This document shows positions 1 to 61,799 of a stretch of DNA of 61,799 nucleotides, one piece after another. Under the pieces are notes generated by a model. The model made no database searches. It saw only the letters and a list, made by a program, of their open reading frames with translations, and was not told the origin of the DNA. How positions within the stretch are numbered: the first letter of the stretch is position 1; the number at the start of each line of letters is the position of its first letter. The position numbers and the translations under genes are program-made. The stretch comes from Octopus sinensis (lineage: Eukaryota). Where the stretch lies: the NCBI RefSeq assembly GCF_006345805.1, contig NW_021833106.1, positions 1 to 61,799 of the forward strand. Reading direction: 5' to 3'.

Positions 1-28
1 TAATCCTTCTGCTTTGTCAATATAAATA

Positions 29-190
29 GGCGCAGACGTGGCTGTGTGGTAAGAAGCTTGCTTCCCAACCACATGGTTCCGGTTCAGTTCCACTGCGTGT
101 CACCTTGCGCAAGTGTCTTTTCTATAGCCTCGGACTGACCAAAGCCTTGTAAGTGGATTTGGTAGACGGAAACTAAAAGAAACCCGTTGT
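29..190 (+). mobile_element. tRNA-derived SINE, family A, 5' part
   Basis: Matches the head of the full copies at 8438 and 29001 (GGCGCAG..TGGCTGTGTGGTAAG..CCAACCACATGGTTCC..GGCAAGTGTCTT) and stops in (TA)n. Confidence 0.85.
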
Positions 191-207
191 ATATATATAT
201 ATATATA

Positions 208-341
208 CGAGGCTATAGTAAAAGACACTTGCGCAAGGTGACACGCAGTGGAACGGAACCAGGAACCATGTGGTTGGGAAGCAAGCTTCTTACCACACAG
301 CCACGTCTGCGCCTATGTATATTGACAAAGCAGAAGGATTA
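208..341 (-). repeat. Inverted duplicate of positions 1-132 (SINE head plus non-SINE flank)
   Basis: 208-341 is the near-exact reverse complement of 1-132, including the flank TAATCCTTCTGCTTTGTCAA. Confidence 0.9.
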
Positions 342-660
342 AATCCAATAAAAGCACCAAAGATATTGACACACCCCTTGCCCACCTAACAATAGAGAAA
401 TACCTACAGGCTTGTTTATAAAGTTTTACATGCATGAATAAATTCTAAAAGATTACGTAACCCCAAATTTAACCAATAAAAATTATTGCAAAACGCCTTT
501 CCAAAAGAACTCAATTAGCACCCCACTCAAACCCAAACACCTAAAAATGCTTTTAACTCAAAAGAGATTATATAAAAGCAAGTTTAACTTTAATGCATCG
601 CAGTCCGATGACGGATCAGGAAGTCGAAACTTCGAAATCACAGTCAACAATATTCTTGTA
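342..660 (+). mobile_element. Possible decayed 3' end of a Penelope-like element (GIY-YIG tail plus pseudo-LTR)
   Basis: Broken frames give RIKSNKSTKDIDTPLAHL and LLQNAFPKELN*, resembling PLE C-termini, followed by CCGATGA...GAAAC at 604-630. Weak and degenerate. Confidence 0.3.
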
Positions 661-692
661 TAAGTGTAATAAATTTGTACTCTACAAAAATA

Positions 693-1723
693 TCAGATTG
701 AATAGAATGTTAGTAACGTTTTGAACCATGAAGAGCTTGTACTGGATTTTTGCAGAGTTTTGAATTTTTTTAAACATTTTTTTTTTTTGCAATTGTCTGG
801 TAATACAGACATAGACTTGCCAAAATGCATCATTAAATTAACATTTTATATGTTTTTCACCGTTGTTACAATCATCTGAAATGGAACTGTCGAAGCATGA
901 TATTTGAGCATTTTTGCTATTCAACTTAAAAAAAGACGTAATGCAGCTGAAATTGCTCGTGCTATCAATGAAACGTTTGATGTGGAAATGACCAGTGAGT
1001 GGTCAGCCCGAAAATGGTTTAAACGACTTTGCAGTAGTGACCTCAGCCTTGAAGATCAAGAGCGTAGTGGACGCCCATCTGTCATTGATGACGGTCAATT
1101 AAAGACTGTCATTGAGAAAGATCCTCGTAAAACCACTCGAGAACTGGCAAAAGAACTTCAAATTAGCCAGAAAACTAACTGCAACCATTTGCATGCATCG
1201 GAAAATTTAAAAAAAAGTTCGACAAATGGGTACCACACGATTTGAATACAATTCAGAAATGTGCGGATATGAAATTTGCTCGTTGCTTCTTCTCTGTAAC
1301 CAGACCGATCCATTTCTCGACCGTATGGTAACTTGCGATGAAAAGTGGATTCTGTACGATAATAAAAAGCGTTCTTCGCAGTGGTTGTGTACCAAAATGA
1401 AGCACCGAAAACCTTCCCTAAACCGAAGCTCTTCAAAAAGAAGGTAATGGTGACTGTTGGGTGGTGTACTGCTGGTCTCATCCACTATAACTTCTGAAGC
1501 CCCCACAAAAAACCATTACTGCAGAAACATATTGCCATGAAATTGCAATGAAATTGCCAAAATGAACGAAAAACTGCTACTCCTCCGTCACAGACTGGTT
1601 AACCGAAGAGGGTCAATCATACTTCATGGCAATGCTCAACCACACGCTTCGCTAATGACGCTCCAGAAGTTGAGGGAATGTGGCTACGAAGTTTCTCCCC
1701 ACCCAGCTTATTCCCCAGACCTT
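693..1723 (+). mobile_element. Decayed mariner (DD34D-type) transposon, 3'-truncated, with frameshifted transposase from about 881
   Basis: Fragments NAAEIARAINE..WFKR..LEDQERSGRP, WVPHDL, FLDRMVTCDEKWILYDN and ILHGNAQPH..HPAYSPDL are mariner motifs. TA followed by the TIR-like TCAGATTGAATAGAATGTTAGTAACG at 691-718. Has stops and frameshifts and ends at YSPDL. Confidence 0.92.
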
Positions 1724-1884
1724 TTATTATTATTTTATATCATATATACATATCGTACAAATCCACAATACAGTAACGATGCCCCATTCATTGTCAGAGA
1801 AGACCGATAAGTAATAAAGGTCAACATTAAGTCACTTTAATAAATGATTTAGAAAACAGTGATACTATACACACACACACACGC

Positions 1885-1933
<49 letters not shown>

Positions 1934-2539
1934 ACACACACCGATTAAATTTCGACAATCACGTAACACCTCCATCACCTCATCCTCGCCATCACTACAA
2001 ATCATTCGTCTCCCGCATCACCATCACCACCAGCATGAAGCCGACATTGTCACAGGTTCCAGTATGAAGTAATACATACGTGTGTACAATCAGATTAAGT
2101 CACCGTCGAGACCTCTAACATCCCCTAACAACATGATTAACGACAACACGGGGCCCGAGCCAACGAAGCTGTTCCATATGTGGTTTCTCCAACCACAAGA
2201 AATAACAGTCAAATATCTTTCGAAGTGCGAGCTGCTATCTTTGAACGGGAAAGGAAACCTTAAATAATGTATCCTTTGATAAGCTATTCCTTAAACAGTA
2301 CCGCAGCGAAAGAGTAGAAGCCAGGGAGTGGTCCGCCTCAGGCAAAGATTTTATAGGGGAGGGGCGACACTTTTGGGGATGCGGTATAAGCCTATAATGA
2401 CCGTACGGGAGCGAACTGAAGGGCTGACCTGGGTGGCACACACTTTAATTGCGCCTCTCTCCTGCAAAATCCCGCTAGAATATATTTGATCGATAACGTC
2501 ACCATGATGAACATCATGCCACGGCGGGCATTCACCACT

Positions 2540-3300
2540 ATCCATACCACCAGCACACCACCAACAACAACAACAAAATCATCACTACCCATACCACCAG
2601 CACCACCACCACCAACAACAACAACAAAATCATCACTACCTATACCACCAGCACCAGCACCACCAACAACAACAACAAAATCATCACTACCCATACCACC
2701 AGCACCACCACCACCAACAACAACAACAAAATCACCACTACCCATACCACCACCACCAACAACAACAACAAAATCACCATTACCCATACCACCAGCACCA
2801 CCACCAACAGCAACAAAAAAAATCACCACTACCCATACCACCAGCACACCAAGAACAACAACAACAAAATCACCACTACCCATACAACCACCACCACCAA
2901 CAACAACAACATCAACAAAATTACCACTAACCATACCACCAGTACCACCAACAACGCCACCGTTATCACCACCAACGATACCACCAACAACAGCATCAAC
3001 ACTAACCTCACTGCTACCACCAATACCTACAACAACACTACGATTGGCAGCTTCACCACCACCGACAACACCATCACCGCAACTAAAATTAAGACAACCA
3101 CAACCACCTCCACCACCACCACCACCACCAACCTCAGTAACAAAAGCAACAACAGCAACTCTACCAATGGTAACACCATTAACTTCACCAACACCACACC
3201 ACCACCACCATCATCCATACCAGAAACATCACCAACAAAACACCACCACTGCTAAATCTAACACTGCCATCACCACCGGCGACAAAAAAATAACATCACC
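2540..3300. repeat. Cryptically simple (ACC/AAC) minisatellite with ~55-60 bp units
   Basis: Unit CCACCAACAACAACAACAAAATCATCACTACCCATACCACCAGCACCA recurs about 6 times, then degenerates. Confidence 0.85.
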
Positions 3301-3499
3301 ATTACACTCTACTTAATTAATTTAAAAAAAAAAGAAATTTTTAAAGCTTATTTTTTGTCTTTTCCACCATTTTGGTTTGAGACTGTAAATCATATTTTAT
3401 AAAAATGTAACACTTAAGAAAACAACTTAAAAACTAAAAACTTAAATACTTAAAAAAAAAACTTGAAAACACTGGAAACCAATTGAAATAATTGAAATT

Positions 3500-4105
<606 letters not shown>

Positions 4106-4551
4106 AAACAGAAAGTAGCCGATTTGGGGATAAATGACATAAGCAAAACCATGAAGTGCTATATAGAAATAAAAGCCAATTTCACTCTAATTTACACTAT
4201 CTGCCTTAAAAAAATACATTTGCATGTACATCAGATGATACAATTCTCCCTCAATTTTTGTCCTTCACCCAACTCCCCCCAACCCACACACAAATTTACT
4301 GCTCACCAAAAATTGATCACAACTCTGCCTGACTCTGTGTTTTTATTTGATCAAGTGTATTTGTGCAGTCTGTTTCCTTGCTGAGGATTAGTTATCCTGA
4401 ACATGTAATTTCTATCACTGCCTCTCCTAACGTGAAACAGTTTTTTTTACCTTTTAGAATTCATTTGTTTTTAATTAATTTTCATTTATTGGCAATATCT
4501 GCTCCTTTTCATTGAGGGTCACCGTAGTACGCTGTTATTTATTTATTTGTC

Positions 4552-4589
<38 letters not shown>

Positions 4590-5142
4590 GAGTGAGAGAG
4601 CAGTTCATGCCATCAAAGTGACACTGGGATAAAATATACGAAGCCCAATATACCCATCATGACTACCCGTCTGATAAGGATACACCAGGCACTTGCATCA
4701 CAACCATATGTGCGCGACATGGTGATCTCATATCAAGATAAACAGCACATGACCTAGCAGGTGGGGCCCAGTTAGAATTTTCTTCAGGTTGAGTAGCCCA
4801 TCCCGCTCAAAAGGTCCCTGAATAAGGGTTGTTTAAGGATGTTAAAGAATCACCCATGTTTCCAGAGGTGAATTATTCAAACCCCAAAGAATCCCTCTCA
4901 ACACATGGCTATGATGCTCCCCCACTACTTCTGCTCGTGATCAGAGATGCACATATCGTCAGCCACTAAGGGACATGCTCAACTGGTTAAGGTCAAACAA
5001 CTGACAAGCAAATCTGTGGTATTGAGCAGAATATTTGCTGTAGCCCATCTTTTATACTAAGACAAAACAATGTACATGATAACACTTCCAATCAGTTAAG
5101 ATAAGAAGCCATGAGAGCCACTGCCTGGTACTGCATCAGGGC
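4590..5142 (-). mobile_element. ~550 bp retroposon copy 1 with (AAT)n tail, probably a LINE 3' end or derived SINE
   Basis: Second copy at 5241-5737. On the minus strand it ends ...CTCTCTCACTC followed by (AAT)n, and it is flanked by triplet microsatellites. Confidence 0.7.
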
Positions 5143-5143
5143 G

Positions 5144-5197
<54 letters not shown>

Positions 5198-5199
5198 GC

Positions 5200-5239
<40 letters not shown>

Positions 5240-5240
5240 A

Positions 5241-5737
5241 AGAGAGCAGAACAAGCCATCAAAGTGACACTGGAGTAAAATATACGAAGCCCAATATACC
5301 CATCATAACTACCTGTCTGATAAGAGTACACCAGGCACATGCATCACAACCATGTGTGCGCGACATGGTGATTTCATATCTAGATAAACAGCGCATGACC
5401 TTGCAGGTGGGCCTCAGAATTTTTTTCAGGTCGAGTAGCTCATCCTGCTCAAATGGTCCTTGAATAAGCGTTGTTTAAGAATGTTGAAAAAGCACCTATG
5501 ATTCCCCTCAACACATGGCTATGATGCTCCCCAACTAGTTCTGCTCGTGATCAGAGATGCACATATCATCAGCCACTAAGGGACATGCTCAACTGGTTAA
5601 GGGACATGCTCAACTGACAAGCAAATCTGTGGTATTGAGCAGAATATTTGCTGTAGCCCGTCTTTTATACCAAGACAAAGCAATATACATGATAACACTT
5701 CCAATCAGTTACGATCAGAAGCTATGAGAGCCAGTGC
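5241..5737 (-). mobile_element. ~500 bp retroposon copy 2, with internal deletions and a 21-bp tandem duplication
   Basis: Colinear with 4590-5142; GGGACATGCTCAACTG occurs twice at 5581-5616. Confidence 0.7.
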
Positions 5738-5847
5738 TTCTTCTTCTTCTTCTTCTTCTTCTTCTTCTTCTTCTTCTTCTGTTCTTCTTCTTCTTCTCTT
5801 CTTCTTCTTCTTCTTCTTCTTCTTCTTCTTCTTCTTTCTTATTCTTC

Positions 5848-5921
<74 letters not shown>

Positions 5922-5952
5922 TTTATTATCATCATCATCATCATCATCATCA

Positions 5953-6292
5953 TTCAGTAGTTTTATTTTTATAACGTGCTTTCACTTCACTACCGAGCGC
6001 AGCTTTGTGTACCTTGGGTATGTGCTGTGGTTTGTTATGATGCTCTGATGGTTACTGTATTGAAAGTGTTTTGCGTAGGATGTGTGCAGTGCCCAGTAGT
6101 GCAATTTTCTGTATGTTATATATATTTGTAAGTCCAGGTGTTTTTATTATGTATTTGTCTGAATATTTTTTTTATCATGCCTAATGCACCTACTATGATA
6201 GGAATTGTTCCTGTTTTTAGATTCTACATTCTGGTCACCTCTATTTCCAGGTGTTTGTATTTTGAAAGTTTCTCCATTTCTTTTAGAGACAC
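5953..6292 (-). mobile_element. 5'-truncated RLE-type non-LTR retrotransposon 3' end (R4/Dong-like)
   Basis: Minus frames read KEMEKLSKYKHLEIEVTRM*NLKTGTIPIIVGALGMI and NIQKIALLGTAHILRKTLSIQ*, then a 3' UTR and (TGA)n/(TAA)n tail. Confidence 0.85.
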
Positions 6293-6500
6293 ATTATTAA
6301 TATTATTATTATTGTTGTTGTTGTTGTTGTTGTTATGATTATTATTATTATTATTATTATTATTATTTTTATTACTATCATTGCTGTTGTTCTTGTTGTG
6401 TTGTTGCTGCTGCTGTTGTTGTTTTTGTTGTTGTTGTTGCTGCTGCTACTACTACTGTTGTTGCTGCTGCTACTACTACTGTTGTTGTTGTTGTTGTTGT

Positions 6501-7070
6501 TCAGCATTTGGTACTTTGATGCAAATTTCTACTGCATCACCAGCTACACCTTCGTGTTGCTGGGGGTGTGAGCAGCATTGTGTTCTTTTCTGCTGTTGGA
6601 AGTGTGGAAATTATTCCTGGTTTTCTATGGCGTTAGTTTTTTTTTCTCTTGATGTGTGGTGCAGTCTTTTGTATTACTGCTTGTATTGTGCGTTCAGTGA
6701 GTAATGCTTTGGTTATTGGGATTGCTGGTAGAAGTTTATTTCATTGGATAATTGAGGCATAGAGTGCGTCTTGTGATTGTGGGCTGTATTGTTTAGGTTG
6801 TATTATTGAGTTGATAGTGTCTTACGTAGGATGGGGGCTGTTCCTAGCAGGGCTATTTTTTGGATAGTGTGTAGTGTTGAGGATCCAGGTATAGCTTCTA
6901 CGTTTTTATTCATACATTTTGTTTTATCATACCCAATGCTCCATTTATTAATGGTATTTTTTTCATCTTCAACCCCACATCTTGAATATTTCAATTTTGA
7001 GGTCTTTCTACTTTGAAAATTTCTCCACTTCTTTTTGTCCAATATTTTGATTAGAAGGGGCTGCAATGAC
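6501..7070 (-). mobile_element. Second 5'-truncated R4/Dong-like RLE retrotransposon 3' end, with a different 3' UTR
   Basis: Minus frames read IAAPSNQNIGQKEVEKFSK*KDLKIEIFKMWG, IPLINGALGMI and LHTIQKIALLGTAPILRKTLSTQ*, with an (AAC)n tail. Confidence 0.85.
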
Positions 7071-7223
7071 TGCCCGTAAGAAGTATTATTATTATTTTCA
7101 TATACACACAATAGATTAGCTAGTTGAAAAAGAAAAAAATCGTAACATCGGGCAACATCAAGTAACCTTAGATGCCAAGAACCCTCCTAAGTATCTTAGC
7201 TGTCCCTAATAAGACTGTTTTTT

Positions 7224-7520
7224 CTTCTTCTTCTTCTCTTTATCCTTCTTTAACAAAAAAGTTTCGAGTTCTAGACAAGAAGGCTTATGATAAAAGACCA
7301 GTCGTGGCAATCATGTCACTTTAACTTTCCAGAATAGTCTACAACAGACTACACTACCCAATGTGTCCTTCGGTTTTGAAGATGATAGAATGAAATTTAC
7401 CTGTTATTTCGAGCGACCAGTCAACGAGGCAAACTTCATATCGGCATATATGAATAACGATAAAAGAGGGAGCTGCAGACGTGATTCGAACTCAGGCACC
7501 CGAGATTCCACACTAACGTA
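7224..7520 (-). mobile_element. tRNA-derived SINE, family E, with (GAA)n tail
   Basis: Reverse complement of 19147-19440; B-box-like GAGTTCGAATC. Confidence 0.8.
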
Positions 7521-7585
7521 TTCTTCTTCTTCTTCTTCTTCTTCTTCTCTTCTTCTTCTTCTTCTTCCTTCTCTCTTCTTATTTC

Positions 7586-7620
<35 letters not shown>

Positions 7621-7997
7621 TTTAAATTATATTATAGTTATTATTATTATTAATTATTATTATTATTATGATTATTATTATTATAGTAATTACTTCTGGA
7701 TAGAAATTATTCATAACTCCTAGCCTTATGTTTATAAATGAAACGGATTTGTACTGCCTCCGCTCCGCTGATGATACTCATTTCTATCGAAATATGTCAG
7801 TCTTTCTGGTCATCGAATTAGCAACGATCAGATTTTTCCCTTTAAACACGTGAATTACCTTTATTAAAATAATTCTGAATCAAATTATCTGCCCTTTTGT
7901 TTATGAGTATCCCACTACAGTTGAGGGCTTTGGGTGCAATTTAGAGAAAATTAAGTGACGCAACTAAGAGGAAAATTTCGCTTCATTAAAGATTTTC

Positions 7998-8034
<37 letters not shown>

Positions 8035-8437
8035 GTGTGTGTGTGTGTGTGTGTATGTGTGTGTGTATGTGTGTCTGTGTGTCTGTGTGTGCGTGTGTGC
8101 GTACATCATTCAGTGTTTCCATGGCATGAGTTGATCTGAGTTATTTCACTTTGATTTGAGCTTCTATTTATAAAAATAATTGGATAATATAGTAATTCTG
8201 ACACGATGCATGACGAGATGTCCATGGACGGAGCGTTTTTGATCATAGACCAAAGTGCTAAGTAACATCATCATCAATAACAGCAGAAGCACTATCACCA
8301 TCATCACCACTACCATCAACAACGACAAACCAACTGATAAATGAACCAACGAAAGAGATTTTCCTGCATCATCTGAACACCTGCTAGAAATAGCAGCCAG
8401 ATGTTCATCAAAACACATTAATATCTTTATAGGCATA

Positions 8438-8840
8438 GGCGCAGGAGTGGCTGTGTGGCAAGTAGCTAGCTTACCAACCACATAGTTCCGGGTTCAGTCC
8501 CATTGCGTGGTACCTTGGGCAAGTGTCTTCTACTATAGCCTCGGATCGACCAAAGCCTTGTGAGTGGATTTGGTAGACGGAAACTGAAAGAAGCCCGTCG
8601 TATATGTGTATATGTATGCGAGTGTGTATATGCTTGTGTGTCTGTGTTTATCCCCCCACCATCGCTTGACAATAGATGCTGGTATGTTTACGTCCCAGTA
8701 ACTTAGCGGTTCGGCAAAAAGAGACCGATAGAATAAGTACTAGGCTTACAAAGAATAAGTCCCGAGGTTGATTTGCTCGACTAAAGGCGGTGATCCAGCA
8801 TGGCCGCAGTCAAATGACTGAAACAAGTAAAAAAAGTAAG
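8438..8840 (+). mobile_element. tRNA-derived SINE, family A, full length
   Basis: tRNA-like head, CORE-like GGGCAAGTGTCTTCT segment, internal (TA)/(TG) tract and A-rich tail; many copies in the window. Confidence 0.9.
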
Positions 8841-9108
8841 AAGGAAAGGATTCATTGAATAATGGAGTTCTAGAAGATTCCCTCCCTTTTTTCTTCTTCT
8901 CCTTTCAAAAATAGACGCGAAGGTCACGGCCGAAATATCTTTGATCATTGGTCTGTATGTTCAACGAGAGCTGTCTGAATGAGGAGTGGGGGGAGGGTGA
9001 CCCAACAACAACAACTACTATTATAATGGAAGAAACATTATTAAAATCAAAGCACACACACACACACACACACATACGCACACACAAACTTACAATATTT
9101 CAAATGTC

Positions 9109-9529
9109 GGATCATTTCGGTTTGAACAGCAGTTTTTTTCTGGCGATGTCATATGAAATTGTCACCCATAATTATGACCCTAGTATCGATCTATTGAATT
9201 TCAATCTGTTTTAGGGTTAGGATTAGGGTTAGGTGTGGAGGGAAGTGTATCTTTTTTTCTTCATAAATGTAAATAAACGCAATCTGTTTCTTAAACGAGG
9301 GACATAATCATACGGCACAGAATGTTTTTTGCCTCAATGGACGTCATTGATTGGTTGAAATTGCAGAAATTGAAGAAAACAAGCAACAAATATCTTACAA
9401 AATAATCTTACAAATAAAGCCAAGAGAAAAAGATGTTTTATAAACACATTCTACCAGTATACGAAGTTTAAAATTTTTTTAGTTACCTAGAAATTATGTT
9501 AAAAACTGCCGTTCAAACCGAAAAGATCC
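9109..9529. mobile_element. MITE with GGATC.. TIRs and 8-bp TSD (Merlin-like by termini)
   Basis: TIRs GGATCATTTCGGTTTGAACAGCAGTTTTT / AAAAACTGCCGTTCAAACCGAAAAGATCC; TSD CAAATGTC at 9101-9108 and 9530-9537; second copy at 61022-61421. Confidence 0.9.
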
Positions 9530-9686
9530 CAAATGTCAGACAAACAATATTTCATAAGAACAGCAACAACAACTACAACAACAAGAACATCAGCAGCAGA
9601 AACAATTACAGCAGCAACAACAAGAACATCAACAACAACAACAACATCAAAACGGCAACAGAAACAACAGCAGCAAGCAACAACAA

Positions 9687-9718
<32 letters not shown>

Positions 9719-10119
9719 GTAGCAGCAGCAGCAACAGCGTCAGTAACAACCAACGTTGCCAAGAGTAATTCGTTCGTGAAGAGAACGAAGTCACTCATTA
9801 GTGCCTCTTGGGAATTCTCAAAACTCTTTCACGTTTCTTTCCTTCTTTTTTCTCTCTCACTTTTCTTCTTTTCATTTTTGTTCATTTGTTCTTTCATTTT
9901 TCTCTCGTTCCTTTTTCATTTTCATTTCTCATTTTTTTTCTGTTTTTTTTCTTCTAGCTATTATTTATTCAACACATCACGATCTAAGTTCAAATCGCTC
10001 CAAGTGCCTATAAAAATTGTGTATACATGTATACATGAACAAATTACATACAGATTATGAAGGTTGAGCTAAAAAGCTTTTTTCGAATTTACACTGATGA
10101 TGTTTGGTAACATGTATCT

Positions 10120-10378
10120 CTATGTTGTGAAAGGTAGGAGAGTCCAGTTTGCTGGACATTGTTGTAGAGCTGAAAAAGAAGTAATTTCTACTCTTCTCCT
10201 CTGGAAGCCATCTACTCGCAATACCAGAGGGCGCACACTCTCCTACCCTGATGTAATTTCCAGGGATACAGGCATCCAGCAACCGGACCTCCGAAATGCC
10301 ATGATGGACCGTGAAGTCTGGCGTAGCATGGTAAATTCCATTGTCTCGACCACGGTCGAACAATGATGATGATGATCT
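10120..10378 (+). mobile_element. 5'-truncated RTE-type LINE 3' end
   Basis: RRVQFAGHCCR..LLWKP..RGRTLSYPDVISRDTG..MMDREVWRSMV matches RTE-clade C-termini; (TGA)n tail. Confidence 0.8.
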
Positions 10379-11134
10379 CTATGTTACATCCTTAATTACT
10401 TACAATTTGTAGTCCAATCGTTGCTAAATTGTTTATTCTTTATTTTACAGTTTGAAAATGAATGGTGGAAGAAAAAATGCAATTGGAAACGGTTTACGCT
10501 GCCTGAGGCAAAATGAACCGAGTGCAAGGGCAACGACAAAAGAAACTGATGATGTGAAAAGCCCAGGAACTGTCCAGGAACATGTAGCACCAAACTGACT
10601 CAGACATTTCAAGAAAAGTAACATATGTACATACATTCATACATACATACATACGATTTGCCAATTTGCGCAAAAGATAAAAATACCTGTCAACAAATTT
10701 ACACAAAAACTTAGAAATACACCGTTTCTCGGAGGAAAAGCAAAGGAAACTGGCGTGGATTCTCCAAATCCAATCTATTACTAGCGCCGGGAAGATTTGT
10801 ATGACATTCAAAAAAAATGTTCCATCTGAGATTCTTGCATGAATGGATGCACACACTTGAGTGTATGCATCGACAACGCACCAACTCAACCACATATTTA
10901 CTACCACCGGGAACTCTCTTCACTTAAAAAGTCTTGTCGCTTTGTTAGCGGCCGACTTGAACTCTCTCAAAGAAAATTATTACATACACATAGATAGATA
11001 TGAAAATTATAAAAATCTTTTTTTCATATATCTATTTGATAGATATTTGAAGAGGGATTTTCATCATCATAATTTGAACAAAATAAAACAAAAATTTAAA
11101 CAAACAACAAGTACACGGTATCTTATGCTTTATA

Positions 11135-11367
11135 AGGCAGCGAGCTGGCAGAAACGTTAGAACGCCGGGCGAAATGCTTACCGGTATTTCGTCTGCCGCT
11201 GCGTTCTGAGTTCAAATTCCGCCGAGGTCGACTTTGCCTTTCATCCTTTAGGGGGTCGATAAATTAAGTAGCAGTTACGCACTGGGGTCGATGTAATCGA
11301 TTTCATCCGTTTGTCTGTCCTTGCTTGTCCCCTCTGTGTTTAGCCCCTTCTGGGTAGTAAAGAAGTA
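11135..11367 (+). mobile_element. tRNA-derived SINE, family B, with 18-bp TSD
   Basis: TSD GGTATCTTATGCTTTATA at 11117-11134 and 11368-11385; B-box GAGTTCAAATTCC. Confidence 0.92.
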
Positions 11368-11919
11368 GGTATCTTATGCTTTATACCGGTTACGTTTACT
11401 GTTCTTATTTTACTGTTATGATGGCTAACCACGTCGAACTTAGGAGTGGACTGTCGGGAGCATTTCTGCCTTAATTGAAACATTTTGGTAACGTGTCACG
11501 CACGATATATACAACCAAATTCCGTGGCAATGGTCGGCCCCGGACTATACTAAACGACACTCACTCAAGGTAGTGCCGCACGGTAGGTCTGATCCCAAAA
11601 CTACACGTTTACAAAATGAACTTCATAACCGCATAGACATGTGTATACATATGTGTATATGTATGTGAACGTGTGAGTGTGTACGAATGTATATGCGTGT
11701 ATGTCAGCAAATATATATTACGCATGCATATAATATTACACCCTATGCCTATTTCATTTCATTATTAGCCCCCATTTAATATAAATTAGACATTTTTGGT
11801 GTAATTAGATTTCGTTTCTTTTAAGGGTTAGGGAATTGAATGCCGTGCTATAACAAACGAATATTTTATTCCATATAACCAAAGTGGCTATATATTTTCT
11901 TTCGATGTATATACGAGTA

Positions 11920-11921
11920 AC

Positions 11922-11968
<47 letters not shown>

Positions 11969-12282
11969 GTGTGTGTGTGTGTGTGGTGTGTGATGCTAGT
12001 AGATGTGTATATATTTAATATTATATTATATTATATATATATACCTGCAGAGGAAGAGGGGTAGATAAAGCGATACGTACATATACATGTATGTATATGT
12101 AAGAAAGTTTTGGTGAGAATAAATTATATATATTCAATTAAATAGAGTCGTGACTTAAAGACATATTTCATATCCACATATACAACCATACACATACACA
12201 CACACACATAAATATAAGTACACATACAGGTACATGTATATGTGTATTCATGCATGTGCGAGTATGTATATATATATATATA

Positions 12283-12321
<39 letters not shown>

Positions 12322-12722
12322 TGTATATTTATATATATATGTTTATATATGCGAACAACTATTGATGTATGTAAATGTGTCTATGTGAATATGTGTGCGT
12401 GTGTGTATGTGTGTGTGTGTGCGTGTGTGCGTGTTCGTGTGTATGTATGTATACATATATATCTAAATTTATAGATATAGATATGTATGCCACATGAATA
12501 CATGAATATATATAATATATATATATATACACAACACATGTATATGTAAACATACATATATATATACATGCACATATATACATATATAATATATGTATGT
12601 ATATATATGTATATATAATACATATTATTGTATATATATATATTATATATATATATATACATATATGTATTATATATTATTATATATATATATATTATAT
12701 ATATATATGATGTGTGTGTGTG

Positions 12723-12775
<53 letters not shown>

Positions 12776-13107
12776 ATCGTGTGAAACTGTGTGCTTTTCT
12801 GCTCTGCGTATAAACACACATAAACATTCTCAGGCAAATGCATACATATACCTACATAGATATATATTTATATACATATTCGTTACAAACTATTTGACGA
12901 GTGTATATATGCACAAATTAAACGTACGTTTTTCAAATGTGCAATCAATCATAAGTGGAAGATATTCATAAGTTAGTCAATAACAATAAATATTTATTAA
13001 AAATATGCTATGACTCAGTTTTGTTAACGTAAACTGACTTAATACATTATACGTGTTTGCGTATGTATACATATATATATATATACATAATATATATATA
13101 TACATAA

Positions 13108-13138
<31 letters not shown>

Positions 13139-13660
13139 ATATAGTGTGTGTGTGTGTGTGTATGCATCCATCATACCTACATACATACATACATACATAC
13201 ATACATACTACATACATACATGCATATATACATATGCGTAATAAATATATGTGTGTGTGTGCGTGTGTGTACATATAATATATTAATTTATGTCCTTGTA
13301 TATATGTATATGATGTCTGTGTGTATATGTATGTATGTATATATATATATATACTATATATAATATATGTATATATATATATGTGTGTGTGTGTGTATAT
13401 ATTTATTTATATATATAAATGAACATATATGATATACATTTATACATACACACACATATAATATACATATATATGTTTATATTGGGTGAGTGTGCATATA
13501 TATATAGATATATATATAATATATATATATATAATATATGTATGTATGTATGTATGTAATATGTATTTATGTATGTATAGGGAGAGAGTGGGAACGAAGC
13601 AAGAAAGATAGATAGATAGATTGATAGTTAGATATACGCTACGAACACACACACACAAAT
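11920..13660. repeat. Extended compound microsatellite region (TA, TG, TATG, GATA)
   Basis: Directly visible. Confidence 0.9.
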
Positions 13661-13839
13661 TAACACACGTCCACAATATGGTTATTGTCCGATCTAAAGG
13701 CAATTATACATATATTGCAAAACGCCATCGCAATATTTAATGAAGTTGTCGTACGTTCGACTTGAACCCGTACGATTGACCTCAGCATGTGGTCGCAGAT
13801 TTTTATCAGTTTTCAATTCTTTTCCCCTTGATTCCCATA

Positions 13840-14487
13840 CATCATCATTCCCATCCTCATCATTCCCATCCTCCTCATTCCCATCCTCATCATTCCCATC
13901 ATCATCATTATCCTCGTTATCGCCATCGTTGTTGCCGCAATAATCGTAGCTGTCGTCGTCGTCATCGTCATCATCATTACCATCGTTACCACCACCAACA
14001 CCACCTCTATCACCACTACTATCACCACTACTATCAACACCACTATCACCACCATCACCACCATCACCACCATTACCACGTCAACCGCCTTCATCATTAT
14101 TGATATCATCATTATCATCATTGTCACCACCACAACCATTCTCCTCCTCCTCACCACCACCACCACCACCACCACCATCACCACTACCACCACCATCACC
14201 ACCACCGTTACCACGTCAACCGCCATCATCAGTACTGATGTCTTCATTATCATCATTGTCACCACCACAACCATCCTTCTCCTCCTCCTCCTCCTCACCA
14301 CTACTACCACCACCAACACCACCACTATCACCACCACCACCATCACCACCACCACCACCACCACCACCACCATCACCACTACCACCACCACCACCTCCAC
14401 CATTACCACGTCAACCGCCATCATCAGTATTGATGTCATCATTATCATCATTGTCACCACCACAACCATCCTCCTCCTCGTCCTCCT

Positions 14488-14518
<31 letters not shown>

Positions 14519-14535
14519 GTCATCATCATCATGAA
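13840..14535. repeat. (ACC/ATC/TCC) cryptic minisatellite with a higher-order unit
   Basis: TTACCACGTCAACCGCC..CATTATCATCATTGTCACCACCACAACCAT recurs at about 14073, 14207 and 14403. Confidence 0.85.
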
Positions 14536-14955
14536 TTACTTTGTCTTTGAATCGTCTACAAAACGAATGCCATTCACTCGTAGTGAATATCCCTGTCCAC
14601 GTTCTGATCGATGTCCCCTGGTTATGGATAATATGACAGAAAATATGATATAAAAGCATTTCTTGTTGCACATATCGAAAAATATTGAAATGGAAATTTT
14701 TATGTTAAAAAGTCTTTAAAATGAAAATCTAGCTAAATATGGCTTACACACTTCCCGCCAATCATTTCTCTCACCTGGATGTATCCTCAATAACAACTTC
14801 CAGATATTCCGGTTCAAATCTTCCGCCTCAGGTTCCATTAAAGACCTCAATAATTTCTTCCACTCTCCCAACGCCTACAGAACCAGCAATCCTTCAGCCG
14901 TGTCTCTTTCGAAACTGAGAACACTTCAACCCTTTCTGAACCAATCGCTCCCGGT

Positions 14956-15176
14956 GGAGACGCGTGGATTAGTGATGAGGATGTTGGGCTCATGATCGTA
15001 AGATTGGGGTTTCAAATCCTGGACTGGAGGACGTGTTGTGTTCTTGAGCGAAACACTTCATTTCATGTCGCTCCAGTTTACTCAGCTGGCAAAAATGATT
15101 AATCCTGCGACGGACCGGTGCCCTGTCCCGAGACGAATATATACGCAATGGAAACCGGGAAACCGGTCCTATGTAT
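14956..15176 (+). mobile_element. tRNA-derived SINE, family C
   Basis: Homologous to 17610-17855 and to 48126-48372 (minus). Confidence 0.8.
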
Positions 15177-16053
15177 CTATACTACTCGGAATGGCCCTTA
15201 TCCGGTTTATCCAATAGTTCTCGGTAACTTTAATACGCATAGTTTTTCTTGGCTCTCTCAGTGGTTGGTCAGTCTTTTTGGCCATTTGTCAGTGGTATTA
15301 CAGAGACTGTAACTTAACCACCTTTGCTGTGCCCGAGCTGTTTCCAGATGCAAGTACCTGGCCCATCTGCACTTTCCACTTCTTCGCTCATAGACACATC
15401 ACAAAGGAAATACAAGTCAATACGTTAGCAACATCCATGGAACCGTAGTGGATTCCAGTTATTGGTTAAGTATATCTGACTTTAATATAATTTCCCTCTG
15501 GAATTTTTGTGTTTATTCCCGAAGCCATTTTTAGATGCTCAATAAATTACCCTACAAGGTAGAAGGAGTTTAATGTTATAGAGGACATGGTTTCTTTAGA
15601 CTTGGTTCCATTCCCTCGGCCTTTAAACTTGTATTGCTCCGGATCAACAAGTGCTACGTGCAGAATAGTGATCAGGGTGCTGGATTTGTAAGGAGTTATC
15701 TCCTCTTAGGTGAGTAGTTATAAAGTTGAAAGTCATCATCTACCTTGGGTCCACTAGGGTGTTTCTGAGTGACCTTCTTGTGGAGGCAGTTCAGTGAGAT
15801 GCTAATTAACCTATAGTGGTGAGTAGTAGCACTTTTATAGGTGCTACTAATGCACGTCAGAGTAGATCTGGGAACAGTAGCGGCTAAGAGGCGACTCCAC
15901 GATCCCCAAAACTTGGGAACACCCGAACAAAGGCCGCACTACCAGATGATGAGTACAGCACCGACACGTTACCTATTGTTATCCGTAGATTTACTTCAGG
16001 AACTTCGCAGTGGCAGTTGGGGTAATAACATTATTTTATTAATACTATATATA

Positions 16054-16212
16054 TTCGACGGGCTTTGTTAGTTTCCGAACACCAAATCCACTTACAAGGT
16101 TTTGGTTGACTCGAGGCTACAGTAGGAGACACTTGTCCAAGGTGCCCTGCAGTGGAAATGACCCCAGAACCATGCACCTGAGTAGTAAACTTCTTATCAC
16201 ACGAGCCACACC
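16054..16212 (-). mobile_element. SINE family A 5' fragment, diverged
   Basis: Reverse-complement similarity to the family A head. Confidence 0.7.
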
Positions 16213-16298
16213 TTTGCAACAGGACTCTCTGAGAGAAAATGCTCCAGTAGCCGGAAACGTGTTAAACTATGCAAAGCGTCTGAGAAACGTAAAGAAAT

Positions 16299-16692
16299 GA
16301 AGGCAGCAAGCTGGCAGAAACGTTAGCACTCCGGGCGAAATGCTTAGCAGTATTTCGTCTGTCGCTACGTTCTTAGTTCAAATTCCGCCGAGGTCGACTA
16401 TGCCTTTCATCCTTTCGGGGGTCAATTAAATAAGTACCAGTTACGCACTGGGGTCGATATAAACGACTTAATCCGTTTGTCCTCTCTGTGGGTAGTAAAG
16501 AAATAGGTATTTGGTCTGCCGGTATTTCGTTCTGAGTTGAAATTCCGCTGAGGTCGATTTTGCCTGTCATCCTTTCGGGGTCGATAAATTAAGTACCAAT
16601 CACGCACTGGGGTCGATGTTATCGACTTAATCCCTTTGCCTATCCTTATTTATCCCCTCTATGTTTAGTCCCTTGTGGGCAATAAAGAAATA
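16299..16692 (+). mobile_element. SINE family B dimer inside one TSD pair
   Basis: A full unit plus a 5'-truncated second unit, flanked by AGAAA(C/T)GTAAAGAAAT at 16283-16298 and 16693-16708. Confidence 0.85.
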
Positions 16693-17609
16693 AGAAATGT
16701 AAAGAAATCTACCTATTTCCTGCTATAAATATTTTTAAAGCAAAATTTTATCATGGGTCCTCAGAATACTACTGTAGATTCCTAATTTATAATTTTGCTT
16801 GCTTAGACCCGCAACAATCTTATATGGACCCTCAGAGACCCATGTTAATAACCACTAGTCTAAGCTCATGAAGTTGTTACACTCTAACATTCATTATTAT
16901 CACCACAGACCAGAGACATGAGCATATAAATAAAAAAAAAACTGTGTTGTATTAAGATTTGTAAACGTTGATTGATTGAATTAAGAAATTCACTTCGCAA
17001 CAACGGGGTCCCTGATGTGATCTTACCGTGTGATAAATATAATTTGTTCTAAGATGCTGGCTGACACTCATTGATGCTACATTGAAGAGGCCAGAGAACA
17101 GAAGAAAGAAGAAGAAAAAAGACATGCACCCAACACCAGAGCTGAAGACAGCTCCGAAAAGGTGGGGCCCCGCTACGTCAAAACGGTAGAGGAATAGAGG
17201 CCGAAACCGGACGTGGTTCCTCCTGATGATGTCTTGAGCTAACTGGATCCTACAAAGGAGCTGTTGTGGTAGCACACCACGAAACACGGTTGGAATTCCT
17301 CCGCAACAACGAGGTCCTTGATTTGATCTTACCGTGTGGCAGATATAATTTGTTGTAAGATATGAATAAGGGAAGACGGAGAGCATTTAACAATGCGAAA
17401 AGCGAAAACTGAGTAACCTTTATATATTTCAGGTACGAAATTCATCATCAAAAGTGAACGGTTTCGAAACGTGAGTTTAAGCAGATCCTGCCATTTGATT
17501 GCCCTTTCGACAATCAAAATGACAACCGGCACTGGTTTGTTTACATCTCTGCAACTTTGCGGTTCGACAAAATACTGATTTACGAAGTAACCACACCGCT
17601 AAGCCCTAC

Positions 17610-17855
17610 TTTAGTGGTCAGGGTGTCAGCACCATGATTGTAAGATTGTGGTTTCGATTCCTAGACCGGGCGATGTGTTGTGTTCTTGAGCAAAACACTT
17701 CATTTCACGTTGCTCCAATCCACTCAGCTGGCAAAAATGAGTAACGCTGCGATGGACTAACGTCCCGTCCAGCTAGGGAACACATACGCCATGGAAACCG
17801 GGAAACCGGGCCCATGAGCCTGGCGAGGCTTTAAAAGGGCATATTTATTTATTTT
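17610..17855 (+). mobile_element. SINE family C
   Basis: A-box TTAGTGGTCAGG and B-box-like GGTTTCGATTCC; shares the 3' end GAAACCGGGCCCATGAGCCTGG with the 48126 copy. Confidence 0.85.
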
Positions 17856-17941
17856 TTTAAATACTGATACAAGTTAAAACATAACAGATCAGTGCATGAT
17901 TTACAGTGTATACGTTTATTATACGTGTATTAGTGGGGCGT

Positions 17942-17982
<41 letters not shown>

Positions 17983-18287
17983 TGACAGAAACAGCGGGTG
18001 AAAGATAGAGAGAGAGACCATGTATGTGTGCGTGTGTGTGTGTACATATGTGTGCGTGTGTGAGCGTGTATGCGTGTGTGTGCTTAAGTTAATAGAATTC
18101 TTAAAGAAATAGCAAGTCTGAGAAACAAGTATACATACGTTACCAGGTACGCTGTACTCGTCAGGAACACTGATACCGAGGAAATCTCTTAGCAAAGAAA
18201 ATTAAGGAAATAGTTCTCACGGTGCTGACATTCCAAAATTTGGCTTCTTGCAGATGAAAATGTAGATTTCAATTTTCGCTTTTTAAC

Positions 18288-18349
<62 letters not shown>

Positions 18350-18483
18350 CATGATGATGATAATGATGATGATTATGACGACAATAATAATAATATTAAT
18401 AATAATAATAACGTGCGTTTCTTTTTACGGGAAACTATGTAATTTTTCGGTTCGGTGATATTTCAAGAGAAGACTTAGTTCAA

Positions 18484-18527
<44 letters not shown>

Positions 18528-19146
18528 TATACATACATACATACAGACATACAAACATACATATATAGATACTTGTATATATTTATATGTACGCACATAA
18601 AAACAAATATTCGTGTATTGAGTACGCTTTCATTCATTTGTAGCCTAAATGTGTGCGTATGTGTGTATGTATATACATACATACGTATATATATATCTTG
18701 CCGCCATCTCTGTCAGATATGATGGATTCGTAATTACCATATATGTGGTGTATATAGACATACATATATGCATGTATGTATGTATGTATGTATGTATGTA
18801 TGTACGTATGTTTGAATGCATGTATGCATATGAGTATGGCTACCAGTACACATGACACATGATGTCTTACATACGCATAGATATTTTGTGTAAAATATAC
18901 ATGAAGATATATATCTCCGGATATATGTTTGTGTGCATATATATATATGGATATGTCCCTCAGTACTTGTATGTATCAAGGGAAACAGACAGGAAGAAAG
19001 AAATCATTCTGTGTGTGTGTGTGTTTACGAGAATCTTTGGAGAACATAAAAACGTCATGAAGTCAAAACATTAAGAAAAAGTGTGATATTTCACGGGTAA
19101 ATATGCGATTATCTCCTAACGCAAATTGTACAGAATTGTACTTGAT

Positions 19147-19545
19147 GCCTTGACGACGTTAGTGCTGAATCTCAGGTGTCTGAGTTCGAATCACGCCTGC
19201 AGCTCCCTCTTTTATCGTTATTCATTTATGCTGATATGAGAGTCTGCCTCGTTGACTTGACTGGTTGCTCGAAATAATAGGTAAATCTCTCTTAAATTTT
19301 TCCTCTATCGTTTTCCGAACCGAAGAACACATTGAGTAGTGTAGTCTGTTGTAGACTATTCTGGAATGGTGAGTGGCATGATTGCCACGACTGGTCTTTT
19401 ATCATAGGCCTTCTTGTCTAGAACTGGAAACTTTTGTTAAAGAAGAAGAAGAAGAAGAAGAAGAAGAAGAAGAAGAAGAAGAAGAAGAAAAAAGAAAGAA
19501 GAAGAAGAAGAAGAAGAAGAAGAAGAAGAAGAAGAAGAAGAAGAA
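19147..19545 (+). mobile_element. SINE family E with long (GAA)n tail
   Basis: Matches 7224-7520 in reverse; GAGTTCGAATC B-box. Confidence 0.8.
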
Positions 19546-20270
19546 GAGCAGCAACACGAATAATAATAACCCCTGCGTCGTGATTACTTCCTTCCACAAG
19601 CTCAGGTGGAACTTCTAAGATCATAGATGGCATTGTTACTTCTATGGAAAGATATCAAAACATTATACCTATATATATATATATATATATATATAAATTC
19701 AGCTGAATTCAGTTTTCCGCTGAATTTTTTCTTGAGAACAGATTCTTCGAGGAAAATGGCGATTTTGATGTTTATATCTAGCATATAGGCTGTCTACTTT
19801 TAGTCGTCAGTCCTCTAAATTTTGTATGTAAAAAAAAATTTTATCTTCGGATTTTTAAAAAATATGCTAGGCCACTGGTTTTAATTGATTATACAATTTC
19901 TAACCCTTCTTTAATTTTATATATATATATATATATATATTATAGTATGTAGAGGAAGAGAGAGAGAGAGGAGAGAGAGAGAGGCAGACAAACAGTCAGA
20001 CAGGCGGAGAGAGGGACCGAGACGAAAAGATTCAGAGAGAAAGAGGAGAGAAATACAGTAGTGTTGTTGTGGCTTTAATATAATTAAGTGCAGTCCTTGA
20101 CACACCTCACCACTCCGTCAATACCGCAGACGATTAAGTCAAGGACCTTACTTAGTGTATTAGACTTCATAGGGCTGTCTCTTTACATCATTACTGGTCT
20201 ATCTCCTATAACTAATTTATTAGAGAAGACAAAACAAAAACAAAAAGCATGCAAAAAACTGGCATATATA

Positions 20271-20503
20271 TATTTCTTTACTACCCATAAGGGGCTAAAC
20301 ACAGAGAGGACAAACAAGGACAGACAAAGGGATTAAGTCGATTACATCGACCCCAGTGCGCAACTGGTACTTAATTTATCCACCCCGAAAGGATGAAAGG
20401 CAAAGTCGACCTCGGCGGGATTTGAACTCAGAACGTAACGGCAGACGAAATACGGTCACGCATTTCGCCCGGCGTGCTAACGTTTCTGCCAGCTCGCCGC
20501 CTT
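20271..20503 (-). mobile_element. SINE family B, full length
   Basis: Reverse complement of 11135-11367. Confidence 0.92.
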
Positions 20504-21338
20504 GTAAGCACTAATATACATGTGTGTTTGCATGAGTGCGCAGATGTGTGTGGTGTGTCCCCAAAAATTGTATAGAGTACATACAAACGGAACATGCCAT
20601 ACTTAGAAAGTCACAAAATCTTTACCAGTAATAGTCAAAAGCATTGTAACAATTTCACGATGATAACTGATGAAGATTTAGCGACTTCTGTGTGTACCCG
20701 TATTTTCCGTTTGATCCGTTTGTTCGTACATTGACTCTCAGGGACTAATTCACTAATCCACCCCGACATCCGAAACTCGGAGTTTTATCATGGCTACCGA
20801 GTAATTGTCACATATTACATTCACAGATAAATTCCTCTATTTACGTAATATCGAGGTCTCTTTCATTCTTTTGTTGTCTTACCATTTCTATCAATATACC
20901 TTCGAAACACGGAGTAGACGAAACAGAGGCGGCTGAAGAAGGGGAATTTTCCTTGTGTTGTATGTCTTGTACTCTGTTTTTTCGTTGTTTAAAAAAATGT
21001 CCGTTTCCATGGTTTTGTTTTTATGTTTTCGTTTCTCATTGTGTTAGACGTTTTTTTGGTGTCCTGTTCCCATATATGCATGTATATATACATATAGATG
21101 TAGGTACGTACATATATGTATGTAGATATGCGTATGTTTTATTTATTATTTTGTTATATATATATATATACAGGCACTAATAGAGAATGACTCTCCAAAA
21201 ACACAATAGAATGTGCTTCAACACACGAATTCACAAAAATAATCTTGAAAACCAATTAAAAACTAAATACATATAAATCAATATATTTATTCATGCACAT
21301 ACATATACACAACACACATATACGGCCAGCCAACCCCC

Positions 21339-21411
<73 letters not shown>

Positions 21412-21418
21412 AATGATA

Positions 21419-21560
<142 letters not shown>

Positions 21561-21760
21561 CCTTTCGACTAAAGGCACAAGGCCTCAAATTTGGGGTGAG
21601 AGTGGCTAGTCGATTACATTGATCCCAGTGTTCCATTGGTACTTATTTCATCGACCCCGAAAGGATGAAAGGCAAAGTTGAGCTCGTCGGGATTTGAACT
21701 CAGAACGTAAAGATGGACGAAATGCCGTGATGCTAACGATTCTGCCAGCTCGTCGCCTTA
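21561..21760 (-). mobile_element. SINE family B variant (B2, different 3' tail)
   Basis: Family B head with an alternative tail ..CCTTGTGCCTTTAGTCGAAAGG followed by (ATT)n. Confidence 0.8.
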
Positions 21761-21796
21761 ACAACAACAACAACAACAACGACGACGTCGACGACG

Positions 21797-21846
<50 letters not shown>

Positions 21847-22340
21847 GATTTGCCTCCTTGGCACGGCCAGAATAATCAGGAAAGTATTAGATTGCTGAAA
21901 AGAATGGATAACATGGTACCGTAGGCTGCAGGTAGCAAGCCCGCTACCCATGTAAGACTCCAGGAGCTTCAACAAAACCTGTGATAAAGAGAAATAATAA
22001 TAAAAATATCATTTATTGGCCAGATGGGTCCCAAGAGATAGAGGACAATATCAACAACTATATTAATAATAACCCTCATCTGTCATTGTCCTACATTTCA
22101 TAACCACTTTAAATCAACACTTTGTAATAAATAAATAAACGAATAAATAAATGAATAAATAAATAGAAAAAAAAAATGTTATCAAGTATGAAAAGTAAGG
22201 TGAAATTGAACTTGCTATCTCCATATTTGAACGGTAATCTATCATATTTCGTAAAATGTTCGTCAAAGTGAATTCCCTGCTTGTAGCTGACATTCTTGTC
22301 AATACCAATATCACTATTGGTTACTCAGCAGCGTTGTCTC

Positions 22341-22375
<35 letters not shown>

Positions 22376-22734
22376 TGTTGTTGTTGTTGATGATGTTGTT
22401 GTTCTTGTTGTTGTTGCTTCTGTTGTTGGTGCCGCTGCCGTTGCTGTTGCTGTCGCTGGTGTTGTTTATGGTGGTGGTGGTGGTACCGTGATGGTGTTTG
22501 TGATGCTGGTGGTGGTGGCGAGATGGAGTAGGGGTTGGTGATCGTGGTGGTGATTGCGGTGTTGGCGAGTGTTGCGGTGGTAGTGGTAACATTGTAGTGG
22601 CGGTGATGGTTGTGGTAGTGTTGTGTGTGTATATGTGTGGGTAGGAAAGGGTATCTGTACGTGGGGAGGGGTTATGATGAGGGTGAAGAGGTAAATGATA
22701 AATGAATTTAACTGACTTTAATTAATTGATTAAA

Positions 22735-23470
22735 TTCTATGCTGGCTGGGTGGTTGGTCAACTGCTTGACTGGCTGGTTTGTTGGCTGGTTGGTTGGCTG
22801 ATTGGTTAGTTGGTTGGCTGGTTGGGTTGTTGTTGTTGCTTGGTTGGTTGGTCGCTTGCCTACTTGCTTGCTTGCTTGTTTGCTTGGCTAGTTGTTGGTT
22901 AGCTGGCTGATTGGCGGGTTGGTTGGTTGTTAGTTGATTAATTGGTTTATTGGTTGATTGGCTGGTTGGTTGACTGGTCAGTTAGATGGTTGGTTGATTG
23001 GTTGGTTGGTTGGTTGGTTGGTTGGTTGTTTGGATGGTCGGTTTGCTAGCTGGTTGGTTGGCTGGTTAGTTGATTGATTGGTTAGTTGGTTGGTTGGTGG
23101 GTCGGTCGGTCGGCTGGTTGGTGGTTTGTTGGTTAGTTGGTTGTTTGGCTGGTTGGTTGATTGGCTGGTTAGTAGGTTGATTAGTTGGTCAATTGGTTGA
23201 TTCGTCGGTCGGTCGGTCGGTCGGTTGGCTGGTTGTTTGATTAGTTGGTTGGTTATTTGGCTGGTTAGTTGGTTGGTTAGTTGGTCAACTAGCTGGTTGG
23301 GTGGTTGGCTCTTTGTTGGCTGATTGGCTGACTGGCTGGTTGGTCTGTTAGTTGGCTGGTTGGTCTGTTAGTTGGCTGATTGGCTGATTAATAGACTGGT
23401 TGGTTATTTTGGTTCGTTGCTCGTTTGGTTTGCTGGCTAGCTGGTTGTTTGGCTAGCTGGTGTTGGTCAC
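22735..23470. repeat. Degenerate (GGTT/GGCT/GATT)n tetranucleotide satellite
   Basis: About 730 bp of G/T-rich 4-mers on the plus strand. Confidence 0.9.
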
Positions 23471-25178
23471 CTATTTGGTTGACTCGTAGTTAAATTTGTG
23501 TAGCTGGGTCGTGGTATAAGAGGAACAACTGTTAACAGCAGTATAATTACCATCACCATCATTATAATTAATTTCATCACTATCATTGCCACCATCTTCA
23601 ATATTATCATCTCCACCATCGTCGTCATCGTCATCGTCGTCGCCGTCGTCGTAATCATTGCCACGTGGTTTCAGGTTCCGTCCAATAGTGCAACACCTTG
23701 GGCAAGTGTCTTTCTACTGCAGCTCCGAGTAGACCAATGTCTTGGGAGTGAATCCATCCCCACACCAATGTAACCAGAAAGAAGACAATAAAAGGAAAAA
23801 AAAAAGATTAAAAAATAATAGATGGGGAAAATAAATGGATTGGCACCAGGCAGACTGCTGCACGTTTCCACATGAAATCCATTAGGGAGATTCCATTAAG
23901 CCGACTAAGGGTGAGAGAAGGTTTTCGACTGTCCCCACCCGGCTACTTAAAATTTACGCAAGGTTATGTATCAAATTTCCGGTGGTTTGTTTCGCTTAGG
24001 ATATGTGGCTTTTGAATTGGTGGTGATGATGATAACGACGACGTTGATGTTGCGACTGCTGTGGCAGCTACTGGTGGTGGTGGTGGTGGTGGTGGTTATG
24101 ACGAAATCAAAACTACAGCGGGTTAGGAAGATTTTCGTGAAGTTAATCAACAGCGTTTGTATATATTGGTTTCAAATTTTGGCACAAGGCCAGTAAGTTC
24201 GCGGATAACTAAATAACATCGAACCCAGTACACAACTGGTAATTATTTTTACCCGCTCGCCACTTTACCAGCATTAGTACATATTATAAACATTTTCGGT
24301 TAGTTGGTTACACAAAGCAAAAATTCACACCTACCGTGCATAAGCCATCGACAACTTTCCTCCAATATACTCCACTCTGGGTTGTCTTTTCTGTCTTGCA
24401 CAAGTCTTGCTGGCTTTGAACTGTCATCGATGCTTCTGTAATTTTGTTTTTGCTTTTGTAGGTAGAGGTGTTGGCCCTGCACAATTCCATCTTTACTCCC
24501 GGAAGTAGTGGTCGAAATTAGTCTGGCCTTTATCCTTTAATGCTAAGCACGGGAGACCCTGCCCGGAGCTTACACTCCGTTGGCATAGTCTCAGTGTCAT
24601 TAAAACGGACAAGCCACGACACCACAAGAAGGACTGGACTTCCGCACCTGTCAATTGTTGCTTAGATGTTTCTCATATGCAGCCCCTGAAAACCTTCCGT
24701 ATCTGGAAAAATGGATTCAGTATCTGGAAAAATGGATTCCTTGTACTCAAGAACTCTAAATATTAATTTTGTCAGAGCTGACTGTTCATATCACGAATTT
24801 TTGGTTTGTGTAACCAACTAACCGAAAAGAGCCAGAAGAAAGACCGGCAATTTGAAGAGGTTTTTGTCTGGGTAGAAAACAAATTTCCTCTGTACGCGGC
24901 ATCCACCATACATTTCTGATCGCCATAGTTACTTTACAGAGAAAATGCTAAAAACCGTTCTCAACCGCCAGCACAACGTAATCACTGCCTTTTTGTTAGT
25001 CCCTTCCATTCAGTTGACTTGTTTCTCCCTTAACTTTCTCTTCATTGTTGCTACATTTCAGCTCAACCTGACAGATGCAACCCTACATTCCTTTTTATGA
25101 AATATCACCTATTATTAGGGATTACACTCTTATTACAGATTACTGACTTCAAATTGCCGGTCTTTCTTCTGGCTCTTT

Positions 25179-25325
25179 ATGTTCTGAGTTCAAATACGGC
25201 CGAGGTCGACTTTTCTTTTCACCCCTTCGGGGATCGATAAAATAAAGTACAAATCAAGCACTGAGTTCGACGTACTCGACTTGCTTACATCCTATAATTG
25301 TTGGCCTTGTGCCATATTTACAAAG
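25179..25325 (+). mobile_element. SINE family B2 fragment, 5'-truncated
   Basis: GTTCTGAGTTCAAAT..GAGGTCGAC..TTGTGCC. Confidence 0.75.
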
Positions 25326-25334
25326 GATTATAAT

Positions 25335-25686
25335 ATTACTTCCGCCTTAGCGAATTATGTTTTCAGTCGCGTTGTTTGGTTGTTTTCCGTGGACAAGATA
25401 TCTCAAGAACCGCTAAATGGATTCGGATGAAACTTCCAGAGATGTTTCACCTCGTGACTGACATGAACTGATTAGATTTTGGAAACGACCCGGTACCGGA
25501 CAAGGATTCTGGATTATTTTTCCAATTTTTTTTTTTACTACTTAATTTTTGAGAGCGATCGGGTCCATTTTTGGTATTTAGTACTTAGTGAGAGCAGTCG
25601 AGTTTATTTCAGATACTCTCATTTTAAAAATCGTCTCTGCTAACCGTTGCCTTGGCGGAGGTTTGCGCTCTCTGAGTGCTCTCGTT
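25335..25686 (+). mobile_element. Non-autonomous Helentron/HINE (DINE-1-like) element
   Basis: Subterminal inverted repeats ACTTCCGCCTTAG / CCTTGGCGGAGGT and 3' hairpin GCGCTCTCTGAGTGC, in T-rich flanks. Confidence 0.75.
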
Positions 25687-25752
25687 GTTATTGTTTTACT
25701 ACTGTTGTTGTGAAGTCGTAACATTCATTCATGTAAAGAAAATATTAACTAT

Positions 25753-26142
25753 CGCAGGAGTGGCTGTGTGGTAAGTTAAGTAGCTTGCTAACCAACCACA
25801 TGATTCCGGGTTCAGTCCCACTGCGTGGCATCTTGGGCAAGTGTCTTCTGCTATAGTCCGGGCCGACCAATGCCTTGTGAGTGATTTGGTAGACAGAAAC
25901 TGAAAGAAGCCTGTCGTATATATGTTATATATATGTGTGTATGTTTGTGTGTGTTTGTGCCCCTAGCATGCTTGACAACGATGCTGGTTGTGTTACGTAC
26001 TCCCGTCACTTAGCGGTTCGGCAAAATAGACCGATAGAATAGAATACTGGGCTTACAACGAATAAGTCCCGAAGTCGATTTGCTCGACTAAAGGCGGTGC
26101 TCCAGCATGGCCGCAGTCAAAAGAGTAAAAGAGTAAAAGAGT
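25753..26142 (+). mobile_element. SINE family A, full length
   Basis: Colinear with 29001-29406; (AAGAGTA)n tail. Confidence 0.9.
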
Positions 26143-26269
26143 ATCGTAATGATAAGGATATAGTGTCATAATAACAATGTTCTCAACCACTTTGTTATGA
26201 CACTATAGAAGGAAATATCCGAGGATCATGATGACAACATGAATGATAATAGTTGACTGTCACAGGAAT

Positions 26270-26407
26270 TTCGATGATGATGATGAAGACAGTGGTGATG
26301 GTGGTGGTGGTGGCGACGACGCTGGTACTGGTGGTGGTAGTGAAGTTGACAATATGGATGATCGTGAAAATAGCCATGGTGGAAGCAAAGACAAGGATGG
26401 TGATTAC

Positions 26408-26451
<44 letters not shown>

Positions 26452-26801
26452 CGACGACGACGAGGACGATGATGACGATGACGACAACTATGATGCTGCT
26501 GCTGATGATGATGATGATAATGACGACGACGATGATGATGATGATAATGATAATGACGACGATGATGATGATAATGATAATGACGACGATGATGATGATG
26601 ATGATAATGACGACGACGATGATGATTATGATGATGATAATGACGACTATGATGATGATGATGATGACAATGACGACGATGATGATGATGATGATGATAA
26701 TGACGATGATGATGATGATGATGATGATGATAATGATAATGACGACGACGATGATGATGATGATAATGATAATGACAACGATGATGATGATGATAATGAT
26801 A

Positions 26802-26860
<59 letters not shown>

Positions 26861-27038
26861 AATGACGACGACGACGACGACGACGACGATGATGATGATG
26901 ATGATGATGATGACGACGATGATGATGATGAATCAATTTAATTAAACCCATGCGTCATCGCATACCGTTCGTTTATGATGTTGTTGCTGATGTCAACATT
27001 AATGAAGATGATAATGATTATGATAAATATGATTACCG

Positions 27039-27077
<39 letters not shown>

Positions 27078-27201
27078 GGCGGAAGAAGACAAGATGGCAG
27101 AGGAGAAGGTGATCATGGAAATGATTATCAAGATGATGGGAATAATAATGATTATGATGATTAATGTAACAGTGAAGATGATGTTGATGATAGTGATGAC
27201 T

Positions 27202-27232
<31 letters not shown>

Positions 27233-27245
27233 CGACGACGACGAT
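26270..27245. repeat. (GAT/GAC/AAT)n trinucleotide array
   Basis: Directly visible; gives the poly-Asp, poly-His and poly-Met ORFs. Confidence 0.95.
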
Positions 27246-27512
27246 TGATTACAATTAGCTGTAATATTTTGCAAATAAATCACGCATCTTAACTCGATCA
27301 TGTGACAGCAAACTCTAACGCCGTCGTATTCATTATCATCATTATCACCAACGTCACCACCACCAACAACTGCGCCACCACCACTAGCATCACCACTACC
27401 ACAGCCACCTTCGTCGTCGTCATCGTCATCGTCATCATCACCACCACCACCGCTACTACTACCGGCACCATCGCCGCCAACACCGTAACCATCATCATCA
27501 TCCTCATCATCA

Positions 27513-27756
27513 TACTCTTCTACTTGTTTCAGTCATTTGACTGCGGCCATGCTGGAGCACCGCCTTTAGTCGAGCAAATCGACCCCAGGACTTATTCTTT
27601 GTAAGCCTAGTACGTATTCTATCGGTGTCTTTTGCCGAACCGTTAAGTTACGGGGACGTAAACACACGAGCATCGGTTGTCAAGCGATGTTGGAGGGGGA
27701 CAAACACAGACACACAAACATATGCACACACACACACACACACAAATATATATATA

Positions 27757-27787
<31 letters not shown>

Positions 27788-27943
27788 CATATATACGACG
27801 GGCTTCTTTCAGTTTCCGTCTACCAAATCCACTCACAAGGCTTTGGTCGGCCCGAAGCTATAGTAGAAGACCCTTGACCAAGGTGTCACGCAGTGGGACT
27901 GAACCCGGAACCATGTATTTGATAAGCAAGCAACTTACCACAC
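27513..27943 (-). mobile_element. SINE family A lacking its first ~15 nt
   Basis: Reverse complement of the family A consensus; the head abuts a GC-rich insert. Confidence 0.9.
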
Positions 27944-28324
27944 CGACCCGCGCGACGACGCCGGAAAGCGATGATGCGCAGGCGTGAAACCGGACGCGGG
28001 CGATGACAGGGCAGGGCCGCATCATTCCACTATCGTGGTGATCGTCATCAACAGTAACAACAACAAAAACAACAACAACAACAAGCTAATAAACCATTGA
28101 CACTAAAACGACACTAAATGGTCAATCTACATTTTAAAAATAACAGCCAAATCTGTATGATATAATATAATATATAAAAATGAAGGAAAGGCAAATTGTT
28201 TGATATACTTCAGAACATTTTGTTTAGTTTCTCTTTAAAAAAGCCCTGATGGTAATTGCTTCTATATCTTTTAAGGTTTACTTGTTTCAGCTATTAGACT
28301 ACGGCCATGTTGGGGCACCACCTC

Positions 28325-28985
28325 AAGGGTGATTAGATAATTTATTTACGTATCTGGTAACTTCACCCTCCTTTCTAAATGGGTGATATAACTTTGAATT
28401 TAAGTATAAGGTAACGTCTAAAAAGTTAACTATCTTGGTGTTATATTCATAAGTAATGCCTAAGTTGAAATCTTTGAAAAATCTACTAATTTTCTTTCTT
28501 ATTCTCTCAATTACCGATTTATTATTACTAGGTACGATAAATAAAGCATCATCTCTATATAATCCCCCTTGCAATTCGGGATTTCTCTACTTATGCATTT
28601 TAATGAATACGCTCCTACTAAATTAGTTATCTCCGCCGAATCACTTGAGCCCATGGGTATATCGAAATTATTCGGGGTATCCGCTCTAGTCCACAATTTT
28701 CCTTCAAATTCAATGATAGTTTTCCTAGCTAATAAAATAATATCAATTTCTCCCCTAGTTATGAGAGAGGTTTTTTATAGCGAAAATGAGTGATTTATTA
28801 AGGAGAATAGGGGATATGCTGGAATAGTAGTTGTTAATGTCAAATTGGATGAAAGAAATTCTATTATTATTATTTAAAGATTTAAACCAATCGTTGTGAC
28901 CATTTTGCATTGACCCAGTTCTCTTGATATAAAATCTAATTACCAAATGAGAGTAAACTCTGAATTTTCTTTAGGAATAACTTCT
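28325..28985 (-). mobile_element. Penelope-like element reverse transcriptase fragment (frameshifted)
   Basis: Three consecutive minus frames give FIQFDINNYYSSIS, NFDIPMGSSDSAEITNLVG and GLYRDDALF..VNFLDVTL..YHPFRKE..YVNKLSNHP, the PLE RT motifs in order. Confidence 0.92.
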
Positions 28986-29000
28986 GACATTTATTTCACA

Positions 29001-29406
29001 GGCGCAGGAGTGGCTGTGTGGTAAGTAGCTTGCTAACCAACCACATGGTTCCGGGTTCAGTCCCACTGCGTGGCATCTTGGGCAAGTGTCTTCTGCTATA
29101 GCCCCGGGCCGACCGATGCCTTGTGAGTGGATTTGGTAGACGGAAACTGAAAAGAAGTCTGTCGTATATATGTATATATATATGTGTGTGTGTGTGTGTT
29201 TGTGTGTCTGTGGTTGTCCCCCTAGCATTGCTTGACATCGATGCTGGTGTGTTTACGTCCCCGTCACTTAGCGGTTCGGCAAAAAAGACCGATAGAATAA
29301 GTACTGGGCTTACAAAGAATAAGTCCCGGGGTCGATTTGCTCGAATAAAGGCGGTGCTCCAGCATGGCCGCAGTCAAATGAGTGAAACAAGTAAAAAAGT
29401 AAAGAG
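29001..29406 (+). mobile_element. SINE family A, full length
   Basis: Complete head, internal microsatellite and tail. Confidence 0.92.
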
Positions 29407-29746
29407 TAATGTTCTTAACATTCAAATCAACGTCTCTGTCTGTATATCTACCCTCTTTATAATGTTATCAATTAACATGAAAATAAGTATATGTATTGAT
29501 GGGAAACCTCTATAAATTGGCTGATGATTGCTCAACATTTTAAAACTGTTGTAATGCTTACAATGTTTAATAAAATGATGTAGCGTGAAACGATCGTACC
29601 AAATTACCGAAGATATTCTTGTTGCTTATTTTCATTATAATCACCCCATGGATTTATATGGATAACAATGTTCAAAATTCTGGTGCATCTAATTTAATAC
29701 CACATTCATTTGAATCTAAATTTTGCTGAGCGTATATATATATATT

Positions 29747-29801
<55 letters not shown>

Positions 29802-29835
29802 TATGTATGTATGTATGTATGTAGGTAGGTAGGTA

Positions 29836-30058
29836 TGTGTGTATATGTTTGTGTGTCTATGTTTGTCCCCCCAACATTGCTTGACAACCGATGCTGGTGT
29901 GTTTACGTCCCTGTAACTTAACGGTTCGGCAAAAGAGACCGATAGAATAAGTACTAGGCTTACAAAGAATAAGCCCTGGGGTCGATTTGCTCGACTAAAG
30001 GTGGTGCTCGAGCATGGCCACAGTAAAGTGACTGAAACAAGTAAAAAGAGTAAAAGAG
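29836..30058 (+). mobile_element. SINE family A 3' half
   Basis: Matches 29190-29406 and starts within a microsatellite. Confidence 0.85.
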
Positions 30059-30526
30059 AATATTAAATAAAACATATTCCTGTAACTTGTCCCATAAATT
30101 CACTGTCACTAACTTTTTCACATTCTTCTCTGTCTCTGTGATTTTTTACAAAAAGGGACAACAAAACATCCAGATAGACGATACAAAAAAACAAGGATGG
30201 GTCATTCTAAGCCTTTGATCTTCAGTCAAGAACCGGATCATCCTCTCAATTTCGGCTGATTGATCTTGAGATTGCTCCAATCTGGCCAGCCCCAAGGAAA
30301 AAATAAGCTAAGAGCATTAGATTCCTTGGGAAAGAAATATCGAATGTACACATATGACAGAAGTGCGTTGTAATTTGTTTGAAACATGGTAGTACTTAAG
30401 TAGAATAATGAATGAAAAGAGAGACAAGAAAAGCTTGTTCATTTATTATTCGATTTATATTTGTGTGCGTGAGTGTGTGTGCGTGCGTGTATGTGTGTTG
30501 TGTGTGTGTTGTTTGTGTGTGTGTGT

Positions 30527-30579
<53 letters not shown>

Positions 30580-30689
30580 AATTTATTCGCAGTAACAGGG
30601 GCATTATCGAATATTTAGCGGGCGATAATCCTTTCAGTGACATATTTAAATGTCTATCAGTACTACTGTCATTAGTTTCACACACATAT

Positions 30690-30725
<36 letters not shown>

Positions 30726-30742
30726 CACACACACACACACAC

Positions 30743-30954
30743 AAAGACGCGCACATGCACATATATACATATATGTCTGTATATGGTATATACATTTGTA
30801 TAGTAGTGTGAAATTACAATCTCTGGATCAAATATATACAGAATAATATAATGGAAACCATTTTTTAAAATGTAACTTTATTAAATTTTAAAGCATAACC
30901 AAATACACATTCACACACACACGTGTGTATATATACATGTACATATCTACATAC

Positions 30955-31005
<51 letters not shown>

Positions 31006-31204
31006 CATATATGTATATATATGTGTCAATGTGTGCGTGAGAGAGCTAATATGTAATCAAAATATATTACAATGTGCGTATTGCCTTGAGTTAAATGTAT
31101 GTGTGGGTTTATATGCGTGTGTGCGCGCGTATCTATGTGTGTGTGTATGTATGTTTGTACCTGTTTGTGCATCTTTCTCTCTCTGTATTGTACACACATA
31201 TATG

Positions 31205-31261
<57 letters not shown>

Positions 31262-31678
31262 TGTACATATATATGCATATTATACAATTATAGCATATAA
31301 AATACATATATATATATATATATGATATACATTACATATATATACGTATATATATTTATATACACACATACATACATAAGTCTTCCTGTGTGTAGCACTG
31401 TATATGACATGTGCATGAGATTCTAAGTAAAAATCCGTGTCGTGACAAAATCTAAAATATATTCAGTTTTACATATTGATATTTGAATAAATACTTAAAA
31501 TATATTACCGATTTGACCTGGTTAGGTCAGCGTGTATGGGAGAAGTGCATGAGTATGTGTGAAAATTCATATGTATGTGTCAGATAGAAAGACAGAAAAA
31601 CAGAGAGGGAAACTTAAAGCCGACACAATTCAGCGCATTCAAATATGCATATAGGATAGTTTGTTTATAACACACACC

Positions 31679-31724
<46 letters not shown>

Positions 31725-32242
31725 ACACACACACACACACACACAGGCACACGCACACGCACACACACACACACACACACAACAACAAACACGCGCACAT
31801 GCACATTATACATATATGTCTGTATATGTATTACATTTGTATAGTAGTGTGAAATTACAATCTCTGGATCAAATATATACAGAAAATATAATGGAAACCA
31901 TTTTTTAAAAAGTAACCTTATTAAATTTTAAAGCATAACCAAATACACATTCACCACACACGTGTGTATATATACTGTACATATCTACATACATATATCT
32001 ATATATATTATATATATGTGTGTGTGTGTTGTGTTATATATATACATATATGTATATATATGTGTCAATGTGTTGCGTGAGAGAGCTAATATGTAATCAA
32101 AATATATTAAAACTGTGCGTATTGCCTTGAGTTAAATGTATGTGGGGTTTATATGCGTGTGGTGCGCGCGTATCTTATGTGTGTGTGTATGTATGTTTGT
32201 ACCTGTTTGTGCATCTTTCTCTCTCTGTATTATGTACACACA

Positions 32243-32284
<42 letters not shown>

Positions 32285-32716
32285 ACATATATGTACATAT
32301 ATATGCATATATACATATATATGCATATAAATACATACATATATAGTATAATATATATATATATAATATATATGCATATACATACATATATATACGATAT
32401 ATATTTATATACACCACATACATGCTAAGTCTTCCTGTGTGTAGCACTGTATATGACATGGCATGAGATTCTAAGTAAAAATCCGTGTCGTGAAAAAATC
32501 TAAAATATTCAGTTTTACATATTGATATTTGAATAAATACTTAAAATATATTCCCGATTTGACCTTGTTAGTCAGCGTGTATGGGAGAAGTGCATGAGTA
32601 TGTGTGAAAATACATATGTATGTGTCAGATAGAAAGACAGAAAAACAGAGAGGGAAACTTAAAGCCGAACAAATTCCAGCCCATTCAAATATGCATATAG
32701 GATAGTTTGTTTATAA
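30743..32716 (+). repeat. Tandem duplication, ~1045 bp period, bounded by (CA)n
   Basis: 30743-31670 is nearly identical to 31787-32716; differences are mostly small indels. Confidence 0.92.
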
Positions 32717-32718
32717 CA

Positions 32719-32785
<67 letters not shown>

Positions 32786-34597
32786 TCTATCTATCTATAC
32801 CATACAAATACAAATACAACATATATAATATATATATATATATATATATCATATATATAAAAACATATATAGGCATATTATGTGCGTGTATGTATGGCAT
32901 ATAATATATATATGAATAGCTTCTTTTGTATGTATATTTTATATATATTTACATGTATACGTATATGTATAAGATGTATATGTAGATGAATACCTATAGA
33001 TATATGTGTGCGCGTATGTATATATGTATATATATGTTGTATGTATATATATATATAATATTATACATTATATATATATATATATATCTAATATATATAT
33101 ATATATATATTATATATAATATATATATATATATATTATATGTTGTATTTGTATGGTATTGATAGATAGAAAGGCAGGTACATAGAAAATGAGTGTGGGG
33201 AGAGATACGTATACTTTCTTACAAACATGCTTTAAACGTTAAATAAACATCTTGTAGTCGATTGTGCATTTATACCCACTTACTTGCATGTCATCAAGTA
33301 TTTAATAGTACATCAATCAATCTATGTATACGTGTCTATGCATATTTACACACATACACACAGATACATATACATATATACATTTATATCTATATCTATA
33401 TATATGTGTGTGTGTGTGTTTGTGTATGTGTGTATTTATGTGTGTATGTGTGAATGTTTGGCGCACGTAAGAACAAGAGATATAATGGAATTCCATAGCA
33501 TTTATAAACAAATACAAAACATGAACATCATGTCATTTAGGTAGTTAATACTGAAATAAAATTGCGAATTTTCACTTCATTACGTTGTATTTATATAATT
33601 CATATATTTTAAGTGTGTTTTTAATCTATGCATACATGTATGTATATGTACGTATGTATGTATGTATATATGTATCTATGATGTATCTATGTACATATAT
33701 AAGCTCAGATGAGAACACATGCAAACATATCCACATATACATATAGATATACATCTATAAACATATAGATACACACATATGTATGTGTGTATGTATACAT
33801 ACATACACACATATTTACATATATACATATATATGCACATCCATATATATATATATATATACATACACATATATATATATATATATATACACGCACACGT
33901 ATACACGCACACACATACATATATATATTCTTGTACATAAATATGCCTAGCTTATTGTTACACGCTTCTCTGCATATATGTTTACTTATGCAGACACAGG
34001 TTACGTTGTTCGTTGTATCGTCTTAATCTAAGCCACTTGTTACACTGAAGTACGTTCCTTAACTCATTTGTACTCTAAATATGCAAATTAGCCCATGCCA
34101 AATTTTTCTCTGCTCTTTTTGTGTACATATCAAAAACTTTTTTCTGTAGGATTAAAGGCAGGTCAACTGCTGTGCTGTTAGTGTCTACAGATACAGAAAC
34201 ACAGGTACTTACTGATGTCCTACTGGGTACAGAAAAAAACACCCCTTCTTCCTTTATATCATGCCAATGCTGAATAATTTATGATGCTTCAGAACATTTT
34301 CCATTTTCATTGATATTCGGTCGTAATTGCCAGTAGGTGTTCGTTTGCTGACCTCCCAACCCAAACGATGATAATTTTTGAAAGATCTAACATTTCACTT
34401 GAACGGAATTTGGTATAATATTTTTTACCTTTAAATTCAGGCAACAGCTTTAGATCACTTTCAAGTTATTTCTGTTGGCTGGTGAAATCCTTTTCTTGTG
34501 ATATTTCTTCTTATTCTGTGGTTTTTTGAGTGGAAAGGTGGGACAAGAATGATGATATTACCAGTCTTACATTCTGTCTCACACCACTCACTATTTC

Positions 34598-34761
34598 CAT
34601 ATATTTCCATAGATTTCTAATGCAAGGGACATTTTCCTTTTTTATGCCTGTCTCTGTCGCCCTTTTGTACTCTTGTGTAAAAAAAAGAGTAAAAAGGAGA
34701 GTCAGAGACAGGCAGAAAAAAGGAAAGTGTCCCTTGCATTTGAAAACTGTGGAAATATATG
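34598..34761. repeat. 164-bp imperfect palindrome (foldback or MITE-like)
   Basis: CATATATTTCCATAG..AATGCAAGGGACATTTTCCTTTTTTATGCCTGTCTCTG pairs with CAGAGACAGGCAGAAAAAAGGAAAGTGTCCCTTGCATT..GTGGAAATATATG. Confidence 0.9.
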
Positions 34762-35012
34762 TTTTCTAAAAAAAACATTTCATTTAATTTTTCTACAATT
34801 TAACTGTTTTTCATACTTTACTCTAAGTTGAAAAAGTCACAAAGGCTGAAACCGGTACAAAAATGTCCTTCATGATAAAATTATTTTAGCACTTTCTACC
34901 TTGTCTTATTTCCCTTATATATATGTTATGTATGTATGTATGTATCTATGTATGTATGTATCTATGTATGTATGTATGTATGTATGTATGTATGTATGTA
35001 TGTATGTATGAA

Positions 35013-35400
35013 TAGGCGCAGGCGTTGCTGGGTAGTAAGAAGGTTGCATTCCAACCACATCACACCTTAGGCAAGTACCTTGAAATAGAGCCTTTGGTAG
35101 TGTCAATTTGATAGACGGAAACTGAAAGAAACCTGCCATGTGTGTGTGGGGGGGTATGTGTGTGCGTGCGTGCGTGAGTGTGTGAGTGTGTGTGTCTGTG
35201 TGTCTGTGTGTGTTTGTGACTTTGTCCCCTACAATCGCTTGACAACCAATAATGGGGTGTTTACGTCTCTGTAAATTTGTGTTTCCTCAAGAAACCAATT
35301 GATTAAGTACCAGGCTTCAAAAAATAAAGTACTGGAATGGATTGTCCGACTAGAATTCTTCAAGGCAGTGCTCGAGCATGGAAACAGTCTAATAAATGAA
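35013..35400 (+). mobile_element. Diverged SINE family A
   Basis: Head GGCGCAGG..GGTAGTAAGAAG, internal TG tract, tail ..AAGGCAGTGCTCGAGCATGG. Confidence 0.7.
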
Positions 35401-35406
35401 AGAAAG

Positions 35407-35702
35407 AAGGCGGTGAGCTGCCAGAAACATTAGCACGCCGGGTGAAATGCTTAGCGGTATTTCGTCTGCCGTTACGTTCTGATTTCAAATTACGATGAGG
35501 TCGACTTTGCCTTTCATCCTTTCGGCGTCGATTAAATAAGTACCAGTTATGCACTGGGGTCGATATAATCGACTCAATCCGTTTGTCTGTCCTTGTTCGT
35601 TCTCTCTGTGTGTAGCCCCTTGTGGGTAGTAAAGAAATAGGTATTTCGTCTGTCTTTACGTTCCGAGTTCAAATACCGCCGAGGACGACTTTGCCTTTCA
35701 TC
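35407..35702 (+). mobile_element. SINE family B plus the start of a B2 unit (continues at 37044-37170)
   Basis: The B2 unit is interrupted at CTTTCATC by the 35703-37043 insertion. Confidence 0.85.
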
Positions 35703-37043
35703 GGATCTTTTCTATTCTGAAGCCAGGACCACAGATCTTTCTACTTAACTAAATAATCTGAAACTTCGTATGCTGATAGAGTCTAGCAAAACAAGACACA
35801 GGTTGGAACTAGTTTATTTGAGAAAAATCTATTTTATGACTTTAATCGTAGATTAAAACTGCGAATTTTAACCAATCAGATTGTTTGTTTTCATGTGTTA
35901 AAACTTGACTGCATTCTATTAGTGTGACGTAGAAAGCGCTTTTGTGACGTACTAACGTTCGGAAAACTGTAAACAACACGGCAGACGAAATACGGCTACG
36001 CATTTCGACCGGAGTGCTAACGTTTCTGCCAGCTCTTTGCTTTTTTAATATTAAATTTCGGCGAAGTTTCGCTGTCGTAGCACAAGTTTTCCGTCGATTT
36101 CCGTAAAAAACTTTTATTTTTTTACATAAATGAGAGCGAAAGAGACTAAGAGGAAGCGATTTTATGACGAGGGAAGTTTGTCTTTGAAGTTACCGTCTAG
36201 GGCAGGGGTGGGCAAACTTTTTTGAACCTTGGCGGGCCTCATTTATAAAAATCAAGTGAAAATATTGTGAATTACCGTACAGTTACGAAGTATCTGCATA
36301 GAAGTTGGGATTCATAAAAGCTCTCGGCGGGCCGCATGAAAACCTATGGGCCGTAGTTTGCCCACCCCTGGTCTAGGGGAAGCATTGATGTACATGTGTG
36401 TGTGTGTGTGTGTTTGATGGGGTGTGGGAGACAGTATGTTGTGTAAGTGAAGTGCTTCTGTTAGTGTGTGTGAAGAGACAGAGAGAGTAATGTGTGAAAG
36501 AGAGAGATAACTGAAATTTTTTACTCGGTGTATGTGTATATGTATGTCTGCATGTATGTGTGTGTGTGTATGTATCTATGTATGTATGGCCAATTCATCG
36601 TAATTACGATTACGATGAATCGGCTATACATACATACACACACACACATACATACACACACACACATACTTACACATACATACACACACACACATACATG
36701 CAGACATACAGAATGGAAACATTTTCAATTTAATACATGTGGCTTATTAACTAGTTTTAAATATTGTTATTAGAAGGTGGCTGACTTGTTTACATTTAAG
36801 ATGTTAAATACGTCACGAAATTGGTGGTCGAGACGGAGTAAATAAAATAAAGCCGAATGACGGAATATCATTGATTAAAATTCTAATTATTAAACAACGT
36901 TAAACTTAGAAGTTACAATTCCGTTTTCATTCTGGTTTACAATTAAGTTTACTTTTGACACATTCTACCAGTATACGAAGTTTCAAATTGTTTGGTTCAG
37001 TAGGAAAAATTTGAAAAAACTGGCCTCAAAATAGAAAAGATCC
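35703..37043. mobile_element. GGATC-TIR DNA element (1341 bp with nested inserts), 8-bp TSD
   Basis: TIRs GGATCTTTTCTATTCTGAAGCCA / TGGCCTCAAAATAGAAAAGATCC; TSD CTTTCATC at 35695-35702 and 37044-37051; its subterminal CACATTCTACCAGTATACGAAGTTT is shared with the 9109 MITE. Confidence 0.88.
36203..36370. mobile_element. hAT (Charlie-like) MITE
   Basis: Perfect 16-bp TIR CAGGGGTGGGCAAACT; 8-bp TSD GTCTAGGG at 36195-36202 and 36371-36378. Confidence 0.95.
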
Positions 37044-38258
37044 CTTTCATCTTTTTGGGGTCGAAGTACCAGTTGCGTACTGGGATCGAAGTACCAGTTG
37101 TGTACTGGGGTCGATCTAATCGGCTGGCCCACACCCCGAGATTTCGGGCTTTGTGCCTGGAATAGAAAAGAATAAATGAAACAAACAAACGATAAAAGAT
37201 AGATAGATAGAAAGATTTATATATATATGTGTGTGTGTAGATAGATACGCACATTCTCACACACACACAATAACGAGAACCTAAATCTAAGACAACGAGA
37301 TCTTATCATAAACCTCGTGTTGACAGACTCCGTTGTAGCTTGTCATCACCCATTGCATTTGTTTCCTACTTATCTCCCCTTGTGTGTTACTTCGCTTTTA
37401 ATATATTCATTCATGTTTCTTCATCTTCGTCGTTTCTCTTTTATCCTAACATTCTTTCCTACTTACTTTCCTGTTGCTATCATTCCTTATTATTGTCTTC
37501 ATTTGTTATTTCTTCGTTCCTTCTCTTTATTCTTTATCTTTTTTCCATGGTCATCCCCTTCATCCCCTTCCTCTTCCATCGTACACTTCCTATCTTTATC
37601 TCCAGCCATCCGTTCGTCCACTTTCCCTTTATCTCTTATCCAAATTATCTCCGACTTCCCAGCTTCTCTGTCCATCTTTAACAGTTTTGTACTTTGTATT
37701 TTGTCCTTATTATATTTTCCTATGTATACTCTTGCTGGCTTTGCTATGAGTAGAATGCATTTTTCAGTCTTTGTTCTCCTTTCTCTTCTTTCTTTCTTTC
37801 TTTTTTCTTTCTTTAATTCTTTCTTTAATTTCACACTTACGATTCTTGCCTTTGATGTTTCATCGCTAATACACATCCCAATGGTAAAACTCACCTCATC
37901 TTTCACACACACAGACACTCACGCGCACGGTCACCTCTGCGTTTTCTCTCTAATCTGAGCTATTCAGGACTGTCGTCAACAGCTCAGCTGACGATGAACC
38001 TCAACGAAGGCTTCCAAAATTTGATCATATATGCAAATCTGAAGTTGGTTATATGTTTTTGTGTGTGAGCTTTAACTACAGCATTAGAGCTCTTTAGTTC
38101 TTATTTCTAGCAATGTAGGTTTTCTAACACCCTAGACGTATTTAGTGACAATTATAGCCTTTTTCTTTTTGGTAAAACATTGCACACTTATCTCTTCATT
38201 AAATTATTGTATATACAATAATGATTCGCTAAATCATCCATACATTTTTAACGTGAGT

Positions 38259-38320
<62 letters not shown>

Positions 38321-38515
38321 GGTTAATCCAAACATGAAAACACAAAGAGAAAACACAACAACGCGAGGACGTGGAACAAGTATAGTATTATTGGACGCTC
38401 AGGAAAGGAAAGAATGAAGGAGGATTTAACGTTTCGAGCGGAGCTCTTCGTCAGAAATATAGGAAAAGAAAAGATCAAAGGAAGGGAAGACGAAGAAAAA
38501 AAATCGCCAACGGTA
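38321..38515 (-). mobile_element. (TA)n-anchored short element, family F (PLE pseudo-LTR-like, hammerhead-bearing)
   Basis: Homologous to 47714-47904; its 3' end on the minus strand abuts (TA)n at 38301-38320. Confidence 0.8.
38424..38458 (-). ncRNA. Predicted minimal type I hammerhead ribozyme
   Basis: AUUU-CUGACGA-A-GAGC(UCC)GCUC-GAAAC-GUU-AAAU: intact core, extra A after A9, 4-bp stem II, palindromic ACGU stem III, 4-bp stem I. Confidence 0.7.
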
Positions 38516-39100
38516 CACACGTGGCCAAAAAATATATATATACTACTTCGCTGATCGTTAATCTAACAAATATATAGAGAGGTAGTCTTACTGTGAAATT
38601 ATAATAAGACTGAAACATGCTTGAAGTTGTCGTCCTTCCTTGCCAAGACCAGATTTAATGTCAATGATTTAATGTCAACAACACCAACAACACCACAACC
38701 ACCACCACAGCCTCCACCACCACCACCACCACCACCACCACCAACACCACCGCCTCCACCACCACCACAACTATAACTCACGCTACAAAGACCACCACAG
38801 GCAACAGTAACAACACTATAACCACTGCCACTATTACCATTTCCAAGCAACACCACTACAACACACCAGATCCACTAGATCCCCACCATCACCTCTACCC
38901 GCCACCGCCACCGCCACCGCCACCGCCACCGTAGCTATTTTCACCATTAGATCACCACCGCTAGCATCACCACACAGCCACTACGGCCAACAGACACCAT
39001 CAACGCCAACACCACTGTACTGATAAGTAATCTTTAGAATGTTACCTGTTGTTCTGTTGATGGATGAAGTTTATTAATGACGTCCGGTTGTTGTTGTTGC

Positions 39101-39139
<39 letters not shown>

Positions 39140-39155
<16 letters not shown>

Positions 39156-39430
39156 GGTGGCTTTAGGGGGTGATAAGGGTGATGATGATGGTACTGATGG
39201 TGCTGATGATAGTGACGGTAGTAGTGGTGGTGGTTTTAGTGTTGTGGTGGTTGTGTGGTGGTGGTGGTGGTGGTAGTGGTGGTGGTGGTGGTGGTGGTGG
39301 TGGTGGCTTTAGGGGGTGATAAGGGTGATGATGATGGTACTGATGGTGCTGATGATAGTGACGGTAGTAGTGGTGGTGGTTTTAGTGTTGTGGTGGTTGT
39401 GTGGTGGTGGTGGTGGTGGTGGTAGTGGTG
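39140..39430 (+). repeat. 146-bp tandem duplication in a (GGT)n-rich tract
   Basis: CTTTAGGGGGTGATAAGGG.. at 39161 and 39307. Confidence 0.9.
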
Positions 39431-39885
39431 GTGGTGGTGGTGGTTGTGGTGGTGGTGGTAGTACTATTTGCGGTATTGGTGGTGGCGCATGCTGGTATTG
39501 GTGATTGTACAACCCGGCAAGCACAACACAAGATTAATGAAAGTACAAGATTAATGAATGTACTATTTATCATTTCAAATTCCGGGATCGATTAAATGAA
39601 TACCAGTTGAGAACTGGGGTCGCTGTAATCGACTAGAGCCCTCCCTAAAAAATTCAGGCTTTGTGCCTAAAATAGAAAGGATTATTTACTATTTCCGGTG
39701 TACCGGAATACATAAATTCGTTTCCGCAATCCACTGTCTGGAGAGACGTTGCTCGCCTCGCTTAGTTATATACTGTGCTTTTAACACGACATGACTATGA
39801 TTAGGTTTTCTCTTAAACAGAAACCACAGTATCAAATTTTTTCAATGGTGTGTATAAGTTAAGTATGTACACATATGGTTATATA

Positions 39886-40125
39886 CAGGGTTTGCCAAGA
39901 GTCACCTGTCAGTAAATCAAAACTATTTTTAATTTCAAGATAAAAACAAAAAAAATATTTTTATATGAGACTTTGCTAATAAATAGACAATTGTTGAAAA
40001 AAGAGGTGATTTTAACTCACGGCATTCAATTATTAAACATCCATAACTGGAATGAATAAATAAAATTGAATATGAAGTATTTATGGAATTTTCATTTACT
40101 GTCGAGTGACTTTGGGCCAAAACTG
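39886..40125. mobile_element. Diverged Tc1/mariner-type MITE
   Basis: TA|CAGGGTTTGCCAAGAGTCAC ... GTGACTTTGGGCCAAAACTG; imperfect TIRs, right TSD not intact. Confidence 0.5.
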
Positions 40126-40381
40126 AATATATTGATTGTTTATTGTTTTCCTACATGTCAGAGGCAACAAATTTCGTCTAAGCATGGCATTTGGCTGTAT
40201 GAGTAAACACGAATATATATATATATATATATAATATAATATATATATATATATATATAATTATATATGTATATGTTGTGTGTGTGTGTGGTGTGTGTGT
40301 GGTGTATGTATATATATATACGTATAAAATATGAGATGAAAGGTCCAAAACTTTTATGTGTTATATAAACAGTGAATAAGC

Positions 40382-40412
<31 letters not shown>

Positions 40413-40549
40413 ATATATATATATTGTAAAAAGGGCATTATTACACATAAATGCCTCACACTAGGAGGGACAAAGTCATTACTACCAAAAATTATACTAA
40501 TCATACCCAAATGCAGTTTTTCAAAGCAAGACATTTAAAAATGAATTAT

Positions 40550-40605
40550 GTTCTGTATCACCGTGATTTCACATACAACTTGCGTCTAATGATCGTCAGC
40601 AGAAC
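40550..40605 (-). ncRNA. Predicted type I hammerhead ribozyme, array copy L1
   Basis: GUUCUG CUGACGA UCAUUAGAC GCAA GUUGUAUGU GAA AUCAC G GUGAU A CAGAAC; consensus-intact. Confidence 0.82.
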
Positions 40606-41026
40606 TGATTCTGAATACATCATAAATAAACCAACCTTATGTAGCGAAGACGAACAGACAACTGTTCAACTCCGGCCAAGCACATGGAATGTTTATAAAT
40701 CATATATCCGGTAAATGGCGGGCTTTTTTACGAACTGCATGTCGGGTAATGAAAAGTATTTCGGAATAAGTTTAACAATTAAGGATAATCTCTTAATAAG
40801 GGATCTTAACAAGAAATTATCGGGTAGCTAGCGTGAAAACCTCATAAAAGAAAAGATCCGAAAATATTTTTCTTTTGAACAAATTAATTATATACTCTAT
40901 ATGTATAAAGGGCATTATTACACATAAATGCCTCACACTAGGAGGGACAAAGTCATTACTACCAAAAATTATACTAATCATACCCAAATGCAGTTTTTCA
41001 AAGCAAGACATTTAAAAATGAATTAT

Positions 41027-41082
41027 GTTCTGTATCACCGTGATTTCACATACAACTTGCGTCTAATGATCGTCAGCAGAAC
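41027..41082 (-). ncRNA. Predicted hammerhead, copy L2
   Basis: Identical 56-nt motif. Confidence 0.82.
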
Positions 41083-41496
41083 TGATTCTGAATACATCAT
41101 AAATAAACCAACCTTATGTAGCGAAGACGAACAGACAACTGTTCACTCCGGCCACACATGGAATGTTTATAAATCATATATCCGGTAAATGGCGGGCTTT
41201 TTTACGAACTGCATGTCGGGTAATGAAAAGTATTTCGGATAAGTTTAACAATTAAGGATAATCTCTTAATAAGGGATCTTAACAAAAATTATCGGGTAGC
41301 TAGCGTGAAAACCTCATAAAAAAAGAATCCGAAAATATTTTTTTCTTTTGAACAAATTAATTATATCTATATTGTATAAAGGGCATTATTACACATAAAT
41401 GCCTCACACTAGGAGGGACAAGTCATTACTACCAAAAATTATACTAATCATACCCAAATGCAGTTTTTCAAAGCAAGACATTTAAAAATGAATTAT

Positions 41497-41553
41497 GTTC
41501 TTGTATCACCGTGATTTCACATACAACTTGCGTCTAATGATCGTCAGCAGAAC
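41497..41553 (-). ncRNA. Predicted hammerhead, copy L3 (1-nt insertion in stem I)
   Basis: Plus strand GTTCTTGTATC versus consensus GTTCTGTATC. Confidence 0.75.
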
Positions 41554-41973
41554 TGATTCTGAATACATCATAAATAAACCAACCTTATGTAGCGAAGACG
41601 AACAGACAACTGTTCACCTCCGGCCAAGCACATGGAATGTTTATAAATCATATATCCGGTAAATGGCGGGCTTTTTTACGAACTGCATGTCGGGTAATGA
41701 AAAGTATTTCGGAATAAGTTTAACACATTAAGGATAATCTCTTAATAAGGATCTTAACAAGAAATTATCGGGTAGCTAGCGTGAAAACCTCATAAAAGAA
41801 AAGAATCCGAAAATAATTTTTTTCTTTTGACAAATTAATTATATCTATATTGTATAAAGGGCATTATTACACATAAATGCCTCACACTAGGAGGGACAAA
41901 GTCATTACTACAAAAATTATACTAATCATACCAAATGCAGTTTTTCAAAGCAAGACATTTAAAAATGAATTAT

Positions 41974-42029
41974 GTTCTGTATCACCGTGATTTCACATAC
42001 AACTTGCGTCTAATGATCGTCAGCAGAAC
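41974..42029 (-). ncRNA. Predicted hammerhead, copy L4
   Basis: Identical 56-nt motif. Confidence 0.82.
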
Positions 42030-42445
42030 TGATTCTGAATACATCATAAATAAACCAACCTTATGTAGCGAAGACGAACAGACAACTGTTCACTCCGCCA
42101 AGCACATGGAATGTTATAAATCATATATCCGTAAATGGCGGGCTTTTTTACGAACTGCATGTCGGGTAATGAAAAGTATTTCGGAATAAGTTTAACAATT
42201 AAGGATAATCTCTTATAAGGGATCTTAACAAGAAATTATCGGGTAGCTAGCGTGAAAACCTCATAAAAGAAAAGAATCCGAAAATAATTTTTTTCTTTTG
42301 AACAAATTAATTATATCTATATTGTATAAAGGGCATTATTACATAAATGCCTCACACTAGGAGGGACAAAGTCATTACTACCAAAAATTATACTAATCAT
42401 ACCCAAATGCAGTTTTTCAAAGCAAGACATTTCAAAATGAATTAT

Positions 42446-42501
42446 GTTCTGTATCACCGTGATTTCACATACAACTTGCGTCTAATGATCGTCAGCAGAA
42501 C
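42446..42501 (-). ncRNA. Predicted hammerhead, copy L5
   Basis: Identical 56-nt motif. Confidence 0.82.
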
Positions 42502-42923
42502 TGATTCTGAATACATCATAAATAAACCAACCTTATGTAGCGAAGACGAACAGACAACTGTTCACTCCGGCCAAGCACATGGAATGTTATATAATCATAT
42601 ATCCGGTAAATGGCGGGCTTTTTTACGAACTGCATGTCGGGTAATGAAAAGTATTTCGGAATAAGTTTAACAATTAAGGATAATCTCTTAATAAGGGATC
42701 TTAACAAGAAATTATCGGGTAGCTAGCGTGAAAACCTCATAAAAGAAAAGAATCCGAAAATAATTTTTTTCTTTTGAACAAATTAATTATATCTATATTG
42801 TATAAAGGGCATTATTACACATAAATGCCTCACACTAGGAGGGACCAAGTCATTACTACCAAAAATTATACTAATCATACCCCAATGCAGTTTTTCAAAG
42901 CAAGACATTTAAAAATGAATTAT

Positions 42924-42979
42924 GTTCTGTATCACCGTGATTTCACATACAACTTGCGTCTAATGATCGTCAGCAGAAC
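42924..42979 (-). ncRNA. Predicted hammerhead, copy L6
   Basis: Identical 56-nt motif. Confidence 0.82.
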
Positions 42980-43354
42980 TGATTCTGAATACATCATAAA
43001 TAAACCAACCTTATGTAGCGAAGACGAACAACCCGACTGTCACTCCGGCCAAGCACATGGAATGTTTATAAATCATATATCCGGTAAATGGCGGCTTTTT
43101 TACGAACTGCATGTCGGGTAATGAAAAGTATTTCGGAATAAGTTTAACAATTAAGGATAATCTCTTATTAAGAGATTATCCTTAATTGTTAACTTATTCC
43201 GAAATACTTTTCATTACCCGACATGCAGTTCGTAAAAAGCCCGCCATTTACCGGATATATGATTTATAACATTCCATGTGCTTGGCCGGAGTGAACAGTT
43301 GTCTGTTCGTCTTCGCTACATAAGGTTGGTTTATTTATGATGTATTCAGAATCA

Positions 43355-43410
43355 GTTCTGCTGACGATCATTAGACGCAAGTTGTATGTGAAATCACGGT
43401 GATACAGAAC
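43355..43410 (+). ncRNA. Predicted hammerhead, copy R1 (cleavage after 43404)
   Basis: GTTCTGCTGACGATCATTAGACGCAAGTTGTATGTGAAATCACGGTGATACAGAAC. Confidence 0.82.
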
Positions 43411-43825
43411 ATAATTCATTTTTAATGTCTTGCTTTGAAAAACTGCATTTGGGTATGATTAGTATAATTTTTGTAGTAATGACTTTGTCCCTCCTAGTGT
43501 GAGGCATTTATGTGTAATAATGCCCTTTATACAATATAGATATAATTAATTTGTTCAAAAGAAAAAAATTATTTTCGGATTCTTTTCTTTTATGAGGTTT
43601 TCACGCTAGCTACCCGATAATTCTTGTTAAGATCCCTTATTAAGAGATTATCCTTAATTGTTAAACTTATTCCGAATACTTTTCATTACCCGACATGCAG
43701 TTCGTAAAAAGCGCCGTTTACCGGATATATGATTTATAAACATTCCATGTGCTTGGCCGGAGTGAACAGTTGTCTGTTCGTCTTCGCTACATAAGGTTGG
43801 TTTTTATTTGATGTATTCAGAATCA

Positions 43826-43881
43826 GTTCTGCTGACGATCATTAGACGCAAGTTGTATGTGAAATCACGGTGATACAGAAC
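43826..43881 (+). ncRNA. Predicted hammerhead, copy R2 (cleavage after 43875)
   Basis: Identical 56-nt motif. Confidence 0.82.
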
Positions 43882-44302
43882 ATAATTCATTTTTAAATGT
43901 CTTGCTTTGAAAAACTGCAATTGGGTATGATTAGTATAATTTTTGGTAGTAATGACTTTGTCCTCCTAGTGTGAGGCATTTATGTGTAATAATGCCCTTT
44001 ATACAATATAGATATAATTAATTTGTTCAAAAGAAAAAAATTATTTTCGGATTCTTTTCTTTTATGAGTTTTCACGCTAGCTACCCGATAATTTCTTGTT
44101 AAGATCCCTTATTAAGAGATTATCCTTAATTGTTAAACTTATTCCGAAATACTTTTCATTACCCGACATGCAGTTCGTAAAAAGCCCGCCATTTACCGGA
44201 TATATGATTTATAAACATTCCATGTGCTTGGCCGGAGTGAACATGTTTGTCTGTTCGTCTTCGCTACATAAGGTTGGTTTATTTATGATGTATTCAGAAT
44301 CA

Positions 44303-44357
44303 GTTCTGCTGACGATCATTAGACGCAAGTTGTATGTGAATCACGGTGATACAGAAC
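44303..44357 (+). ncRNA. Predicted hammerhead, copy R3 (GAAA reads GAA)
   Basis: One A missing in the homopolymer; a likely sequencing error or an inactive copy. Confidence 0.65.
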
Positions 44358-44774
44358 ATAATTCATTTTTAAATGTCTTGCTTTGAAAAACTGCATTTGG
44401 GTATGATTAGTATAATTTTTGGTAGTAATGACTTTGTCCCTCCTAGTGTGAGGCATTTATGTGTAATAATGCCTTTATACAATATAGATATAATTAATTT
44501 GTTCAAAAGAAAAAAATTATTTTCGGATTCTTTTCTTTTATGAGGTTTTCACGCTAGCTACCCGATAATTTCTTGTAAGATCCCTTATTAAGAGATATCC
44601 TTAATTGTTAAACTTATTCCGAAATACTTTTCATTACCCGACATGCAGTTCGTAAAAAGCCCGCCATTTACCGGATATATGATTTATAAACATTCCATGT
44701 GCTTGGCCGGAGTGAACAGTTGTCTGTTCGTCTTCGCTACATAAGTGGGTTTTATTTATGATGTATTCAGAATC

Positions 44775-44830
44775 GTTCTGCTGACGATCATTAGACGCAA
44801 GTTGTATGTGAAATCACGGTGATACAGAAC
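44775..44830 (+). ncRNA. Predicted hammerhead, copy R4 (cleavage after 44824)
   Basis: Identical 56-nt motif. Confidence 0.82.
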
Positions 44831-45249
44831 ATAATTCATTTTTAAATGTCTTGCTTTGAAAAACTGCATTTGGGTATGATTAGTATAATTTTTGGTAGTA
44901 ATGACTTTGTCCCTCCTAGTGTGAGGCATTTATGTGTAATAATGCCCTTATACAATATAGATATAATTAATTTTTTCAAAGAAAAAAATTATTTTCGGAT
45001 TCTTTTCTTTTATGAGGTTTTCACGCTAGCTACCCGATAATTTCTTGTTAAGATCCCTTATTAAGAGATTATCCTTAATTGTTAAACTTATTCCGAAATA
45101 CTTTTCATTACCCGACATGCAGTTCGTAAAAAAGCCGCCATTTACCGGATATATGATTTATAAACATTCCATGTGCTTGGCCGGAGTGAACAGTTGTCTG
45201 TTCGTCTTCGCTACATAAGGTTGGTTTATTTATGATGTATTCAGAATCA

Positions 45250-45305
45250 GTTCTGCTGACGATCATTAGACGCAAGTTGTATGTGAAATCACGGTGATAC
45301 AGAAC
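45250..45305 (+). ncRNA. Predicted hammerhead, copy R5 (cleavage after 45299)
   Basis: Identical 56-nt motif. Confidence 0.82.
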
Positions 45306-45724
45306 ATAATTCATTTTTAAATGTCTTGCTTTGAAAAACTGCATTTGGTATGATTAGTATAATTTTTGGTAGTAATGACTTTGTCCATCCTAGTGTGAGG
45401 CATTTATGTGTAATAATGCCCTTTATACAATATAGATATAATTAATTTGTTCAAAAGAAAAAAATTATTTTCGGATTCTTTTCTTTTATGAGGTTTTCAC
45501 GCTAGCTACCCGATAATTTCTTGTTAAGATCCCTTATTAAGAGATTATCCTTAATTGTTAAAACTTATCCGAAATACTTTTCATTACCCGACATGCAGTT
45601 CGTAAAAAGCCCGCCATTTACCGGATATATGATTTATAAACATTCCATGTGCTTGGCCGGAGTGACAGTTGTCTGTTCGTCTTCGCTACATAAGGTTGGT
45701 TTATTTATGATGTATTCAGAATCA

Positions 45725-45780
45725 GTTCTGCTGACGATCATTAGACGCAAGTTGTATGTGAAATCACTTGTGATACAGAC
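45725..45780 (+). ncRNA. Predicted hammerhead, copy R6 (variant loop III and stem I)
   Basis: AUCAC UU GUGAU A CAGAC; core intact. Confidence 0.7.
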
Positions 45781-46038
45781 ATAATTCATTTTTAAATGTC
45801 TTGCTTTGAAAAACTGCATTTGGGTATGATTAGTATAATTTTTGGTAGTAATGACTTTGTCCCTCCTAGTGTGAGGCATTTATGTGTAATAATGCCCTTT
45901 ATACAATAGAAGATATAATAATTTGTTCAAAAGAAAAAAATTATTTTCGGATTCTTTTCTTTTATGAGGTTTTCACGCTAGCTACCCGATAATTTCTTGT
46001 TAAGATCCCTTATTAAGAGATTATCCTTAATTGTTAAA

Positions 46039-46088
<50 letters not shown>

Positions 46089-46553
46089 CGTGTGAGGATA
46101 AAATTTAGCTCGCTAAATAAATATAGCTTCTGTACTTACTTCCGTTTCACTTACGCCAAGGTAGACTTACGAAAATGATAAAATAAGTATCAAAGTCGAT
46201 GTAATCAACGAATTCTTTGAAGGTTTGTTGCTCTAACATGGCCAGAGAGTAATGAGTAAAAAAAATAAGAAGAAAAATTAGAAAAAATAAAATGAAGTGA
46301 AGTGTGACGTCAGCCGGTTGTGATAGTCTGCTTGTGGCTCAGTATAAATCTTGGCTTTGATCTGATAAGAGTCTGCTTATGTCGGCAGGTGGACAACAGT
46401 TCCGTTTTTTTTATTAACTGGTTTCATTCGTAAGACTTCCTTTAGTAAGTTCGTGTTGAGTAGAACAGTGTATGTATGCATGTACGTATACATATTTATG
46501 TACAAGTATATATACATATATGGATATATACATATATATATATATATAGGGGG

Positions 46554-46609
<56 letters not shown>

Positions 46610-47713
46610 GTGTCTAAAAAACATACAGACACACATACACACACACACACGCACATATATGTGAGTGCATATGTAAATGGAAGTGAGTGAAAGTGTATCA
46701 GTGTAGACACATATACATTCGTACATGCATAAATATACATGTATATACACACACAAATATATAAAAGAATGCATATTTGTATTGCCGCTATTTGTATGTG
46801 ATTGTGTACTTATATCTATACATACACACACATGTATGTGTATATATATATATATATTTCATATATATACATATATATATCTGTACACACACACACACGC
46901 ACACTTGTGTGTATGTGTGTGTGAAGGCATGTGTGTATGTGTAAATGAATGTATGTAACTTCTTTTTAAAAAATATATATACTACCCCAAAGAAAGACAA
47001 CACCAAAATCAATGTTGTATGTGTTTATCACGCAGTATATCACATGACCTGAACTGAACAAGGCCTCCTCCCCTCAGTCCCCACCACTCCCATCGCTACC
47101 ACCGCTTTCACCACCGTCAGTACCACCGCCGCCGCCGCCATCACCACTACCTCCCTAGACATTGTTCTGACTACACGTAGGCTCCACACTCACTTCATGT
47201 GTTCAAGATGGCGGCGGTGTTTAATCTCAATCTGAAGAGATTCGTCTCAGATACTGACAATATGAAATGTTAAACCGTGAATTATTGATAACAGATGGAA
47301 GGCGTAGGAGAGCAGTGTGGATTCCGGGTAGGGTTCCGGGTACGGGTGCGGAGTGATAGCTTTTTTCTTTTTCAGTGAATTTTTTTCTTTTTCTTTGTTT
47401 GTTTTGTTTTTTTTTTGACTGGGTAAAGGATGTGGGCTGGAAGGAACAATGAATAAAAAATTTTTTTTTTAAGTGAAGGGATGAATTGCAAGAGCAAGCA
47501 ATAATGTGTAAAACGAGGCTTTCTGGGGGGGGGGATAAATTAGAAAATAAAAATAAAAAAATGAACAAAGAAATATTTTCAATAGTTGTCTGACTGCCTG
47601 TCTCTGTCATCGTCTGTATGTCAGTTCCCCAGATTCTCTCCTCTCTCTCTCTTTCTCTTTTTGTCTCTCACTGATTGTTCTTCAAAGGAAGCCTGTAACT
47701 ACATATATATATA

Positions 47714-47904
47714 TACCGTTGGCGATTTTTTTCCCTCTGACTTCCCTTCTCTGGATCTTTCCTTCTCCTATGTTTCCGACGAAGAGCTCCGCTCGAAACG
47801 TTAAATCCTCCTTCTTTCCTTCTTTCCTGAGCGTCCAATAATACTTTATTTGTTCCACGTCCTCGCGTTGCTGTTTTTTTTTTGTGCTTTCTTGTTTGGA
47901 TTAA
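47714..47904 (+). mobile_element. (TA)n-anchored family F element
   Basis: Homologous to 38321-38515; followed by (TA)n. Confidence 0.8.
47772..47806 (+). ncRNA. Minimal hammerhead-like motif with U4->C change
   Basis: GUUU-CCGACGA-A-GAGC(UCC)GCUC-GAAAC-GUU-AAAU. Confidence 0.55.
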
Positions 47905-47920
47905 TTTTATATAATATATC

Positions 47921-47948
<28 letters not shown>

Positions 47949-47952
<4 letters not shown>

Positions 47953-48051
47953 ATCCAAACAAGAAGCACAAAAAAACACAACAACGCGAGGACGTGGGAC
48001 ATATATAGTAATTATTGGACGCTCAGGAAAGAAGGAAAGAAGGAGGATTTA
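47949..48051 (-). mobile_element. Partial family F copy, tail-to-tail with 47714-47904 across (TA)n
   Basis: GTTAATCCAAACAAG..CGCGAGGACGTGG..GGACGCTCAGGAAAG..GGAGGATTTA. Confidence 0.8.
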
Positions 48052-48125
48052 CGGTGTTATATTTAACGTTCTATAGCTATATAAAATATATATCTATATA
48101 TATATGTGTGGTGTGTATGAAATAT

Positions 48126-48372
48126 AATAAATGCGCCCTCTTTTAAAGCCTAGCCAGGCTCATGGGCCCGGTTTCCCGGTTTCTATGGCGTATGTGTTCC
48201 CCAGCTGGACGGGATGCCAGTCTATCGCAGCGTTATACATATTTACCAGATCAGAGGACTGGAGCAACGTGAAATGAAGTGTTTTGCTCAAGAACACAAC
48301 GCGTCGCCCGGTCCAGGAATCGAAACCAGTCATGATGCTGACGCCCTAACCACTAAGCCACACGCCTCCACC
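48126..48372 (-). mobile_element. SINE family C, full length
   Basis: Reverse complement of 17610-17855. Confidence 0.88.
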
Positions 48373-48404
<32 letters not shown>

Positions 48405-48835
48405 GCATATATGTATGTAGGTATGTATGTGTACACACGCATGCACACACATACACCCGCGCATTACGTTATGAGTTAAAAACAGCGTTTGTGTTGTAAA
48501 CATCGACAGCACATATTCAATGTATGTATTTTGATCGTTCGCCGGTACTCTGCGTCATAACGCAGTTCGGATGCGCCCCTTCAAAGAGCTGGGTGTTGAA
48601 ACATGTTTGTGATGGATACCGATATTTCGCCACGTTTATGTCTTATCGATATCACTTAACATGAATCAATCCGGAGGCGAATCGACTTACCAGTCAATGA
48701 CTATATAGAAATAGAGTAAAATCTATTTGTTGGTATGCCACGACGATGCATACGTGAGAATAAATTTCAATTATGAACCAGAACCAACGCTAGTGTTACA
48801 AAAATTATCGACTGCATATATATTATATATATATA

Positions 48836-48878
<43 letters not shown>

Positions 48879-48883
48879 TATAT

Positions 48884-48937
<54 letters not shown>

Positions 48938-48943
48938 GTATGT

Positions 48944-49273
48944 AGAGCACAGTGGTTAGAGCGTTGAGCTTACGATCGTGAGGTTGTGAGTTCGAATCCC
49001 GGACCGGGCTGCGTGTTTCGTTCTTGAGCAAGACACTTTATTTCACGTTGCTCCAGTTCACTCAGCTGTAGAAATGAGTTGCGACGTCACAGGTGCCAAG
49101 CTGTATCGGCCCCTTTGCCTTTCTCTTGGATAACACTGGTGGTGTGGAGAGGGGAGGCTAGTACGCATGGGCGACTGCTGGTCCTCCATAAACAACCTTT
49201 GCCCGGACTTGTGCCTGGGAGGGTAACTTTCTAGGTATAATCCCATCTTCTGTGTCATGACCGAAGGGTCTCA

Positions 49274-49278
<5 letters not shown>
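48944..49278 (+). mobile_element. tRNA-derived SINE, family D (C-like head and core, different tail)
   Basis: A-box TGGTTAGAGCG, B-box GTTCGAATCCC, core TTCTTGAGCAAGACACTT. Confidence 0.8.
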
Positions 49279-49334
<56 letters not shown>

Positions 49335-49435
49335 ATATATATAGGTTATATATATATATATATATGTATAAATAATATTATATATATATATCTGTATATA
49401 TATATATATATATATATAATATGTATATATATATA

Positions 49436-49625
49436 GGGGGAGAGTTTACGAAAAAAAACAACAAAAGACGAAGACAGGACGTGTAGAAAACAAACAGATG
49501 TCTTAGTATAACGCTCGGGAATTGAAAAAGTCTTCTACGTTTCGAGCCTACGCTCTTCTACAGAAAGGGACACAGAAAGAAACAAGGAGAGAAAAATGTG
49601 TGTAGTGGCTACTGATCTGTCATGC
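49436..49625 (-). mobile_element. (TA)n-anchored short element, family G (hammerhead-bearing, same architecture as F)
   Basis: Pyrimidine-rich lead, hammerhead-like core, CCCGAGCGTT..CGTCCTG, 3' end in (TA)n. Confidence 0.65.
49532..49567 (-). ncRNA. Minimal hammerhead-like motif with A6->U change
   Basis: CUUU-CUGUAGA-A-GAGC(GUAG)GCUC-GAAAC-GUA-GAAG; stems I, II and III all retained. Confidence 0.5.
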
Positions 49626-49633
49626 CGATCTAT

Positions 49634-49722
<89 letters not shown>

Positions 49723-49960
49723 ATGAAAAAATAGTCAAAATAGAAAATGCTAAGATGATTTTATAGTGAATCTTTCAGTACCGGTTTCGGTCATTTTGAG
49801 ACCTTTTCAACTGTAACGATTAAATAATTAATTTAGAAAATTTAGAAAAATTAGAAGAAAGGTTTTTTAAAGGAATACTTCCATAGTAGTGTTCAGATAT
49901 AGGTGGCATTCTGCCTTTCTCTGACTCCTTGTTTGCACTTGTGTATTCGGGTCGTTGTGT

Positions 49961-50033
<73 letters not shown>

Positions 50034-51132
50034 TATATATATATATATATATATATCGCGGGATTCTTGCAGAAGGCATTTGCCTGAGGTGCCGCGCAGT
50101 GGAACTGAACTAGAAAACTACGTGCTTGCAAAGTGAGCTTCTTAACTTCATCATTTTTTCATTAACATTTGTTTTGCTTGTTTGTTTTTTTATCTTTTTT
50201 TTTTCATTTCTGATTCCTTCCTCTTGAGCTGCTTTCTACATCATCGAATCGTATTCAAAATTCTGACAAAAGACTTGACTTCGTTATTTAAATTTCGCGT
50301 ATCAAATAAAATTGATGAGATTTTTTGGTATGTCCCAGTGGATTAACACTTTGTAGACATTTTAATGATTCTTTAACACCAGGAATTCTATCATCTTCAA
50401 AGAAATGTCATCCAGTTGAATGAGTTTTATGGAGTCTGAAGCTTTTTGCTTTTCTTCAAACTTTTAATCCATATCATAACATACTTTAACTGAAAGATTT
50501 ATTATGAGGGACATTGTTGATGTCGTGTTTTTATATAAGAATCATTGCTGTTGGTTAGGTTGTCTTCATTACTACCACTAAATTCAAAATTCAGCATTCT
50601 GCAACTGTGTAGCTAGCGACGAACTCTTAAAATACTAAAAATAGCAGCCAAATCTCTGTAGCTCCTTTAGTTAGTCGGGAAAAATTTCTTTGCAGTATTT
50701 CTTCCGATTCGTTATATTGAGTTCAAATTCTGCCGAAGTTGATTTTACATTCCATCTGTTCAGCAACGGAAAAATAAATACCAGTTGAGCACTGTTGTCG
50801 ATGCAGCAAACAAGGGGAGGTGCTTATCTCCCCTCTTTGAAAACTTAAGGACACAGAACGCTTGTGTCACATAGCCAACTGGAAATGATGTTTCCTAGGG
50901 CTAAATAGCAGTAACATTCTTCTTTTTCCTGGGACTGCCACATGAAGTTGGCAACAAACCATCATGTTTTCTTTACTATTAATTTCTATTTGAAAAATAA
51001 AATGGATGTGATCTACGTCATCAGCTTGCAAAACTGTTAGTTAAAAAATAATTGGGTGAAAAATTGATATACAATAAGCGGTTGCAAGAAGTCTAACAAG
51101 ATCCATAACAAATTTAATAATTCGGAAAATGT

Positions 51133-51509
51133 ACTTCTTTTATTCTTTTACTTGTTTTAGTCATTTCACTGCGGCCATGCTGGAGCACCGCCTTAAACCG
51201 TTTTAGTCGAAGAAATCGACTCCAGGACTTATTTTATCAGTCTCTTTTGCTGAACTGCTAAATTTCGGGGACATAAACACACCAACAACGGTTGTCAAGT
51301 GATAGTGGTTGGGGGAACACATGCAAAGACACACAAATATATACATATATACGATGGGTTTCTTTTGAGTTTCCATCTTCGAAATCCACCCACAAGCTTT
51401 GGTCGGCCCGAGGCTATAGTAGAAGACACTTGCCGTAAGTGCCACGCAGTGGGACTGAACCCGAAACCATGGGGTTGGGAAGCAAGCTTCTTACCATACA
51501 ACCATGCCT
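51133..51509 (-). mobile_element. SINE family A
   Basis: Reverse-complement match to the family A consensus. Confidence 0.88.
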
Positions 51510-52552
51510 TTACCTTTTTTAAAAATTTCTTTTTTTATATATATATAAACCATAAATATTTAAATCTCAAAAATCCTTGGTGCCCCAGCATGGCCACAGC
51601 CTCAGGGCAGAAACATATAAAAGAATAAAAAATAGGTTACAGGGCAAAGAGTTTTGAGAGGAGTGGGATCAGTCGATACCATGGACTTCAGTATATTACT
51701 GGTACATTGTTTTATCGACCCCTGAAGAATGACAGACAAAGTCGACAGTGATGGGATTTGATCCCAGAAAATAAAGAACTGGAAGAAATATCACAAGGGA
51801 TTTTTATCCAACTTTCTAAATATTCCGCCAAACAGCAATAACATAAATAACAACAAAATGCTTGTAATTTTAAAATAATTATAAACGAAAACGGAACTTC
51901 AACACGGTAAAACAATTACTAAAACCGAATGGGGATTGAATTTCCACTAACAACAACAACGACAATAATCAAAACAAGAAAAATAACAACACTGACCATA
52001 TATTCATGGCCGCCAGAAAGATACGTAGGGACAATGAAAAACAAAATATATAAATACAACAAAACAAAATAAAGAAAATAAAATCAAAACCCAATTTAGA
52101 ACATCTTTTCCCATGGACATATAAGAAAAAGAAAAAATGGAAAAAAAAAAATTACAAATTAATAAAAAAAAACAGAAACAAAAAATACACTGTACAGATG
52201 CAGGTATAACCACACTCATACACATGCACATACATACACCCATACATGCATACATACATACATACATACATACATACATACATACATACATACATACATA
52301 CATACATTAGAAGACGGTTAACAGGAATATTGTGTGAACAATCTCTTGTGTCCAGCTGGTCAAAGTGTCCTCGTCTCTGGCCGTTTATCTCTCTATATCT
52401 ATCTTGTTATCTGTTTATCAGCTGCGTATCTATACATCCAGCTCTTTACCTGTTTTTCTTTCTTTCTTTCTTTCTCTCTTTCATTCTCTTTCCTTTCTTA
52501 CGATTTCTGTTGCTACTTCGATATAAATATGAATATATATGTAAATATTAAA

Positions 52553-52564
52553 TAGATAGATAAG

Positions 52565-52613
<49 letters not shown>

Positions 52614-52623
52614 GGAGAGATAA

Positions 52624-52664
<41 letters not shown>

Positions 52665-52669
52665 ATGAC

Positions 52670-52708
<39 letters not shown>

Positions 52709-52773
52709 GAGTTAGACAGACAGATAGATAGATAGATGGACAGTTAGATAGATAGATATATAGATAGATAGAC

Positions 52774-52808
<35 letters not shown>

Positions 52809-52896
52809 CATGTATATTCATGTATCTATGTGCATATATGCGTAGAATACATATCTGTATGTATGTTTTTGTGTGTGTGTGTGTGTGTGCTACTTC

Positions 52897-52969
<73 letters not shown>

Positions 52970-53090
52970 ATATCTATCTATCTATTTATCTATCTATCTA
53001 TCTGTCTGTTTGTCCGTCTGTCTGGCTGGCTGGCTGGCTGGTTGACTGTCTATCTATCCATATCTACTTACATCCATCTGTCTGTTTGTC
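52553..53090. repeat. (GATA)n block and inverted (TATC)n block
   Basis: 52553-52810 is GATA; 52895-53090 is TATC/TGTC. Confidence 0.95.
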
Positions 53091-54260
53091 TCTCTGCAGA
53101 GTGTGTTGGCTAAGGTTGACATATTGCCCTTCGGAATCATAAATCACACAAACCCGAAGAATGTATTTATGCCGCCACCCTTAACACCACTGCTCCCCTT
53201 TACCCCCACCTTCAGTCCGCCCCACTACCCCCTCCATGACCCGATCACAGCCTCTAAATCACACACCATTCTCTTCTCAGCTGACCTTATTGTCCATCAT
53301 TAGTACCGCTAACGCCGCTACCCTCACGCCATGCACCACCGCAACTATAGCCGCCACCATTACCGCCGCTACCGTCGTTCCACCATCTTGATCATCATCA
53401 TCTCCATCACTTGAACCACCACGACTTCCACAATCACTAACACCACCACCCCTGCCGCTGCCACCTTCGTCATTACCGTTGCCGACGTCACCATCACCTT
53501 GACCATCGGCACACCATCACTTCTGCTACCACCGCCGCCTTTATATCAACCACTAACGCTACCACCTTCACCACTATCGCCACTGTAGCCATCACCAAAC
53601 AACAACATGACCGCCACAGAACCACCGGTCACCGACCACCACTACCACCACCACCACCATCAATATAGTCACCATCATCACCCCACTGCTATCAACCTCA
53701 CCATCTGAGACACTTCAGCAACTACAATTGACCACAGCAGCCCAGCGTCTATCGATACGACTGACCGCTTTTTCTAAGTTCCATATGGCGGCGGCTTCGA
53801 CATCAAAGGCTGTTTCCAACGCCGTCGTCGTCGGCGTAGTTGTAGTAGCTGTTGTTAATCTTGTTTTTGTTTTTTCTTGCTTGGGTTTTTTTGACGGTGG
53901 GGAGGGGGGGTGAAACTGTTGTCGTTGTTGTTTAGCCCGAGGACGACCCTCACCGACCGCGGAGATCATTCATCTAAAACACTCCATCGGCGACCATCTA
54001 GTTTTATCATCATTTCATTTTAGCCCATTTTATTATAAAGACAGGACATTTGAGGGAAAATTAGCTGTTATTTCTTGTAGGTCTTGCGAGACCCCATCCT
54101 TAAGTGTTGGCTCATATCTTTGAAATACACGTTTTACATGATTGGTTCTGAAGCATTTTTCACCTATAGACCCCTTTGTTTCCTAACTTACTCCTTTGAA
54201 CTCTTATAACTATTGGATGATTTTTAAAAAATCCTATTTTCATAATTAAATATTATTCAT

Positions 54261-54443
54261 TTATTTGTTTCAATTATTTGACTGCGGCAATGCTGGAGCA
54301 CCGCCTTGAAGTGTTTTGGTCGAACAAATCGACCTCAGGACTTATTCTTTTAAAGCCTAGTACTTCTGTCAGTCTCTTCTGCCGAACCAATTGTCACGTG
54401 TTGATGGAGGAGAGGGGAACACACAGACACACACACAAATATA

Positions 54444-54474
<31 letters not shown>

Positions 54475-54890
54475 TATGACGAACGTCTTTCGATTTCCGT
54501 TTACCAAAACCAGATCACAAGGCTTTAGTCTGCCCGAGGCTGTAGTAGAAAACACTTTTCCCAAGACGGCGAACTGGCAGAAACGTTAGCACGCCGGGCG
54601 AAATGCTTAGCGGTATTTCGTCTGCCGCTACGTTCTGAGTTCAAATTTTGCCGAGGTCGACTTTACCTTTCATCCTTTCGGGGTCGATTAAATAAGTACC
54701 AGTTACGCACTGGAGTCGATATAATCGACTTAATTCGTTTCTCTGTCCTTGTTTGTCCCCTCTATGTTTAGCCCCTTGTGGGTAGTAAAGAAATAAGAAG
54801 ACACTTTTCCAAGGTGCCACGCAGTGGGACTGAACCCAGAACTATGAGGTTGGGAACTTAAGCTCTCACCACACAGCCATGCCTGCGCCT
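54261..54890 (-). mobile_element. SINE family A interrupted by a family B insertion
   Basis: The family A sequence resumes after the TSD at 54796. Confidence 0.85.
54566..54795 (+). mobile_element. SINE family B nested in SINE A, with ~18-bp TSD
   Basis: AGAAAACACTTTTCCCAAG (54547-54565) and AGAAGACACTTTTCCAAG (54796-54813). Confidence 0.9.
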
Positions 54891-55580
54891 ATTGTTACAA
54901 ATTATAAGTAATAAAAAGTAATTAAAATATTTAGCGAATTGTACATGTATAACTAATTTATTGCAGACAGATTTTAAGAATAAAATTTTACATGGGCCCC
55001 TAAGGGCTGTGTGGGCCTCGGTTGAGCACCCCTGCGTTAGATAGTGGTTGCTGTTGTTATTGTTCTTTAGCCACAAGCCAATCTTCATTGGGCAAACCTA
55101 CAATCAAAAGCCATTCCAGGTCATGACCATCCAGACTTGTCTATGGAGGAAAATATGTCCCCACACCACCATTTCACCATGTCCTTTTTCTGGGGCTGCG
55201 GAGAAAATATACAACTATTTCTAGCAGATCGAGTGACCACGTAGAGTGGCTCTCTCCTTGGCTACTTTCAGATGTTGATGTTTAAATATGTCGGCAAACA
55301 TGAAAGGCCACCACGTCACCTCTCACACATACCCAACTCCTACAGCCACCTTTCGTAGCTTCCACACTTCGTTCCACTTCACTTCATCTAAAGCCTGGCT
55401 GTTTCCTCTTTATTTTAACTTTTTTTGTTTTTTGTTTCTATTCTTTCTTTTTTCTCTTTTTTTGTTTAACTTTTTATGTATTCCTTAATTTCTTATTTTT
55501 GTTTCTCTTCCTCTACCAGTCCATCAATTTCGTCAATCTTTCTGTATCGCTTTTTTCCTATCTATTTATCTATCTATCTG

Positions 55581-55642
<62 letters not shown>

Positions 55643-56501
55643 AGACTGTCTGTCTATAACTATCTATCTGCTTCTCTCCCGCTTTCTCTCTCTCTCTCAC
55701 ACTCTCTCTCTCTTTCTTGCTTGTTTCAGTTACCTGACTGGGGCCAAGGGTTTTAATCGAACAAATTGGACCTAGGACTTATGTTTTAAGCCTGGAACTT
55801 ATTGGGGGAACAAACACAGATCGAAAGACACATACACACTTTTAGATACATGCGACAGGCTTTTATCAGTTTCGGTCTACCAAACCCAGGTTGGGGCGAG
55901 GATTATGTATACAACAATTACATTGTGAAAGAGGCATTTTAATCATTTAAGACAAAAGAGAGACAAAAAATGCTCAATTCAGTTACTTTACTTATTTTGT
56001 GGTGTCAGAACTTTCGTTGCATAACTGTGACCTGGACGCTGAAATAGTGTCCCTGATATGTAAATTGATCAGACTAGTTTTGCTCTTTTAAGGTTTGTAT
56101 GTGCTATAAATAGCGATTAAGTATTAATTTGTTCGAGGACGGATGAAACATTCTTTCAGTAGTAGGGAAGGAAACCAGACAGATTGATCCTTAGACCTGA
56201 GACTTTGAAAGTACGGTGTGTGTGTTTGTATGTGTGTGTGCGTGGGGGAGAATATGGTCATTCCATGAACGTTTGCACCTCACCTTCGCTGAATCGACCT
56301 CGGCGAGATTTGAACTCTGAAAGTCATTAATGATATATTTACCGTAACTCTAAATAGTGAAATAAGATAATATATTGCAATAAAAAGTATTTATCTATAT
56401 GTGTATAGATACACATATACATATATATATATATACATACATGTATTCAGACACATATATATATATATATATGTATATATATGTATACATACATACATAC
56501 A

Positions 56502-56537
<36 letters not shown>

Positions 56538-56865
56538 TATATATGTACCAACACACACACACGCACATACTCATACATATGCGTAAATATATATGTGTGT
56601 GTGTGTGTATGCTTTTATCAATGTGTACAAATGTTTTAAATCCGAGAATATGTACAGCCTTTGACGTGTATCCGTATGTATATGTGTGCAGCATGTGATT
56701 GACTCTCAACGTAAACATGTATACGTTTCAGTGTGTCTGTCTGTGTCTATGTACGTATATGCGTGTGTATGTGTGTGTGCTTCAATGTGACTTTGTGTGC
56801 GGTCTATTAACAGAGTAATCATTTTAACGTTGAAAGAATAAAAATTACAATTGACAGTCAGACAT

Positions 56866-56957
56866 CTATAAATTACCCAGAAGTCATCATAAATTACCCA
56901 GGAGTCATCGCTACAAATTACCCAGGAGTCACCACTATAAATTACTCTGCAATCACC
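56866..56957 (+). repeat. ~24-bp minisatellite, about 4 copies
   Basis: ATAAATTACCCAGGAGTCATC(GCT) repeated. Confidence 0.85.
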
Positions 56958-57323
56958 GAACCAATGAGGGGGGCTTCGAGGTGGTCAAACAAACTGTTAA
57001 ATATAGCTACTAAATCTTCCTCAAAATCTTTATTACTGTTTACAATAAGAAGGATGGCTTTCAAAATGTTTTCCGAGTTTTACTTTTATCTTCTTTAATG
57101 CTTTATTCATTTCAGATATTGTATTGCGGTCATGTTGGGGCAATGTCTTGATGAGTTTAGTCGAACTAATTGAACTCAGTAATTGCTTTAAGCTTGGTAT
57201 TTATTATTATCTGTGCCTTTTGTCGAAATGCTTTTTTTTTCTGTTTTTTACAGGGGCGTAAACAAACCAGCGCCGGTTTTCAAGAGATTGTGGGAGATGA
57301 ACACAAACGCAAAGACCCAATAC

Positions 57324-57392
<69 letters not shown>

Positions 57393-57404
57393 ATCTATCT
57401 ACAC

Positions 57405-57462
<58 letters not shown>

Positions 57463-57463
<1 letters not shown>

Positions 57464-57658
57464 GGCGCAGGTGTGGCTATGTGGTAAGTAGCTTGCTTAC
57501 CAACCACATGGTTCCGGGTTCAGTCCCACTGCGTGGCACCTTGGGCAAGTGTCTTCTATTATAGCCTTGGGTTGACCATATATATATGTATGTATGTATT
57601 ATGTATGTATATATATATATATTTATGTATATATATATATATGTATGTATGTATTATG

Positions 57659-57728
<70 letters not shown>

Positions 57729-57960
57729 TGGGGTATGTGTGTGGTGTGTGTGACATTGTGTATATGTTTGTCCCCAACCACCGATTAACCACCCGTGTTG
57801 GTTTGTTTACGTCCCCATAACTTAGCGCTTCGGTAAAACAGATCGATTAAAGTATGTGCCAGGCTTAGAAATAAGATACTAAAGTTGATTTGTTGTGTAA
57901 AATTCCTGATGGCAGTGCCCCAGCATGGCAACAGTCTAATGGCCGAAGCAATTAAAAGAC
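57463..57960 (+). mobile_element. SINE family A with an expanded internal microsatellite
   Basis: Near-consensus head to 57578, about 180 bp of TA/TATG/TG tract, diverged tail. Confidence 0.8.
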
Positions 57961-58825
57961 AAAAGATGTGTGTGTGTGTGTGTGTACACGACGAGCTTTC
58001 TCAGTTTCCGTCTACAGAAGGCACTGATCAGACCGGGGCTATAACTTGCGCAAGATGTCGCACAGTGGGACTTTATCCAAAATCGCGTGGTTTCAAACCT
58101 AGTTTCATATGCACACAGCCAGGCCTTCACCTATGCGAAAACGAACGGTATGGCCATGTGAAACACATTCTTTTTTTAAAAATCCGAGAAACGAGACAAA
58201 ACAATCAAGGATACCGGACTGGCGAAACTCAAAGAGGTTTAGAAGAGATGCCTTGCGGTGTTTTTCGACGCTTTACGCCCTGAGATTTAGAGGGTGCACG
58301 GTTTCATCCACCCCCCGGTTTAACATTAACACCATCATCATCATCTTCCGTACCCACCACATACAGGGGTCTTTTTTCGGGTGGTCGGTGGGAAGAAATA
58401 CAGTTATCGCTAATCCAATGTCTGTAGTTCTTTACATGGCCAATATTTTGGTTTATTGGATTTGAGAAGGATTTTCTGCAAATAATGCGGATTTCTTTGA
58501 TTTTCATATTTTGTTCCCTTCTAGGATTGTTTGTTTCACATATTTTTGTTTTTATATGAGGAAGGAATCAATAAATCCTTTTGGGAATACATAGAGATTC
58601 ATTTGTCTTTAGAGGCCTAGAGCGGTTCACTCTGTTGCAAGCTCTTGGGACCAGGTCACTTGTTTAAAAATCCCTCCTAAGATTCATCCCTGAAGTCTAG
58701 GAAAATCTAGAAAAGTAAAGGGTTAGTAATGTATCCTTCCCTCAGTGACCAAGATGAGAATATGCTGGAATGTATATTTATCAAAAATATTTAGAAAAAA
58801 AATTTATTTTTAATTTTAATTTATA

Positions 58826-59183
58826 CTGGTAGTATCGCCCGGCGTTGCTCGGGTTTGTAAGGGAAATAACTATATAAGCATTTTTAGAGATGTAAAGTAT
58901 AATAGCCATCTCAATATGGCTAACCACAAAGGGGGGTGTTACTGTAGCTTTTTACGTTCTGAGATTTAATAATACATTTTTAGAGAGTTACTTCCCTTAT
59001 ATATGCCAAAAATGCATTAAAAATGGGAAAAAATTATGGTAAATTTGTTTTTAAATCGTAGACTCATCGTAGACGCGCGCTAATACGCTCGATATGAATC
59101 ACGACTATAAGATATGTGGGAGTAGTTAGGAATCTAAATCGTAGGAGACAGACACCACACAACCTCACTTTTATATATATAGA
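58826..59183 (-). mobile_element. Non-autonomous Helitron
   Basis: On the minus strand: A|TCTATATATATAAAA 5' end, 3' hairpin CCCGAGCAACGCCGGG, then CCAG|T (CTRR-like); inserted between A and T with no TSD. Confidence 0.88.
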
Positions 59184-59642
59184 TATTCAATTCCATTTTC
59201 ATTTTTATTTTATGTACATTTTAAATATTTGTATATATATAATTATAATTTAGTATCTATGTTACGAAATTATATTTATATATGTAATTCGTTATCACTT
59301 TCATTTCATTTTTGTTTTAAATATTTCAAATATATTGTTTAATTATATTTCTATACTTACGTTATAACGAATTATATATATATATATTTTATGTATAGGA
59401 ATTTGTCATCCAGACATGGAAAATCTTAAGATTTTTTAGTATTTTAAAATAATTTAGCTTTAAATGGTCTTTCAAACATTGGAATCATTGGATAAATATA
59501 TTTCATTCTAATTTAAATATTTCTCTCTTTTCGTCTCTCCCCCCTCTCTTTTTCCCTTTTCCTCTTCCTCACCACCTCTCTATCCCCCTCTTTCTCTCTC
59601 TTTATACGCACACGTACGTACGTATGTATATATGAATGTATG

Positions 59643-59880
59643 AAGGTGGCGAGCTGGTAGAAACGTTAGCACGCCGGGCGAAATGCTTAGCAGTATATCG
59701 TCTGCCGCTACGTTCTGAGTTCAAATTCCGCCGAGGTCGACTTTGCCTTTCATCCTTTCGGGGTCGATTAAATAAGTAGCAGTTACGCACTGGGGTCGAT
59801 GTAATCGACTTAATCCGTTTTTCTGTCCTTGTTTGTCCTCTCTGTGTTTAGCCCCTTGTGGGTAGTAAAGAAATAGGTAT
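59643..59880 (+). mobile_element. SINE family B, full length, followed by (GTAT)n
   Basis: Near-consensus copy. Confidence 0.92.
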
Positions 59881-60957
59881 GTATGTATGTATGTATGTAT
59901 GTATGTATGTATGTATGTATGTATGTATGTATGTATGTATGCATGTATGTATGTAAGTCGAGCGGAATCGTATTTTGTGATTCGTGTTGGGATAGAATCT
60001 TTTAGATAACAAAAACCGGCTGATAAATTTAAGGACAGGGTATATAAAATACCCTCAGCATGGTTTGAACTCGTTTATTTTGGAACAACTTTATAAAAGT
60101 TTCCATTGTTTTAAAATTTCCATTGAATATATTTGCGTGCGTCAGTTTATGTGTATGTGTGTGTGTGCGCGTACACACACACACAAACACACTCATACAC
60201 ACACATGCATGCATTTTAATGTATTTATGTACAAGTATTTATTTGTGTCGGAATATAAGTGTATGTATGTAAGTCGGCGCGCGAGAATACGCACACACAC
60301 ACACATATATATATATATACATATATATATAATTATATATGCTCACACACCACACAAACACACATGTGTCCGTATGTATGTATCTATGCAAGTTGTAATA
60401 ACTTAATATCTTTATAACGGGCAATAAAAATTAAAAACTTTTACGTCTGTGGTGAGGAAACGTTTAAAATGATACGAAACGATGGCTGTTGTTAAAATGT
60501 GGCAATTCCGTTTGATTTATTTGATTAAAACAGACGATATCAGCGGGACAATAAATCAAAGCTGCACACCACACTTTCACACCTCACTGATTCATTACCT
60601 CTGTTTATCGACTTTTAACAAGCTCTATCTCGACCTATTCTCCTCTCCTTAAGCTTGCTTTACAGACACAGTTGATACTGGAGTTTTATGTTTCTGTCAA
60701 TCTTTGCTTTCTATAATTTATCCAACTCTTTCTTTCTCTTTCAATCCCTCTCTTTCTCTTTGTCTTTCTCTTCCCTCCTCTTCTCTCGCTTTCTCTTTTT
60801 CGAGCTCATTCTCCTCTGTCATTCAAAGACATATACCAAACATATACAGACACAAATACGCATGTACATATGTATGTGAGGACACCACTTTTGTTAAATA
60901 CCATACACTTCGTATTGAGTTCTCTTTTCTCTTGTTCGTAAAACACTTTTGTTATTT

Positions 60958-61560
60958 TGCCACAAGACCAGTAATTTTAAGAGGTGGTGAAGTTGAATAC
61001 ATCGACTTCAGTGCTCAACTGGGATCTTTTCGGTTTGAACGGCAGTTTTTTCTAGCGGTGTCATATGAAATTGTCGCCCATAATTATGACCCTAGTATCG
61101 ATCTATTGCATTTCAATCGTTTTAGGGTTAGGGTTACGGGTGGGGGGAAGGGTATCTTTTTTTCTTCACAAATGTAAATAAATCCAATCTGTTTTTTAAA
61201 CGAGGGACATATTCATACGGCACAAGATGGACGTCATTGATTGGTTGAAGTTACAGAAATTGAAGAAAAAAACAACAAATATCTTACAAACTATAAAATT
61301 TTCTCAATAAAGCCAAGAGAAAAAGATGTTTTATAAACACATTCTACCAATATACGAAGTTTAAAATTTTTTAGTTACCTAGAAATTATGTTAAAAACTG
61401 CCGTTCAAACCGAAAAGATCCCTCAACTGGGTACTTATTTTATCAACCCCGAAAAGCAAAGTCGACCTCGGCGTAATTTGAATTCAGAGCGTAAACACAG
61501 ACGAAATGCTGCTAGCATTTTGCCCAGCGTGCTGACGATTCTGCCAGCTTGCCCCCTTAA
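60958..61560 (-). mobile_element. SINE family B2 interrupted by a MITE
   Basis: The halves at 60958-61021 and 61422-61560 join across the TSD CTCAACTG. Confidence 0.8.
61022..61421. mobile_element. GGATC-TIR MITE (Merlin-like), same family as 9109-9529
   Basis: Perfect TIR GGATCTTTTCGGTTTGAACGGCAGTTTTT; TSD CTCAACTG at 61014-61021 and 61422-61429. Confidence 0.92.
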
Positions 61561-61709
61561 ATTATTCTCTTTACTATGGGCGCCAGGCCTGAAACTTTTA
61601 TGGGGAGGAGTAGTCAATGACATCGATTTTAGTACTCAACAGATACTTTGTCTTAAGCAAGATATTTTGCCCGACGTGCAAACGATTCTGCGAGGTTGTC
61701 GCCTTTCTG

Positions 61710-61799
61710 CTTGTTGCTGTCAATTGACTGTGGCCATGCTGGAGCACCGCCACTTAGTCGAAGAAATCGATCCCTGGACTTACTCTTTGTAAGCCAGAT
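61710..61799 (-). mobile_element. SINE family A 3' end, running off the window
   Basis: TTGACTGTGGCCATGCTGGAGCACCGCC..GACTTACTCTTTGTAAGCC. Confidence 0.8.

What the first reader, a model, noticed from the sequence alone, without database searches (positions are those of the whole stretch)
40420..46043. Apparent satellite is a hammerhead-bearing, retrozyme-like multimer (12 ribozymes, ~478-nt monomer)
Seen: about 12 near-identical monomers, each with the 56-nt motif GUUCUG-CUGACGA-[UCAUUAGAC GCAA GUUGUAUGU]-GAA-AUCAC G GUGAU-A/CAGAAC. That gives a perfect 6-bp stem I, the full CUGANGA and GAAA core, a stem II closed by a GNRA loop, a 5-bp stem III and an AUA (NUH) cleavage triplet. Stem I can extend past an internal loop (GAAU/AUUC), where type I hammerheads make their tertiary contact with loop II. 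Established: metazoan non-LTR retrozymes are tandem monomers of a few hundred nt with one type I hammerhead each; their transcripts self-cleave to unit length and circularise, and they are thought to borrow an RT in trans. Inference: this is such an element, with a rather long monomer, in a probable cephalopod. I do not recognise it as a described family.
Basis: partly seen in the sequence, partly recalled or inferred. Interest (0 to 1): 0.95.

Follow-up and report, generated by a model that had tools for sequence, protein, structure and literature searches.

The report
Hammerhead retrozyme repeat in octopus DNA
A 5.6-kb block of 477-bp repeats in an octopus-like genome carries a complete hammerhead self-cleaving RNA motif in every unit, so it looks like a new example of the known animal "retrozyme" mobile elements, arranged unusually as two head-to-head arrays inside a (TA)n microsatellite.

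Summary
The block 40414-46043 is two head-to-head half-arrays of about six units each. The ribozyme is on the - strand left of 43165 and on the + strand right of it, and (TA)n tracts flank both sides. All 12 units carry the motif: 9 are exact and 3 have small lesions, mostly homopolymer indels that look like assembly noise.

The motif has the full hammerhead core and type I topology. Helix II is long, with a U.U at its base and an internal loop. Monomeric helix III has 4 bp, not 5. No Rfam hammerhead model matches it, probably because it resembles the Penelope-like-element (PLE) hammerhead variants. A loose descriptor hits only the array.

The unit RNA is strongly structured on the ribozyme strand only (z about -6 against -3). 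GC is 33%, and no coding capacity was detected. The source genome is octopod.

I found no diverged copies anywhere, so there is no covariation evidence, and cleavage is untested.

Verdict: probably a non-LTR retrozyme, a new member of a known kind. The PLE-style insertion architecture is a modestly interesting extra. Interest is about 0.4, not 0.95.

The parts
40414..43165 (-). Left half-array: about 5.8 units of the 477-bp repeat, ribozyme strand is -. Its 5' end is at the centre and its 3' end runs into (AT)n.
43166..46043 (+). Right half-array: about 6.1 units, ribozyme strand is +. Its 5' end is at the centre and its 3' end runs into (TA)n.
43152..43178 (.). Head-to-head junction (GGATAATCT[CTTA]TTAAGAGATTATCC). 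The two arms overlap by 4 nt (CTTA) inside the monomer's own 9-nt palindrome CTTATTAAG.
40382..40424 (.). (AT)n microsatellite abutting the left arm. The arm ends after ...CAATATA, giving microhomology with the microsatellite.
46041..46086 (.). (TA)n microsatellite abutting the right arm. The arm ends after ...AAACTTAT, giving microhomology with the microsatellite.
43355..43410 (+). Hammerhead copy, exact. Helix I 43355-60 / 43405-10; core C3-A9 43361-67; helix II 43368-89; G12-A14 43390-92; helix III 43393-403; A17 at 43404; predicted cleavage between 43404 and 43405. The helix I extension spans 43349-52 / 43414-17.
43826..43881 (+). Hammerhead copy, exact.
44303..44357 (+). Hammerhead copy with GAAA changed to GAA (one A lost from an A-run). 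It would be inactive if the change is real.
44775..44830 (+). Hammerhead copy with the exact 56-nt motif. Loop 1 upstream is CA changed to C.
45250..45305 (+). Hammerhead copy, exact.
45725..45780 (+). Hammerhead copy with loop 3 changed from CGG to CTTG and the helix I 3' strand changed from CAGAAC to CAGAC.
42924..42979 (-). Hammerhead copy, exact.
42446..42501 (-). Hammerhead copy, exact.
41974..42029 (-). Hammerhead copy, exact.
41497..41553 (-). Hammerhead copy with a 1-nt insertion in the helix I 3' strand (CAAGAAC).
41027..41082 (-). Hammerhead copy, exact.
40550..40605 (-). Hammerhead copy, exact.
44825..45299 (+). One predicted unit-length RNA, cleavage site to cleavage site, 475 nt. 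MFE is -124.2 kcal/mol with z = -5.65. Helix I closes a long branched quasi-rod.

Best explanation
This is a non-autonomous, non-LTR retrozyme-type element in an octopod genome.

Shown:
- Each 477-bp unit encodes one type I hammerhead.
- Within each half-array the units lie head-to-tail.

Inferred:
- Transcripts of a half-array would fold the ribozyme, either alone (4-bp helix III) or as a double hammerhead through the near-palindromic helix III.
- They would cut after A17 (GUGAUA/C) and release 471-478-nt units with 5'-OH and 2',3'-cyclic phosphate ends.
- By analogy with published retrozymes, a host RtcB-type tRNA ligase would then close these units into highly self-paired circles.
- The locus architecture is what a PLE-type, twin-primed, target-primed reverse transcription of such a circle by rolling-circle copying would leave. 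That architecture is two arrays with their 5' ends abutting at a 4-nt microhomology inside a monomer palindrome, 3' ends at different monomer positions, each merging into a (TA)n tract by microhomology, and about 6 units per arm.
- The ribozyme's helix II also resembles the variants found in PLE pseudo-LTRs. It is long, has unpaired U residues at its base and has an internal loop. This fits the view that animal retrozymes derive from PLEs and are mobilised by them.
For: - All conserved hammerhead positions are present in the right topology.
- The hammerhead fold is within 1.2 kcal/mol of the local MFE, and a helix III dimer duplex scores -13.9 kcal/mol.
- A loose type I descriptor gives 9 hits, all in the array and none elsewhere in the window. 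It gives 0.01 hits per shuffled 56 kb and 0.0005 per shuffled monomer. An even looser descriptor finds nothing outside the array.
- The unit RNA has z = -6.3 linear and -5.3 circular on the ribozyme strand, against -2.8 and -3.0 on the complement. The dedicated tool gives -5.65 against -2.86 on a genomic unit.
- GC is 33%. The unit ORFs have no homologues. No ribozyme of any Rfam family is on the opposite strand.
- The junction and outer ends were dissected. Perfect (AT)>=10 tracts cover only 1.4% of the window, yet both array ends abut one.
- Literature:
  - Animal retrozymes are tandem repeats of 150-450 bp, with low GC, type I hammerheads and self-paired circular RNAs, including 350-390-bp units in mussel.
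  - Consensus lengths run from 51 to 972 bp and most families have at most 7 units.
  - A U.U mismatch at the base of helix II occurs in the axolotl HHR_Amex2.
  - PLE hammerheads have a large helix II, an unpaired nucleotide at its 5' end and a palindromic helix III.
  - PLE insertions form partial tandems plus an inverted 5'-truncated copy at the 5' end, with a microsatellite or (TA)n bias.
Against: - No Rfam hammerhead model reports the motif, even at E<=10 on a 121-nt stretch.
- The isolated 86-nt ribozyme region folds no better than shuffles (z = +1.08).
- The 10.1/11.1 position is U.U rather than the usual G-C, and helix II has only 6 standard pairs in 9 layers. Activity could be low.
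- There are no diverged copies, so there is no covariation or conservation evidence.
- Variation within the array is not depleted in the ribozyme (7 of 80 events in 68 of 486 columns, p = 0.2).
- No PLE RT/GIY-YIG ORF was recognised in the window.
- The head-to-head layout could equally come from a DNA-level fold-back duplication or from misassembly.
Confidence: 0.68

Rival explanations
1. This is an ordinary minisatellite or satellite DNA whose unit happens to contain a hammerhead-like string, or a decayed one. There is no catalysis and no RNA life cycle, and the array grew by unequal exchange.
For: - No Rfam hammerhead match.
- The local ribozyme fold is not better than shuffles.
- Helix II is imperfect, with U.U at its base.
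- No sign of selection on the motif among the copies.
- No other copies were found.
- The genome is extremely rich in tandem repeats.
Against: - The chance of even a loose type I motif in a shuffled unit is 0.0005.
- The real motif is much stricter than that descriptor: 6-bp helix I plus a 4-bp extension, and a 4-bp palindromic helix III.
- The strong, strand-specific RNA structure of the unit is not expected of plain satellite DNA.
- Unit size, GC content, one ribozyme per unit and the PLE-like helix II all match published retrozymes.
Confidence: 0.15
2. The ribozyme repeat is real, but the head-to-head layout is not an insertion signature. It arose either by a DNA-level fold-back inverted duplication at the short palindrome CTTATTAAG within a pre-existing array, or as a long-read assembly artefact.
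For: - The junction sits exactly on a monomer palindrome, the classic substrate for fold-back priming.
- The arms are as similar in mirror register (96.7%) as any two units.
- Most differences between units are homopolymer-type indels (36 of 46 indel events), which suggests an error-prone long-read assembly.
- A second palindromic repeat pair lies about 1.9 kb away, so this region is prone to inverted structures.
Against: - The arms end at different monomer positions (about 186 and about 313 from C3) and differ in length, 2752 against 2878 bp.
- The flanks outside the (TA)n tracts are unique apart from one 215-bp repeat at 87% identity. The structure is therefore not a simple mirror extending into the flanks or a contig-end fold-back.
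- Having the 5' ends at the centre is the specific topology described for PLE insertions.
Confidence: 0.3
3. The array is the pseudo-LTR part of a decayed autonomous Penelope-like element, not a separate non-autonomous family.
For: - The helix II features are PLE-like.
- The tandem/inverted architecture and microsatellite target are PLE-like.
- Retrozymes and pLTRs are reported to be homologous in Xenopus.
Against: - There is no RT or GIY-YIG coding sequence within or next to the array.
- About 6 complete units per arm, with nothing between them, is a retrozyme layout rather than pLTR-ORF-pLTR.
- Helix I (6 bp plus loop 1) and helix III (4 bp) are more canonical than the minimal PLE hammerheads.
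Confidence: 0.1

Closest known systems
Metazoan non-LTR retrozymes (Cervera & de la Pena, NAR 2020; e.g. the Mytilus galloprovincialis 350-390-bp repeats)
   Same: Both are head-to-tail repeats of a few hundred bp with one type I hammerhead per unit, low GC, no LTR/PBS/PPT, no ORF, and a highly self-paired unit RNA. The host is also a mollusc.
   Different: - The unit is 477 nt, above the 170-400 nt seen in that study but inside the 51-972 bp range.
- Helix II is long and interrupted.
- Helix III is longer: 4 bp against 1-2 bp.
- The locus is two inverted arrays.
- Expression and circularity were not tested here.
Axolotl HHR_Amex2 retrozyme hammerhead
   Same: Both have a U.U mismatch at the base of helix II and a helix III more stable than in the newt-type motif.
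   Different: There is no sequence relationship. The octopus helix II is much longer, and the loop 1/loop 2 contact nucleotides are not evident.
Minimal or variant hammerheads in pseudo-LTRs of Penelope-like elements (Cervera & de la Pena, MBE 2014)
   Same: [quoted passage not shown]
   Different: Here helix I is canonical (6 bp plus loop 1 plus a closing stem) and helix III has 4 bp, so a monomeric ribozyme is plausible. No PLE ORF is associated with it.
PLE insertion architecture and LINE-1 twin priming
   Same: Both show partial tandems plus an inverted 5'-truncated copy abutting the 5' end and a microsatellite or (TA)n target bias. Twin priming likewise leaves 5' ends joined at a microhomology; that comparison rests on my own knowledge of Ostertag & Kazazian 2001.
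   Different: In this locus both arms are multimeric arrays of a non-coding unit, which implies rolling-circle copying of a circular template. As far as I could find, this has not been described for retrozymes.
Newt satellite 2 and Schistosoma Sm-alpha hammerhead repeats
   Same: Both are genomic tandem or dispersed repeats that each carry a type I hammerhead, with dimeric activity through a palindromic helix III (otherwise my own knowledge).
   Different: Those have the canonical 4-bp helix II with conserved loop contacts and are recognised by Rfam. This one is not.

Membership tests
Hammerhead ribozyme, type I | Conserved core C3-U4-G5-A6-N7-G8-A9 ... G12-A13-A14, the A15.1-U16.1 pair, and H17 not G | tested here: met
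   CUGACGA / GAA / A...U / A17 in 9 exact copies.
Hammerhead ribozyme, type I | Three helices around the core, with helix I open and helices II and III closed by loops | tested here: met
   Helix I has 6 bp plus a 4-bp extension. Helix II has 6 pairs in 9 layers plus a GCAA loop. Helix III has 4 bp plus a CGG loop. The fold scores -10.5 against an MFE of -11.7 kcal/mol. The 10.1/11.1 position is U.U, which has a precedent.
Hammerhead ribozyme, type I | Match to the curated covariance models (Rfam Hammerhead_1, Hammerhead_3, Hammerhead_II, HH9, HH10) | tested here: not met
   No hammerhead family was listed at gathering score, at E<=10 on 5.9 kb, or at E<=10 on 121 nt. The likely reason is the PLE-like long, interrupted helix II, but I could not test that.
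Hammerhead ribozyme, type I | Loop 1 / loop 2 tertiary contact | tested here: inconclusive
   An internal loop (CA/AUA) lies 6 bp from the core in helix I. Helix II is too long for the canonical loop 2 contact, though its own internal loop sits at a similar height. The mussel retrozyme hammerheads also lack the archetypal contacts and still cleave.
Hammerhead ribozyme, type I | Helices supported by covariation in diverged relatives | tested here: inconclusive
   No diverged copies were found in the window, in metagenome or viral contigs, or in the protein collections via unit ORFs. The copies within the array are too similar to be informative.
Hammerhead ribozyme, type I | Site-specific Mg2+-dependent self-cleavage | not testable with these tools
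   This needs in vitro transcription.
Metazoan non-LTR retrozyme | Head-to-tail tandem repeats of roughly 50-1000 bp, each with one type I hammerhead | tested here: met
   Two arrays of about 6 units of 471-478 bp, with one motif per unit.
Metazoan non-LTR retrozyme | Low GC content, no LTR/PBS/PPT, and non-coding | tested here: met
   GC is 33%. The longest unit ORFs are 62-105 aa and have no homologues. No tRNA or other RNA family was found in the unit. I did not search for PBS or PPT motifs explicitly.
Metazoan non-LTR retrozyme | Unit RNA predicted to be stable and highly self-paired | tested here: met
   z = -6.3, -5.3 and -5.65 on the ribozyme strand, against about -3 on the complement.
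Metazoan non-LTR retrozyme | Expressed as unit-length linear and circular RNA | not testable with these tools
   No transcriptome access.
Metazoan non-LTR retrozyme | Multiple dispersed loci in the genome (mobility), and co-occurrence with PLEs | not testable with these tools
   There is only one locus in the 62-kb window, and two unrelated octopus loci lack it. The whole genome is not searchable here. Cephalopods are reported to carry PLE (Naiad) remnants.
Autonomous Penelope-like element | ORF encoding an RT plus a GIY-YIG endonuclease between pseudo-LTRs | tested here: not met
   No such ORF is in or beside the array. The RT-like fragment 12 kb away is not recognised as an RT by Pfam.
Autonomous Penelope-like element | Insertion architecture: partial tandem plus an inverted 5'-truncated copy at the 5' end, with a microsatellite target | tested here: met
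   The arrays are head-to-head with their 5' ends at 43165/43166, and (TA)n lies on both sides.
Plant LTR retrozyme | Type III hammerheads in direct LTRs, with PBS, PPT and 4-bp TSDs | tested here: not met
   The topology is type I and every unit is identical, so there is no LTR/central-region organisation.
Viroid-like or HDV-like circular RNA agent | Ribozymes in both polarities, or a delta-antigen ORF, and no DNA stage | tested here: not met
   The ribozyme is on one strand only and no other ribozyme family was found. There is no ORF homologue. The element is embedded in genomic DNA with unique flanks.

The most novel reading that the evidence does not exclude
The locus is a fossil of a single integration event. 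In that event, both 3' ends of a staggered break in a (TA)n microsatellite primed rolling-circle reverse transcription of a 477-nt retrozyme circle by a PLE-type RT/endonuclease. The two multimeric cDNAs were then joined at a monomer palindrome. On this reading, retrozyme arrays are born multimeric at insertion rather than growing later by unequal exchange. The reading would also give structural evidence that PLE machinery mobilises retrozymes. A read-through transcript of the whole locus would form a 2.7-kb-arm hairpin RNA, a potential small-RNA source against the family.
Probability: 0.3. Interest if true: 0.6.

Novelty: new member of a known kind. Interest (0 to 1): 0.4.

Why it matters
If the motif is active, this extends genome-encoded hammerhead circular-RNA elements to cephalopods. 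No paper I could search describes one there. It also adds a ribozyme that combines canonical helices I and III with a PLE-type helix II, and such variants escape Rfam-based annotation.

The twin head-to-head arrays inside a (TA)n tract give a concrete, testable link between retrozyme integration and the unusual Penelope-like integration mechanism. So far that link rests mainly on co-occurrence and on pLTR homology in vertebrates.

The class itself is already known to be widespread in animals, so this is an incremental addition and does not change the current picture.

Tried and rejected
1. **Rfam, three ways**. No hammerhead family was found. The only hits are sub-threshold plant miRNA and snoRNA models, produced by the perfect hairpin at the palindrome centre and by AT-rich sequence. 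I rejected them as artefacts.
2. **Diverged copies in the window by sensitive blastn**. None were found.
3. **Exact look-up of two unit ORFs in public assemblies**. Neither is on record.
4. **Word-indexed homology search with the 105-aa antisense unit ORF**. No candidate was found.
5. **Exhaustive HMMER search with the 101-aa sense ORF**. It returned two weak hits to bacterial repeat-rich surface proteins, which are spurious.
6. **Pattern scans of metagenome and viral contigs**. The pattern fixing core, helix I and helix III gave 0 hits.
7. **A looser pattern fixing the core and the helix II base**. It gave 52 and 1 hits, which is roughly what I would expect by chance for 19 specified bases. 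None resembles the unit, and the few that pass the loosest descriptor have all-wobble helices.
8. **Synteny with Octopus sinensis and O. bimaculoides loci holding the RT-like homologue**. They are not syntenic and share only dispersed repeats, so I obtained no orthologous or empty site.
9. **Within-array variation as a test of selection**. It is uninformative: the variation is mostly homopolymer indels and is not depleted in the ribozyme.
10. **The RT-like fragment at 28.3 kb as a possible PLE**. Pfam does not confirm an RT, so it is left as a side note.
11. **The inverted flank match at 38301 / 47714 as a possible sign of a larger palindrome**. It is a separate fold-back, MITE-like repeat at 87% identity and is not part of the array.

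Full report
**1. What is in the sequence**

Tandem Repeats Finder reports two adjoining arrays rather than one. The first spans 40414-43176 (period 477, 5.8 copies, 97% matches) and the second spans 43160-46043 (period 476, 6.1 copies). Zero matches are expected by chance.

Reading 43000-43600 shows the reason for the split. The repeat reverses orientation at a palindrome centre at 43165/43166. The left arm is 40414-43165 and carries the ribozyme on the - strand. The right arm is 43166-46043 and carries it on the + strand. Their 5' ends therefore abut in the middle.

Unit spacings are 471-478 bp, the consensus is 477 nt, and pairwise identity is 95-98%. Nine of the 12 motifs are exact. The copy at 44303 has lost one A from GAAA. 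The copy at 45725 has an altered loop 3 and a 1-nt deletion in helix I. The copy at 41553 has a 1-nt insertion in helix I. One exact copy has a 1-nt deletion in loop 1.

Across the ten full units I counted 34 substitutions and 46 indel events against the consensus. Thirty-six of the indels lengthen or shorten a homopolymer. That pattern looks more like long-read assembly noise than divergence. The three lesions may therefore not be real, and the copies say nothing about selection: 7 of 80 events fall in the 68 ribozyme columns out of 486, p = 0.2.

**2. Is the motif a hammerhead?**

Every conserved position is present. These are C3-A9 (CUGACGA, 43361-67), G12-A14 (43390-92), A15.1 and U16.1 (43393 and 43403), and H17 = A (43404).

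- Helix I is a perfect 6 bp. Beyond a CA/AUA internal loop there is a 4-bp GAAU/AUUC extension, which RNAfold also predicts.
- Helix III cannot be 5 bp in a monomer, because that would leave a 1-nt loop. It is 4 bp with a CGG triloop. The near-palindrome AUCACGGUGAU can instead pair between two ribozymes (duplex -13.9 kcal/mol), giving the double-hammerhead form.
- Helix II is weaker than described. It has U.U at 10.1/11.1, then 3 bp, a 2x2 internal loop, 3 bp, and a GCAA loop.

The full hammerhead fold scores -10.5 kcal/mol against an MFE of -11.7 for the same 74 nt. The isolated region is no more stable than shuffles, with z = +1.08.

A deliberately loose type I descriptor of my own finds nine hits, all in the array. 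It requires the core, GAAA, at least 3 of 4 pairs at the base of helix II, at least 2 bp in helix III, 5 bp in helix I, and H17. It averages 0.01 hits per shuffled 56 kb and hits 0.05% of shuffled units. A still looser version finds nothing outside the array or in two unrelated octopus loci.

**3. The Rfam result**

No hammerhead family passes the gathering score over the whole window. None is listed at E<=10 over 40300-46200, or at E<=10 over 43320-43440 alone. I record this as a membership feature that was tested and not met.

The literature offers a reasonable explanation. Canonical metazoan type I hammerheads have helix I of 6 bp, helix II of 4 bp and helix III of 1-2 bp. [quoted passage not shown] A U.U at the base of helix II is also described in the axolotl retrozyme motif HHR_Amex2 (PMC7229834).

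The octopus motif combines a canonical helix I with this PLE-type helix II. I could not test directly that this is why the models miss it.

**4. The unit as an RNA**

The 477-nt unit, cut at the predicted site, folds with helix I closing a long branched quasi-rod. On the ribozyme strand z is -6.3 (linear) and -5.3 (circular). On the complement it is -2.8 and -3.0. The dedicated tool, run on a genomic unit at 44825-45299, gives -5.65 against -2.86. This strand asymmetry fits an RNA-level constraint and matches the "stable and highly self-paired" circles described for retrozymes.

GC is 33%. The longest unit ORFs are 62-105 aa and have no relatives. No other ribozyme or RNA family is present on either strand.

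**5. Locus architecture**

The centre junction reads GGATAATCT[CTTA]TTAAGAGATTATCC. The two arms overlap by 4 nt inside the unit's own 9-nt palindrome CTTATTAAG.

The outer (3') ends fall at different unit positions. The left arm stops after ...CAATATA and the right arm after ...AAACTTAT. Each runs straight into a (TA)n tract of 43-46 bp with a few bases of microhomology. Perfect (AT)>=10 tracts make up only 1.4% of the window, so both ends abutting one is unlikely to be coincidence.

The arms are 2752 and 2878 bp long. They are no more similar in mirror register (96.7%) than any two units are. The flanks beyond the microsatellites are unique apart from one 215-bp repeat at 87% identity.

This layout is the one described for PLE insertions: 5' ends together, a tandem organisation and a microsatellite target. 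Those are reported as partial tandems with an inverted 5'-truncated copy adjacent at the 5' end, with a (TA)n or microsatellite bias (PMC8557442). It is also the topology that twin priming leaves, which I state from my own knowledge.

The retrozyme papers I could read do not mention such arrangements. A 2026 preprint argues from co-occurrence and pLTR homology that animal retrozymes are non-autonomous PLE derivatives. It reports consensus lengths of 51-972 bp and at most seven units for most families. The 477-nt unit and about six units per arm are therefore ordinary for the class.

**6. Source organism**

A frameshifted RT-like ORF fragment at 28326-28892 (-) has its best matches in Octopus sinensis (83%) and O. 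bimaculoides (75%). Dispersed repeats in the window match an O. sinensis locus at up to 95.6% identity, but match an O. bimaculoides locus at 85% or less. Neither locus is syntenic with the window. "Probable cephalopod" is therefore supported, most likely the O. sinensis/vulgaris group.

No paper in the searchable library describes a hammerhead or retrozyme from a cephalopod. I could not consult Repbase or Dfam.

**7. Mechanism, with its basis**

Shown:
- Tandem units, each with a complete type I hammerhead motif.
- A unit RNA that is structured on one strand only.
- Two head-to-head arrays between (TA)n tracts.

Inferred from the family:
- Array transcripts self-cleave after A17 into 471-478-nt units, as single or double hammerheads.
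- A host tRNA ligase circularises the units, as found for other retrozymes.
- The circle is copied by an RT supplied in trans.

Inferred from the architecture, with less confidence:
- Both 3' ends of a break in a (TA)n tract primed rolling-circle cDNA synthesis.
- The two multimeric cDNAs were joined at the unit's palindrome.

**8. Rivals**

- A catalytically dead satellite with a chance or decayed motif remains possible, at about 0.15. The arguments for it are the Rfam miss, the weak helix II and the lack of comparative data.
- The inverted layout could come from a DNA fold-back duplication at the palindrome, or from misassembly, at about 0.3 for that sub-question. The unequal arm ends and the unique flanks argue against a simple mirror artefact.
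- A decayed autonomous PLE is unlikely, because there is no ORF between the units.

**9. Verdict**

The element is best filed as a new member of the non-LTR retrozyme kind, with a PLE-flavoured hammerhead. The insertion architecture is worth following up. Interest is 0.4.

Noticed in passing
window 901-1807 (+): A frameshifted mariner/Mos1-like transposase remnant. It has an HTH_48 'HTH domain in Mos1 transposase' hit and typical DDE-region peptides in separate frames.
   Followed up: partly
window 28326-28892 (-): A frameshifted RT-like ORF fragment (YRDD / FLDV motifs). Its homologues are annotated only as uncharacterised proteins in Octopus sinensis (83%) and O. bimaculoides (75%), and some carry a precomputed PF26215 HTH_animal domain. 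Pfam run here does not call it an RT. Whether it is a PLE relative is unresolved.
   Followed up: partly
window 47714-48051 and 38301-38515: A fold-back, MITE-like pair: arms of about 214 and 124 bp in inverted orientation around a (TA)n tract at 47908-47948. A third copy (87-89% identity) lies on the other side of the retrozyme locus. It is a second palindromic structure centred on a TA microsatellite within 2 kb of the array.
   Followed up: partly
window, e.g. 11131-11302, 16300-16468, 20327-20506, 35407-35574, 54563-54732, 59623-59810: A SINE-like dispersed repeat of about 170 bp in at least 8 copies, 80-86% identical to copies in an O. sinensis locus. In translation it gives the recurring '...STPVRNWYLFNRPRKDERQSRP...' peptides.
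   Followed up: no
window 4566-5107 and 5214-5720; L001 18117-18655: A repeat of about 540 bp present twice in the window, matching an O. sinensis locus at 95.6% and 83.5%. This was the best indicator that the source is close to O. sinensis.
   Followed up: no
whole window: Very high microsatellite and minisatellite density: 165 TRF rows in 62 kb. This includes long (TA)n, (TG)n, (AAT)n, (GAT)n and (TGGT)n tracts, and minisatellites of period 51, 135 and 146 bp at 2532-3001, 13970-14349 and 39140-39452.
   Followed up: no
window 43102-43233: The perfect hairpin made by the head-to-head junction scores against the plant miRNA families MIR5512 and MIR1888 on both strands, well below their gathering scores. 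This is an artefact of the palindrome and not a miRNA gene. It does show that a read-through transcript would form a long hairpin RNA.
   Followed up: yes
window 40414-46043: Differences between repeat units are dominated by single-base homopolymer indels (36 of 46 indel events, against 34 substitutions). This suggests the assembly is under-polished in this repeat, so unit lengths and the three 'damaged' ribozymes should be re-checked against reads.
   Followed up: partly
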